DNA of 64,000 bases from Mobula hypostoma (GCF_963921235.1 NC_086108.1:39000001-39064000), one strand, 5' to 3'. Positions 1 through 64,000 are shown, numbered from the stretch's first letter. Program-made: numbers and translations. The notes: generated by a model from the letters alone, not told the origin.

Positions 1-1336
1 GAGCCAACATTAAAGACGCTGGGGTGGGTGAGAAACAAATCAACTCGTTTCAGGAAGTCATGGATTGAAAACTCATTGGTAAAAACCTAATTGATTGCTA
101 ATGTTATAAAATACAGCATTATCTCCACAGGAGTTTTGTTTTAATTTCTCCCTTAACTAACCACAGTTACATTGCCATCCCTAGTAATTATTGCTTAATG
201 GGTTGATTTCAAGCATATTCAGGTTTATACCATTTAAGTACCATATGACTTGAGAAAGATGCTACAAGAAGATCGAGGATTTCTGTATTTTTAAGGCAGG
301 ACCTTGGGTTATTTGGCATTAATTTACTGCATATTTCATCATTAGCATAGGTAAAGCATAGATAATGGAAGAATAGACAAAATACAAACGGACTGTTTAA
401 ATAATTCAGCATATCCAGCTTATAGATATATTAAAATAGCACAGAATGGGCTGAGGAGGGTTTAGGTGAAAGGAATTGCAAACAGCGATGACTACCGTTC
501 CCCCCACATTTGCGACTGAGATCTGGTGAATCTATTGCTGACTCCACTGTACTAGGTAAGGTATGTAGATTTCATATAACCTTTCCAAGAATTTAAAGTT
601 CACTATATTCCTCTAAACCTTTCTTATCTATGTGCCTGTCCGTATGTCTTGTAAAGTGTTTCTACTGCCAACTCCTCTGGCAGTTTATTTCACATATCTA
701 CTATTCCATGTGTGAAAACTTGCCCGTTCATTATGGAGGCAGGTACAGTTGGACAGGTGTATGAATAGGAAAGGCTTAGAGTGTTATGGGTCAAACTCAG
801 ACAAATGGAATCTGTATAGATCGGCAACATGGATGAGTTGACCAAAGGATTTACTTCTATTCTGTGTGACTCTGTGAATCTATACGACATTTGACTGGAA
901 AGTCTGAATCGGTTGGAATAACGTGAAGAATTTTCACCAACTATGAAAGGAAATCACAACCTCCTATCTCAAGGGAGAAATGTAAGTCTGTTCTTTTGGT
1001 ACTTGGAGTTAATGTTAATTCTTTCGCTTCCAATAGGACTTGATTGAAATGGAAACTACTGTGCACAAGACTAAAGGACTGTTGACTTACCAATATATTA
1101 CATCCACCTAAGCAATAACCTGTAGCCAATTGTTTAGCCCAAGTCTATAAATCAGAAGTGATCTTAATAGTCATTTGAGAAATGTATGCTAAATGTTTAA
1201 AACTGTAAGACAATCTGTATTTCATCTTGCATAACTCAGTGAGGCAGTGCAGATTTTTCCCCCTTTCTGCAGTCTAACAAACACTTAAATAGTTACCTAA
1301 ATCTACCCCAGCTTAAAACACTGCTGCACTTTCACA
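1..1336 (-). other. Probable proximal 3' UTR of the DENND1B-like gene, containing short CR1 3'-end remnants at about 590-880
   Basis: Lies directly downstream of the TAG. The true 3' end cannot be determined from the sequence. Confidence 0.55.
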
Positions 1337-1873
1337 CTAGGTGTTGGTGGTGGAAGCACCTACACTAGAAGTGGTGTGACCAGTTTGAATTCTGGAACAT
1401 AAACAGTCAATCTCCTTAAGTAGGTCTATTTCACTCGTGGGTTCCAAAAGTTCAGCCTCAACATCATCTTTTTCCCAAGGGATTAAAGCGGATGGGTTTT
1501 TTGGTGTATTTTCACACTGCTGTTTGTCTTCACTAGTTAGTGTTCGTTTTGGTTCCTGTTTAGCTGAAACTTTGACCTCCTGGCTCATTCCTTTGCAAGA
1601 GGAATGAGTTCCCAGTGAATCTTTACATGATGAGTCATTATGCAGTTTCGGAAAGTCTGTCAACTCCTCTACAAACACAGTGGAGCTTTCACAAGGCGTT
1701 GCTTCAAAAGTGATTGGATCTTCAGAACAGTTATAAAAAGATTTCCTTGGAGATGGTGGAAGGGGTTTTCTGTGGACAATAGTATCATCTTGTCCCAGGT
1801 GCCAACTCAGATGATCATTGCACTGCCCACCAAGTTCAGCCAGGTTTCCCTCGCTTGGAGTATTGGACTTGTT
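1337..1873 (-). CDS. DENND1B: DENND1B-like, last coding exon (178 aa + TAG): NKSNTPSEGNL...WHLGQDD...KPLPPSPRK...IPWEK...IDLLKEIDCLC...STTNT*
   Basis: Acceptor ttttcttag at 1874-1875; phase 0; 537 nt open to TAG at 1337-1339. Resembles the remembered vertebrate DENND1B C-terminus (NKSNAPSE..LGQDD..LPPSPRK..PWEK). Confidence 0.9.
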   Translation of the reverse strand, partial: NKSNTPSEGNLAELGGQCNDHLSWHLGQDDTIVHRKPLPPSPRKSFYNCSEDPITFEATPCESSTVFVEELTDFPKLHNDSSCKDSLGTHSSCKGMSQEVKVSAKQEPKRTLTSEDKQQCENTPKNPSALIPWEKDDVEAELLEPTSEIDLLKEIDCLCSRIQTGHTTSSVGASTTNT

Positions 1874-2370
1874 CTAAGAAAATGAAAAGAAAAATCAGAT
1901 TTAGAGACAAAAAACGGACAAAAATAAAACAAACAGTTGTCAGATATGGAAGCCCAACCCAAATCTCTTACACAAAATGACTATTCCTTTATCACTTTTG
2001 GAGAGTTAATATTTTCTAAGTTATAATTTAAACAAAGCGATGTTAATTTTTGATTTTGCCTCATATTTTCTTTCTAGATTGAAACTCAGTAACATTGTAT
2101 GCCAGAATAGAGGTTGACAGTCATAATAAAGGTACCTTCAAGCACTGCCTCTGTGGCATTCCTTGTTAACCAACTAAAACATATGCACAAGAAAATCTAA
2201 ATAAAAACTTTGTTAAATCTTTCAACTTGAATGAAAAAACTTGAGATTCTGAACACTTAAAACTTGACTCAAAGTCCCTTGAAACAAATCATTGGATTTG
2301 AGTTATATTATCTCTAATATTTTATTCTGATGTAGAACTGTGACCCTTGAGGTGGAATACATACACTCAC

Positions 2371-2587
2371 CCTAGTTTTATAACTGATATCATCCATTGA
2401 TTTGAAAAAGTCCAGGCTCTTTGCTGCACACAGCTTCCCTTGGTCTGAACTGTGGGTACTAAGGGTGTCGAGGATCTCTCCCAACAGGTCCATCTGGCCT
2501 GGAGATTGTGACTCCAATTCCATTTGTTCAGATTCATCACTATCCTCAATATAGGCACATATCTCTCCACTGTCTTCAGATGACAAC
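2371..2587 (-). CDS. DENND1B: DENND1B-like penultimate exon: LSSEDSGEIC...MDLLGEILDTLSTHSSDQGKLCAAKSLDFFKSMDDISYKTR
   Basis: ccttag acceptor and gtgagt donor; 217 nt, phase 2 to 0. The MDLLGEILDTLSTHSSDQGKL-AAKSLDFF-SMDDI motif is characteristic of DENND1B. Confidence 0.93.
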
Positions 2588-2844
2588 CTAAGGTACATAA
2601 ATGCTTTAAGTGGCTTGGCTTCTTGAGGTTAGTATCACCAACTGCACAAAAAAATTATCAACCATTTATGAATACATTGAAAGATTTTTATCAAAAACCA
2701 ACAAAAACATACTTGAAACGCTTAATATGTAAAAACACTTAAGTTTCTTGCATTTGTTTTAAATATCTGTAAAACTTGGATAACATCAAAAGTGATGAAC
2801 ATCCATTTGGATATCTAAGTGGCGAGATCTTATAATTCTGTCCG

Positions 2845-3580
2845 TTACAGTGACTGATGTACAAGAACACCTAGGTCTCGTTGTGCTTCCCCTTTTCCTA
2901 ACTTGACTCCATTTAGATAATAATCTGCCTTCCTGTTCTTACCACCAAAGTGGATGACCTCACATTTATCCACATTAAACTGCATTTGCCATGCACCTGC
3001 CCACTCACCCAGCCTGTCCAAGTCACCCTGCATTCTCATAACATCCTCTTCATATTTCACAGTGTCTCCCAGCTTTGTGTCATTGGCAAAATTGCTAATG
3101 TTACTTTTAATTCCCTCATCTAAACCATTAATATATATTGTAAACAGCTGCGGTCCCAGCACTGAACCCTGCGGTACCCCACTGGTCACCGCCTGCCATT
3201 CCGAAAGGGACCCATTAATCGCTACTCTTTGTTTTCTGTCAGCCAGCCAATTTTCAATCCATGTCAGTACTCTGTCCCCAATACCATGTGCCCTAATTTT
3301 GCCCACTAATCTCCTATGTGGGACTTTAGCAAAGGCTTTCTGAAAGTCCAGGTACACTACATCCACTGGCTCTCCCTTGTCCATTTTCATAGTTACATCC
3401 TCAAAAAATTCCAGAAGATTAGTCAAGCACGATTTCCCCTTCGTAAATCCATGCTGACTCGGACCAATTCTGTTACTACTATCCAGATGTGTCGTAATTT
3501 CATCTTTTATAATTGACTCCAGCATCTTTCCCACCACTGACGTCAGGCTAACCGGTCTATAATTCCCTGTTTTCTCTCTT
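2845..3580 (-). mobile_element. CR1 LINE internal fragment (reverse transcriptase), well preserved
   Basis: 230-aa ORF with [34 protein letters not shown] and FANDTK (FADD motif decayed). Confidence 0.93.
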
Positions 3581-3609
3581 CCTTCTCTTTCCTAATATTG
3601 ACCGGCATA

Positions 3610-5750
3610 TTCTTAGAACAAGAGGTTTGGATGGGGTGGAATTTGTTAGGTGTGTTCAGGAAGGTTTCCCGACACGATATTTAGATATATAGAGGAGAGG
3701 CTGTACTTGATCTGGTATTGGGCAATGAACCTGGCCTTGGTGCGAGAGCATTTTGGAGGCAGTGATCACAACTCTATCTCCTTTACCAAAGTGCGGGGAG
3801 GGATAGGAACAGACAATTTGGGAAAACATCTAATTGGGGTAGGGGGGAAATATCATGCTATTAGGCAGAAATTTGGGAGCAAATATTCTCAGGGAAATGC
3901 ATGGCAGAAATATGGCAAATGTTCAGGGAACATTTGCATGGTGTTCTGCAGAGGTATGTTCCATTGAGGCAGGGAAAGAATGATAGGGTAAAAGATCCAT
4001 GGTGTTCAAAGGATGTAGAAAATATCATTAAGAAGAAAGAAAAGCTTATGAAATGTTCAAGAAACTAGGTACTGCTAGGGCTCTAGAAATTACAAGGTTG
4101 CCAGGAAGGAGCTGAAGAATGAAATTAGGAGAGCCAGAAGGGGCTATGAGAAGCCTGGTGAGCAGGATTAAGGAAAACCCAAGGCAATCTACAAGTATAT
4201 GAAGATCGAGAGGATGAGCTGTGTGAGAAGTGAGGGAGGAGATTGCTGAGCCTCTGGTGATGATTTTTGCATCATCAATAGGAATTGGAGAAGTACTGGA
4301 GGATTGGAGGGTTGTAAAAGTTGTTCCCTTGTTCTGAAAGGTAGAAGAGATAACCCAGGAAATTATAGACCAGTGAGTCTTACTTCAGTGGTGGGCAAGT
4401 TGTTGGAGAAGAACTTGAGAGGTAGGATTTATGAGCATTTGGAGAGACATAATCTGATTAGGGATCGTCAGCATGGCTTTGTCAAGGGCAAGTCATGCCT
4501 TACGAGCCTGATTGAATTTTTGAATTCTTCTTTGAGGATGTAACAAAACACACTGATGAAGGTAGGTGTAGTGTATATGGATTTCAGTAAGGCATTTGAT
4601 AAGATTCCCCATGCAAGGCTCAGTCAGAAAGCAAGGAGGCATGGGATCCAAGAAGACCTTGCTTTGTGGATCCAGAATTGGCTTGCCCACTGAGGCAAAG
4701 GGTGGTTGTAGATGGTTCATTTACTGCATGGAGGTTGGTGACCAGTGGTGCTCTACAGGGATCTGTTCTGGGACCCCTCCTCTTTGTGATTTTTATAAAT
4801 GACCTGGATGAGAACGTGGAAGGGTGGTTTAGTAAGTTTGCTGATGGTGCAAAAGTTGGGGATGTTGTGGATAATCTGGAGTGTTGTCAGAGGTTACAGC
4901 GGGACATCGATAAGATGCAAAACTGGGCTGAGAAGTGGTAGGTGGAGTTCAACCCAGATAAATGTGAAGTGGTTCATTTTGGTAGGTCAAAATTGAAGAC
5001 AGAATATAATATTAATTTTAAGACTCTTGGCAGTGTGGAGGATCAGCAAGATCTTGGGGTCCGTGTCCACAGGACACTCAAAGGTGCTGCACAGGTTTAC
5101 AGTGTTGTTAAGAAGGTGTATGCTGTGTTGCAGTCATCAACTGTGGGATAGAGTTCAAGAGCTGTGAACTAATGTTACAGTTATATAAGACCTTGGTTAG
5201 ACCCTACTTGGAGTACTGTGTTCATTTCTGGTCACCTCACTACAGGAAGGATGTGGATACTATACGGAGAGTACAGAGGAGATTTACAAGGATGTTGGCT
5301 GGATTGGAGAGTGTGCTCTATGAGAATAGGGTGAGTGAACTTGGCCTTTTCTCCTTGGAGCGGCACACGATAAGAAGTGACCTGATAGAGGTATATAAGA
5401 TGATGAGAGGCATTGATCGTGTAGATAGCCAGAGGCTTTTTCCCAGGGCTGAAATGGCTAACACCAGGGGGCATAGTTTTAAAGTGCTTGGAAGTAGGTA
5501 CAAGGGGGATGTCAGAGGTAAGGTTTTCACACAGAGAGTGGTGAGTACATGGAATGCACTGCCAGCGGTGGTGATAGAGGCGGATACAACAAGGTATTTT
5601 AACAGACTCTTCAATAGGTACGTGGAGTTTAGATAAATAGAGGGCTATGCAGTAGGAAAATTCTAGGCAGTTTCTAGAATGGGTAACATGGTTGGCACAA
5701 CATCGTGGGCTGAGGGGCCTGTTACGTGCTGTAGACTTCTATGTTCTATG
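3610..5750 (+). mobile_element. CR1 LINE, 5'-truncated, frameshifted, with an internal deletion near 4225
   Basis: Fragments SDHNSI (endonuclease end), NYRPVSLTS, QGSVLGP, YKTLVRPYLEYC and FTQRVV; ends in a CR1-type ttctatgttctatg tail. Confidence 0.92.
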
Positions 5751-5764
5751 TAACCCTCCTCACT

Positions 5765-6075
5765 GTCAAGGACCTCTTCAAAAGGTGGTGCCTCAAGAAG
5801 ATGCCATGCATCATTAAGAACCCTCACCATCCAGGAGATGCCCTCATTTCCATTACTACCATTGGGGAAGAGGAACAGAAGCCTCAATATCCACACTCAG
5901 TGTTTTAGGAGCAGCCCCTTACCCTTTGTCATTAGATTTCTGATTGGTCACTGCCTCATTATTTTTTGTTTACACTGTGTATTTCACAGTAATTCTAATT
6001 GCACTGTACAGCTACTACAAATGTCATGACATATGCCAGTGATAATAAACATTATTCTAATACAGTACCGATTCT
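5765..6075 (+). mobile_element. Rex/Babar-like non-LTR element, 3' fragment
   Basis: Decayed IIKxPHHPG..LLPxGxR coding remnant; 3' end gtgataataaac followed by an attct repeat. Confidence 0.55.
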
Positions 6076-7339
6076 GATATCACTAGTTCAAATATCTGAT
6101 AAATCCACAATTAACAAACATCATACTTATAAATATTTCCTTGGCAGACATTAAATAACTACAAATAAAGTTATCAATTTTTGCCAGGCAGATAGAAAGT
6201 TTGCAGACAACTCACAGTGAAATATGCCATTCCACTGTCACCATTCCTTGGTCTACATCAGAACTAAACCTGGTATCCTTTCAGGAAATATCATAAGTAG
6301 TGAGTATAATGGAATATATACCACAGTACAATGCAGGTAAAATGCAGCCCTGGTTAGCTCATACCATGCATCAAGCCAGTACTTTTCATGCTGTCTATTA
6401 TACCTCAATGCCCTGGTGCACGTTTGCCATTAACGTGCTGGTAGAAGTTACTAATGCTTCCCATCTTAACTCTAATATCTGTCAGGTAAATGCACATAGA
6501 GTTTAATTGCTGTTTTCCCACACTATGGAGTTGCTTACAAGTGGGACTGAAGTGCTAGCTCTCCTCACTTTCTCTGGCTGCCTGCTTTACTGACATTCCC
6601 AGATGCCCTTATCCTCAGTCTGCCAGAGTTAACAAATTTTTGCCCTCTTTCCAATGGAGGAACATGCCAGATACAAGCAAGAGGTGAGGTAATTCTCGCA
6701 ATGGTGAAAACTGTCTTGTGAAATTATGAAGCAATTAGTTGTAGCAACCACGTTTTTGCATCCCAACCACCATACAGTAGCTGCAAGAAATAATTTTGTT
6801 CTTGCTGATAGATTGCTAAATACATACATAACCAATTCAAAGATCTGGTGAACCCACAATCAACACACATCATTAACATCAAGAGTAAACACTGATGATC
6901 GTTTTTGTTTTCTGTTTAGGTCACAAAATTATGAAGTCTCAAAACATATTTTTGTACTCAAACACGTTATTAGAAAGGGCGTGACTTATTGATTTTATAA
7001 TGTTTCGTAATTTAAGAAAAATGCTCTTATTGCAGTAGTAGAGAAAGCCATGCTGTGTTTACTGCTGGCCACTACCTGTACTTACCATGTGCCTGCTCTT
7101 GGGTCACATTTGACCTCAAGGCCTGGATGCTATGGCTTTGCTGTGAGATGGACTGGGCCATAGCAGTGAGCCTGATGGGAATAAAGCTGAGTTTTTTTCT
7201 GAAGCTTATCCAGCTCCTCAGTTCTGTTAAGTTGGAGTCAATGATGAAATCAACAGTGAAGCTGGAGGTCAGAAGAAAAGCCTCTGGCTTCCAACTCAAC
7301 TGGCTTTGGCCCATCCCCTTTGGCTTTCACTGACTTTTT

Positions 7340-7870
7340 AATCGATGCACCATAGAAAGCAACCAACCCAGACGCATCAAGGTTTGGTATGGTAATTGCT
7401 TTCCCTCAGACCACAAGAAATTGTAGAGACCTGTGCACCCTGCTCAGCATGTTATGGAAAAGGAGTCCCTTTTGTCTACACTTCTCACTGATGCAGTAAA
7501 TCAGCCAGTATAATCAAAGATCCATCCACCCCGGAGATTCACTCTTCTCCCCTTCGCATAGTTCAGGAGATACAATAGCCTGAGAGCACACACCATCAGG
7601 CTCAAGCAGAGTTTCTGTTCCACTGTAAAAAGACTGTTAGATGGGCCCTTAGAATAGTAAAATAGAGTTTTGACCTCATGGTCTACCTGGTTATGACCTT
7701 ACCCCTTGATGTCCAATTGCACTGCACGTTCTCTGTAACACTTCATTTTGCATTTTGTACTATTTTACTCTATACTACCTCAATGCACTGTTGTAATGAA
7801 TTGATCTGTATGGATGGTAAGCAAGACAAGTTTTTCACCGTATCTCAGTACATGTGACAATAATAAACCA
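7340..7870 (+). mobile_element. Rex/Babar-like non-LTR element, 3' fragment
   Basis: Decayed IES..WYGNC...IIKDPSTP remnant; ends in gtacatgtgacaataataaacc. Confidence 0.55.
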
Positions 7871-8979
7871 AAAGACTTCAAAGCTCAGTCACAGAAGTCA
7901 GTGACACTGACCTCAAAGGATGTTCCCAGCAATTTCTGTGGAAACAGCAGAAGCTGACATTTTGGTCAAGTATATCTTGGCAAAAACAGTAGAAGTCTTT
8001 TAGTAAATCTTTTAAAATAACCTATTAGCAGTCTATGATCAAGCCTGTCAGTTAGGAGTGCCTTGTTCATACTGGTTACCTAAAAACAGTGAATAACACT
8101 AGAAATAAACCCGAGTCTATACACCACTCGGTTCTACTAATGTAATTAGAGCAAATTAGATTCTTTTGTCAGCCATTGAAAATACATATCACCCATCATT
8201 CTAAAGGACTCAAAAATACAAGTGCACTTTTAGCAAGTCCAAGTGATTTGATATCTTGAAACCAGCAGAGGTCAGCATTGATACGCCCATTTCTGATACT
8301 CTGCCTCGGATTCCAATATTATCCTCAAAGCAAGAATACACAAGTAAGACAAAATAATAAATGCACCCATTGGAAAACTTGATTTTACCTAAACTTGTAC
8401 AAATTCTTCTAACAGAAACTAATATACAAAATAAACTATTCCTATAATTGTTTTTACTAGTTAAATACAACCTTTCCAATCAATGTTCTATAAAACGCGA
8501 TCACACTAATTTAGTTCAGTGGTGAAAATATGACGACCTGACTGTAGTATCTGCAAATAATTTAACAAACCTATATATTTCTTCAGAGCTACAAATTTGC
8601 TGAGAATGACAAGAAGTATGACTTTTGAAAAGAAATTGGAACCAATAGACATGTTATTTTCAACAAGGAAAACGTTCATAACTGGAAAGAGAAGATATTT
8701 CCGATGCATCACAAAAATCTTCACCGTTACTGGAGTTTGCAAAGTGCATTGTTGGTACTGGCTTTATTTTATTATCTTAACAATTATTCAAATTTATTTC
8801 AAAGTGTAATTGAGTATTCTATGCAAAGGTTAGTGGCAAGGAAAACAATACACAAAGAGCTCTTGACAATTAAGTATGCTGTTTTGATGTTGCATAGAAA
8901 TTTAGCTTCGAACTGTGCATAAGCATGATAATCAGATGAAACAGAGAAGAAATAAGCAGCAACTAAAATGATTCCTTAC

Positions 8980-9053
8980 TTGCTTGCTGTGTCTACTTCA
9001 TCGTCATCCAGCGTGGAAACATCACCAGCCTGTGATAATCGTTGAGGGCGAAT
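8980..9053 (-). CDS. DENND1B: DENND1B-like exon: IRPQRLSQAGDVSTLDDDEVDTASK
   Basis: tctttag acceptor and gtaagg donor; 74 nt, phase 0 to 2. Joins in frame to give ...ASK-LSSED, as in DENND1B (DDDDIERASKLSSED). Confidence 0.85.
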
Positions 9054-10749
9054 CTAAAGACAAACACAACAAAAAGTGATTTTTACTTCCAAGTGTTCAT
9101 TCCTTATTCCCCTCCACACCTCCTTCCCTCTTCCTTCCCTCTTACAGCTCCATAGGTGGAAGCAGCATACCCAAGTAGACAGTTGCTTATTTAAGAGTCA
9201 GGGCAGAGAATGTTAATGGGCTACTTATTTCCTGCCTGAAGGGTCTCAGTCCGAAATGTTCCTTTCCGTAGAGAGTTGCTCCAGCTTTTTGTGCATGTTA
9301 CTCTGGATTTCTAGCAAATGCAGAATATCTTGTGTTTATTCCTTGAATATACTTCCACAGTATTGAAGGGTAGGGGGGTTCCAGTGACAAAGAAAGGCTG
9401 GTGGTACATTTCTAAGTCAGGGTGGTACATGACATGGAGGGGAATCTACCAATGCACTACTGAACTCATCCTTCTTGGTGGCTGGGTAGCACTGGCACAG
9501 CAACTGCAGCCATTCTTCCAGTAGTGAAATGAATAAATATTTTGAGTTTTGGATGGGGCTGCTTTGTCCTAAATATTGAGAATGGTTTTGGAGCCTCACC
9601 CATTCAAGCAACAAGAGATGGCATGCAAGCACCTAACTTTGGGGTGTCAGGAGTTGGGTCACACCCTCGGCCTCTGTATTTCTTCTTGGAGCCAGATTTT
9701 ATGCGGCTGGTCCTACTGTGTTACAGGAGGACTGTGAGCTGAGATAGCGAGAACCTCAGGAGGAAGGTGAAATGGATTTTTTATTTCGCCCTTATGGCTG
9801 TACATGTTGAAGCTAACATACATGCGTTGTGCACTAATCTCAATGAGAATGGGAAGGTTCTTGGTTGGTTGCTGAATTGCCCACCACCATTTGCAATTTG
9901 TGAGAGCTTTTACCTGATAAATTGGTTGTGGATTTGCTTACTTGTGTCTATTACATGCTATTTTACGGTTTATAGTTCGGTGCCTTAGGTTCACAAGGTC
10001 AGTACTTCATATAATCATGTTCATACCATGCTTTTCTATAGTCCTGAGTAGACAAGGGTTGATCCTTGCTTTGAAGAGAATAGTATATGATGGGCAATGG
10101 GGTCACAGACTGTGGTGGTGTACACTTTTGTTGCTGGTTCTGGTCTGCAGCACCTCATGGATGTTTAGTTTCAGGATGCCCACACTGGTTTCGATGCTTG
10201 CCCACTGTGCATGACTGTAGGGCCACACAGCACAATGGATGGTGCCCTGAGAGTGAAGAGAGACTGTATCTTCACAGGGACTGTGCAATGGTCACTTGCA
10301 CTAATGCTGTCATGGACAGATGCATCCAGCATCTAGCCCGAGATCAAGTAGGTTCAGCTTTCATGCGGGTTCATTCACTACCTGCAATGGTTACAATCTG
10401 GCAACCACGTCTTTCAGTATCTGGCGGGCTTGATCAGTGGAGGCGCAGAACATACCAATATTGAAGGCTATTAGCAGGAGTACATTCTATGCCCTTACTG
10501 CTAAGTGTGGATTGTGCACAGATTCACCGGCTGAGGGAGGATGTAGATGTTAATCAAAATGTGGTTTCCTCACCTGCACTTGACCCTGACACCATGAGCC
10601 AGCTTGTCACTCTCCTACCCTGCTGGTGACATGGAATTCATCCAGGAATTGACACAGCAGCAGGTATATTGCCTGACTAATCTGTAGGACAGCTCTCTCA
10701 TTTTAGAATGAGTCCTCGGATGTCTATGAGAAGGCCTTTGCAAGATCAA

Positions 10750-10770
10750 CTCTCTCTCTCTCTCTCTCTC
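10750..10770. repeat. (CT)n microsatellite
   Basis: About 10 perfect CT units. Confidence 0.9.
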
Positions 10771-11450
10771 ACAAATGTTCATCTTAGAAGTTAGGTCTTA
10801 ACATTAAGATTTCCTGTGGCATTGCTCGCATTATGCTGAGTAATACTTAGTACTTTTCATTAACTGGCAAATTATACTACACCTACACCAGGTCTCATTC
10901 TGTAGCTAAGCTGCATTTTGCTTTAACCATGGCTTGCAAGATGATCACTAGAACAGGAATATTTTAAATTCAGTCAGAGGCTAACTTTAAACAGTAAAGT
11001 CTTTAAGTTTTAACTTTAGACCACAAATAAACCTGCAAGAAATGACTGATTTATTTTTTGGAAATCATCCAAGATTAAATACTATGTAAATAATTTTTAT
11101 GATGCTGCTCACACTGAATGAGAGGACATAACATCCCATGAAAATAAGAAAATTTCTTCATTTGTGCATTTAAACATGAATAAAATATTGTGTCAGAGAA
11201 CACACAGATCATGTTCCTGTACAAGTCAGTTCAAAGGATATAGATATTATGTCTGTCTTGTGCAACGTTGCTTTCTGGAACCAAGTATTCAGTGTTAATT
11301 CCATAGTCAGTGTGAACATGGCCAGCAAGGAAAATGGAAACTAACGAATATTCTTGCAATTCAAGTCAGAGACAAAGTAAATTTATTATCAAAGTACGTA
11401 TATAGTATGTCACCATTTACTACCTTGAGATTTTTTTCTTGCAGGCATTT

Positions 11451-11800
11451 CAGAATCAGAATCAGGTTTATTATCACTGGCATATATCGTGAAATTGTTA
11501 ACTTTGCAGCAGCAATACAATGCAATACATGATAACAGAGAGAAAAAAGAAAATGGTGAATTACAGTGTGTGTTACACATATATAGTTAAATTAAATAAG
11601 TAGTGCAAAAATAGAAATTAAAAGAAGTAGTGAGGTAGTGTTCATGGGTTCAATGTCCATTCAGAAATCAGATGGCAGAGGGGAAGAAGCTGTTCCTGAA
11701 TCATTGAGTGTGTGCCTTCAGGTTTCTGTATCTCCCTCCTGATGGTAGCAACAAGAAGAGGGCATGGCTTGACTGCTGTGAGTCCTTACTGACGGACACC
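11451..11800 (-). mobile_element. Rex/Babar-like 3' end with (ATTCTG)n tail
   Basis: Plus strand reads cagaatcagaatcaggtttattatcactg; related 3' ends occur at about 15470-15565 and 25220-25325. Confidence 0.6.
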
Positions 11801-14684
11801 AGGAAAATAAAGAAATACAATAGAAAATATGAAAAAAACTAGACATAAATAAAGACTGATACTGAGAACAAAAGTTGCGGAGTCCCTGAAAGTGAGCCTA
11901 TTGAATTGTGTCCATGCATTGTCCTGTCAAGAATAACATACCAATTGCAAAGTGAGATTTGTTATCTCAATAAATGATCAAAAAAAGCTTATTAATTCTG
12001 TCTATGATAAAATAGTAATGATAAAGCACTTCAAACATTAAATTGCTGATCTCAGCTCCTCAATATTTCACTACTTTATAATGATAAAATCACAACAGCA
12101 CATTAAGACTGAAAAGGACATCATTGCAATGCTGCAATTTCATGAAACATGAGCAGAACCTGCTATTAGTCATCTTCATTTGGAAATATGGCAATTAGAT
12201 GTTATAAATTCCAACTTGTCTACTTTGGTGTTCCTTGGTATTGAAATGCTGGGTGTTAGGATCTGTCATTTGTAAGGCGATCCCATCAAATCTCGTAAGA
12301 AAATAAACCTCTCTGCCATACTCCTATTTCAGAAATTTTGCTATGCTATTTTATTCCCACCCTCTCTGGGTGAGATTGTATAAGGGATCCATCTTGTAAA
12401 AAGAGCCGTGCTGCAGGAACACAGAAGCACCATGTGTTTAGGTGTGAATGAAGCTGCAACAGTTGATGAGTTGACATATTAACCTGGAGATGCAGCTTCA
12501 TTGCCTGGATGATCTTGTAAAAGTTTCAGGCCACAATTAATTTTTGCATTGTTATAGTCTTTCTTTTTCTTCTAATTAAATGACCAAGCTAGTCAGGTAT
12601 TAATCAATTTTCAAACCTTTAACTAAAATCACACCAATCTTTTACAATGATGATGTATGCATATTGGTTCCATATCATCAAGGTTATCTTGAAAAACAGT
12701 ATAAAAATCTTACATCTAACTACCTTCTTTGAAGCAAAAATTAAAAGTATAACACCAGTTATTTTGTAATCATACCTGTAGTATTATATAAGAAATGCTA
12801 TACTCAAGGAGGCCTTTATTCCTCCATAATAAATTCCCACAAGTGACAAAGGCTTTTAATGCAATCATATGGTAAATAATGATTTAAAAATGCACTGGAT
12901 CTCCCTGCATTTACCTGCCATGGTCAAAAGAGTAAAGCAAATTGCCCTGAGCTTTCACCTGCCCTGCTGTGAAATTCACTGATGTCACGTTGCAAGAGGG
13001 AAGATGGTCAAGGCTGACTGTGTACCTGACACCTCACTAACCTCACTCCCTGCAGAAGTGTCTAACCTCCAATAGACACACGGCCCATTCGCTGTCAGTG
13101 GAAGTCATGAACATGACCAAGTGCCCCACTATTAGTTAATGCAGTGTGCTGGATCCACAGGCTCTCGGTCCTTGGCTGTGTAGAGCCTAACCCTACCATC
13201 AATAACAGCTGACTTCACCACCCTGGCTTAAAGTAACAATATAACATAATTATATGAAGGAGGAGACAACCCACTGCAGCAGATCTGCAATGAAGGAAAA
13301 CAAACTGGAAAATCAGATACAGCATTACTAACAAATAAACACCCATCCATCATCCTGGGCTACACTGTTGATGTATTTCCCATAAACAATTATTTTTCTG
13401 CAGATTTTGTTACAAAAATTAGAAATTTTGATGACTAATTCAAAATGTTAATTCTGAGACCAGATGACAGGTTTCTGATAATTATTTTTTCTGTAGCTGA
13501 ACAGAACCTTTTTGTAGCAGGATGTTTACAGCACATAAAAAGTCTTTGTTGTCAAGCTGCATTGAGCAGTGAAAAAAATCAAATGTATTAATAATCAGAC
13601 TGCACTTTATATTTGATCTGCTAATTTGAATACAAAAGTTAATTATTTGTAATGAGGACTCTTTGATCTTTTTGGAAAAGACAAGCTTTCATATATTTCA
13701 CTGCACTTTTTGTTCCAAGTAACATTGGATGTTTTCCTTGCATGTGTTAATCATCCAGTTTTGTTTCAGACAGAATTAGTTTTAATGACTTCATTTGTGT
13801 AGCTGAATCAAGGAGAAAACCCACAGAAACCTCTTCAAGTGATAGATCTGAGGCACCTTGCAATATTCAGAAGTTTTATGAAGTACCATCACTAATGCTA
13901 AAAAAAATTAAACCGCATCCCCTCTAGAACACAAAACCAAGCTAGGATCCTGAGTCCCAGTTCAAATTTTTCTTTTAATCATACAACTCTTTACCAAATC
14001 TTGTAAGAACTCATGAAAATGACAACCACTTGATGAAAGCATACAGACAGAAAGCGAGGAAAGTCTATTCTCCTTTTGCAGGAGTTACATAACTTTGCAG
14101 TTTGAAAGGTGCTAGCTTGTCATTGTGGGTGGTATCAAAGTTTAAAAGTCAAATTTAATTAAAATTAATTCTCTATAACCCATTGAAATTGGAAATGGTA
14201 ATCTGGAGTAACATTAAAGAAGATCCAGAAGGCTTACACCCACAGTCTCTACAGTCTAGCCTAGCAGATCAACTGAAATATAAACATTGCCACATCCTTA
14301 CCTAACAGCACTGAGAGTTCCTTCACCACATGAACTGTTGATGTTCAAAAAAACCACCCCCAAACAGCATCAAGTGACGGGCAATAAATGCTAGCCTCAA
14401 CTTCAGTACCCAACTACAGTGAACAGATAAATTATTGGAAGTTTTTCATAGTGCACTTCTACACAAGGAAACCATGAAATATAAAAGGTATCAATCAAGA
14501 ATTTCTTGCAGACTGAAGCTTCTTGTTCAGCATTCTTTGGGCATAAGAGACACATTTTAGTCATTGAAGATTAGAGTCCATTTTGGGGCAGAGATGAGAA
14601 GTTATATACAAACATTAAATATTTTCAAATATAGTAATTTTGCATGTAATAATAATGTCAATTCAAGATATATGCAAGTTGGTT

Positions 14685-15312
14685 ACCATAAGACCACAGG
14701 ATATAAGAACAGAATTAGTCCATTTGGCTCTTCCAGTGCGCTCCGCCATTTCATTATGGCTGATCCATTTTCCTTCTCAGCCCCAATCTCCTACCTTCTC
14801 CCTGTATCCCTTCATGCCCTGACTAATCAAGAATCTATTAACCACTGCCTTAAACATACACAATGACTTAGCCTCCACCACCGCCTGTGGCAACGAATTG
14901 CACAGATTCACCACTCTTTGGCTAAAGACATTACAGTACTCCTCATCATGTTCTAAAGGACACTCCTCTTTTCTGAGGCTATATCCTCTAGTTTTAGGCT
15001 TTCCCACCATAGGAAACATCCTCTCCACATGCACTTTATCGAGGCCTTTCAACATTCGATAGGTTTCAATGAGGTCACCCTTCATTCTTCTGAATTCCAG
15101 TGAATACAGGCCCAGAGCTATCAAACACTCTTCATATGACAAGCCTTTCAATCCCGGAATCATTTTTGTGAACCTCCTTTGAAACCTCTCCAATGTCAGC
15201 ATATTCCTTCTATGATAAGAGGTCCAAAGCTGCTCACGATACTCCAAGTGAGGCCTCATCAGTGCTTTTTACGCCTCAACATTACGTCTTTGCTTTTATA
15301 TTCTAGTCCTCT
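14685..15312 (-). mobile_element. CR1 LINE 3' fragment
   Basis: ORF with RPHLEY..QRRFTKMIPGL..LGLYSLEFRRMKGDLIE..FSQRVVNL, followed by a CR1 3' UTR. Confidence 0.92.
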
Positions 15313-15694
15313 TGGTTCCATCACAGTTTGCATCTCAATACCAAGTAGCAGCACTATACAAAATCATACATTTCTCTGTAAGCATTGAAAAGGACCGTCT
15401 TATTTGTGCTCTTCTTGACATTGAAAGACCATTATTACAGATTTGCACATAAAGTCAGATTGGGATCTGTAATTTATATTTTTTTATGTATTGCACTGCA
15501 CCACTGCTGCAAAACAACAAATTTCACAACATAAGTCAGTGATGATAAACTTGACCCGATTCTGAAATCCTTCTTTACATTTAACACTTCTGTAAACAGT
15601 TTCTGGGAGACCACCGATCAGAGAAACTTTCAGCATTTGGTGGGAAATTCCTCCATTATTCTCAACAGTTGGAAACAGAGTATATTTTTCATTA

Positions 15695-15932
15695 TTTAGA
15701 GATACAATACAGTAACTGGCCCTTCTGGCTCAACGAACCCCTGCTGCCCAATTGCATCCATGTGACCAATTAACCTATGAACCGGTCTTTGGAATGTACG
15801 AGGAAACTGGAGCATCTGATAGAAACCCACACAGTCACAGGGAGAACGTACAAACTTCTTGTAGATAACGGCGGCAAGTGAACCTGGATTGCTGGCGCTG
15901 TAACAGTCTTGCACTAACCACTTCACTACTCT
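15695..15932 (-). mobile_element. tRNA-derived V-SINE (HE1-like)
   Basis: tRNA-like head, central TTTGTACGTTCTCCCTGTGACTGTGTGGGTTTC domain and a tail ending gtatctctaaataa. Further copies at about 27050-27365(-), 29210-29465(+), 34570-34790(-), 53845-54520(-) and 54790-55120(+). Confidence 0.75.
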
Positions 15933-17779
15933 GCTGGCCCTTCACTATATAACTGTAAATTGATGTCCCTTTCTGTTTAATCGTATTAAGTATTATACTT
16001 CTGAAAATAGACTTGCAATTTTAAAAAAATTACTCAGTTGTGTGTTTCATAAATACTGCCTAGTACACAGAGAATTATTTAATTGAATTAATATAAATTT
16101 CACAGATTAACACACCTGCAAATGTGTAAAATACAAGGAACTACCTATTTGCTTCCCATTTTCCACGTGTGGTGTTCATAAGTACAGTATTAACAATATT
16201 CTATTGAAATTCTATTTTCTCCCTGCACAATAAATTCTTGAACAAGCAGTGAAAAGCAGTATTTGCAAAGTAATTAAGAACAGAGGGCTAATAATGGCAT
16301 GGATACTCATTTTGGGTTGTTTATATGAAATTTATTTTAAGCACCCTATCCAACAATAGGAGTCCAAGCAATTCCCTGATAACAATAAGAGAAGAACTAT
16401 TAAAAATTGAGCTGCACGCCACTGCATGCTCAGCATTACACATGTCCTTCCTGGAAGTACTCTGAGCTGCCTCATTAATTACAAAGGTGAGAATTCAACA
16501 GCCAAAAGAATATGCATTCAGTCAGTTTGCTGAAATGCACAAAAAAATCCTCTTCCATTCACCTTTATTCACCATAACCCTTAATAGGGATTGAGAATTA
16601 AGATGTGTGCACTTTCCATTCTCCCATGCCCTTCCATTGTGGTTTATTCAGCCTCAGGCTAGCCATCTGTTATCACGAGCAATGCTCCATAGTTAACAAA
16701 ACAAACAGCAAAACAGCTAACCCAAGCAATTATAGGCTGCAGCACACAAATACAAAAGCACATAAAAAAACACACCAATCTTGTTCCTATGTGTCAAACC
16801 ACACCCACACACTGCTGACTGAACCCAAGAAAGAGCAGGATTTCAAGCAATTGATGAAGTGCAGCACATATTTGCATGCAGTTTAGGACACACAAAATTC
16901 AATCCAGATTATTTAAATTTCTAATGAACTCATTTGCTGTTAAGTAACATGCATTTTTCATCTCTGAGGAATTTACACTGCTTTCAACAGCCATGGAAGA
17001 CTTTCTGAAATCTGAAATGTCCCAGAGGGATTTTCCGATTTAGTAAACTGCAAAAAAAAAAGGCACTACTGATAGTCGTGCAAGTTTCATTATGGATAAT
17101 TTCACATTTTGAGAAAATGGCAATGGTCTTCCTCAGTTTGGTATTAGATTAAAATAATAATTTATCAGCTCCCTGACTCCCCAACAGCTCACTATGATCC
17201 TAAATTGAATACAACTTTAGCATGAGCCTTATTCAACTTTACATTAACCAGATAGGCAATTTTATCAATAGAAAGACAAAATATTGTGCAAAATCTGTAA
17301 GAGCCATATCACTGTTTGTGGTTTATATTCTGAGTGTTGGACTTGCTGAATGAAAGAATTTAAGACCCCTATGTCAAGGCCCCGAGTGACAGCAAGACCA
17401 TATTCAATGTAACCCAGCCACATCAATGGTCTGGATTAGCCACACCCACAAACAAAACTGCTAAAATTGTGATAGGCAAGAAAAAAAGTCATACTTCTGG
17501 CTATTCTGGATGTAAAAGCTGTCATATTTTTGTAATGTTCCTAAATTGTGGGTGAAAAAAACTTTTTTACAGACTAGTTGGGAGCAAACATGAAGGTTCT
17601 GATGGAAATAGGGTTTTAGCTAATATAATACACAATCGGTTGTATTCCTCTTATTTTTGAAATGTTCACCTTCTTGAACAACAGAAACTGCGTCATTATC
17701 AAAGTTTAACTTGTTGAGATAGGGTGGGATCTAGAGGATAAATTTAAAACGCACATGTAATGAATTCTTAAAATAAAGT

Positions 17780-20700
17780 GAAGGAAATAGGCATAGTGTA
17801 ATATGATAGAATTCACCCAGCAGATTGAAATGGACAAGCAAAAATTAGATGTATTGGTTTTGCATTGGAGTAAAAGGAACTACAAAGGCATGAGAGAGTT
17901 GTGGCAAAAGTTGATAGGAAGGGGACACAAGCAGGGATACCAGTAGAGCAGCAATGGATGGAGTTTCTGGGAATAATTTTGAAGATGCAAGATCAGCTCA
18001 TCCCAAAGAGCAGCAGCATTTCAAATGATGAGGGAACCGTGGCTGACAAGGGAAGTCAAAAGCGGCATAAAAGCAAAAGAAAGGGCATATAACGAAAATT
18101 ATGGAGAAGTTAGAGGATTGGGAATCTTTTAAAAACCAACAGAATGCAACTAAAGATCAATAAACAACATACATCAAAGTTGCTGGTGAACGCAGCAGGC
18201 CAGGCAGCATCTCTAGGAAGAGGCGCAGTCGACGTTTCAGGCCGAGACTCTTCGTCAGGACAATAAGTAGATTACAAATGAAATATGAAAGAAAGCTAGC
18301 CAATAATATAAAAGAAGCGAAAGAGTAAAGGAGAGACAAGAGTGGACATCAGGCCACTCGAAAATGATGCTGGAAAGGTAGAAATGGTGGTTGAACCCAA
18401 TAAGTATTTTCAGTCAGTCTTCACTGTGGAAGACACCAGCAGCATACCAGAAATTCGAGAGTGTCAGGGGACAGAAGTGAGCTCAGAGAAGGTGCTTAGG
18501 AAGCTATAAGGTCTGGAGATAGATTAAGTGACCTGGACCAGATAGAATACAACATAGGGTTCTGAAAGAGGTAACTGAAGAGATTGTGGAGGTGTTAGTA
18601 GTGATTAGTGGTAACGTAGACAGAGGGGGTATCATGATGGCGTCAAATTGCGACTCCTTTGTGACCATCCACGAAAACAGCTTAATTTCTACCTCTGACA
18701 TCTCTCTTTTTACTTTTAAGGATGGATGGGGTTCTGTAGAAGATCCTGACCTCAAGTTACACTCAGACTTCAGTTCTTTACGGTGGTGGGACCTGCTCCC
18801 AGGGGCTCACAGTCAGCCGTTTTTCAATATCCCAAGGACGCAGTCTGGAAGACAAGCGTGCCTTCGGGGTTCTGAGGTTTTGCAGCCCTGTGGATGGGTT
18901 GATTTGAAGCCGGTGCCACCGACTGAAGAGTCAGGGAAGAAAATGGAACATCAGGAACAGTGGATCAGCTGTCAGGCGCTCTGTACTCGGCGAGTTTTGC
19001 TCACTCTCACTCCCCATCGTTGGTAGGACAAAGATCGTTGCCGATTCTCAGGCCACAGAACTCAGAAAAAAAATGGCACGACAGACTTTAAACAATGTAA
19101 ATTAGCAAGCTATTTTGTATGTCTCCCCTTTCACTATGAAAGGGGGATACCTCTTTTTCCCCTTTATTAGGGAGAGCGAGGAGAGAGCTGGCGGCATGCT
19201 GAATTGTCAGGTGAACGATTAGTTTTTTTTGTACAGCAGATCATGGTCTTCATTGGGGGCCTTGATTTTGCACTCTTGGTGGGTGATGGGTGCTGATGCT
19301 TTTTTGTGGAAGTGGGTGAGGGGTGGGGAAGGGCATTGCTTTGCTGCTGCTTGTGTCTGGGAGGGTGGATTGGGGGGGCTTTGGGGTTCTAACATTTTAT
19401 CTGTCACTCATTCTTTGGGGCAGTCTTCTGTTTTCGTGGATGTCAGCAAAGAAAAGTAATTTCAGGATGTACATTGTATACATTTCTTTGATTTTAAATG
19501 GAACTATTGAACTATTGATCTTTCCAGAATCACTAGATTTTGGAATTGTTCTCAGAGGACTGGCCAATCACAACTCTACTGTTTATGAAGCAAAGGAAGC
19601 AAAATACAGGAAATTATAGGTCAATTAGCTTGATTTTAGGGGTTGGCAAGATGCAGTCCATGATTAGGAATGAGGTTTTGGGGTACAGTACTTGGGGGCA
19701 CATGCTAAAATAGGCCATAGTCAGTATGGTTTCTTCAAGAGTCAGTGGATGTTGCTTACGTGGATTTTCAGAAGGCCTTTGACAAGATGCTGTATGTGAG
19801 ACTGTTGAACAAAATTAAAGCCCATGACATTACAGGAAGAAATGAGCATGGACTGAAGGTTTGCTGACTGCTGAAGGCAAAGAATGGGAATAAAGGGGGC
19901 TATTTCTGGTTGGGGTCAGTAATGTGTCCACAACTTTTCACATTATATGTTAACGATCTCGATGATGAAACTGATGACTTTGCGGCCAAGTTTGCAGCTG
20001 ATACAAAGAAAGGTGAAGGAGCGGGTACTGTTGAGGAAGCAGAATGTCTGCAGAAAGACTTGGACAGATTAGGAGAATGGGCAAAAAAGTTGCAGATGGA
20101 ACTCAGTGTAGGAAAGTGCATCGTCATGCATTTTGGTAGAAAGAATAAAGGTAAAATCAATGTTAGCATTAATTTCAGAAGGACTAGAGTATAAAAGGAA
20201 GAATGTAATACTCAGGTTTTATAAGGCATCAGTCAGACCCTTTTGGAGTACTGTCAGCAGTTTTGGGTGTCATATCTAAGAAAGGATGCGCTGGCATTGG
20301 AGAGAGTTCAGAGGAGGTTTATGAGAATAATCACAGGAAGGACAAGATTAATGTATGAGGAGCATTTGATGGCTCTAGGCCTATACACACTCAAGTTTAA
20401 AAGAATGAGGGGTATCTCATTTTAACCTATATAATGTTGAAAGGCCTTGATAGTGTGGACACAGAGAGGATATGTCCAACAGTGAGGGTCTAGGACCAGA
20501 GGGGACAGCTTTAGAATAGAAGGAAACCCCTTTAGAATAGAAAATAGAAGGTATTTCTTTAGCCAGAGAGTGGTGAATCTGTGGAATTCATTCCACAGAT
20601 GGCTTTAGAGGCCAAGTCATTGGGTATATTTAAAGCTGAATTTGATAGGTTCTTGATTAATAAGGGTGTCTTAGGTTACAGGAAGAAGGCAGGAGAATGG

Positions 20701-20782
20701 GGTTGAGAGGGAAAATAAATCAATGATTGAGAAGACTTGAAGGGCCAAATGGCCTAATTCTTCTTCTATATCTTATGGTCTT
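17780..20782 (+). mobile_element. Decayed CR1 LINE interrupted by a Penelope fragment (18158-18261) and a 0.9-kb insertion (about 18606-19517)
   Basis: Collinear CR1 ORF2 remnants (PQLFTLYVNDLD, FAADTK, LEYC, QRRF) and a tcttatggtctta tail. Confidence 0.85.
18606..19517 (+). mobile_element. Non-coding, probably non-autonomous retroposon with a Rex-like 3' end and (GAACTATT)n tail
   Basis: Splits the CR1 at gtagtgat / ctttccag. No credible ORF; 3' end reads aatttcagg...gtatacat...taaatggaactattgaactattga. Confidence 0.55.
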
Positions 20783-22047
20783 ACGGAAGCTGTCATGTTT
20801 GATATTGATATAATGTATTCAAATTAAATTGATTCAATGTAGATCCATTTGTTATTGCACACCGAAAAGAATCTGACTCAGATTTATTATCACCGACACA
20901 CACAACGTGAAAATTGTTGTTTTAGGAGTGGTGCTGAATTTTACAGGATCCTTTTCATTAAGAAATGGTTAAATGATTCCAAGTGTTAGCAGGTTAATTT
21001 TATTCGAAGGCAGAGTAGTGTTATAGGTTTAAACTCAATGCAATAGGGAAAACAAGTTGGTAAATGCAGTAATTACGATTTTATTGGCCCATCTGTGTCA
21101 ATGTGTAAAAGCCAAGCTGTTTTTAATAGAAATACATCCTTTTTACTTTGTGTGTGTGAAGAAGTAGGTTCTTAGTTACTCCAGAGTGCTTACGGATTTT
21201 TTTTACTTTAAACAGGGAAATAACATTAACAGCTCCATGTGGAGTGCCATACTGTGAGGTAATTAAAAATCCTTTTTAAAAAATAAAACTTGTGCTTTGC
21301 AAGAATCTGTTTCTTGCCAGTAAGGACTAATGAGTGAGCACTGTATCAGTGTCAACAGCTTCACTAGAAGGCCTCTGCATGAAAATCAATGCTAACATGC
21401 TCAGTTCCCATAGCTTTCATAGACATTGATGTTTTCAGAGCAAAAAGTCAGAATCATCTATGGAAATATGTAAAGCATGGTTCTTTCTGAATGATCACAG
21501 TCCAGTGTTCCAAGAGAGTGTGACATCCGATACACTGTTGTGGAAGATATGCTGCTGTGAGCAGTGCTGAGCTGCAGCCTATTACTGACAGAACAAGGTT
21601 GAAAGACAAATACAGGTTCTCACTGCCTCTCCAATGTCAATTTCTGTCAGAAAGCAGAAAGACAAAGAAAAACTTACATATTATTACATGCTCCTTAATT
21701 AATCATGCAAAAGGGCATTATAATGCCAAAAATATTTCTTTGCAAACTCCGAGTCTCCTACACAGATTCATTCTTTTTCAAAATGATTATGGGGTATTTC
21801 TAGAAGCTGAGAGATTCCTACAATAAATAAGCTCTCAACGCCATAATGAGAGGTACTTGGTTTATAGTGCAAAACTAATAACTTACTCAGCAGGACCATA
21901 AGATCACAAGGAATAGAAGGTGAACTTGAAGTTGCTGATATTTATGGGGTCTGAATTGTTTGATTTTATCTGATTTTAAAACAAACATCTGTGATAGTCT
22001 AACCTGGGGAATTATCATTATTTGTTAACAATAAAGCACCAGAAAAT

Positions 22048-22662
22048 GTCGTCGAGCACCTCCGCTCTGTCCGCCACAACAGACAGGATCTCCCAGGTGC
22101 CACCCACTTCAACTCTGCTTCACATTCCCATTCAGATATGTCCATCCATGGCCCTCTCTACTGCCATGATGAGGCCAAACTCAGGTTGGAGGAGCAACAC
22201 CTCATATACCATCTGGGTAGTCTCCAGCCCCTTGGCATGAATACTGAACTCTCCAGCTTCCGGTAATTCCCTCCCCCTCCATTCTCCCATCCCAGTTTCA
22301 CTCTGCTCCCTCCCCCAGCTGCCTATCACCTCCCTCATGGTTCCACCTCCTTCTACTACCCATTGTGCTTCCCCTTATTCCTTCTTCACCTTTCCTGCCT
22401 ATCCCCTCCCTGCTTGCCCTTCCCCACCCCATGATCTTTCCCCTTACTGGTTTTTCACCTGGAATCTACCAGCTTTCTCCTTCCTACCCTCCCTCCACCT
22501 TCTTTATAGGGCCTCTGCCCCCTCCGTCTTCAGACCTGACCAAGGGTCTCGGCCCGAAATGTTGACTGTTCATTTCCACGGATGCTGCCCGACCTGCTGA
22601 GTTCCTCCAGCGTGTTTTGCGTGTTGCTTTGACCCCAGCATCTGCAGAGTATTTTGTATTTA
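22048..22662 (+). mobile_element. Penelope-like element 3' fragment (GIY-YIG C-terminus, pyrimidine-rich UTR, pLTR with minimal hammerhead)
   Basis: 22051-22266 translates to VEHLRSVRHNRQDLPGATHFNS...LRLEEQHLIYHLGSLQPLGMNTELSSFR*. Hammerhead-like CTGACCA-AGGGTCTCGGCCC-GAAA at 22536-22559. Confidence 0.85.
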
Positions 22663-23242
22663 CCAGAGAATGGCATGTGTGAATCGATATATACATTGGA
22701 AAACAGGATGGAGGCAATTGCTCTGAGAGAGACCGTGGACTCAGTGGGCAGAACAGCCTCTTATTATACTATTTAAAGTTTTAACAAAACTTTATGCCAG
22801 CAATAAACAACACCCGAGCAGAACCTGGTCTCTTTCACTTTACAACAAGAATTCCACATGCAGCTCATGCAGATATCCAGCCAATTGCATTTGATTGCCA
22901 GATCTGCTGGTCAGTGACATAGTGGTGAAAAGACCAAAGACATGTGGAAATGGAAGCTGAGTCATACAAAGCCAAATTCACAGGAGTTGGATAAGTGCAA
23001 TAGATACTTCAAAAATTTAAATTCCAGTTGTGGAGAAATAATGCAAATTTACTTTTCACCACATCTTCAAACATTTTTACATGTAATAGAACTAAGAACG
23101 AATACATGAAAATCAAAATGTCAAACTCGGTTGTAACTGCAAATGATAAAATAATATTTTAGCACTTACATTCCTTATCCTATTAGAAGACAGAATTTCG
23201 CAAAAAAGTTATTTGAAAAAAAATGGCTGTTTCAAAGTTACC

Positions 23243-23845
23243 TAGGTTGAGTGAACTCGGCCTTTTCTCCTTGGAACGACAGAGGATGAGAGGTGACCTA
23301 ATAGAGGTATATAAGATGATGAGAGGCATTGATCGTGTGGATAGTCAGAGGTTTTTTCCCCAGGGCTGAATTGCCACAAGAGGGCAAAACACACAAAAAG
23401 TGCTGGTGGAACGCAGCAGGCCAGGCAGCATCCATAGGAAGAAGTACAGTCAACGTTTCGGGCCGAGACTGTACCTCTTCCTATAGATGCTGTCTGGCCT
23501 GCTGCGTTCCACCAGCATTTTGTGTGTGTTGCTTGAATTTCCAGCATCTGCAGATTTCCTCGTGTGTGCCACAAGAGGGCACAGGTTTAAGGTGCTTTGG
23601 AGTAAGTACAGAGGAGATGTCGGGTAAGTTTTTTTATGCAGAGAGTGGTGAGTGCGTGGAATGGGCTGCCAGCAATGGTGGTGGAGGCGGATACAATAGG
23701 GTCTCTTAAGAGATTTTTGGATAGGTACATGGAGCTTAGAAAAATAGAGGGCTATGGGTAACCCTAGTAATTTCTAAGGTAGGGACATGTTTGGCACAAC
23801 TTTGTGGGCCGAAGGCCTGTATTATGCTATAGGTTTTCTATGTTC
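23243..23845 (+). mobile_element. CR1 LINE 3' fragment carrying a nested Penelope-derived insertion
   Basis: LGLFSLERQRMRGDLIEVYK remnant and ttttctatgttc tail. Confidence 0.88.
23387..23566. mobile_element. Palindromic Penelope pLTR-derived mini-insertion
   Basis: 15-bp TSD tgccacaagagggca at 23372-23386 and 23567-23581; inverted arms of about 60 bp. Confidence 0.88.
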
Positions 23846-26800
23846 CTACCCATCTTGGACTTTGACTATCTGTTTAACAAAACTCAATTATTATAATAAA
23901 TATCAACAATAAATGGAATAACTGGAAAGTCTCAGTTCAGAATGTACTGGTGGAAAGGGTCACAGGTTTATCATTTCAAGTCAGAACTCTCAGCAGAACT
24001 AGAAGAGAGGAAGCAAGCGAGTCCAACCTGAATGCTTCCAGCACTGTTTTTCTTAGTCCCAGTTTCCAGAATTTATGTTGTATTGACTTTCATTTACTAA
24101 TTCTTAGTTCTGGCCCACATAAAATGTTTGAAGATATAGATATAAGTAAGTTTGCAACATTTCTCCACAAATGGAATTCAAACTTTATGTGCATCCACAG
24201 AAACAATAGCCTCAGAGGAGAAAAACACAGTGTCTTGCATATATTCTGCTTACCAGGAGTTCAGAAAGAAAAAGTAAACATACTGAGGTAGGAACAGACA
24301 AACTTACAGATAAAAGACTTTATTAGATTTAGAAATGCTTCACTATTCATTGGTCTGTAGGAAATCACAGGTTTAACTCATTCCCAAATCATATTTTGTT
24401 CCATTTATCTATTGATGCAGTAATCTATTCAAACGTTTAACTAGAGCTTCCTGCTATATATAAATCATTTGCTGTTTCTGTTATATAAAATGATAAAGTC
24501 AAGCCAAAGAGTTATGTAACTTTGAAGTTCTAAGACTGATACAATTCTCGTGTTATCAATTTTCAACTTTCAGTATTGCTTTTGAATGCGTATATTGCAA
24601 AATTCTGACATTTCAATAAATTTCAAAGCAACTTAAGTAATGTTGTCAGATAAAAGGTTTTGACAGTCTCTATGAGGGGGTGTAGACACTTCTACTTCAG
24701 AATTTGCATAACTGTTTTGGGCAGTCATTTCCTAGCTCCTAACCCTTTATGAAATGAAAACTTTTCAGGGAGCGAAACAGGCAGACCCATTCACAAATCT
24801 ATCAAATTATACCTTTCTTTAGGAAAGTGAATTGAACATTTCTTGATCAATGGTTTTTAAAAACAGATACTGTATGACACTACCATTTTCATTCATGCAT
24901 GCTGCTTTTTGAGAGGTGATCATTAAGTTTTAATGCAATAAAATGTTTCATAATGTAACATTTTTTAAAAAAAAACAAGCTGGTTCCAAACTCAATCTTC
25001 TTCTGTGTCTTCTGTGCCACTTTCAACTGAAATGGAGATTAATTGCAACCACCCTCCTTCTTATCTTTTTATACACTTAAATAAACTACCATTCTGGATT
25101 TGAATCCCATTCTTTGCAGCTTTAGATGAAGAATCTCCTTGATTTCCAAACCCTTTACATGCACAAATCTTCACTGGTGTCATCCCTGACTGTGCTCCTA
25201 TAGTACTGGAGCCTAAGACTTTTGCACAGTACTGTAGTCATTTTATGTATTGCACTGTATTGTTGCCACACAAAAAAACAAACAAATTTTATAACGTATG
25301 TGCATGATGATAAACCTGATTCTGATATGGGTCTCTATTGTGGACTGAGAGTGAGAAGGGGGCAGGAAGAGGGAAATCATAGTTGGGAAAAGGTGAAGGG
25401 AGAGGGGAGGGAGCAGGAAGCACCAGAGAGACATTCCATAATGATTCATAAACCGACTGTTTGGAATCAAATGACATTGCCTATCGTCTCAGGGTTGGTG
25501 AATCTGTACCCATGCAAGCCTCCGCTCCAACACTCCTCTGCCACCTATCCCACAATCCTCCCGTAGCGCCTCACCCTCGCCAATTCCCATATACTTTGCT
25601 CCTGCCAGATTTACAAACTCTCTCTCTGCTCCACGTTGACAAATACAGTATTGTACAATAGCCTCGGCACCCTGGCTATAAATATGTCCCTAAGACCCAT
25701 ACTGTGTCTTCGTACTTGCACAGCACTGTTTTGTTAAGGTTTTCCATCAGAGGAATGGATCCTATTTACTCTATCTAATCCTTTAATGATAGTAAACAAC
25801 CTCAATTAGATCATCATCTTCTGTACTCAAGTTTTACAATCCTTTCGAGGACACTGTAGAGGATTACTTTGTTACCTACACTGGTTTTTAATCTAATCAT
25901 ACTGGTCACACTTTGAAACAAAATGACAAGCATTTTGTGCTTTTGCAAACTAAAAAGCAGCTTATGCAAAGTATAACTTGAGAAATGAACAATTGGAGCA
26001 CAGTACAGCAATTATTTTACTGATAAACTATGTGTAAAAGGAAATGAAATTCCATGTAGAGGCGTCATTGGGTCACAATGGCAAAAATAAATCATATCAT
26101 GGGATACAAACATCCATGGCAATTGGATGTCAAACCTGATGCTAGCACATGACAATATCACATTGTTACATCACGTCACAATACCAGATACCATTCTATA
26201 GTGATTTCCTTGGTGAGCAGCTGCTGGCAAGGTACTAATCCCCAGAGTCAGTTGAGTGCTGGCCACTATGTTCTTCCTCACAGCAAACCCAATGGAATTT
26301 TAACACTTTACTTCCACCAGGTCCCAAGCTTCAGGAGACCAGACTTCAGGCAATAAAAGATCAATATAAAATTGTTACATGCTTCTTGGTCTTACTACTT
26401 TATACCCAATTTGTGCCTTTTTGAAAACAGCCATGGTACAGTACTTGTTATAAGTTGGCGCAACATCCAAATAGTAAAATGGAGGCAGAATATGATTCTA
26501 TTGTTAAAATTTCTAGTGTTAAACATTTAATGTACTACCTGAAGGAAAATGTGTAAATAGAAGATCAGAAAACATTAATTCAGCATCTCTAATGAAATGT
26601 AGTATTGGATGCTCTGCTTGGAAAAGGTAATTTTAACAAGACATCTGCATCACTCCCGAGGAGGGATCCCTGTTAGGCAATACACATCAACCATGTCATA
26701 ATGATTCAGAAAATTTAGCAAAAATGTTACAAGACATAAGCTGTCCATTGTAATGTTATGAATTAGCTCAAGACAGCAGTGCATGCAATGAGGTTGTACA

Positions 26801-28319
26801 TCAAGGAGACCTAGTGCTCCAGTGTGTAAGTGTGGAACTGCTGAAGTGACATAAGTGCCACCTTTTGGAAGAGATACTTGGCCAAGGCCCTGTGGAAGTT
26901 AATGACTACACGGCGATATCTTGAAGAGCAAGGGAACTACTCCCATGTCTAGGCCAAAACTTATTCCTCATTCTATTTCTCAGACTGGACTGTTTATAGG
27001 GTTGCAGTACGGCAATCACTTTCCAAATGACATTGCCACAGGGTCATTAAACACGGGAACAGACCCTTCGGTCCACTTTGTACACACTGATCATCAAGTA
27101 CCCTACATTGATTCTATTTTTCCTGTTGTTTCTCCATTAATTTCCCCTTCCCACTAGGCTCCTATTTCTACTTTAAGGGCAATTTGCAGGAGCTAACTAA
27201 CATACAGCTGGCACCACTTTGGCACGAGGGAGGAAAGCAAAGCAGGTGGAGGGAAAGCACACAGTTGCAGAGAGAATGTGCAAACTCCATACACACAGGA
27301 CCTAAAATCCGAGTTGAACCTGATCAGTGAGGCAAGAGAACTAACCATTCCACCACCGTGCCACCTTTTACACTGCTCTATCCACATTGATTCTGGGTTC
27401 CAGGGTCCAAATTGTTTCCAGCCCTGTCATACACTTTCCTTTTATTTTATAAATAGTTTATTCATCCATGTATTTCACTTAATAATCTATTCAAAATAAT
27501 GCAATTGACCACAAGATGGCAGAGTGTAATTGTGTATAACAGTAAACTATGGGGTTAATTTCATGGATAATTGACCTCACGATCCCACAGTGACTTCAAA
27601 TTTATTAACTTCACAAGGAGAATTCTTTATATTTGTAGTACACCTGTATTTATTTTCAAATTAACTTGTTTCATCGAACCAGTGACAAGTAAGAAAGTAC
27701 TGCTAATTAAAAGGGCATTATTTCCGTAGGTTTTTATCCTCAATGAAGTAATCACAGTTATGTTCTTAATAACATTGCTGAACTTAAAGAAAAACACTTT
27801 TAATGTGACATTTCATAACTAGACAAAGATGATTTCTATTCCCTCTCTGTGCAATTACTTGGCTTATAAAAACTATTCACTACCATGAATGATTTGCTGA
27901 CCACCGTTTTGGCACAGGTACGGAATTTACCACCACAACTGCAAATAATTTTCCCATTGCCAAAATGCATTGGTCCAATTAATGTAAATTATACCAGCCA
28001 CAAGCTACATCCAAACACAGTTTGAGTCATCAGCTGTGGAAGAAAATCATCTCTCTTTTTTTCATCTGAGGAATTTGAGCTAGCAGATAAAGTTTTGACA
28101 ACGGATTCTTAATTCAAGATTATGCATGCTTAATAGTCAAACAAAATAAAGCAACTATGCAAAATTAAAGACAGGTAGGATCTGGGAGGATTTGTTGGGA
28201 ATATTGGGGAGAAAATACTGGGAAATTTTGAAGGATGGCACTTCCTGTAACAGTTCATAAAATTCCATCTTCCCCATACCATACTGGAACTATACTACAC
28301 TGGCATCATAAAGAACATC

Positions 28320-28860
28320 CTCACATCAGCCATTACTGTCTGGTCTAGTGCAGCATCCCCTCAAAATATACAAGAACTACAACTACCTGTCACATCAGCA
28401 GTAAAAGTAATTGGCTGCAGTCAACCATCATTATAAGACTTGTATGTGTCCAGGACAAGAAGCAGGCAGGAAAATTATCGCTGACATTCCCCACCCTGCA
28501 AAAGCTCCTTTCTGGAAAGCACTATAGGGTTATTAAAACAAAGAAAAAACTTCACGCCATCTTAAAAGTTTCTTTCCCCAGGCAGTTAATCTGATCAACC
28601 ACTATAGTCTGCTTCCCCACCCGCTCTAGCTATTATGCCTCCCATCACTGCACATACTTTAAAGCATTTTTTATAGTTTTGTTTATATTGCTAATATATG
28701 CTGATATTTATGTATTTATGCATATTTTATTCCCTAGCCGACCATTAAGCTCTAACCTTATTTCCTTTGTATAAATTTTGTTTTTGTTGCATGTTGCACC
28801 CTGACCAACACCCAATAAATTCCGAATACATGTAAGTGTGCATGGTAAATAAAGTTGGCC
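28320..28860 (+). mobile_element. Rex/Babar-like non-LTR element, 3' fragment
   Basis: Decayed ILTSAITVW...PHP..LLSGKxYR...SFFPQAV remnant; ends in catggtaaataaag. Confidence 0.55.
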
Positions 28861-31800
28861 CTTGATCAGGGTGCTTGATGGTCAGCACAGACTCAGTGGG
28901 CTGAAAGGTCTGTTCCTTTGTTGTACTGTTCTGTTTTAAGAGTCGCACAGCAGCACAAGACCATGTTACTGCAGGTGCGGTAAATTTAAACCAAGTGCGG
29001 AAAATATCAAGAAAGCTTCAGCTTCAATGAAAGAGCAGAACAGTTAACAGAGATGTTTTCTAACTTGCTGAATATTTCCATCTTCTGTACTTTTTTAAAA
29101 AAGCCACGGGGTGAGAGGATACACTAACTGAATAAATAATTTATAAGTGCTTCTTGAAATCCTAAAACGATTGGTCTGGAAGGACCATTACTGAGAACAT
29201 CAGAAAGAATGACACAGCATTGTAGTGGTGAGCACAACGCTTACATTACCAGTGACCAGGGCTCATTTCCCGCTGCCGACTGTAAGGAGTTGTATGTTCT
29301 TCCTGTGACCATGTGGGTTTCCCTCGGCTGCTCCAGTTTCCTCGCACAGTCCAAAGACGTACCGTTTGGTAGGTTAATTGGTCACTGTAAATTGCTAAAC
29401 TGGGGGTTGCTGGGTGTTGTGGCTCAAAGGGCCTATTTCATGCTGTGTCTCAATAAATAAATAAATAGTTATTCAGAGTCTGGTCTTCATGACTTAGGTG
29501 TGTCAGCTTCTCTATACCTTGAAAACAAGCTAAAACTTATGGCCTTAAACAGGCCTTAGGGAAGTTTGCAAATTCATTTTGCCACCCCAATCCTCACCCA
29601 AGAAAATGAAGGGATTTAAAAATAGGAACATTACTGAGAAATGGCACAGAGAATACACTCCATTGTTAACTATCAAGATTCATTCAAATAAACCTTATGC
29701 ATGGTCTATGTTTGAAGTGTCACAAAACACATGGCAACTGTCACCAAGGATGACATGAGTAGTCCTTTAACAATGTTGGCTGTATGAACAAAACCAACAA
29801 CTTTATGGCAGACAATTAAAATGTTCTGCAAGACTGATTATGTTAAGAGATAGCAGGAGAAATTCCTTTTAATTTCTCAATGTGAAAAGTGGTTGTAAAG
29901 CAACAACAAAATTTAACAAATCTCTCTACATATCTGAAGTGCAAAAAATAAATTGACTTTACTGACATGTTTCTTGGCCGTTGATTTCAATTTCTGGTCA
30001 ATGAGGCCCAAAGCACATTGCAACACAAAAGAGTACAATTAACCATCTAAGGAAAAAATGTCACTTTTTTTAAGCTATAAAACAAAGAATGGGGTTTTGA
30101 CAAATAACTTGTAATTACAAGGAACTTATCACCACTAAAAATAGAATATTCATGCATGTCATTGTGCATTTAATTCAAAAGAACATTTAACTCTAAAAGT
30201 GACCGAAGATACATTTAATGTTTTCAGACAACAAACTACCACCAGGGGTTCTCCTGGGTATTTCAATATGTTATGTTGTGTAATGAAGAGAACTATTCTG
30301 TGACTTCCGCTCTGTGACTGCTATTGGTGTTCCTTCCCTTAATTAATTCTGGTAGTTCAAAACCACCATTTAATGCTTCATCATTGTATAACTATGTCAC
30401 GTAGTTGTTGTGTAGTTTCTTTTATAATTCACAATGCTGCAAAAAGGTTCACAGACTGGATAAAAAATGCACATGACCCAATAGTCAATGCGTAAATAGA
30501 AAAAGACATTCACCCAAGGACAGAAAGCTCCACGGTTCAAATGGGGTGCTGCAAAACTCAACCCTGCTTAGGGACGTTGGCAGGGGAATGTACTTGGAAG
30601 TGAACTTGAAATTTTAAAGATGAAAGTCTTCCTTTAATGTTTGTAAATAGAGATAGTTACCATCTGTTTATATCGCCTGATAAAATTTTCTGCTACTCTG
30701 AAAAACAGTACTCTGTACACCTCCCACACACAAGCAATTCTGAACTAACTTCCAGGTTTATATGCTCTGTGAGCTGCCGGAATAGGTGTCATCGGCAATA
30801 CGTAGTCAGTACTCAAAATACAACTTGTTAAATATTCAATTATTGATCCATTATTACAGATTGTACAACTCAAGCATAATATTGCTTGTGTGTATGTGGG
30901 AGTGGTATAAAATTTTTTTTTTAAATTGTTTTTTCAATGGGAAATGTATTTGTTTCTTCGAATATGTTTAGTGCAAATGTTGATAATGTTAACTGAGGAG
31001 GGATTGCTTGTCACAAAATCTCTTACATTCAGTTGGACCCCTCATCTGAAATACAGTACATTTGGTAAAACAAGATGGCTTCAGGACTGCACTGACATAT
31101 CAGAAGAAATTATGTATAAAAATGCTCCAGTGGGTTTAGCACATGATTCTCCAGTGCAGACAAGGGAGTGGTATAACTGAGTCAATCTGACATTTCAAGC
31201 TAAGGAAAATGCAGCTATAAGAGCAGCACTAGCTCAGGATAACTACATCGTATACCTGAAAGACATAATGCTACCAATTCTGAAAGTAGTCTGCAGGTTA
31301 GGTAACACCTATGGAGAGGGAAACAGTTCGTGTTTCAGTTCTGAAGAAAAATCTAATGAAACTGGTAAGTTAACTCCATTTTGTTGTCTACAGATGTCCC
31401 TTGACCTGCTAAGAAATTGCAAAATTCAGTTAAAATTTAGATTTCTAGAACTAACATTTGTTAGTCTCTTTCTGTGCTTTGTCATATTATCACTACTATT
31501 TTACTATGCTAAGTCTCCCACTTTCAGATTTTAATTATTGTTGGCAATTTAAAACTTTTGATTTCTATAGCATCTTTAATATCCCAAAGCAGTTTATAAA
31601 TCGTGCATTTCAAATGCAGACATTATTGCAAAGAATGCTTGTTTACTCTCTCACTCCAGTCTTCTTTCCTTCAGAGTTTTGCTTCATGCATATAAATATT
31701 TCAGCTACCATTTTCTGGTTGAAGTACAGAAAACAACTCCTCAATCTAGCTGACTAAGTTGCATAGCTACTTGCTCTGTTCACTTAAGAGTACAATTTGC

Positions 31801-32115
31801 TGGACAGTGGACATTGTCTCTTTGTCTCTGATTTATACAGTGTTCCACTGTAACACCCCATGGAAAGTCCACAGACAGCTGTAGCAGTATTTCACATTTG
31901 TCATCCATTTTACAATATTGCTTGAAGCATTTTGGAGGATTTTTCTGAAGTTGGTTGTAACTACAAATACTCCACATTGATATTATTTGTTAAAATGTGT
32001 CTTGAACATTAATGTATTGAAATAATAATATGAAATGAAAGTCACTAAAAAATCGGGACAGAAATAGCAAATAAAGTGGATATTCCACAAAAGTTAGTCC
32101 AATTCCGTTCCTTAC

Positions 32116-32229
32116 CTGTTTACGTTTAGTGGCTGGAAGCCTGTTCTTCAAAATATCAGAGTTCGATCGCCTTTGTAGGTTTGGAGATGCAGTCTTGTTG
32201 TAATCCAAGTCATCATCTTCATTTGCTTC
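32116..32229 (-). CDS. DENND1B: DENND1B-like exon: EANEDDDLDYNKTASPNLQRRSNSDILKNRLPATKRKQ
   Basis: tttacacag acceptor and gtaagg donor; 114 nt, phase 0 to 0; in frame with neighbouring exons. Confidence 0.82.
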
Positions 32230-32841
32230 CTGTGTAAAACAGTAAATCCAATGGCTGCAGTTCAATTCAATTTGATGATAGAAATATCATAAGTGAAAAA
32301 CTATTTTCTTCACCACCCAACACCAAATCTCTCTCAGCCCTTAACAAGGAAGACTTTTTTCCCCAAATATGAATTTGCAATGAGTCTAGGAACACAGTAT
32401 CAGTCTGCATTCTGTTTAATCTACACTTTGTTGCTAACAAAAAATGATTTTACATTTTAACTCTGCTGGTAGTCTGTTTGATATAAATCTAAGCAAACTT
32501 TACACGTGAGTTGGCTATGATTTCAGTGCCAATTAGACATTTAAAGCATCAACTGCAATATCAAAACAATCATCTTCATTAAAATGCACGTTATGTTCTA
32601 AGCAATATTTGGGACATCAATATTTCTGTAATAAAATATGCAAACAAAAAAAGGATCATTCAGCCACTGCATGAGACAATAGCAGATCATGATAGCCTGA
32701 GGGTCAGTATGAAAAATGCATGTTATTGAACAAAGAACTAAGCAAATTTCACAAATCATTAACAGACGATGTCTCTTGCAACTTCCTTGCTTTAGATATT
32801 TCAAAGAATACAACGTAAGTGAAGTGAGATATGTTATGTAC

Positions 32842-32898
32842 CTTCTGCTTTAACATGCTCTTCACTTCTTTGATCCCCATCTTAGCCTGATTCTTAGC
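32842..32898 (-). CDS. DENND1B: DENND1B-like exon: AKNQAKMGIKEVKSMLKQK
   Basis: ttcttcaag acceptor and gtacat donor; 57 nt, phase 0 to 0; matches the conserved DENND1 AKxxAKxGxKEVKSxLKxK segment. Confidence 0.92.
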
Positions 32899-32932
32899 CT
32901 TGAAGAAAAGAAAATGTTTTATACAGCAAACC

Positions 32933-33120
32933 ATAAACATGAGAAAGTTTGCAGATGCTGAAAATCCAAAGCAACACACACAAAATGCTGGAGGAACTCA
33001 GCAGATCAGGCAGCATCTATGGAAATGAATAAACTGTCGACATTTTGGGTCGAGAACCTTCTTCAGGATTGGAAAGGAAAGGGGATGACGCCAAAATAGA
33101 AAGGTGGGGGGAGGGAGGCA
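32933..33120 (-). mobile_element. Penelope pLTR fragment immediately upstream of a DENND1B exon
   Basis: Same family as the 22530-22660 copy; the hammerhead GAAA is mutated to AAAA. Confidence 0.8.
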
Positions 33121-33592
33121 TTCCTTTTAAATGTAATAAAATTTTCTTCTTATGAATAGTTCATAATAATTTTCTTTTAGAGATGCCATCAGGTATTAAA
33201 ACCAATTATTTTCACTGAGGATGGTTTTCTTTAATCCTTTAAATGCATTTACTTATTCACAGGATGTGGATATAGCTGCCAATGCCAGGATTTGTGACCC
33301 CTACGTAAATATCCCAAATAGCAGTCAATCCCAAAGGCGGCTCTAACATAAAGCCCAACCGGATAGAAAAGATTTCCTTGTCTGAAACAAAGTTAGATTG
33401 TTATGACAATCCTGCAATTGCATGGTCACCAATACCACCTTTACTAATACTAATTCTTTTGTTGATTACTTGAATTGAAATTCTTTGCTGCCATTGTGAA
33501 ATTTGAACAATGGTGAAGAAGAAATCTGATTGCTCGTCCTCTACCACACCTTAACTTATCAGGGCTTTCAGATGAAATATTACCACAAGCTA

Positions 33593-36060
33593 CAGTTGCA
33601 AAAAAAAGTTTGCGAACCCTTTGCAATTACCTGTTTTTCTGCATTAATTATAAAATGCGCTCTGATCTTTATCTAAGTCACAGTAATAGACAAACACAAT
33701 TTGCTAAACTAATAACAAACAATTGTACTTCTCCTCATCAATACTGAGTACATCATTTAAACAATCACAGTCTAGGTTCAAAATAAGTATGTGAATTTCT
33801 GGGGGTAATGCCTTCTACAACAGCTATTTGGAGTCAGGTGTTCCAATCAATGAGATCAGATTAGATCTGTGGGTTGTAGGGGTGCCCTGCCCTATATAAA
33901 AAAACACACAAGGTCAAATTACTGACAGAGCCTGCTCTTCTCAAAGATCTGTTTATGCGCACCATGCCCTGATCAAAACAACTTTCAGAGGACCTTAGAA
34001 GAATTGTAGAGATACATGAAGCTGGAAAAGGCAACAAAAACATTTCTAAAGACCTGAGTATTCATCAGTCCACGGTAGGAGAAATTGTCGGCCAATGGAG
34101 GAAACTCAGTACCATTGCTACTCTCCCTAGCAGCAGACATCCTGCAAAGATCACACCAACAGCAGAACGTGCGATGCTGAAGGAGGTGAAAAAGAACCCA
34201 AGAGTAACAGGAAAAGACCGGCAGAAATCTCTAGAACTTGCTAAAGTCTGTTTATGTGTCCATTAAAAGAAAAATACTGAACAAGAATGGTGTTCATTGA
34301 AGGACACCACAGAGGAAACCACTGCTCTCCAAAAAAAAAATTGCTGCACCTCAAGTTTGCAAAGCACCACCTGAATGTTCCACAACACTTGTGGGATAAT
34401 GTGGTGTAGACAGATGAGAGAAAAGTTAAACTTTTTGGCAGAAATGCACACCGCTATGTTTGGAAGCAAAAGGGTACTGCACACCAACATCAAAACTTCT
34501 TCAGAACCGTGAGGTATAGTGGAAACAGCATCATGGTTTGGGGCTGCTTTGTTGCCTCAGGGCCTGGAACTTTTTTTGTTTAGAGATAACGCACAGTAAC
34601 AGGCCCTTCGGCCCAACTGTCTGTGCCGCCCAATTACACCCATGTGTCTAATTAACCTACTAACCCATGTGTCTTTGGAATGTGGGAGGAAACCTACAGG
34701 ACCACAGGAAGAACATACAAATTCCTGACACAAAGTGGCAGGACTGAAGGTCATTGGCACTGTAATACGGTTATGCTAACTGCTCCTCGATTGTGCCTCC
34801 GGCAATTTGAAACTTTCGACCCTCTTGACCTCAGTTCCTGGTGTGAACAGTTGCACATGGAGGTTGAAAGAATGTATCTCACTGGATTGCTGCATATAAA
34901 GCCTCAGCATGTGGTTTAAATAAGACCATAAAACCTCAGAGCAGAATTAGGCCATTTGGCCTGTCGAGTCTGCTCCGCCCATTCAATCAGGGATGATTTA
35001 TTTTCACTCTCAAGCCCACTCTCCTGTCTTGTCCCTGTAACCTTTGATGCCCTTACCTATCAACCTCTGCTTTAAATATAACACAACAGCAGTCTGTGGC
35101 AATGAAATCCTCAAATTCACCACCCTCTGGCTAAAGAAATTCCTGCTCAACTTTGTTCTGAAGTGCCCTGGCCTTTCCCACTACAGGAAATATCCTCTCC
35201 ACTCAATCTAGGCTTTTCATAATTCGATATGTTTCAATTGAGATTCCGCACCCCCCCCCCATTCTTCTAAACTCCAGTGAGTACAAGCCCAGAGTCATCA
35301 AATGCTCCTTTTATGCTGACCCTTTTATTATCAAGATTATTCTCAAGAACCTCTTCCAAACCTTCTCCAATGCCAGCACATCCTTTCTTAGACGTGGGGC
35401 CCACCCACTTACTCACACCATTCCTGACTTGACAGTTTGTAATCGTTGAGGGAACAATGAATACAAAATTGTATCAAGACATTTTAAAGAAGAATATCAG
35501 GGTGGCAGTCCGTCATCTGAAGTTTAACAGAAAATGGATGATGCAACCACACAATGATCCAAAATACAAGAGTAAACCCACAACAGATTGGTTTAAAAAG
35601 AAGATTTGTGTTTTGGAATGGCCAAGTCACAATCCAGACCTTAACCCAATTGAGATGCTGTGGCATGACCCGAAGAGGGCTGTTTATGCAAGGAGTCCCA
35701 GAAATATTGATGAACTGAAACAGTTTTGTATGGAGGAATGGTCTAAAATTCCTCCTCGCCATTGTGCAAGTCTGATCAGCAGCTGCAAGAAACATTTGGT
35801 GAAGGTTATTGCTGCTAAAGGAGGTACTACTAGTTATTAAATACATGGGTTCACATACTTTTTCCAGCCTAGTCTGTGAATGATTAAACAATGTGTTCAA
35901 TACAGACATGAAAATTACAATTGTTTGTGTGTTATTAGTTTAAGGCAGATTGTTTTTGTCTATTATTGTGACTTAGATGAAGATTAAACCACATTTTATG
36001 AATAATTAATGCAGAAAACCAGGTACTTGAAAAGGGTTCACAAACTTTTCCTTGCAACTG
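33593..36060 (+). mobile_element. Tc1/mariner DNA transposon, Frog Prince-like, IR/DR type, inactive
   Basis: TIRs of about 200 bp (CAGTTGCAA...GTTTGCGAACCC / GGGTTCACAAAC...TTGCAACTG) with inner direct repeats at about 33782-33800 and 35847-35863. Left flank TA, right flank AA. Transposase remnants run from 33964 (MP*SKQLSEDLR..GKG..ISK) through TDE, MVWGCFVASGPG, NDPK and WPSHNPDLNPIE to AKGGTTSY* at 35840. Confidence 0.93.
34920..35420 (-). mobile_element. CR1 3' fragment nested in the Tc1 transposase
   Basis: CR1 3' UTR start taagaccataa..gagcagaattaggcc plus ORF2 end remnants. Confidence 0.82.
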
Positions 36061-36723
36061 AATGTTGCTTATATTCTGAGACTGATCACACTGTGTTTTG
36101 GATTGCTGACTAAATATAAAAAATTTATTTCATTTCCATTTAGTATTTGCTTTGCTGAAGTGCACTATTAAAGTTCAATACCACTTTTGTGAGGATAGAG
36201 ACTTTGCAAATGATATTGAAAACAATAAACAAAGCACAGGAGGAATTCAACAGGCCAAGCAGCATCTATGCAGAAAAAGGTGTAAGCTGCCTTTTGCCTC
36301 CACAAATGCTACTTGACCCATTGAGCAATTCCAGCAGTCTGTTGTTGGTTTGAGAATTCAGAGAATTCAGTTGGTTTGATGCATTTCCCTTTGTCTTCCT
36401 ACCTGTTCAGATTATTTTTGAGGAATGCAGATGGAAAAAGAGGGAAACGCATCAAAAATATCAAACAATCATTTACTGTTCAATGCCAACTAAATTGTAA
36501 AGGAAAGAGACCCCACATTTGTAATATTTTCATACCAGTGGTTGTTAGCAATTGTAAGGAATAATGTAATAAAAATTTTCCTTGCTCCTCAATGCACTAG
36601 TCCCATTTTTTTGGTCATACCTATTGAGCAACCAGTGACTTACAGTCATAACTCAATAGTGATTAAATTGATTTTAAAGTGCAATCTATTGGTGAGACAC
36701 TTCCTCAGCTCGGCTTCCAGAGC

Positions 36724-36802
36724 ACAGGTTCCCAATCTAGGGTCCATGGACACCTCAGTTAATGATAAGGCTCCATGAAATAACAATGTTTGGGAATCCC
36801 TG
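36724..36802. mobile_element. About 80-bp hAT-type MITE
   Basis: Termini resemble CAGGGGTTCCCAA / TTGGGAATCCCTG; same family as the 42919 and 53941 copies. Confidence 0.65.
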
Positions 36803-37109
36803 CTCAAGAGGATGTGTATCAGTTGAATCACAACATCTGTATTTCCATGTTTAAATGCACAAATGTAAACATGGAAATTTGCTGTTTGATTTAATCCTTC
36901 AAAAAGGCAGGCAATGTTGGCCCTGTCATTACTTTCATTGCAAAATCAGGGCCAAGAATTTTTGGTGCTTTTAAGCTATTAAGTCATAAATAGGGCTATC
37001 ATGAACTAATTGAAATTTTAACCATGAGTTCTTTTCCAATATATTGATACAAAATTTTCCCAGTGCAATTTCCTGGGAATTAGATAAAGCAGCATGAAAG
37101 TCACCTTTG

Positions 37110-37655
37110 TCTTTGGTTCAGCCAGAACTCAAGCATTGTGCCGTTTCTGGATACCGCACTTTAGGAAAAACCTGAGGATTTCAGCGAGTGTGGAAAAAGA
37201 CACATTTCAAATTATTCCAGAGATAAGGAATGCCCGTCATCCCACTTTCTATGAAGGTGCACTGGAAAATTTAGGGCTCGAGAAAATTGCAAGAGGATTG
37301 GAGAGAGAAGTTTAAAATCTCGAAGCAGATGGAGAGGAACAGTTTCCAGTGGTGGTAAAGTCAAGAACCAAGGGACACAGAAGAAAGATCATTGGCAAAA
37401 GAACCAGAAATAAAACAAGAAAAAATATTTTTACAGAGTGAGGAGCTAGAACTTAGATTGCAATGTATAAAGTGGTTGTGGAGGCAAATTCCATTGTGGC
37501 ATTCAAAGGACAGCTGGATAGCATTTGGAAAGCAGAACATTTGCAGGGCCATGGGTGGTATGTGAGGGAGTAGGGCTGATTGGGTTGCCTATGCTTAGAG
37601 TAGGCATGCACCCTGTGGGCCCAATAACCACTCGACACGTTCTGTGATTCTGTGG
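37110..37655 (+). mobile_element. Old CR1 3' fragment
   Basis: FWIPHFRK and RTKGH remnants; CR1-like tail ttctgtgattctgtg. Confidence 0.7.
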
Positions 37656-38099
37656 CACCTGCACTGGAACACTTCCACCCTAAACTGAGGTTTTGCAGCT
37701 GGATTGCTCGTTTCAAATATCAAGCTGAAAATAGCTCGGTGATTGGTTAACTCCCTTGGCAAATTAATCATCATAGTGAGCCCTTTGGGATGCTTTCCAA
37801 TTTTTTTTCAGCTCTTTCAGGGGATATGATTGTGGGTGGCATTGTATCACTTTCTTCAATCACTGCAGTCCTGTGGTGGAAATATTCGCAAAGTGTTGTG
37901 AGGCAGGGAATGATAATTTTTACTTCATGTAAAGGCATTAATGGATGTTACAAAAGATTGCAAACTGATTTGTGTATGCCATTGATGCTACAAAATGGTT
38001 CAATACACTTTTAAGTATTTTTAGGTATTTTGAATCATACTGGTCAAAGTTAGTAAACTAGATATACAATATTACATAACTGTTCGTGGCAAACCCAGT

Positions 38100-39090
38100 T
38101 TCTATTGTGTCAATCATTAGGAGGTCAATCATCTCAGCCCCATGACGTCACAGCAGGAGTTCACAGGCCCATCCATCTTTAGCTGCTTCATCAAATTCCT
38201 TAGTATATGATCACAAGTATAAATGCTTGCTGAAGATCATGCAAGTGACTTCATGATAGAAGGAAGGTCATTTTCAAAATCAGGAATGTCCATTTCCCTT
38301 TTCAGCTCATCGGAAATTGAATAAACAGATGGACAAGTTCAGGACTGGACTGAGACGTGGCAAGTAATATTTGCACCTTAAAGTGATGGACACTGAATTT
38401 CACTTACATTGCTTGATCTTCATCTGTATTACTCATGCTGAGTCCCTACCATTCTAGAGGCACTATTGACCAGAAAATGGATTCAACCCAACACAAAACC
38501 ACTGCAGCTGGGTACCCTTGGTTGTGTGATTTATCTCCCGAATAATCAAAGCCTTTCCACCATCTGGATGGCAGAAGTCAGGGGTGCGACAGAGTAATCT
38601 TCACTTGCCTAGATCATGAATCTCCAACAACTTTCAACGAACTTATCATCATCCAGGTCAAAGCAAATTACTTGACTGGAACTTCCTCCATCACCATAAG
38701 CACTTACTGCCTCCACCAAAGGTGCAGAGTGACTGCAATGTGCACCATCTACAAATTGTTCTGCAGTTATTTGCCTACGCTACTCTGATAATACCTCCCT
38801 GAACCTGTAACCTCAGCCACCGAGAAAAATAAAATCTCAAACATGAGGATGGCCCACTTGCTGGTGTGTCCCATGATACACTCTATCCTGATGTGGGGGG
38901 TATATCACCTTCAACAACAATGTATCTAAAATACAGAGACCATGATTCTGCAGTACCATGGCAAAACCTTCACAAGGAGGCCAGTAGCAGTTCAAGACAC
39001 CAGGTCAGTACTTCTGCCGAGTGTAATTAGGGATAGGCAGGAAACACTAGCCTTGCCAATGATGCCCATATATCGTAAGTCAATAAAAAG
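38100..39090 (+). mobile_element. Old CR1/L2-group LINE 3' fragment
   Basis: Decayed GPSIFSCFI and WQVIFAP remnants; related to the minus-strand copy at 50330-51460. Confidence 0.55.
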
Positions 39091-39378
39091 CTGTACAGAC
39101 CAAGACAATGTTATAATTGCTGCATTAAGTATATGAAGCAAGGGCTGAAATCACACAAGTGGATGAAATGTTATCTGACTTCAGTGCTTTATGAAAGATT
39201 ATGTATTATTATGCAGATTAGTAAATGGAATGATGAATCACAACTATACTTCCAAATTAGAACATAATTTTGATTGTAATTTGCACTTCAATTTCAATAA
39301 AATTCAAAGATGATAAACTGATATGGAACAGTTGGCTAGGGGCAACTTGGAAACCGTCATCTAATGACATCCTCAACA

Positions 39379-39497
39379 CAAAATAATCTGCAGATGCTGT
39401 GATCAAAGCAACAAAACAACAAAAAATCAAAGAAACTCATCGTTTCTAACTGATGCTGCCCGACCTGCTGAGTTCATCCAGCGTACTGAAAGTGTTG
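39379..39497. mobile_element. Short head-to-head Penelope pLTR remnant
   Basis: Perfect 18-bp direct repeat ctaatgacatcctcaaca at 39361-39378 and 39498-39515. Confidence 0.8.
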
Positions 39498-39828
39498 CTA
39501 ATGACATCCTCAACAGAGAATGGGAACATCAACCACGATGCCCTCAGCTTTACTTTGCACAGAGAAAGGAAACAGCTACTAAACATGAAGTATCTGCTTC
39601 CAGACAAATATTTGGACCTCTCTGTAAAATAGGGTGTTGGGGACACACCTTCAGATATTACACATCTGAGAAAAAAGAAAATAGAGATTTAACAACCAAA
39701 GTGATCAGGGACTGTGGCACATTTAAAGTTAAGGATCATTTTGTTCTTCAGCAAGACTCACGTCAAATGCCCCACTTTGTGGGTAGCATGCTTACATTTA
39801 GCTGCAAGTATTCCATGAAGAGACTTAC

Positions 39829-39897
39829 ATATTTGTATGCTGTTTTCATTGCAGGATTTGCTTTTGTCATTACTGTATTTATTAGAGCTCCACCTTT
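39829..39897 (-). CDS. DENND1B: DENND1B-like exon: KGGALINTVMTKANPAMKTAYKY
   Basis: tttctttgcag acceptor and gtaagt donor; 69 nt, phase 0 to 0; conserved DENND1 segment. Confidence 0.92.
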
Positions 39898-39976
39898 CTG
39901 CAAAGAAAAAAAATCGGAATTAGAATCAGAATCAGAATAAGGGCATAAAATCAAAAGAAGGTGTACCTAGTCTCAC

Positions 39977-40017
39977 CTTGACTGTGCAGATCCATTGCTG
40001 ATAAGACTTCGAACTTC
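39977..40017 (-). CDS. DENND1B: DENND1B-like exon: (G)SSKSYQQWICTVK
   Basis: ccacag acceptor and gtgaga donor; 41 nt, phase 1 to 0; SYQQW..TVK motif. Confidence 0.9.
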
Positions 40018-40690
40018 CTGTGGATTAATTTGGGGAAAAAAATCCATTATTACAGCTATTAATGCATTGAAATCAGTTCACAGAGGATTAACCCAAACGA
40101 ATACCAAGGATAAGCAGAACAGTGAAATTACGAAGAAAAATAGATTAATATTTCTTTCTGGTAAGCTATAGAAGAGCAAAGTTAATGTTCATATTTTCAA
40201 AATTTAGAGGAAATATGGGGCTGTTTTAAGAATATGATTCATTTTCCTTTCTAAGTATGAAAACAAAGTTTCCAAAAGTCATTTAAAAATCTCACCTTTC
40301 AGTTAAGACCAAAACCTCCCACTCTCCATTTTATATACAAATGCTACAACATTACTCTGACCCCGATTATTCTATAATGTTCATAAACACCCACTGCCTA
40401 TTCCTGAATTAGTGCACAAAACTGAGCAAGTAATCCAAAATCACAGTGCTCTTCTACAATAATGTCAGCATTTGAAAGCAATCACTATCCCAACAAAACA
40501 AAATCAAGTCACCTCGAACAAAATCAGTGATCTAGTGACTGATCAATGGCCAGATCAGCCATTAATCTAGACCAAGAAAAAGGGAAGGTGGGTGGATTTG
40601 TGTCATTTGAAATGTGACAATCTCAAGGGGTATAAAACTAGAACATCTCTAAAATATTAACAATGAAGATATATACTTTTAGATTCTTAC

Positions 40691-40781
40691 CTCCACTATA
40701 GCCTCCAGCAGTGATCTCATCTTCAAAAATATCAGAAAATCCTTTCCCTGCATTTAATTTTTCCAATCTGCCATCAATAAA
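40691..40781 (-). CDS. DENND1B: DENND1B-like exon (end of dDENN, FxDxF motif): FIDGRLEKLNAGKGFSDIFEDEITAGGYSG
   Basis: cttttag acceptor and gtaaga donor; 91 nt, phase 0 to 1. Contains FIDGRL and the FSDIF (FxDxF, AP-2 alpha-ear binding) motif of connecdenns. Confidence 0.93.
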
Positions 40782-42837
40782 CTAAAAGATAAAAAGTGCA
40801 AGATTCAGTGAAGAAACTGGAAAGAAATAAAAAGCGTAAGTAGTGGGTGAGTTAGATTATTCCAGTTTAGTTCATTTTAAAAAGGAAAACCAAAACATAT
40901 TCATTTTTTGTTTACACTGCATATTACAAGATTCATTTCAAATCATCAGGTTAACGCTAGCTCATAGAGCAATCCCACTCCCTGATTAGCATCATCAAGT
41001 TTCACACGGAAACAGTGTTCCGTGATCGGGAAGGGCTTGAGGATGAATCAATGGTCCATGGACAGTTAGTTATTCTCAGCTAGCTCTTGCGTGAATACAA
41101 GAATCGACCTTTGACGGATGGGAAAAATGCAGCTAAGATTGGGAAGATTTTAGCCTCCTGCTATGCATGCTTATCTGAAGGAACACAATTTATCTGCTGA
41201 GCTGGAGCACTAACAGTTTAAGAACAAATCCAATGGTCAGTTGTCAGGTTCACACAATGTAACTATTTGTGAAACATCAGAGAACTGACATAGCCCATTG
41301 CCATTGGATCCAATACATGGCCTAAAGAAAATCCACTTTGGCAGCCTTGTGGCTCAAGCTATCGTAAAAAAAATCACAACTTTGAAAGATTTTAGCATAC
41401 TTCAGGACAGAGCTTTAAAAGTTTACTGTCTGGAACTTACAAAACAAAACTCCTTTGAGTTTAGCTTTCAAACCAAGGGAACTCAAACTGTTGGTTTTCT
41501 TACACAAAAATTTAGTTAACGCCTACAAATCCCACAGAAAATACAAATCAATATTACTACGTTATGGAGTATTCAGATGAAATGTATGCTTTTGGTCTAA
41601 TGTTGAATGTTTGAAGCCAACTTCAGTTAACAGAATTTGTCTGTAGTGTTGCCTTCTTTTTCACACCCCAGCATGAGAAACAAAGAAAACACAGGTCATT
41701 TCTTGGGAGGTAAAATTCAAAATCTCAAGGCTTTGTACCAGACAACTTAATTTGCAAGTATTATAAGGGCATGTTAAAATATATAGCCTTGTATTGCTAA
41801 TTCAGTTCATAACTTTTTCAGATGATCAGATCTCATTAAATAATATGTACAATTCCAAAAGATTTCAACCTATTTCATGATAAACCCTTCAAAATTTACA
41901 GAACATTTAAAAAAGCCTCCAATCATCTTGTTGCAGTTTGATAGCATCAATCACCATTTAAAAACATTTAGGCCAGAAAGTAGCTGTTCTTTTTGACTGA
42001 CTGGCATTAGCATAATCAATGGAAATAGATTCATAGATTTCACAAGTCATACAGCACAGGGTGTTCAGAGCGTACAGTAAGATATCAGCGTGTACAATCA
42101 CAGCAGCTGCTATGGGGTCAATCAAAGGTGTATTTTCCTTTTTAAACGTATTTTTTAATGATCGCAAAACCCTGTTGGACATAAGAACTTAAAGTACTGT
42201 AGGTCTACCCCGTTAGTGAGTTGCCCGTTGGCAGAGAAACTGAAGGAGCTGGTCTTGGTGAGGATCGTGCTGCATCAGAGGCATTGGTGTGTGAAGGAGG
42301 TCTGCAGTCCAACAGCAAGTGATCAGTCTAAGTCGCTTTTCTTGGGATCACGAGACCCTGTTGGACACTGTTAATGCGGGATGCTGCAAGTCCGATTCAC
42401 TAATTTATCGGCAGGTGACGGGAGCTGCGTGGCCTCATTCGTAGTGGGGACTAGGCCTCAAGCTGCAGCATCATCTGTTTACAGCCACTCAGGGAAGAGG
42501 CATCAGTGATGCTGCGCTCCATTGGAGGAGGCAATGTGGCACGACATCCAAGTTGGAGCCAGTGTTGCTCCCTAGTGTTTTCTCGGCAGAAGACAAGCCG
42601 TATTGTGCTTGACTGCAGATTTTTGCAACATTCTTGGACTCAGGGTCTTGGACGATATATTTTTTTGTGTGACTGTATCTTACCGATCTTCTATGTGCTT
42701 GCTATCTTACTGTATGTGTGCTATATGTGATTTGTGCTGTGTGTGACAGCCGGTATTGTGTGCTGCCCTTGGCCCTGGAATAATGCCATTTCATTTGGCT
42801 GTATTCATGTATGGTTGAATGACAATTAAACTTGAAC

Positions 42838-43225
42838 TAAGAACAGGCCCTTTGGCCCAACCTAACTGATACCCTGAATTATTTCCACTTCCCTGCGTTC
42901 GGACCAGGTCCTCTAAACCAGTGATTCCCAACCTGGGGTCCACAGACGCCTTGTTAATAGTCGGGGTTCATGGCATAAAAAAGGTTGGGAAACCCTGCTC
43001 CAAACCTTTCCTATTCATGCACTTATCCAGATGTCTTTTAAAAGTTATGGTAGAGACAGGCACAATTATGCTCTCTGGCAGCTTGTTCCATATGTCAACC
43101 ACCTTCTGTGTGTAAAATGTACAACTAAGGTCACCTTTAACTCTTTTCCTTCCAACCCTAAATCGATGCTCTTCACTTCTACACCCCCTTACCCTGGGAA
43201 AAGGACCGTGACCATTCACTTTATT
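42838..43225 (-). mobile_element. CR1 3' fragment containing a hAT MITE
   Basis: ORF remnant FYTQKVVDIWNKLP...FKRHLDKCM. Confidence 0.8.
42919..42997. mobile_element. 79-bp hAT-type MITE
   Basis: TIRs CAGTGATTCCCAACC / GGTTGGGAAACCCTG; 8-bp TSD ctctaaac / ctccaaac. Confidence 0.85.
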
Positions 43226-45304
43226 TATGGTGAAAAATATTTCTTTGACAGTGAAAGAAATAGAGTAAAACTATCCCGAATATCAAGGAAGATTCAGATA
43301 GAAGCTAAATGTGAAATGGACTGCTCATACTGAATGTAGATGTACTGCAGTCATTGGTAAGCTGATGCTGTGAGTTCAGTTGCTAATATGAAATAAGCTA
43401 AATTCCTGAAAAATCAAAACAATGGCAGAAGAAAATGGCATACAAATGATAGAAACCAGGCAGATATTCTATAACTTTTTTGGACAAAGTCCTACTTATT
43501 TTAAATGGGCCCTTTTCCAAGAAGAAAGGCCTTGGTTCATGGTCAGATCAGCGTATTTTATTGGATTTCACGTTGAGCAGAATAAGATAAAGACAACTGA
43601 GCTACCACAGAGCTCAAGTGCCTTTGAAGTGCTGGCTGCTATCGCTCTGAAAACTCAAGAAATTCTTCTGCCATGAGATAGCACTTGATTCATTGTCATT
43701 CTCCACATACTACTAAATCACATCAACTTACAACACGAGACAAATTATCGATGTCTAAACAGATGTTGTACAACAACTTACTCAGTACATATTTACCTCT
43801 CAAAATGAGGTAATACTCATCTGTTAATGCATTTGGTAATCAGTTAGCAAACACGCAAGAACGAAGATGTGAATAACAACTTTTGAAAAGTGGTGTAAAA
43901 CTATTTGGCCTTATGATTCAGAAATGCTGAGTAGAGTTAAATCAAAAACATAAGAAGGGAAGTTTCATGCACAGAGTTGTGGATATTGTGGAGGAGAATT
44001 TTATGTCCTAAGAATGAACTCAACAACACAAGACAGATGTTATAGATAGTAATTTAGGTCCTCAGCATCAGCATGACCGTTCCCTTCTCTTACCGTCCTT
44101 CACAACCTCCACACTTCTTCTTGAGTGTCAGGAAAACATCATCGAAAGACAAAAACGTGTAGAAGGATATCCAAATAGTGGAATGATCTGCTCCAGTACC
44201 CATGATTTTCTAAAACTGGTGTTTATGGAATTTTAGAGAAAATTAAAAGCTCTTAATTTAAAAAATGTCAACACACAAGAAATAGATCCGGATACGAGTT
44301 TGATGAGGAATCTCAGTTAGGTGAAGAATTGAAGATTGCCCCCTTTGCATCAGAGAACATTTGGAAGAGGTTTGATAATGATGAAGTATTTTTGAAGATG
44401 AAAGAGGAACAAACTACTTCAAATTACAAAAAGTGCATTAAGCAGAGGATTAAGATTCAAAGTGATTAGCATATGAACCAGGGTAGATTAGGAACAATAG
44501 CTGCCAGTTGTGATTTTAATGGTGGAAGCAGGTCATTGACAACTTGCAAAAGTTTGGATAAATAGCTTTGAGAGAGGAACAGAAGTATAATAGAACTGTG
44601 AAGAAAATAAGAGGAAGAGAGATTAATTAGATACTCCTCTGAAGACTCAGCTGAGAGACAATGGTTCAAAATGGCTTCTTTGTACTTCATTATAATGCAA
44701 ACAGAATTGAGGTGGAGTGTTTTAGATCATTAGTGAGAGAAATGTACTGACAGACTGATACCTCTAAAGGAGTTATACACCCCAGAAAACTCAAATTGAG
44801 AATAACTCAGGGAAGGAGAATATGTAGAGAAACATGGCTCGAGGAAACAATCACAAATTCGATGTAGTATTTTTCAGAGATGCTTTGAAAACTAATGAAC
44901 TAATTGCAGTACACAGGTGACACACCCTCCACCCACCAAATACCATGAGGCTTATGCCTCCTCAGTTCCTCAGGGTTGACAGATGCGAGAGATAAAGCAG
45001 TGAGCCAACTTCACATTCCACCCACAAGTTCTGCAAGTCCTAGTCTTTCTCTGAACAGTGATGTGATCTCTACCCACAAAGAACTTCTCCCTTGAGCATT
45101 TATCTATCTACCCATGAAGCTAATTGCCTCAATTACTCTGTGCTCCAAATTTAAACCGCACTCTCGACAAAGAATTCCTCTTGAATTCCCTATTGGAGTT
45201 ATTAATGAAAGTCATAATTAGGATCCCTCCCAAGAAGTGGAAGCATCCTCCCCAAAGTCTGGCTGGCACCTGTCATCATAATTTTGAAGATCCCTAATGG
45301 CCAC

Positions 45305-47050
45305 TGTTATGCTTTGTAATTCCAAAACATAAAGCTAATTGAAAGAAAACCATGGAGCAGGAGATAACTCATGTACACTTCATGTTTACTGAGGTATGCA
45401 GATATGACATGGTGGCATAATGACGTATGCCCTTCATATGTATGTCTTACATATAACCGGTAGCAGGAGAGACTTGTGACTGTGAAGCAATCTCAGGTTC
45501 TGAGGCCTCCTCCGTGGTGGTGGTAGGAGTTGACTCTGGGACTGCAGGAAGTGGTTCCGACAGCTCTGGACACCGTTCCTCTGGACGTGTTGGCATCCCG
45601 AGCAAGCTGCTCAATCTGTTGATCTATCCTAGGCCAGCAGACAAAGCTATGAGCTAACGCTTTTATTTTGACCTTGCCTAGATGACTGACTTGTAGCTCC
45701 TCCAACACGTAAGCTTTCAGCTTGGATGGTACAGCAACGGTCAATCCCCACATAAGGTAACCCCTGCCAAGAGCAAGCTCACTCTGGTGCTGGTAAAGAT
45801 GGGGGAAATAGAATTTCTGCTGTACATTCCAGTCATTTTGGGTGGACATGAAGAACTGAGAGTGTGGGGCCTTTTCTGGTGTTCCTTTTGATCATCTCCA
45901 CTGTAATAGGGTGATTTTTGATTTACATTAGGGAGAATATGTCAAGAGGAGTATCCTTTTTGGTAAATTTTTTCAGGTATTTCCTTTGCCAATGGTAAAC
46001 AGAACAATTCATCAGCATTTCCATGATTAGATATCCTCTTGAATTTGATCTTGTAATTGTGTCCTCCAAGAAATAGAACCCATCTCTGTATTTGTGCTGC
46101 AGTTAGTGAAACACCCTTCCATGGATTGAAAATGGACACTAATTGTTGAAAGCAGTAATGAAGATAAAACTCTCACCCTTACAAGTTCTGGTTGAAATGT
46201 TTTACACTCCAAGCCAGATTCAAGGCTTCTCTGTCAATCTGTGTGTAATTTTTCTCTGCTGCGGAAAGACAGTAATGCAAAGGGTATGGGGTGTTCATTT
46301 CCATCATGACACGTGACATGATTACATCTATTCCATAAGGCGAAGCATCACAGGCAAGCTTCAAAGAATAAGGTGGATCGCAATGTGTAAGTACGGGGTC
46401 TGACGTCACCATTTCCTTTTGTCTTTTGGAACACCACCTCACACTGTTTTGTTCATTGTCGTTTCTTCCCGATCAGTGGTAATGACTTCAAAGGGTGGAG
46501 CACAGTAGCCCCACAATGTTGGCCCTTCTGCTTTTACCACATACAAGACCAATGTGGCCCGTTGGTTATTGTATTTCACTGTTACAAATGTCATTCCCAC
46601 AGGATTTATCTTTTCTCTAGTGTAAGTTCTTAGTTGGATATCTGCAGGCTTCAGTTCAGTACCTTTGAAATACTGTTCAAACTCATTTTGTGAAATGACT
46701 GCAATAGCTGAGCCAGGGTCCAATTCCATTTTAACTAATTCACTTCTGGTGTAAGCCATTGTGGTTGTCTCTTGTTAGTTTTCACTTTGTAACTCTCAAG
46801 GCTACCCAGTCCATTTTCACTCTCATCATGATCAGATTTTTCCATCAACAGCTTGCAGATCAGCGCTCTTTTTGAAACTGCAACTTGATTTTTTAAAGCT
46901 TTTTCTCTTCCTTGTGCAATCCATTTATTTCTGTCTACCTGACATGCTCTTTGTATCTGTCCTACTTTATTGCATTTTCTGCAAGTTTCACCTTTAAACC
47001 TGCATTAGCCTAGTGTAGGTGAGTCCCCGCACAATGGCAACACTATTTGT
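45305..47050 (-). mobile_element. Gypsy/Ty3 LTR retrotransposon remnant, internally deleted
   Basis: Gag knuckle CRFKGETCRKCNKVGQIQRAC (about 46940-47005), protease MELDPGSA, RNase H LACDASPYG..AEKNYTQIDREAL and integrase N-terminus LEELQVSHLG..WPRIDQQIE, in PR-RH-IN order. Probable LTR piece ending ...CATAACA at 45305. Confidence 0.88.
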
Positions 47051-47302
47051 ATGTTGTTGTGTTCATTCCTGAAAGCTCTAGCATTGTACCTCATTCCCTT
47101 TTTTTTTGGCACAATTTCAGCATTTCTACAGCCTATATTGATCAAGATAACTGTATGGAGCAAAATGAGGCTTTTCAGACTGTGTCAACACCAGCCAAAC
47201 TTGGACCCTTTTCTGTTCTCAGTGCAGGATTTTCCTCTCCAAGTACATAGTATTGCCCCAGCAGCTTTTTCATATTAAAATAAATTCCTGTTTTAATTGT
47301 AC

Positions 47303-47404
47303 CTGCTTGAAGAGTTGAAGTTGCACAGCATTTTGAAGGAAGTGTTTTATAGTGCTGGCTCGATGGGCCACATAACTCTCTTCACAAAATGTAATTGGCT
47401 CTCC
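47303..47404 (-). CDS. DENND1B: DENND1B-like exon (dDENN domain): GEPITFCEESYVAHRASTIKHFLQNAVQLQLFKQ
   Basis: tttcag acceptor and gtacaa donor; 102 nt, phase 0 to 0; GEPITF...LQLFKQ is conserved in the DENND1 family. Confidence 0.93.
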
Positions 47405-50329
47405 CTGAAATTAAACATTTATAAGAAAATTATTCAAACACAAAATTTTCTTCTTAACAATTCACAGCATGTATATTTCTAATGCTATTGTTTCTTTTTC
47501 CCTAAAGAGGACTTGAAATGATCTAACCAATGTATTATGTTAATAAAAAACACAGATTATGTTCCATGTCGTCAAAGCAATGGTCAACAGGGAGCTTAGA
47601 AGATTCCATCTTAACATGTGAGAAACAAACTCGTCATTACTTAAAATATGTATAAGATGACTGAAATTAACTTCATTTAAAAATATAAAAATAAGCTATA
47701 GCCAATTAAGTAGAAAGCAAACTATTAACTGTCCTGCTCTAAAAACAAAAGGGATCTAGTACTTTCCCAGCATATATGACAAATAAACTCTTCATCTGAA
47801 GATGGCAGAGTTTGTCACTGAAACATCGGTTCTAATCGATATCTGCACCTGGCTGGAAGCCCAAGAAGTTTATTCATCCTGTTCTAATTTCCGTTAAAGA
47901 GTAGCCTATACAATTACACATTAGCAAGTGTGCTTTGCTCTTGAACTGTTATATTAAAACTGGATATGGATATTGAATCAGTTATTGGTTTGAGCCAGTG
48001 AAGAATATGTATGGTTAGTAGGTTAATTGGTCATGTGTATAATTGGACAGAGTGGGTTCGGGTGCTGTATCTCTAAATAAAAAATAATTAAAAATCTCAG
48101 TACCAACTGAAATAGAAATCTCTTGAAGTTAGAAGGGAATACAATCTTTATCTGCAGAGCTGGAGCACCAACAGTTTAAAAAAAAACATGCAACTGTTAC
48201 TTCCCAGGTTCACATAATGTACTTCTTGGTGCAAAATCAGAGAACAGATACAGTCCACTGCCATGGAAACCAATACATAGTCTATAGAAAACCCACTTTG
48301 ACACGCTTGTGGCTCAATTACTGTATAGATTATTTTTGGCTTAACGGTTGGCATTTAAATTTGCTTGGCTCAAGCCATTTTTTGATAGCTATTTCTCAGT
48401 GTCTGATTCAAATTGGACAAGACAGCTAAAGCCTAAGAAAGAGATAGACCAAAGCACACCTATGAAACACATAGAACCATCACAGAAAAAAGCGTGAACA
48501 TTACAGGTTACAGTCACAATCACATCTAGGTACTCACTCAAAAGGCTTAGCAACTACTGGGCATTCTATGATGCCAGAAATCCTGCTAGCTTTAAGTTCT
48601 GTTTAACAAATCTGCATGACTTTCAGAAATTCATCAAGATCCAGGGAAATATTACACAGCTGCCTTCCGAAGTCAAAGAAGAACATACGAAAACATATGA
48701 AGAAATGAGCAAATTTTGGGCAAAATATACACGATCTATGTAAGGAATTTAAAAAAGACACCAAGTGACAATAACCTAGAACTTTCTCTGTACGGGCTGA
48801 AAGCCAAGATGATCAATGGTTTCAAAAGGGAGTGGATAAAATGGAGGCATGGAACTGATGGCATTGCTCTGCAGAGAGCTGGAATACACTCAGTGGGCTG
48901 ATACCTCATATCACATAACAGATATTTTGATTTTTATTGCAAACATTCAAAAGCAAATGTATGAGATGCTATGTAGGTTTAAACACATGAAGGAAAACCT
49001 ATCCACAAATCTGCTTGAGGAAAACAAATTACCATTTAAATGGTTTGTGCCGCACTACTTTCATATTCTAGATCTGTGTTTCTTTCATAGAACACAGTAA
49101 GCAATTTTCTTCTGAAATGTAATGGGAGCAAATTATATTTATTGCCAATCTATTAATATTGGCAAGCATTGTCAGATGTATTCATGCTGATGAACAAGTT
49201 AATGTGCTGACTGAAAAGGGTATGGAGGTGGAGAGATAGCAAAAAATCTGTAATAACTTGGGTGCATGTTTTGGAAAAGTAGTTGCAAATTGAGACTTGC
49301 TGTATACCAATGAAATACTTCGTGTTTAATATGTTACGAAAATGGAGAAATAAACTAAAAACAGGAAAGTTTCAATTTAGATGTTGTAAAATGGTCTATA
49401 AATAATCTAGAGATGATCCAAATGATAAGGACCCTCCCATGCATCAAATAACTTCAAACATGAAACAGCTATTTGAATAATATACATAGTTCTGAATCAC
49501 CTTGAAATGCAAATGTAAGTTGTGTGCAAGATAAAATGCACAAAAAATAGGGTTGTGAAAATTTCTTTGAATCTTAATGTTTATTCATAATACATTATAA
49601 TAAATCATTACAAAAGCCCATATTTCTGTCAGGTAGACAGAAAATGATAATGTAATGGAAATTGCAAAGACTCTCTGGAGTGTGGTTTTCATTGCTGGCT
49701 GCACTCAAAGGACACTGTAAAAGAAGCCAAGGTTCCAAATGTAATGTTAATAGCAATTCATAAAATCATGGAGTGGGAACAATATTAACAATCTTTGCAC
49801 TATAGTTTGCAATCCATCAACAATCAACTATTATTAAAGCCAACGAGTAGCTTTTAAATACAAACAAAGCAATGACCTACAAGGCTGGGAAGGAAAAAAT
49901 ATTACCTACGATTAGCTACAAAGCACTAGGATGACAAAATTGGGCTTGTTCTACCCCACATCATAACTGCTGAAAATTCTTCAGTAGGATGCATTAAAAA
50001 GGTCTACTTTAGTAATTAAAACTAGATCAAGCCAGCAGATAATTACAATTTTCAGATGGCATATTAAGAAAAATCTGCAGATCTGTGAGAAAGGCAGAAA
50101 CTGTTCGAAACACTCAAAGGGTCAGGCAACATTTGCAGAGAGACTGTGTCAATGTTTCAATTCAAAGACACTGTCAGAACTGGGAAAGAGAGAAAACAAT
50201 CTACATCTTTCTCAGGTCTGATTAAACATTTTTGATCTGAAATGTTAACTCTGTTTCTCTTTTCCGTAGATGCTGCCTGATCTGCTGAGAGTTTCCAGTA
50301 TTTTCCGCTGTTTTCATTCATTTTTCAGG

Positions 50330-51460
50330 ATCTGAGCGCCTCTAGAATGGTCAGGGTTTACCAACCATCCCAATTGCTCCAGAAATGTTGGTGGTGATTT
50401 GCCTTTACGATCTACCTCAGGATGGCGCAGGACTTGGAGGATGAACAAACAGGGGCTGCCATGGTCCTTTTTGGTGGTAGAGTTTAAGGGTTTGGGAGCA
50501 GCTTTGGTAAGTATCTGCAGTACATTTTGGAGTGGACACCCTAGTGAAGGGAATTATTGTTTAGAATGGACAGGGTGCCGAACAAATTGGAAACACTGGC
50601 CTGGATGCTTTGCTCTCATCGGGACTTGTACCCGGTAGACAATTGAAAGGCATAGATGTGAGAGGAGGTGAATCACTTGCTAACAGATACCAAGCCTATA
50701 ACGTGCGCAGTGTTTGTATAGCTGATTCTGTAGTTTCTATCAACAATCAGACAGAGGATGCTAAGATTAGTTATGTTAATAGAGTTGATGTATTGTTGGA
50801 GACAGTCAATGCGTGACACTTCTGTGGAGTAAACGTTAATTGCCACTTATCAGTCCATGCCTGAAAATTAGCCAAGTCTTGCTGCTTGCACTGACTGCTG
50901 ATTGCATAATGATCATTCCCACTTGAACAGCCATGTATGACTGAGCTAAGGACATTGGTTAAACACCTGAAAATGTTTGGCCCTAGGACACTGCATGAGG
51001 AACTCCTCCAATGATGTCCTAGACCCATGATGAGTAAATTTCAAGAACCATCCTCAGCTGTGAGAGGCATGCCTTCAACCAGTGGAATGCATTTTCTTTT
51101 ATGCCTGTTGACTTCAGTTTTCCTGGTGCATATTGATGCTGCTCTGAGTCAAGTGCCGTCTTTGTGTTCCAAACAAATTTCTGTGCCATGTTTGGACCAA
51201 ACACTGTGAAGAATTTGAAGCCATGTGATCCTGGGGAAAATGTACACTGTGCACTAGTGTTGGGAGGATTATTGGTGAGCATAACTTGATAGCACCATTG
51301 GCAATATCTTCCAACACTTTGCTGATGGTCAAGAGTCCAGTATTGATTTGGATAAGAATTTGTCCTGCTATTTTTGTGAAAAGATATAACTGAGCAATCA
51401 ACTATATTGTCATGCTTCTGTCAGTTGTAATGGTATTGGAGCTGTTTGGCTAGAGATATT
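50330..51460 (-). mobile_element. Old CR1/L2-group LINE fragment
   Basis: Remnants SVLGPNIF, QQDLANFQAWTDKWQLTFTPQKC and KLKSTGI..WLK. Confidence 0.7.
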
Positions 51461-51990
51461 CTGGATTGTAAATCACTGCAGTGCTGATCTACAATGAAAG
51501 TATCCATAAATCTGTCAGAATTCATGTCTTTTATTTCTGCTGCTTGCTGGCACAATGTTAAGCTTGCATTGGTGCATCTGGCTGGTTTTCATCCCTCCAA
51601 CCCAAAAGGGTTAAAGTTAGAAGTCCTGCATGTGTATAAATCTTACTTTGACAAAATTAATTTAGTCTGTAAATTAGTTGTGAAATTACAGCAGGAGCTT
51701 GGAATGCAGTTAATGCAGAGAGACTCTCTTGTTATCTTATAGGGGAGTGAGCAGTAGTATTATTCCATTTTTGATGCTGAAGTAGCATATCAAAGGTTGA
51801 CCTAGTGCTGGCAAAGACAGGGCCATGTTAATCATAAAACATAGGCTTCTCTTCACTGAAAGCTGACAAGTGAAGCCATTTATCAGCCTACCCAGGGCCA
51901 CATTTCTGCAGGGGAGCACAACTTCCAAATCTAAGGTAGGGCTTCAAAGACACAATGAATGGAATATGACTACAATATGCTTTCCTTAAA

Positions 51991-53745
51991 ATAGAAACAT
52001 AGAAAATAGGTGCAGGAGTAGGCCATTCGGCCCTTTGAGCCTGTACCGCTATTCAGTATGATCATGGCTGATCACTCAACTCAGAATCCTGTACCTGCTT
52101 TCTCTCCATACCCCCGATCCCTTTAGTCACAAGGGCCATATCTAACTCCCTCTTAAAAATAGCCAATGATCTGGCCTCAACTGTTTCCTGTGGCAGAGAA
52201 TTCCACAGATTCACCACTCTCTGTGTGAAGAAGTTTTTCCTCATCTCGGTCCTAAAAGGCTTCCCCTTTGTCCTTAAACTGTGACCCCTCGTTCTGGACT
52301 TCCCCAACATCCGGAACAATCTTCCTGCATCTAGCCTGTCCAATCCCTTTAGAATTTTATACGTTTCAATAAGATCTCCCCTCAATTTTCTAAATTCCAG
52401 CGAGTATAAGCCTAGTTGATCCAGTCTTTCTTCATATGAAAGTCCTGCCATCCCAGGAATCAATCTGGTGAACCTTCTTTGTACTCCCTCTATGGCAAGA
52501 ATGTCTTTCTTCAGATTAGGGGACCAAAACTGCACACAATACTCCAGGTGTGGTCTCACCAAGGCCTTGTACAACTGCAGTAGAACTTCCCTGCTCCTAT
52601 GCTCGAATCCTCTTGCTATGAATGCCAACATCCCATTCGCCTTTTTCACCACCTGCTGTACCTGCATGCCCACTTTCAATGACTGGTGCACAATGACACC
52701 CAGGTCTTGTTGCACCTCCCCTTTTCCTAATCAGCCACCATTCAGATAATAATCTGTTTTCCTGTTCTTGCCACCAAAGTGGATAACCTCACATTTATCC
52801 ACATTAAATTGCATCTGCCATGAATTTGCCCTTGCACCTAACCTATCCAAGTCACCCTGCATCCTCTTAGTATCCTCCTCACAGCTAACACTGCCGCCCA
52901 GCTTTGTGTCATCCGCAAACTTGGAGATGCTGCATTTAATTCCCTTGTCTAATTCATTAATATATTGTAAACAACTGGGGTCCCAGCACTGAGCCTTGAG
53001 GTACCCCACTAGTCACTGCCTGCCATTCTGAAAAGGTCCCGTTTATTCCCACTCTTTGCTTCCTGTCTGCCAACCAATTCTTTGTCCACATCAATACCAT
53101 ACCCCCAATACCGTTGCTTTAAGTTTGCACACTAATCTCCTGCGTGGGACCTTGTCAAAAGCCTTTTGAAAATCCAAATATACCACATCCACTGGTTCTC
53201 CCCATCCACTCTACTAGTTACATCCTCAAAAAATTCTATAAGATTCGTCAGACATGATTTTCCTTTCACAAATCCATGCTGACTTTGTCCAATGATTTCA
53301 CCGCTTTCCAAATGTGCTGTTATCACATCTTTGATAATTGATTCTAGCATTTTCCCCACCACCGATGTCAGGCTAACCGGTCTATAACTCCCTGGTTTCT
53401 CTCCCTCCTTTTTTAAAAAGCGGGGTTACATTAGCCACCCTCTAATCCTCAGGAACTAATCCAGAATCTAAAGAGTTTTGAAAAATTAACACTAATGCAT
53501 CCACTATTTCTTGGGCTACTTCCTTAAGCACTCTGGGATGCAGACCATCTGGCCCTGGGGATTTATTTGCCTTTAATCACTTCGATTTACCTAACACCAC
53601 TTCCCTACTAACATGTACTTCCCTCAGTTCCTCCATCTTACTGGACCCTCCGTCCCCTACTATTTCCGGAAGATTATTTATGTCCTCCTTAGTGAAGACC
53701 GAACCAAAGTAGTTATACAATTGGTCTGCCATGCCATGTCCTTGT
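51991..53745 (-). mobile_element. Young CR1 LINE, 5'-truncated, few frameshifts
   Basis: ORFs with QHGFVKGKSCLTNL, ISKFADDTK and YKALVRPHLEYCVQFW; intact 3' UTR with an (ATGTTTCT)-type tail. Confidence 0.95.
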
Positions 53746-53940
53746 TATTGTATAAAATTAGTTTTATATATACTCTCTAATTTCAGTATTTTAACTGTGC
53801 AGGTAAATATATGGGAGCCAAGAAATTTTGGTGGAAAGATTCAAGCCTATTATTTGTTTTATTTAGAGATACAGCAAGGAATAGGCCTTTCCAGTCCTTA
53901 GAGCCATGCCACCAGCAACCACCCATTTTTAACTCTAGCC

Positions 53941-54332
53941 CAGGGGTTCCCAACCATGGTCCATGGATCGCTTGCTTAATGGTATTTAAAAGTCTGTCAC
54001 AAGCCTTGTGGCCCATCAGGCTGGTGCTTATGCCGGTTTCCGTGGCGTGAAGCAACTGAGAGTACGAGACTCATTCCACCCCCCCCTCCCCCACCTGGAT
54101 AGGACGCCAGTCTATCGCGAGGTTAACCCCCAGCATTTTTGCTGGTACCCATTCTCAGCTGGGTAGACTGGAGCATTGTGTGGTTAAGTGCCTTGCTCAA
54201 GGACACACACACTGCCCCGGCCGAGGCTCGAACCCACGACCTTCAGATCACTAGTCCAACGCCCCAACCACTTGGCCACACGCCACACTTAATGGTATTG
54301 GTCCATGGCATAAAAAAGGTTGGAAACACCTG
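53941..54332. mobile_element. hAT-type MITE split by a SINE, itself inside a V-SINE
   Basis: TIRs CAGGGGTTCCCAACC / GGTTGGAAACACCTG; degenerate 8-bp TSD ctctagcc / atcgagcc. Confidence 0.8.
53987..54287 (-). mobile_element. Full-length young tRNA-derived SINE with a CORE-like segment
   Basis: Box A TGGCCAAGTGG, box B GGTTCGAGCC and CORE-like GTGTCCTTGAGCAAGGCACTTAACC; 12-bp TSD cttaatggtatt at 53975-53986 and 54288-54299. Confidence 0.88.
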
Positions 54333-56713
54333 ATCGAGCCTAATTACAGGATATTTCACAATGACCAATTAACTTACTAACCAGTACGTCTTTGGAATTT
54401 GGGAGTACCTGTTGGAAACCCAGACATTATACGTGGATGAAGTACCAGAGGATGCTGGGATTGCACTCTGAACTCCAACGTCCTGAACTGTAATAGTGTC
54501 ATGCTAACTGCTATGTTAACATGGCACCAGAGTTGTTGGAACCATGAGCATTTATCCGGCTCATCGAACTCAGAGAAGCATCCAAAGGGGCTTCTCTGCA
54601 GAGTGCTCAAACGAAGCTGTTTCCACAATGTGCCTGAGGTTTACTATACATGCAGGAGATCGGGAAGGCGCAGGATTGAGGAACTTGTGTGTAATTTGCT
54701 GCAATGGGAAATGGATACCCAGAAGGATCTAGCCGGTACAAAGCTAATGGCAGTGCTGTAACTTGTGGGGTAGTACTGGATGCCACATTCAGTGTTGCTG
54801 CCACATAGCTCCTGTTACCCAAGGCCAGTCGTGACTGCTGCGTGTGAGGTGTTTGCACGTTGTCCCTCTGACTGCCTGGGTCATCCCACATCCTAATGAT
54901 GTGCATGTCGGTGGGTTAATTGGCCACTGTAAATTACTCATGTAGGTGGGATGTGAGAGGGAAATTGATTGGTATTTGGGGGGAGATGGGGGGCAGGGGA
55001 AGCGAACAAATTACAAGGAAATGGGAGAATGGTGAATGGGACTAAGAGGAATCTCTGTGAAGCAGCATAAATTTGAAGGGCTGAATGCACTCCAATGTCA
55101 TAAGGAAATATGGTTGGGGCTCCATTGTGACTGTGCAATTTAATATTATTCCAGTATACAGTTATTTCAAAGAGATGGTTCGATCCACGAAAGCATCTTT
55201 CCAACTTTACATTAAAATTTATTTTGATGATACACTGTAATAAATCATTTCTTCAAACTGAAATGATGTACTTCAAAAATAACAATATAAAATCAAAACA
55301 GTCTTCAGCAAAACAAGCTTATTGCGATAAAATAGCCTGAAGCAACAAGGGCTTGAAAGGATTAAAGTTTTTATAAATATATTTTTTCTCATCACTATGA
55401 AATTCAGACAGTTATATCAAAGCTATCTGCAAGTCTGACCCTCAAAATGGAAACATTCATATTTGAAGTGTGTCAGTATTATGAACACAGACAATACCCC
55501 TTTAATCTTTGAGAGGATGAAAACTTTACATGTTGTAACATTCTGATACAAATGGATACATTTTTTGGCTGTGTTTCAGAGTTCTGGCAGTTAATAGCAC
55601 TGGGAATTACTGCTGCCAAGACCTATTACACATGACTTCTTCCCCATTGAGGAATACCAAAATGTTGTCAGTAAAAACTCTGAACTGTAGATCAGATTAT
55701 TCAAAGAAAAATCATTAAAAGCAAACTCCAATAAGTACTTTTCTCCCTTTCTAGAGTTGGATCAAGAGCTTTGCATTCAAATCCAGTTTCCATTCAAAGC
55801 AAAAACACAAGAAGAAAATAAATCAAACAAGCCTTTCTTTTTTAATAGTATTTTTAGTACTGAAGAAAATAAAAAGAATATAGATAGCAAACTAGATTAA
55901 ATGCAAGCTATCTTTTTCACCTTTGAGATTTGCGTCTGTATCTAACCTGGAATGATTTTTTTTAAGCCTAGAATAAGACTAAGTAGCTTTAACCACCTGC
56001 TAGAAAATGTGGCTCCAAGCACTAAATTAGCTGCAATTCAACATCAAAAGGGCAGCTCAAGTGGGGCTCAAAATGGCTGCTGTTCTGACAAGGTCTAGGC
56101 ATGGTCTTAAAAGAACAGCAGGGGATGGAAAAACAGAACGAATTCACAAGGAATGACAGAGGATGGTTTCAAGATGCTTAACAATAGGGCCCACAGTCAC
56201 AGGTTGGAAGAAAGGTGAATGTATAAGAGGCACAGAAGGTTGGCAGACAGGGTCTTGGCTATAAATTCAAAGGAAAATAGCCACAAAATGGCAAGATGGT
56301 AATCAATAAAGACATTAAGGGACTAGGAAGCACCGTCAATCATACCTGGTGCAGAATAATGCAAAGGTGAATGTATCACATGGAGAATAGGCTAACAAAG
56401 AAAACACACAGGCACTCAAAGCACGTGTACTTATGATTTCATTCATCTTTTTAAATGTAGGGGTAGTGGAAAGGCAACACTCCAGCAAGTAGTGGTGAGC
56501 CACCTCCTGAACTGTCACAGTTCACAGGGGTTCCAGCAGCAGAGAGGTTCAAACAGCAGACTTTTTCTAAAGAGAGTAGGAAGGAGAATCTTTCTCATGG
56601 AAGAAGTATGTTAACAGGAGACTTTTGGTCGCTGTCGACCTGGTTTGGCCTAATAGTGAATGGGGTTGGAAAGAGCATCACTGCAGAGAATCCAGTTTAT
56701 TTGAAAGAGCTGC

Positions 56714-58632
56714 TGAATTGAATTGAAAATACACTCGGACTAAGATATTAACTGTCCTGTGCTATCACCAGTGGGATCATCAGTTGATTTGCCACCTGTC
56801 TTCGGGAGTTTCGGCCCGCTTATGATCAAGACTCCCTTGAGGTGGTGGGCCAGCAGTGCTAAAGCACCACCTCCCACTGGTGAGCTTAAACACTTGGCAT
56901 CTGCCTCTATCAGAGTTGTTGGTCGCTTCCATCCAACAGACAATCTGCTCTTCAGGTGTCTATGCAACTACTGAAGGGTTTGCAAAAGATGTATACACTG
57001 TCTGACTATCTGCCCTTCTGGACATACTTGGTCCATACCCATGCTGATCCTTCCTCTGCTGCCTCAGCTACAGCCCTGCTGGTTGACTTGATCTCTCTTC
57101 TAGTGAAACCAAGGTCACGCAGCCACTTCTGGAAAGTGAACGCAATAAACCCACGGCAGCCTACTTCGAATGGATAGCATGAGACCTTCCACCCTCTGTC
57201 TCTGCACTCTGATCTTAATTCTACATACTTGGTTAACTTACGCTCATGGGATTCATCGATGTTGTCTTCCCAGGAGACTGAGTTCACCAATAACCACTTC
57301 TGTACTGGTGTCAGACCATATGATTATATCTGGACACAACGTTGTGAAATCTATTTGCTTCGGAAACTGCCTTTCCCATCCAGGTCGGCCTTAACACACC
57401 AATCATTGGCTGAAGAAAGTATGCTTGATCGTGATCCTGTGCTGTACACCCCTGACTTGGAGCCTTCTTTCACAAATGATATACGATGTTCTGTGCAGCA
57501 TGGGGCATGAGATAAGTTATGCTGCAGTACTCTCTGCTCAACCGCTTCTGTTACAACTTTGAGAACATTGTTATGTCTCCAAGTGTACATGCCGCTGGAA
57601 AGATTGACTCTGCATGCACTCAAAATATGTTGAAGTGTTCCCTTCTCGCCACAAGCAGCACACCTGTCTGTCTTATCTTCATACCAGGTGCTGAGGTTGG
57701 CAGGTGTTGGGAGCAGGTCGTACACTGCTCTGCATAGAAAAGAAATGCAGAGCGGTTCCATCTGCCACAGAACATTCCAAGACAGATGTCGTTGTTCAAC
57801 ACTTTCCCACCAGGTCCAAGCCCCTTGTTTGGCCAGGCCAGCTGTTTTAGTTAACCTCTTCTCCTCTTGTATTTCTTGTGTTACAAGCTCACGGCGCTCC
57901 TTACCTGAAGAAGACGACCACTACTTGTGGTTTGTCCACCCAAGTCCCTGGTGGCCTAACTGGGTAGCCCCAATCGTCTCCTTGTGCTTCAATCTAGACT
58001 CTGCTTCATCGACTGCTACACGGTCTGATCACTTCCTGCCTGATCTCACATCCGGCTGGGTGTTCTTGATGACATGGTCTTTTGAGTCTTGAAGCACCAA
58101 GAATGATTTTACCTTGGCTACCTTGACCTCTTCAACAAGGGATTGCACTGTGTTGGTAAGCTTTGTCTGGCTACAGTGGATTGCAACATTGGTGAGGCTG
58201 CTCGGTACTCCAAGCCACTTCTTCACATACTTGTTGATCTTCTGTTCCATTGCCTCAACATGGAACATTGACACTTCATAGACAGTTATTGGCCACATTA
58301 TCCGTGCCATCAGTCTGTACTGCAAGCACCACAACTTCAACTTGCCAGGCTTTTCAACAGACGTCAGACCTTTGCTGATCTGTTCTCCTGTCTCTTGAAC
58401 CCTCTTGGTGTGTCTCAGCTCCTCTGTGTACCATCGCCCGAGGCTCTTAACTGGTTGGTCCTGAATGGATGGAATCTCCTCTCCACAAAGGGTGAAATGA
58501 AAGTCAACCAGCTTTCCTCTCCTAAGAACAAGGCTCCTTGACTTCTTGGTCTTGAACTTCATTCTTCCCCAATCCATTAGCTCCTCGAGTCTAGATAGAA
58601 CACTTTCCACTGCCTCTGTGCTAGGACCCAAA
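56714..58632 (-). mobile_element. HERO-like (R2-group, restriction-like endonuclease) non-LTR retrotransposon, 5'-truncated
   Basis: RT C-terminus (WGRMKFKTKKSRSL..PVKSLGRWY), CCHC finger CAACGEKGTLQHILSAC, YTWRHNNVL, PDIIIW, W-E-D..HERKLTKY and FEVGCRGF. About 290-nt 3' UTR ending in a TTCAA repeat. Confidence 0.85.
56765..56883 (-). ncRNA. Putative rearranged (non-circularly permuted) hammerhead ribozyme in the 3' UTR of the HERO-like element
   Basis: CUGAUGA (56783-56777), C-GAAA (56813-56809) and GUC (56832-56830) are present, with perfectly complementary stems I, II and III plus a 12-bp closing helix; see findings. Confidence 0.65.
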
Positions 58633-58879
58633 CCCCTTAAGTAGTTGCATAGACACCTGAAGAGTAGAGTGTTTAATTGGTGAACGTCTTACCAAAAGAA
58701 AGGATGCAGTCAAGTAGCTTACAGACAACAGGAAAGCTGGAAGGACAAGTGGAGTTGGAAGCTGTCAATGAGTCAAGATTGTTTAACGTCATTGCCTGCA
58801 CACAAGTGTCAGAATGAAATAATTGTTACTTTGGATTTGATGCAGCACAAAAAAAACCCCAAAAGATATGATGAGGATA

Positions 58880-60053
58880 TCTTTGAGCATATAACAAGCA
58901 CAGTGGATAGAGGGAAACAGATGGATGTTATTTTTTTGGATTTCCAGAAGGTGTTTGATAAGGTGCACATAAGATAAAGATGCATAGAGTTGAGGGTCAT
59001 GTATTAGCATGAATAGAGGATTGGTTACTCTGGTTGGCCATCAGTGGTAGGTGGTGTGCCACAGGGGTCAGTGCTGGGTCCACAACTGTTCACTATATAC
59101 ATTAATGTTCTGGAAGAGGGAACTGAGTGTAGTGTATCTAAGTTTGCTGATGATATTAAATTGAGTGAAAAAGCAAATTGTGCAGAAGATATGGGGAATC
59201 TGCAGAGAGATATAGGTTAAGTGAGTGGGCAAGAGTCTGGTTGATGGGGTACAATGTTGGTAAATGCGAGGTCATCCACTTTGGAAGGAAAAATGGAAGA
59301 GCAGATTATTATTCAAATGGTTAAAAATTGCAGCACGTTGCTGTGCAGAGGGACTTGGGAGTGCTTATGCATGAATCACAAAAGTTGTTTTGCAGGTGCA
59401 GCAGGCTGTCAAAAAGGCAAATGGACTGTTAGCCTTCATTGCTAGAGGGATTGAATTTAAGAGCAGGGAGGTTATGCTGCAATTGTACAGGGTACTGGTG
59501 AGGCCGCACCTGGAGTACTGCATGCAGTTCTGGTCTCCTTACTCGGAAGGATATACTGGCTTTGGAGGTGGTACAGAGGAGGTTCAGGTTGATTCCAGAG
59601 ATGAGGTGGATTAGACTATGAGGGGAGATTGAGTCGTCTGGGACTGTACTCACTGGAATTCAGAAGAATGAGAAGCAATCTTATAGAATCATACAAAATT
59701 ATGAAAGGGATAGATAACATAGAGGCAGGAAAGCTATTTCCACTGATAGGTGAGACTAGAACTAGGGGACATAGCCTCAAGATTTGGGGGAGTAGATTTA
59801 CGATGGAGATGAGGAGGAACTGCTTTTCCTACAGAGTAAACCTGTGGAATTCTCTGCCCAATGAAGCAATAGAGACTACCTCAGTAAATATATTTAAGGC
59901 AAAGTTCGATAGATTTTTGCATGGTAGGGGAATTAAGGGTTATGGGGAAAAGGCAGATAGGTGGAGATGAGTCCATGGCCATGATCTTATTGAGTGGCAG
60001 AGCAGGCATGGCGGGTCAGATGGCCGATGCTTGCTCCTATTTCTTTTTCTTAT
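58880..60053 (+). mobile_element. CR1 LINE 3' half, decayed
   Basis: DVIFLDFQKVFDKV, KFADD, YRVLVRPHLEYC and LGLYSLEFRRMR remnants plus the 3' UTR. Confidence 0.92.
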
Positions 60054-61997
60054 GTATAAAAGAATAAATAATAATAATTAAAAACATAATATTACATAAT
60101 ATAATGCAAATCTATTAACATAATATTTTCCAAAGGACAGGATCTAAATGGGTAAGGCAAGGGATATTGATAGAGCCTTGGGAGTTTCTGAAATGGAAGG
60201 AGCAATGGTACAAAAAGGAAATTTTTGTAAAGCATATTCTGTGACTGGAGAGGCAGGAGTGAGCATGTACACTCTACAAGGTCAACAACAAATAAAGCAG
60301 CCCAGAAAAAAACCAACAAAGCACTGCTTTTGCATATAAGGCCAGAAGGGTTTTCTCCAAGAAGAAAGCTCCAAATGAGAAAGCTCCAAATGAGACCCCT
60401 GGATAATCCAATGCAAAGCTCTTCAACAAAGCCAGCGAGGATGCTCAAAAAGTCAAAGATGCCTCACTTTTTTTAGTTTAAGCCAACAAACTTAAGACTA
60501 ATTTTCAATTGCAAAGAAACCAAATTGGAACAATCTTGCTGGCATGTACCTGTTGCCTGCAATAACTTGTCAAGATGCAGAGGGCTTACCTAGCTGCCCT
60601 CTGATGTAACCTGAGAGGTGGTGAAACCTTCATAGATGTATAGAAGCCCTACCTACAAGACATCCCAAAAAGCAGTGAAAGCTGGCAAAGGCTCAAAACT
60701 TTGAGGGTTTCAAAATATCCATCAGTCAGATGCAGATACAAATGATGAAAAATAGAATAACTTTTCAAAATGAGTGAATATTTCAGGAATAATTAAGAAT
60801 GCTACACAAAAATAATTGAGTGAATTGTTTTCCTCTGGATTCTGTTTATTATGGTCAACAGTGAAAGCAAACAAGAGCAGATCATTTGGCTCCAACTGGT
60901 GGCTCTGCTTTACCATAAGGTGACAGCAGACCATAATCCACAGCGCCACATTCAGCCTAAGTCCATGTCCTGGTCATGGGGTGGTGCATATTTAATTAGC
61001 AACCTTCACTGACTGATGGAGTCACTGTGATCACAGACCAGGTAACAAAACTAACTGACCCAATAGACGTCTCAAGTCTGTCACAAAATAATAGAACTTA
61101 AGTCAAAATATTGATGAGTCAGTAAGCTTCATAAACCAAGGGTTGTATTCAGAATGTACTGAAATAAAAATAATTGATCTTAACAGCTCCATCAATGAAA
61201 ATGAAGAAATAAAAATTTCCAAGAAATATTGAGTTTCTCTCGCATTTTATGCATTACTTTTTTTTTCATATCCTAGCAGTTCCATTTTTGCTCAGTAAGT
61301 CACACAGATCAGAATGGTTCCAAATCAAATCCTGAGCAGCAATAATAGAATTGATCTCAGTCACACCAGTGTGAATAGGAATGTAAGTCCTCCAGAACGA
61401 CAAACACAAGGGAAAATCTGGAGAAGATTTCACAGGGAGCAAGGGAAATATAGTGTTCAACGTACAAAGACAAAACATAATGGAACTCAGTTCCCGAAGT
61501 CCAAAGAGAAAGGTCAGAAAAATGTGTATTGTCATTCTAACTCATGAACCAATTTATTTATCTTCATGGGTATCTGTCACAGAAAAAGATTTTTTTTACA
61601 ATAAATTTCATGCATTTTGGGATATAAAGAGTTAAGGGCAGCTCCATGATCTGCTGGCACCAAAGATGCATGCTCTCTAAGTCTTCTGATAGAACTGAAG
61701 AAGCCAATACAATGCATCAACAATTTTCTTCATTCATTAGGAACTAGAATGCTTTGTAGGCTTTCGTCCCAGAGGAAACCCAATCAAGATTTGAAAATAA
61801 GCCTTTCTTTTCATTCATTGGATTACCAGCACCATGTTTTACTTAACAACTAGATCAACAACAGAATCCAAGATGGGAATGAGTCACCTTTCTTCCATAT
61901 AATTGATTCAAGGTACATTAGCTCATACTGCAGTATCCTTCCCCTCATGCAGTGATCTCTTAGTGCTCCCCATTATTAAAAAGCAACAAAACACTGT

Positions 61998-62590
61998 CTC
62001 AGACACGAAGAAATCTGCAGATGCTGGAATTTCAAGCAACGCGCATAAAAATTGCTGGTGAATGCAGCAGGCCAGACAGCATCCATAGGAAGAGGTACAG
62101 TCGACATTTCAGGCCGAGACCCTTCGTCAGGACTAACTGTGAAAGAAGAGATAGTAAGAGATTTGAAAGTGGGGGGGGAGGGGGAGATCCGAAATGATAG
62201 GAGAAGACAGGAGGGGGAGGGATCTGGAAAGTTGATTGGCAAAAGGGATATGAGAGGATCATGGGACGGAAGGCCTAGGGTGAAAGAAAGGGGGAGCGGG
62301 GAAGCCCAGAGGATGGGCAAGGAGTATAGGGAGAGGGACAGAGGGAGAAAAAGGAGAGAGAGAAAAAAAATTAATAATAATAAATAACTGATGGGGTACG
62401 AAGGGGAGGTGGGACATTAACAGAAGTTAGAGAAGTCAATGTTTATGCCATCATGTTGGAGGCTACCCAGACAGAATACCCCATCTGTTATTTCTTTATT
62501 TATTATTATTAATTTTTTTCTCTCTCTCCTTTTTCTCCCTCTGTCCGTCTCACTACACTCCTTGCCCATCCTCTGGGCTTCCCCCCATCC
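61998..62590 (-). mobile_element. Penelope-like element 3' fragment with an inverted 5' segment and minimal hammerhead
   Basis: ORF end FCLGSLQHDGINIDFSNFC* at about 62418-62478. AGTC-CTGACGA-AGGGTCTCGGCCT-GAAATGTC-GACT at 62099-62134. About 62480-62586 is an inverted copy of about 62297-62396. Confidence 0.87.
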
Positions 62591-64000
62591 ACACTGTGCG
62601 CCAATGTAGTGCTGCAGTCCTTCAGGGAACAGTGTTTAAAAATTTAATCATGATCCACACTTATCTGACACAGTGATTTCAGTACAGAGAGTTTCTGATA
62701 TTGCTGGTAAATGCTTTTAAACCTGTAAGATTTTATCAACTCATCGAGGATGGGCACAGTCGACTATTATTCTTTTTTTTAAATCTTGACATATTGAAGA
62801 ACTACACACTAAGCATATTAATTAAGGAATTTCACATATGCAGAACCAGAAAGTGGCTACTGCAACACAAAAATTTTATTCAAACAATATATAATGCAGA
62901 ACATCACAGATCCTGAAAGACAGAGGTCTTGCAAACTGTAATTCTACTCACTATATTTCAAAATCAATATAAGATGCAGGCAAATTCATCCATACCATGC
63001 AAAATTACTTACTCCCCCAGTTGTTTACATAAAAAATTAAAGCCTTTTTTATCAGTTATTTTTGTAGTTATTAACTTTTTACTTCAATTATTGCCATTTC
63101 ACGGAAGGAGGTTATAAACCAACCACCGAGCAGCATTTCACACATGCATACACGCAATTTGTCAACAGCAACTAGGCATTCTCAACACCCAGTCAGAGAA
63201 AATTCCCACTTCTAGGCAGGTTGCAAACAGAATACGTCGATGTGGGGGAATTTCGATATGGCAGTTCTAAAGATATAAAACCAATTTTAAGGGAAATTTA
63301 ACACTTTTAATTAAATTGAAGTGAGTATTCCTGTTATGGGAATGATTCTCACACATACCCAACAGCATTCTTTAAAGTAACCTATATTATTCTTTCTTCC
63401 ATCAATTTTCAAGTCTGCTCACCGGTTTAGTCTTTCCATTCATCATTGGATTTCCATACATTGGCTACCAGCAGATTCAGGAGAGGCTGTAAGTCCTTTA
63501 GATATCTAACCTATGAACTCTTTTGATTTGATTACTAATTTTTCTGATGTTTGGGTGAAACTTGTTCTTGGAAATAATTCCAGAGAGTGATATGAATTAT
63601 TTATATTTGTCAATTTTTATAGTAAAAATCAATGTCAGATATTTATAATCAAATAGATATGTATTTTTTATTTGAATACATCACTGAAAATTACCTCGAC
63701 TTACTTTCCAACTCTTCATTGATTATTTCTGTAATAGTTTGATATCTTTCCCATGGGCAAGGACAAAAAAATAATGAAACAATACATCACAAAGGACAAT
63801 GGCCACTGGTCCCCACAGATAATCAACAGAACTTAACTCTAATACACAAGGTTCTCAGGCTCCTGAAAGAAAACTCTTCTGCTTCCTTCACCCAAACTCT
63901 CTCCTACTAATGAAGCAATTCCCTGACAAGTAACACATTAAGTATTTGTTAAAACACTTTAACTTAGATGAAGATCTCAGATCTCAAAAGTAAAAATTAT

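Follow-up and report, generated by a model that had tools for sequence, protein, structure and literature searches.

Hammerhead ribozymes of types I, II, and III are circular permutations that share the cyclic order UH, CUGANGA, GAAA. In R2 and other non-LTR elements, HDV-like ribozymes occupy the 5′ end, where the role proposed for them is to free the element RNA from a longer transcript, and to our knowledge it is for these ribozymes, at the end opposite to that described here, that the R2-type group has so far been known. R2-type retrotransposons are also under development as gene-insertion tools, and template jumping by the R2 reverse transcriptase yields head-to-tail junctions. Hammerheads are said to have been placed in the pseudo-LTRs of Penelope-like elements by Cervera and de la Pena in 2014.

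A scheme for other strand orders was presented by Eckert, Friedrich, Weinberg, and Weinberg in 2023 (PMC10085705), who divided the hammerhead into blocks S (the cleavage site), G (GAAA), and C (CUGANGA together with two stem strands). In the portions of that article available to us, the blocks were assumed to be uninterruptible because no alignment had more than one or two inserted nucleotides there, and six orders were derived, of which type SGC was validated and CSG and GCS more weakly so. In the SGC alignment, S is followed by a short linker, G, and a spacer; a helix strand comes next, with Ib-CUGAUGA, one U, IIa, one purine, and a further helix strand after it, and a single U inserted between A9 and G10.1 is thus already accommodated in its sequences. 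The examples come from metatranscriptomes and are linked to hairpin ribozymes, with none being tied to a retrotransposon in these portions. The original prediction for the present locus, which noted that natural noncircular permutations of the hammerhead had been reported, was therefore right in this respect. For R2 elements, another study (PMC12222951) describes a short pseudoknotted structure, contained in the final 67 nt of the 3′ UTR, that is recognised by R2 proteins.

We now describe a motif of hammerhead type with a strand order outside this scheme, located in the 3′ UTR of a retrotransposon in the window, the whole 64,000-nt stretch of Mobula hypostoma DNA that was analysed.

Organization of the motif

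All elements of a hammerhead are contained in 119 nt of the minus strand (56883–56765), with stem IIa first, followed by the cleavage site, GAAA, and CUGAUGA. From 5′ to 3′ the motif reads P0, hairpin, IIa, X, (III-U-H-I), (II′-GAAA-III′), X′, (I′-CUGANGA), P0′, and comprises the following features.

56872..56883, minus strand: 5′ strand of P0, UCACCAGUGGGA, forming 12 bp with 56765–56776 and closing the entire motif
56852..56871, minus strand: hairpin of 8 bp with a UUUA loop, contiguous with P0 on one side and with stem IIa on the other, without intervening unpaired nucleotides
56847..56851, minus strand: 5′ strand of stem II (IIa), GGCCC, starting with G10.1 and lying apart from A9 in the sequence
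56846, minus strand: single A between stem IIa and the 5′ strand of helix X
56840..56845, minus strand: 5′ strand of helix X, CCACCU, one A 3′ of IIa and followed by CAA and then block S
56830..56836, minus strand: block S, with stem III strand GGGAG, U16.1 (U56831), and C17 (C56830)
56825..56829, minus strand: 5′ strand of stem I, UUGAU, followed by the 7-nt linker CAUAAGC (56818–56824)
56804..56817, minus strand: block G, with the 3′ strand of stem II GGGCC (56817–56813), GAAA (56812–56809), and the 3′ strand of stem III CUCCC (56808–56804)
Minus strand: spacer GAAGAC, joining block G to the 3′ strand of helix X
56792..56797, minus strand: 3′ strand of helix X, AGGUGG, followed by CAA
56777..56788, minus strand: 3′ strand of stem I, AUCAA (56788–56784), and CUGAUGA (C3 to A9, 56783–56777)
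56765..56776, minus strand: 3′ strand of P0, UCCCACUGGUGA, abutting A9 without a gap

A check of the sequence recovered each segment of the original prediction at its position on the minus strand, and the complementarity is perfect in every helix. The minimum free energy fold is a nested subset of these helices (P0, the hairpin, X formed by CCACCU and AGGUGG, and stem III) with a value of −51.9 kcal/mol and z = −4.0, a stability that was equalled by none of 200 shuffled sequences. The helices of the complete motif cross, the strands follow the order IIa, S, G, Ib-CUGAUGA, and the three-way junction of types I, II, and III is not formed. Given that no nucleotide is left unpaired at the junction in the window, P0, the hairpin, stem II, and the core formally constitute a perfect four-way junction. 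The predicted cleavage site lies 3′ of C56830. We also considered a canonical strand order for the window and rejected it, with no GAAA being present downstream of CUGAUGA within the element.

As in the published type SGC (PMC10085705), a short linker is present and an additional helix connects stems I and II at their far sides, whereas the arrangement of S, G, and C as successive uninterrupted blocks is absent, with block C being split by P0 and the hairpin. Helix X had previously been labelled IIIb; the alignment in the part of PMC10085705 available to us identifies it instead as the counterpart of the SGC helix that ties together the far ends of stems I and II. The strand order had likewise been viewed as scrambled, and it does differ from that of types I, II, and III, but it is not an unrelated scramble: type SGC, circularly permuted with the opening placed within block C, gives this order. 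As judged from its sequence, the motif reads as a type-SGC hammerhead whose ends have been joined and whose chain has been opened anew between A9 and G10.1, where P0 and the hairpin span the gap. On this reading, the split block C breaks the assumption, in the available portions of PMC10085705, that the block is never interrupted.

Standard models had been expected to miss such a fold, and Rfam indeed gave no hammerhead at the gathering threshold in the window, none at E ≤ 10 in 56500–57100, and none in 20 motif-bearing loci. The five weak Rfam matches at E ≤ 10 in 56500–57100 were to unrelated families, and the 20 loci yielded no match to an HDV-like ribozyme. The novelty of the topology had been left to a check of the literature, and in the literature searched, mostly without subscription journals, we found neither this strand order nor a report of a split block C or of a hammerhead in RLE, HERO, or NeSL elements. 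We regard the motif as a variant of a known ribozyme.

The host retrotransposon

The motif is flanked by the remains of a non-LTR element.

57006..58688, minus strand: decayed, 5′-truncated ORF remnants (linker, CCHC finger, and restriction-like endonuclease region), with the stop codon at 57006–57008
56720..56764, minus strand: tail from the motif to the 3′ end of the element, which lies near 56726–56715

A domain search of the window ORF detected zf-RVT (E = 6.9e-5); this copy is truncated near 58688 and the RT domain is absent from it. We found 36 longer relatives of the window protein, many of them with RVT_1, and full-length relatives of 1120 to 1190 amino acids carry both RVT_1 and zf-RVT. 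The closest named relatives are uncharacterised proteins of Branchiostoma and Lytechinus, and the HERO-like affiliation given in the original prediction is putative. The alignment of the relatives (A1) contains the RT, the CCHC finger, and a conserved COOH-terminal block, which we take to be a restriction-like endonuclease of the PD-(D/E)XK type. With the endonuclease so assigned, the single ORF encoding an RT, a CCHC finger, and a COOH-terminal endonuclease, together with the 5′-truncated copies, corresponds to the R2 superfamily.

Similarity among copies ends approximately 40 to 50 nt past the motif, placing the end of the element at about 56726–56715, and contigs from four sequencing runs diverge at 56715–56726; the contigs from these runs carry the common letters of the family and add no covariation. 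Given the stop codon at 57006–57008 and the element end near 56726–56715, the motif is located in the 3′ UTR, as had been proposed. The 3′ UTR spans ~285 nt, with the motif at its far end, ~40 to 50 nt from the end of the element. The family is abundant in the 3.48-Gb genome, with 1357 candidates at first look, the best 40 of which are 97 to 100% identical, and a 28-nt stretch spanning the cut site occurs exactly in 687 genomic places. Genomic copies are 5′-truncated at many lengths, from 300 to 1400 nt.

Relatives with the same layout

Relatives outside this genome were all obtained from metagenome contigs. We examined 80 metagenome loci that encode relatives of the window protein (31 to 50% identical in the best segment) with a script that demanded UH, GAAA, and CUGANGA together with stems I (≥4 bp), II (≥4 bp), and III (≥3 bp), in the order of the window. 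Matches were obtained on the ORF strand of 33 of the 80 loci, on the opposite strand of none of the 80, and in none of 20 shuffled sets. One of the 33, L036, lies inside the ORF and has long spacers; it looks spurious.

Several features that the script did not ask for were also apparent in the relatives. A P0-type helix of at least 7 bp directly after CUGANGA was present in 17 of 32 loci compared with 13% of shuffles, helix X of at least 7 bp in 25 of 32 loci compared with 5% of shuffles, and the hairpin between P0 and IIa was folded in most relatives. In the window and throughout the relatives, stem IIa precedes U16.1 by ~20 nt; in the relatives, helix X begins one nucleotide after IIa, ends 0 to 4 nt before Ib, and covaries, and the linker between stem I and stem II′ measures 0 to 7 nt. 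The sequences of the helices differ between the window and the relatives as well as among the relatives. The true type-SGC layout, with IIa directly after CUGANGA, was tried and rejected, having only weak 4-bp options in L036, L042/L043, L055, and L090.

A covariance model was built from the nested helices (P0, the hairpin, X, and III), with stems I and II left out. Applied to the window and the 80 loci, it gave 52 matches at E ≤ 1 and 41 at E ≤ 1e-7, the latter corresponding to the window and 40 loci, all on the ORF strand; 10 of the loci found by the model had failed the script. At 80% identity, the 41 sequences group into 26 clusters, and in the 40 loci the motif is situated downstream of an ORF encoding a related RT/endonuclease protein. 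The motif with this layout is thus confirmed to occur far beyond chance and to be genuine and evolutionarily conserved.

Covariation and core conservation

Covariation was scored for two alignments: A2, the unfitted MAFFT alignment of the window with 31 loci (32 sequences in total), from which L090 was excluded as doubtful, and the model alignment of 39 distinct rows. For A2 the score was 0.476; shuffles gave 0.187, with none of 500 reaching the observed value, and slid partners gave at most 0.177. For the model alignment the score was 0.577; shuffles gave 0.195, again with none of 500 reaching the observed value, and slid partners gave at most 0.162. Values for individual helices, which are counts over related sequences and not independent events, were as follows.

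Stem I, not in the model: 94.8% of cells paired, both sides changed in 5 of 5 pairs
Stem II, not in the model: 86.7% of cells paired, both sides changed in 4 of 5 pairs
Stem III, in the model: 94.4% of cells paired, both sides changed in 4 of 6 pairs
Helix X, in the model: 86.8% of cells paired, both sides changed in 6 of 6 pairs
Hairpin (6-bp part), in the model: 76% of cells paired, both sides changed in 5 of 6 pairs
P0, in the model: 62% of cells paired, both sides changed in 12 of 12 pairs

All six helices covary. The sequences of the first alignment were chosen by a script requiring pairing of stems I to III, and the controls for this selection were the opposite strand, the shuffles, the model lacking stems I and II, and the 10 loci that only the model recovered. 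Conservation and covariation in other copies had been set beforehand as a check on the prediction, and both are present for all helices across the 40 metagenome loci.

The core was similarly conserved. Among the 39 distinct rows, the core box positions are retained in 38 (C3), 39 (U4), 39 (G5), 38 (A6), 39 (G8), and 38 (A9), G12 in 38, A13, A14, A15.1, and C15.2 in all 39 each, and G16.2 and U16.1 in 38 each; GAAAC is invariant in A2. G10.1 is retained in 36 and C11.1 in 35 of the 39, with the pair being G-C in 32. Position N7 is free (U in 23, C in 7, A in 7, and G in 2 rows). Position 17 is C in 19, A in 12, U in 8, and never G, a result to be read with the fact that G17 was forbidden by the script behind 31 of the 41 sequences, although G17 is likewise missing from the 10 loci contributed by the model. 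The C3-to-A9 core, G12, A13, and A14, the A15.1-U16.1 pair, and H17 are thus all present, with helices I to III in register and covarying. The hammerhead reading of the original prediction is upheld by the covariation of stems I, II, and III, X, and P0 over 39 distinct sequences and by the near-invariance of the catalytic nucleotides, and the core pattern, including the two "free" positions (N7 and 17), reads as the conservation signature of a hammerhead.

Deviations from the core were G12A in L071, A6U in L053, C3G and A9G in L088, and G16.2A in L091. In the L037/L038 lineage, the core box is UUGACAA (C3U, G8A) despite an open ORF of 1165 codons. These deviants speak against the reading of the motif as a working ribozyme.

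Head-to-tail copies and the predicted cleavage site

The 5′ end of the element is kept in 49 genomic places, 30 of which were fetched. In 28 of these 30 copies with an intact 5′ end, the element is preceded, with no spacer, by its own tail and 3′ UTR in a head-to-tail arrangement. The leaders of 12 of the 30 extend back beyond the cut site, whereas 16 partial leaders start at varied points 14 to 100 nt downstream of it and none of these 16 starts at the cut site itself. L124 and L135 have the same start and share a G-to-A change and so probably represent one inherited form. Of the 17 metagenome loci with 600 nt or more of downstream sequence, 5 contain the NH2-terminus of the next copy, which begins 240 to 330 nt past the motif. 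Terminal repeats, in the form of matching contig ends, were detected in L051, L037, and L058, with the ends of L037 being identical over 55 nt. The L051 contig starts one base past the predicted cut site; we give no weight to this start because it is a single case located at a contig end.

Copies truncated at the cut site, defined by demanding the 25 nt after the site and forbidding the 3 nt before it, numbered 0 compared with 687 intact copies, a test that covered the cut-site position alone and that therefore shows no pile-up rather than a depletion. With neither a copy boundary nor a leader start at the cut site, the genomic copies give no indication that cut RNA is copied, and the leaders that run through the site indicate that the RNAs that become DNA are uncut. 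For the Penelope-like element PAc, insertion in vitro did not require hammerhead cleavage, and reads terminating at the site were not found, according to the part of PMC11167929 available to us. The head-to-tail layout matches that of Penelope-like elements, whose hammerheads, in that same part, sit in the repeated region between units.

Function of the motif

We propose that the motif is a conserved permuted hammerhead in the 3′ UTR of a non-LTR clade characterized by an RT, a CCHC finger, and a restriction-like endonuclease, and that it cleaves itself and processes multimeric or read-through transcripts, a reading to which we assign a probability of about 0.72. The near-invariance of catalytic nucleotides across 26 clusters would be hard to explain without catalysis, and we therefore take the motif to be, quite probably, a working ribozyme, with Mg2+-dependent self-cleavage predicted 3′ of C56830. 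The three hammerhead stems and the core would form as in the published type-SGC ribozyme, and the chain from A9 to G10.1 would be replaced by the perfect four-way junction of P0, the hairpin, stem II, and the core. With copies arranged head to tail, each 3′-UTR ribozyme would also lie ~130 to 330 nt upstream of the next unit and, from this position between units, might cut multimeric or read-through transcripts to yield unit-length element RNA. Such processing, which the head-to-tail layout suggests as the most economical role, would be akin to that of the R2 HDV-like ribozyme and of the pseudo-LTR hammerheads of Penelope-like elements. The RNAs that give rise to new copies appear to be uncut, and perhaps the protein of the element binds the 3′ structure and suppresses cutting. 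The use of uncut RNAs as templates would fit a second role of the motif as a protein docking site, like the pseudoknotted 3′ element of R2 in the available part of PMC12222951.

The main rival is a purely structural role without cutting, in which the reverse transcriptase of the element would dock on the fold as target-primed reverse transcription begins; the fold would, in other words, be a protein-binding pseudoknot in the shape of a hammerhead. The motif falls within the last ~165 nt of the element, with only the ~45-nt tail after it, a position that recalls the pseudoknotted element bound by R2 proteins within the final 67 nt of the 3′ UTR (PMC12222951, in the part available), and the absence of a pile-up of copy boundaries at the cut site, the templates read through that site, and the open ORF of L037/L038 in spite of a mutated core are all compatible with docking. 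However, the near-invariant catalytic nucleotides, the free N7, and the lack of G17 obey hammerhead chemistry, and a docking site needs none of these. Given that docking and cutting can coexist, docking competes with the best explanation only in its non-cutting form, and in that form we consider it unlikely.

The boldest reading that the data allow is that the ribozyme acts mainly in reverse, or in both directions, with the ends of unit-length RNA, excised from the head-to-tail arrays, re-forming the motif, in which P0 is closed by the entire element, and being ligated into a circle from which rolling-circle reverse transcription would write head-to-tail copies. The odd strand order would then be an adaptation to a circular life cycle, in which the 3.6- to 3.8-kb element serves as the loop of a ribozyme, is ligated by its own core, and becomes a rolling-circle template, and this would explain the piece of 3′ UTR before nearly every full-length copy. 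Because the motif opens at P0, the remainder of the element can form such a loop, and hammerhead-bearing circular RNAs are known for retrozymes (PMC7229834, in the part available). In addition, 28 of 30 full-length 5′ ends abut a 3′ end without a spacer, leader lengths vary and some leaders pass the cut site, and the L037 contig has identical 55-nt ends. The same head-to-tail junctions would nevertheless result from template jumping by the reverse transcriptase, as for R2, and the 55-nt overlap can also be explained by a tandem repeat; both the reverse reaction and the adaptation to a circular cycle seem improbable to us. A chance resemblance in one repeat family, finally, might be suspected, given that one 119-nt stretch chosen by eye out of a very large scan could mimic a flexible motif definition, but it is refuted by the presence of the layout in 26 clusters, by compensatory changes in every helix, and by the absence of matches on the opposite strand or in shuffles, and its probability is negligible.

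If the proposed permuted, self-cleaving hammerhead is real, it would represent the seventh natural strand order for this ribozyme. The block comprising CUGANGA and stem II, deemed indivisible in the published scheme, would prove to be splittable by a helix junction, which would widen both the targets of motif searches and the design space of engineered ribozymes. The R2-type retrotransposons would join, as a new group, the mobile elements that carry a hammerhead. The arrangement of head-to-tail units with a ribozyme between them would be common to these elements and the unrelated Penelope-like elements, and the role of retroelement hammerheads would become testable in a second, independent system. 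Should the circular reading hold instead, this would be the first case of an autonomous LINE-type element that passes through a circular RNA stage like that of retrozymes or viroids.

Comparison with known systems

The R2 3′-UTR pseudoknot (PMC12222951, in the part available) resembles the present motif in being a compact pseudoknotted RNA at the 3′-UTR end of a restriction-like-endonuclease retrotransposon, and differs from it in that the R2 element has no hammerhead core; protein binding is putative for the motif described here. The HDV-like ribozymes of R2 are likewise self-cleaving RNAs within a related retrotransposon, with the same proposed role as the present motif, for which cleavage is predicted, but they differ in ribozyme class and in position, the motif being located in the 3′ UTR. 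With the classic hammerheads of types I, II, and III represented in Rfam, the motif shares the core nucleotides, the G10.1-C11.1, C15.2-G16.2, and A15.1-U16.1 pairs, H17, and three helices in the canonical register, whereas it lacks the three-way junction, has another strand order, and has no Rfam match at E ≤ 10.

A close relative is type SGC, consisting of the HRIMA-1 motif and its variants (PMC10085705). Both are assembled from the modules S, G, helix strand plus Ib-CUGAUGA, and IIa plus purine plus helix strand. The two have in common the cyclic order of cleavage site, GAAA, and CUGANGA, a short linker from stem I to stem II′, multiple pseudoknots, and an extra helix that pairs a strand just 5′ of Ib with a strand one purine 3′ of IIa. 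In the present motif, however, IIa and its accompanying helix strand precede block S instead of following CUGANGA, and A9 and G10.1 are bridged by a helix of 5 to 12 bp plus a hairpin that split block C. Its hosts, moreover, are eukaryotic retrotransposons rather than metatranscriptome RNAs associated with hairpin ribozymes, and its cleavage is a prediction. With regard to genomic setting, Penelope-like elements (Frangieh et al. 2024, PMC11167929, in the part available) share with the present family a retroelement hammerhead, tandem or partially tandem copies, and the location of the ribozyme between units. Their hammerheads are of type I or minimal and accompany a GIY-YIG endonuclease, whereas the motif described here is permuted and accompanies a restriction-like endonuclease.

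Internally deleted derivatives and relatives of the element

In comparison with the element copy at locus L111, we found that in some copies the first ~500–700 nt of the element is fused directly to its last ~315–570 nt. Two such copies were located, both given in element orientation:

L115, about 5856–6853: internally deleted copy
L118, about 1673–2968: internally deleted copy

Both retain the ribozyme motif and are probably non-autonomous derivatives. The 5'-truncated copy in the window is adjoined on the opposite strand by parts of a different repeat:

window 58684–59970, + strand: ORF pieces of a second repeat bearing a reverse transcriptase

In X1 and X2, two public sequencing runs guessed to be RNA, the summed contig depth for the element's final ~90 nt (window 56733–56809) was 20–50 times that for the upstream part; the same ratio was about 1.5 in two other runs. 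The step in depth lies at 56808/56809, just after GAAA, rather than at 56829/56830, where cleavage is predicted. Given that one contig continues into a simple AG repeat at this step, the raised depth may come from a family of short derivatives or from a 3' fragment that is stable.

A related element represented by metagenome loci L037 (8–124) and L038 (94–210) has UUGACAA in place of the CUGANGA core box. Its ORF is open over 1165 codons and its 55-nt contig ends are identical. This relative may be a lineage that no longer performs catalysis, though it still appears intact.

The first ~100 nt of the 5' UTR in the window's family appeared, by eye, closely similar to that of metagenome locus L051:

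L051, 90–235, versus L118, about 1660–1760 in element orientation: compared 5' UTR stretches

Such closeness, despite only about 38% identity between the proteins in the part compared, suggests a conserved RNA or DNA element in the 5' UTR common to both.

Arrangement of full-length copies

Full-length copies of the family are arranged head to tail in the Mobula hypostoma genome (5'-end loci L119–L148; L118, at G000:C2:102737500–102741500). Directly 5' of 28 of the 30 intact 5' ends at L119–L148, with no spacer, lies the element's own tail together with 3' UTR of variable length. Several metagenome relatives (L031, L054, L058, L063, L085, L051, and L037) also manifest this layout, which in the present family is similar to the pseudo-LTR-like layout of Penelope-like elements.
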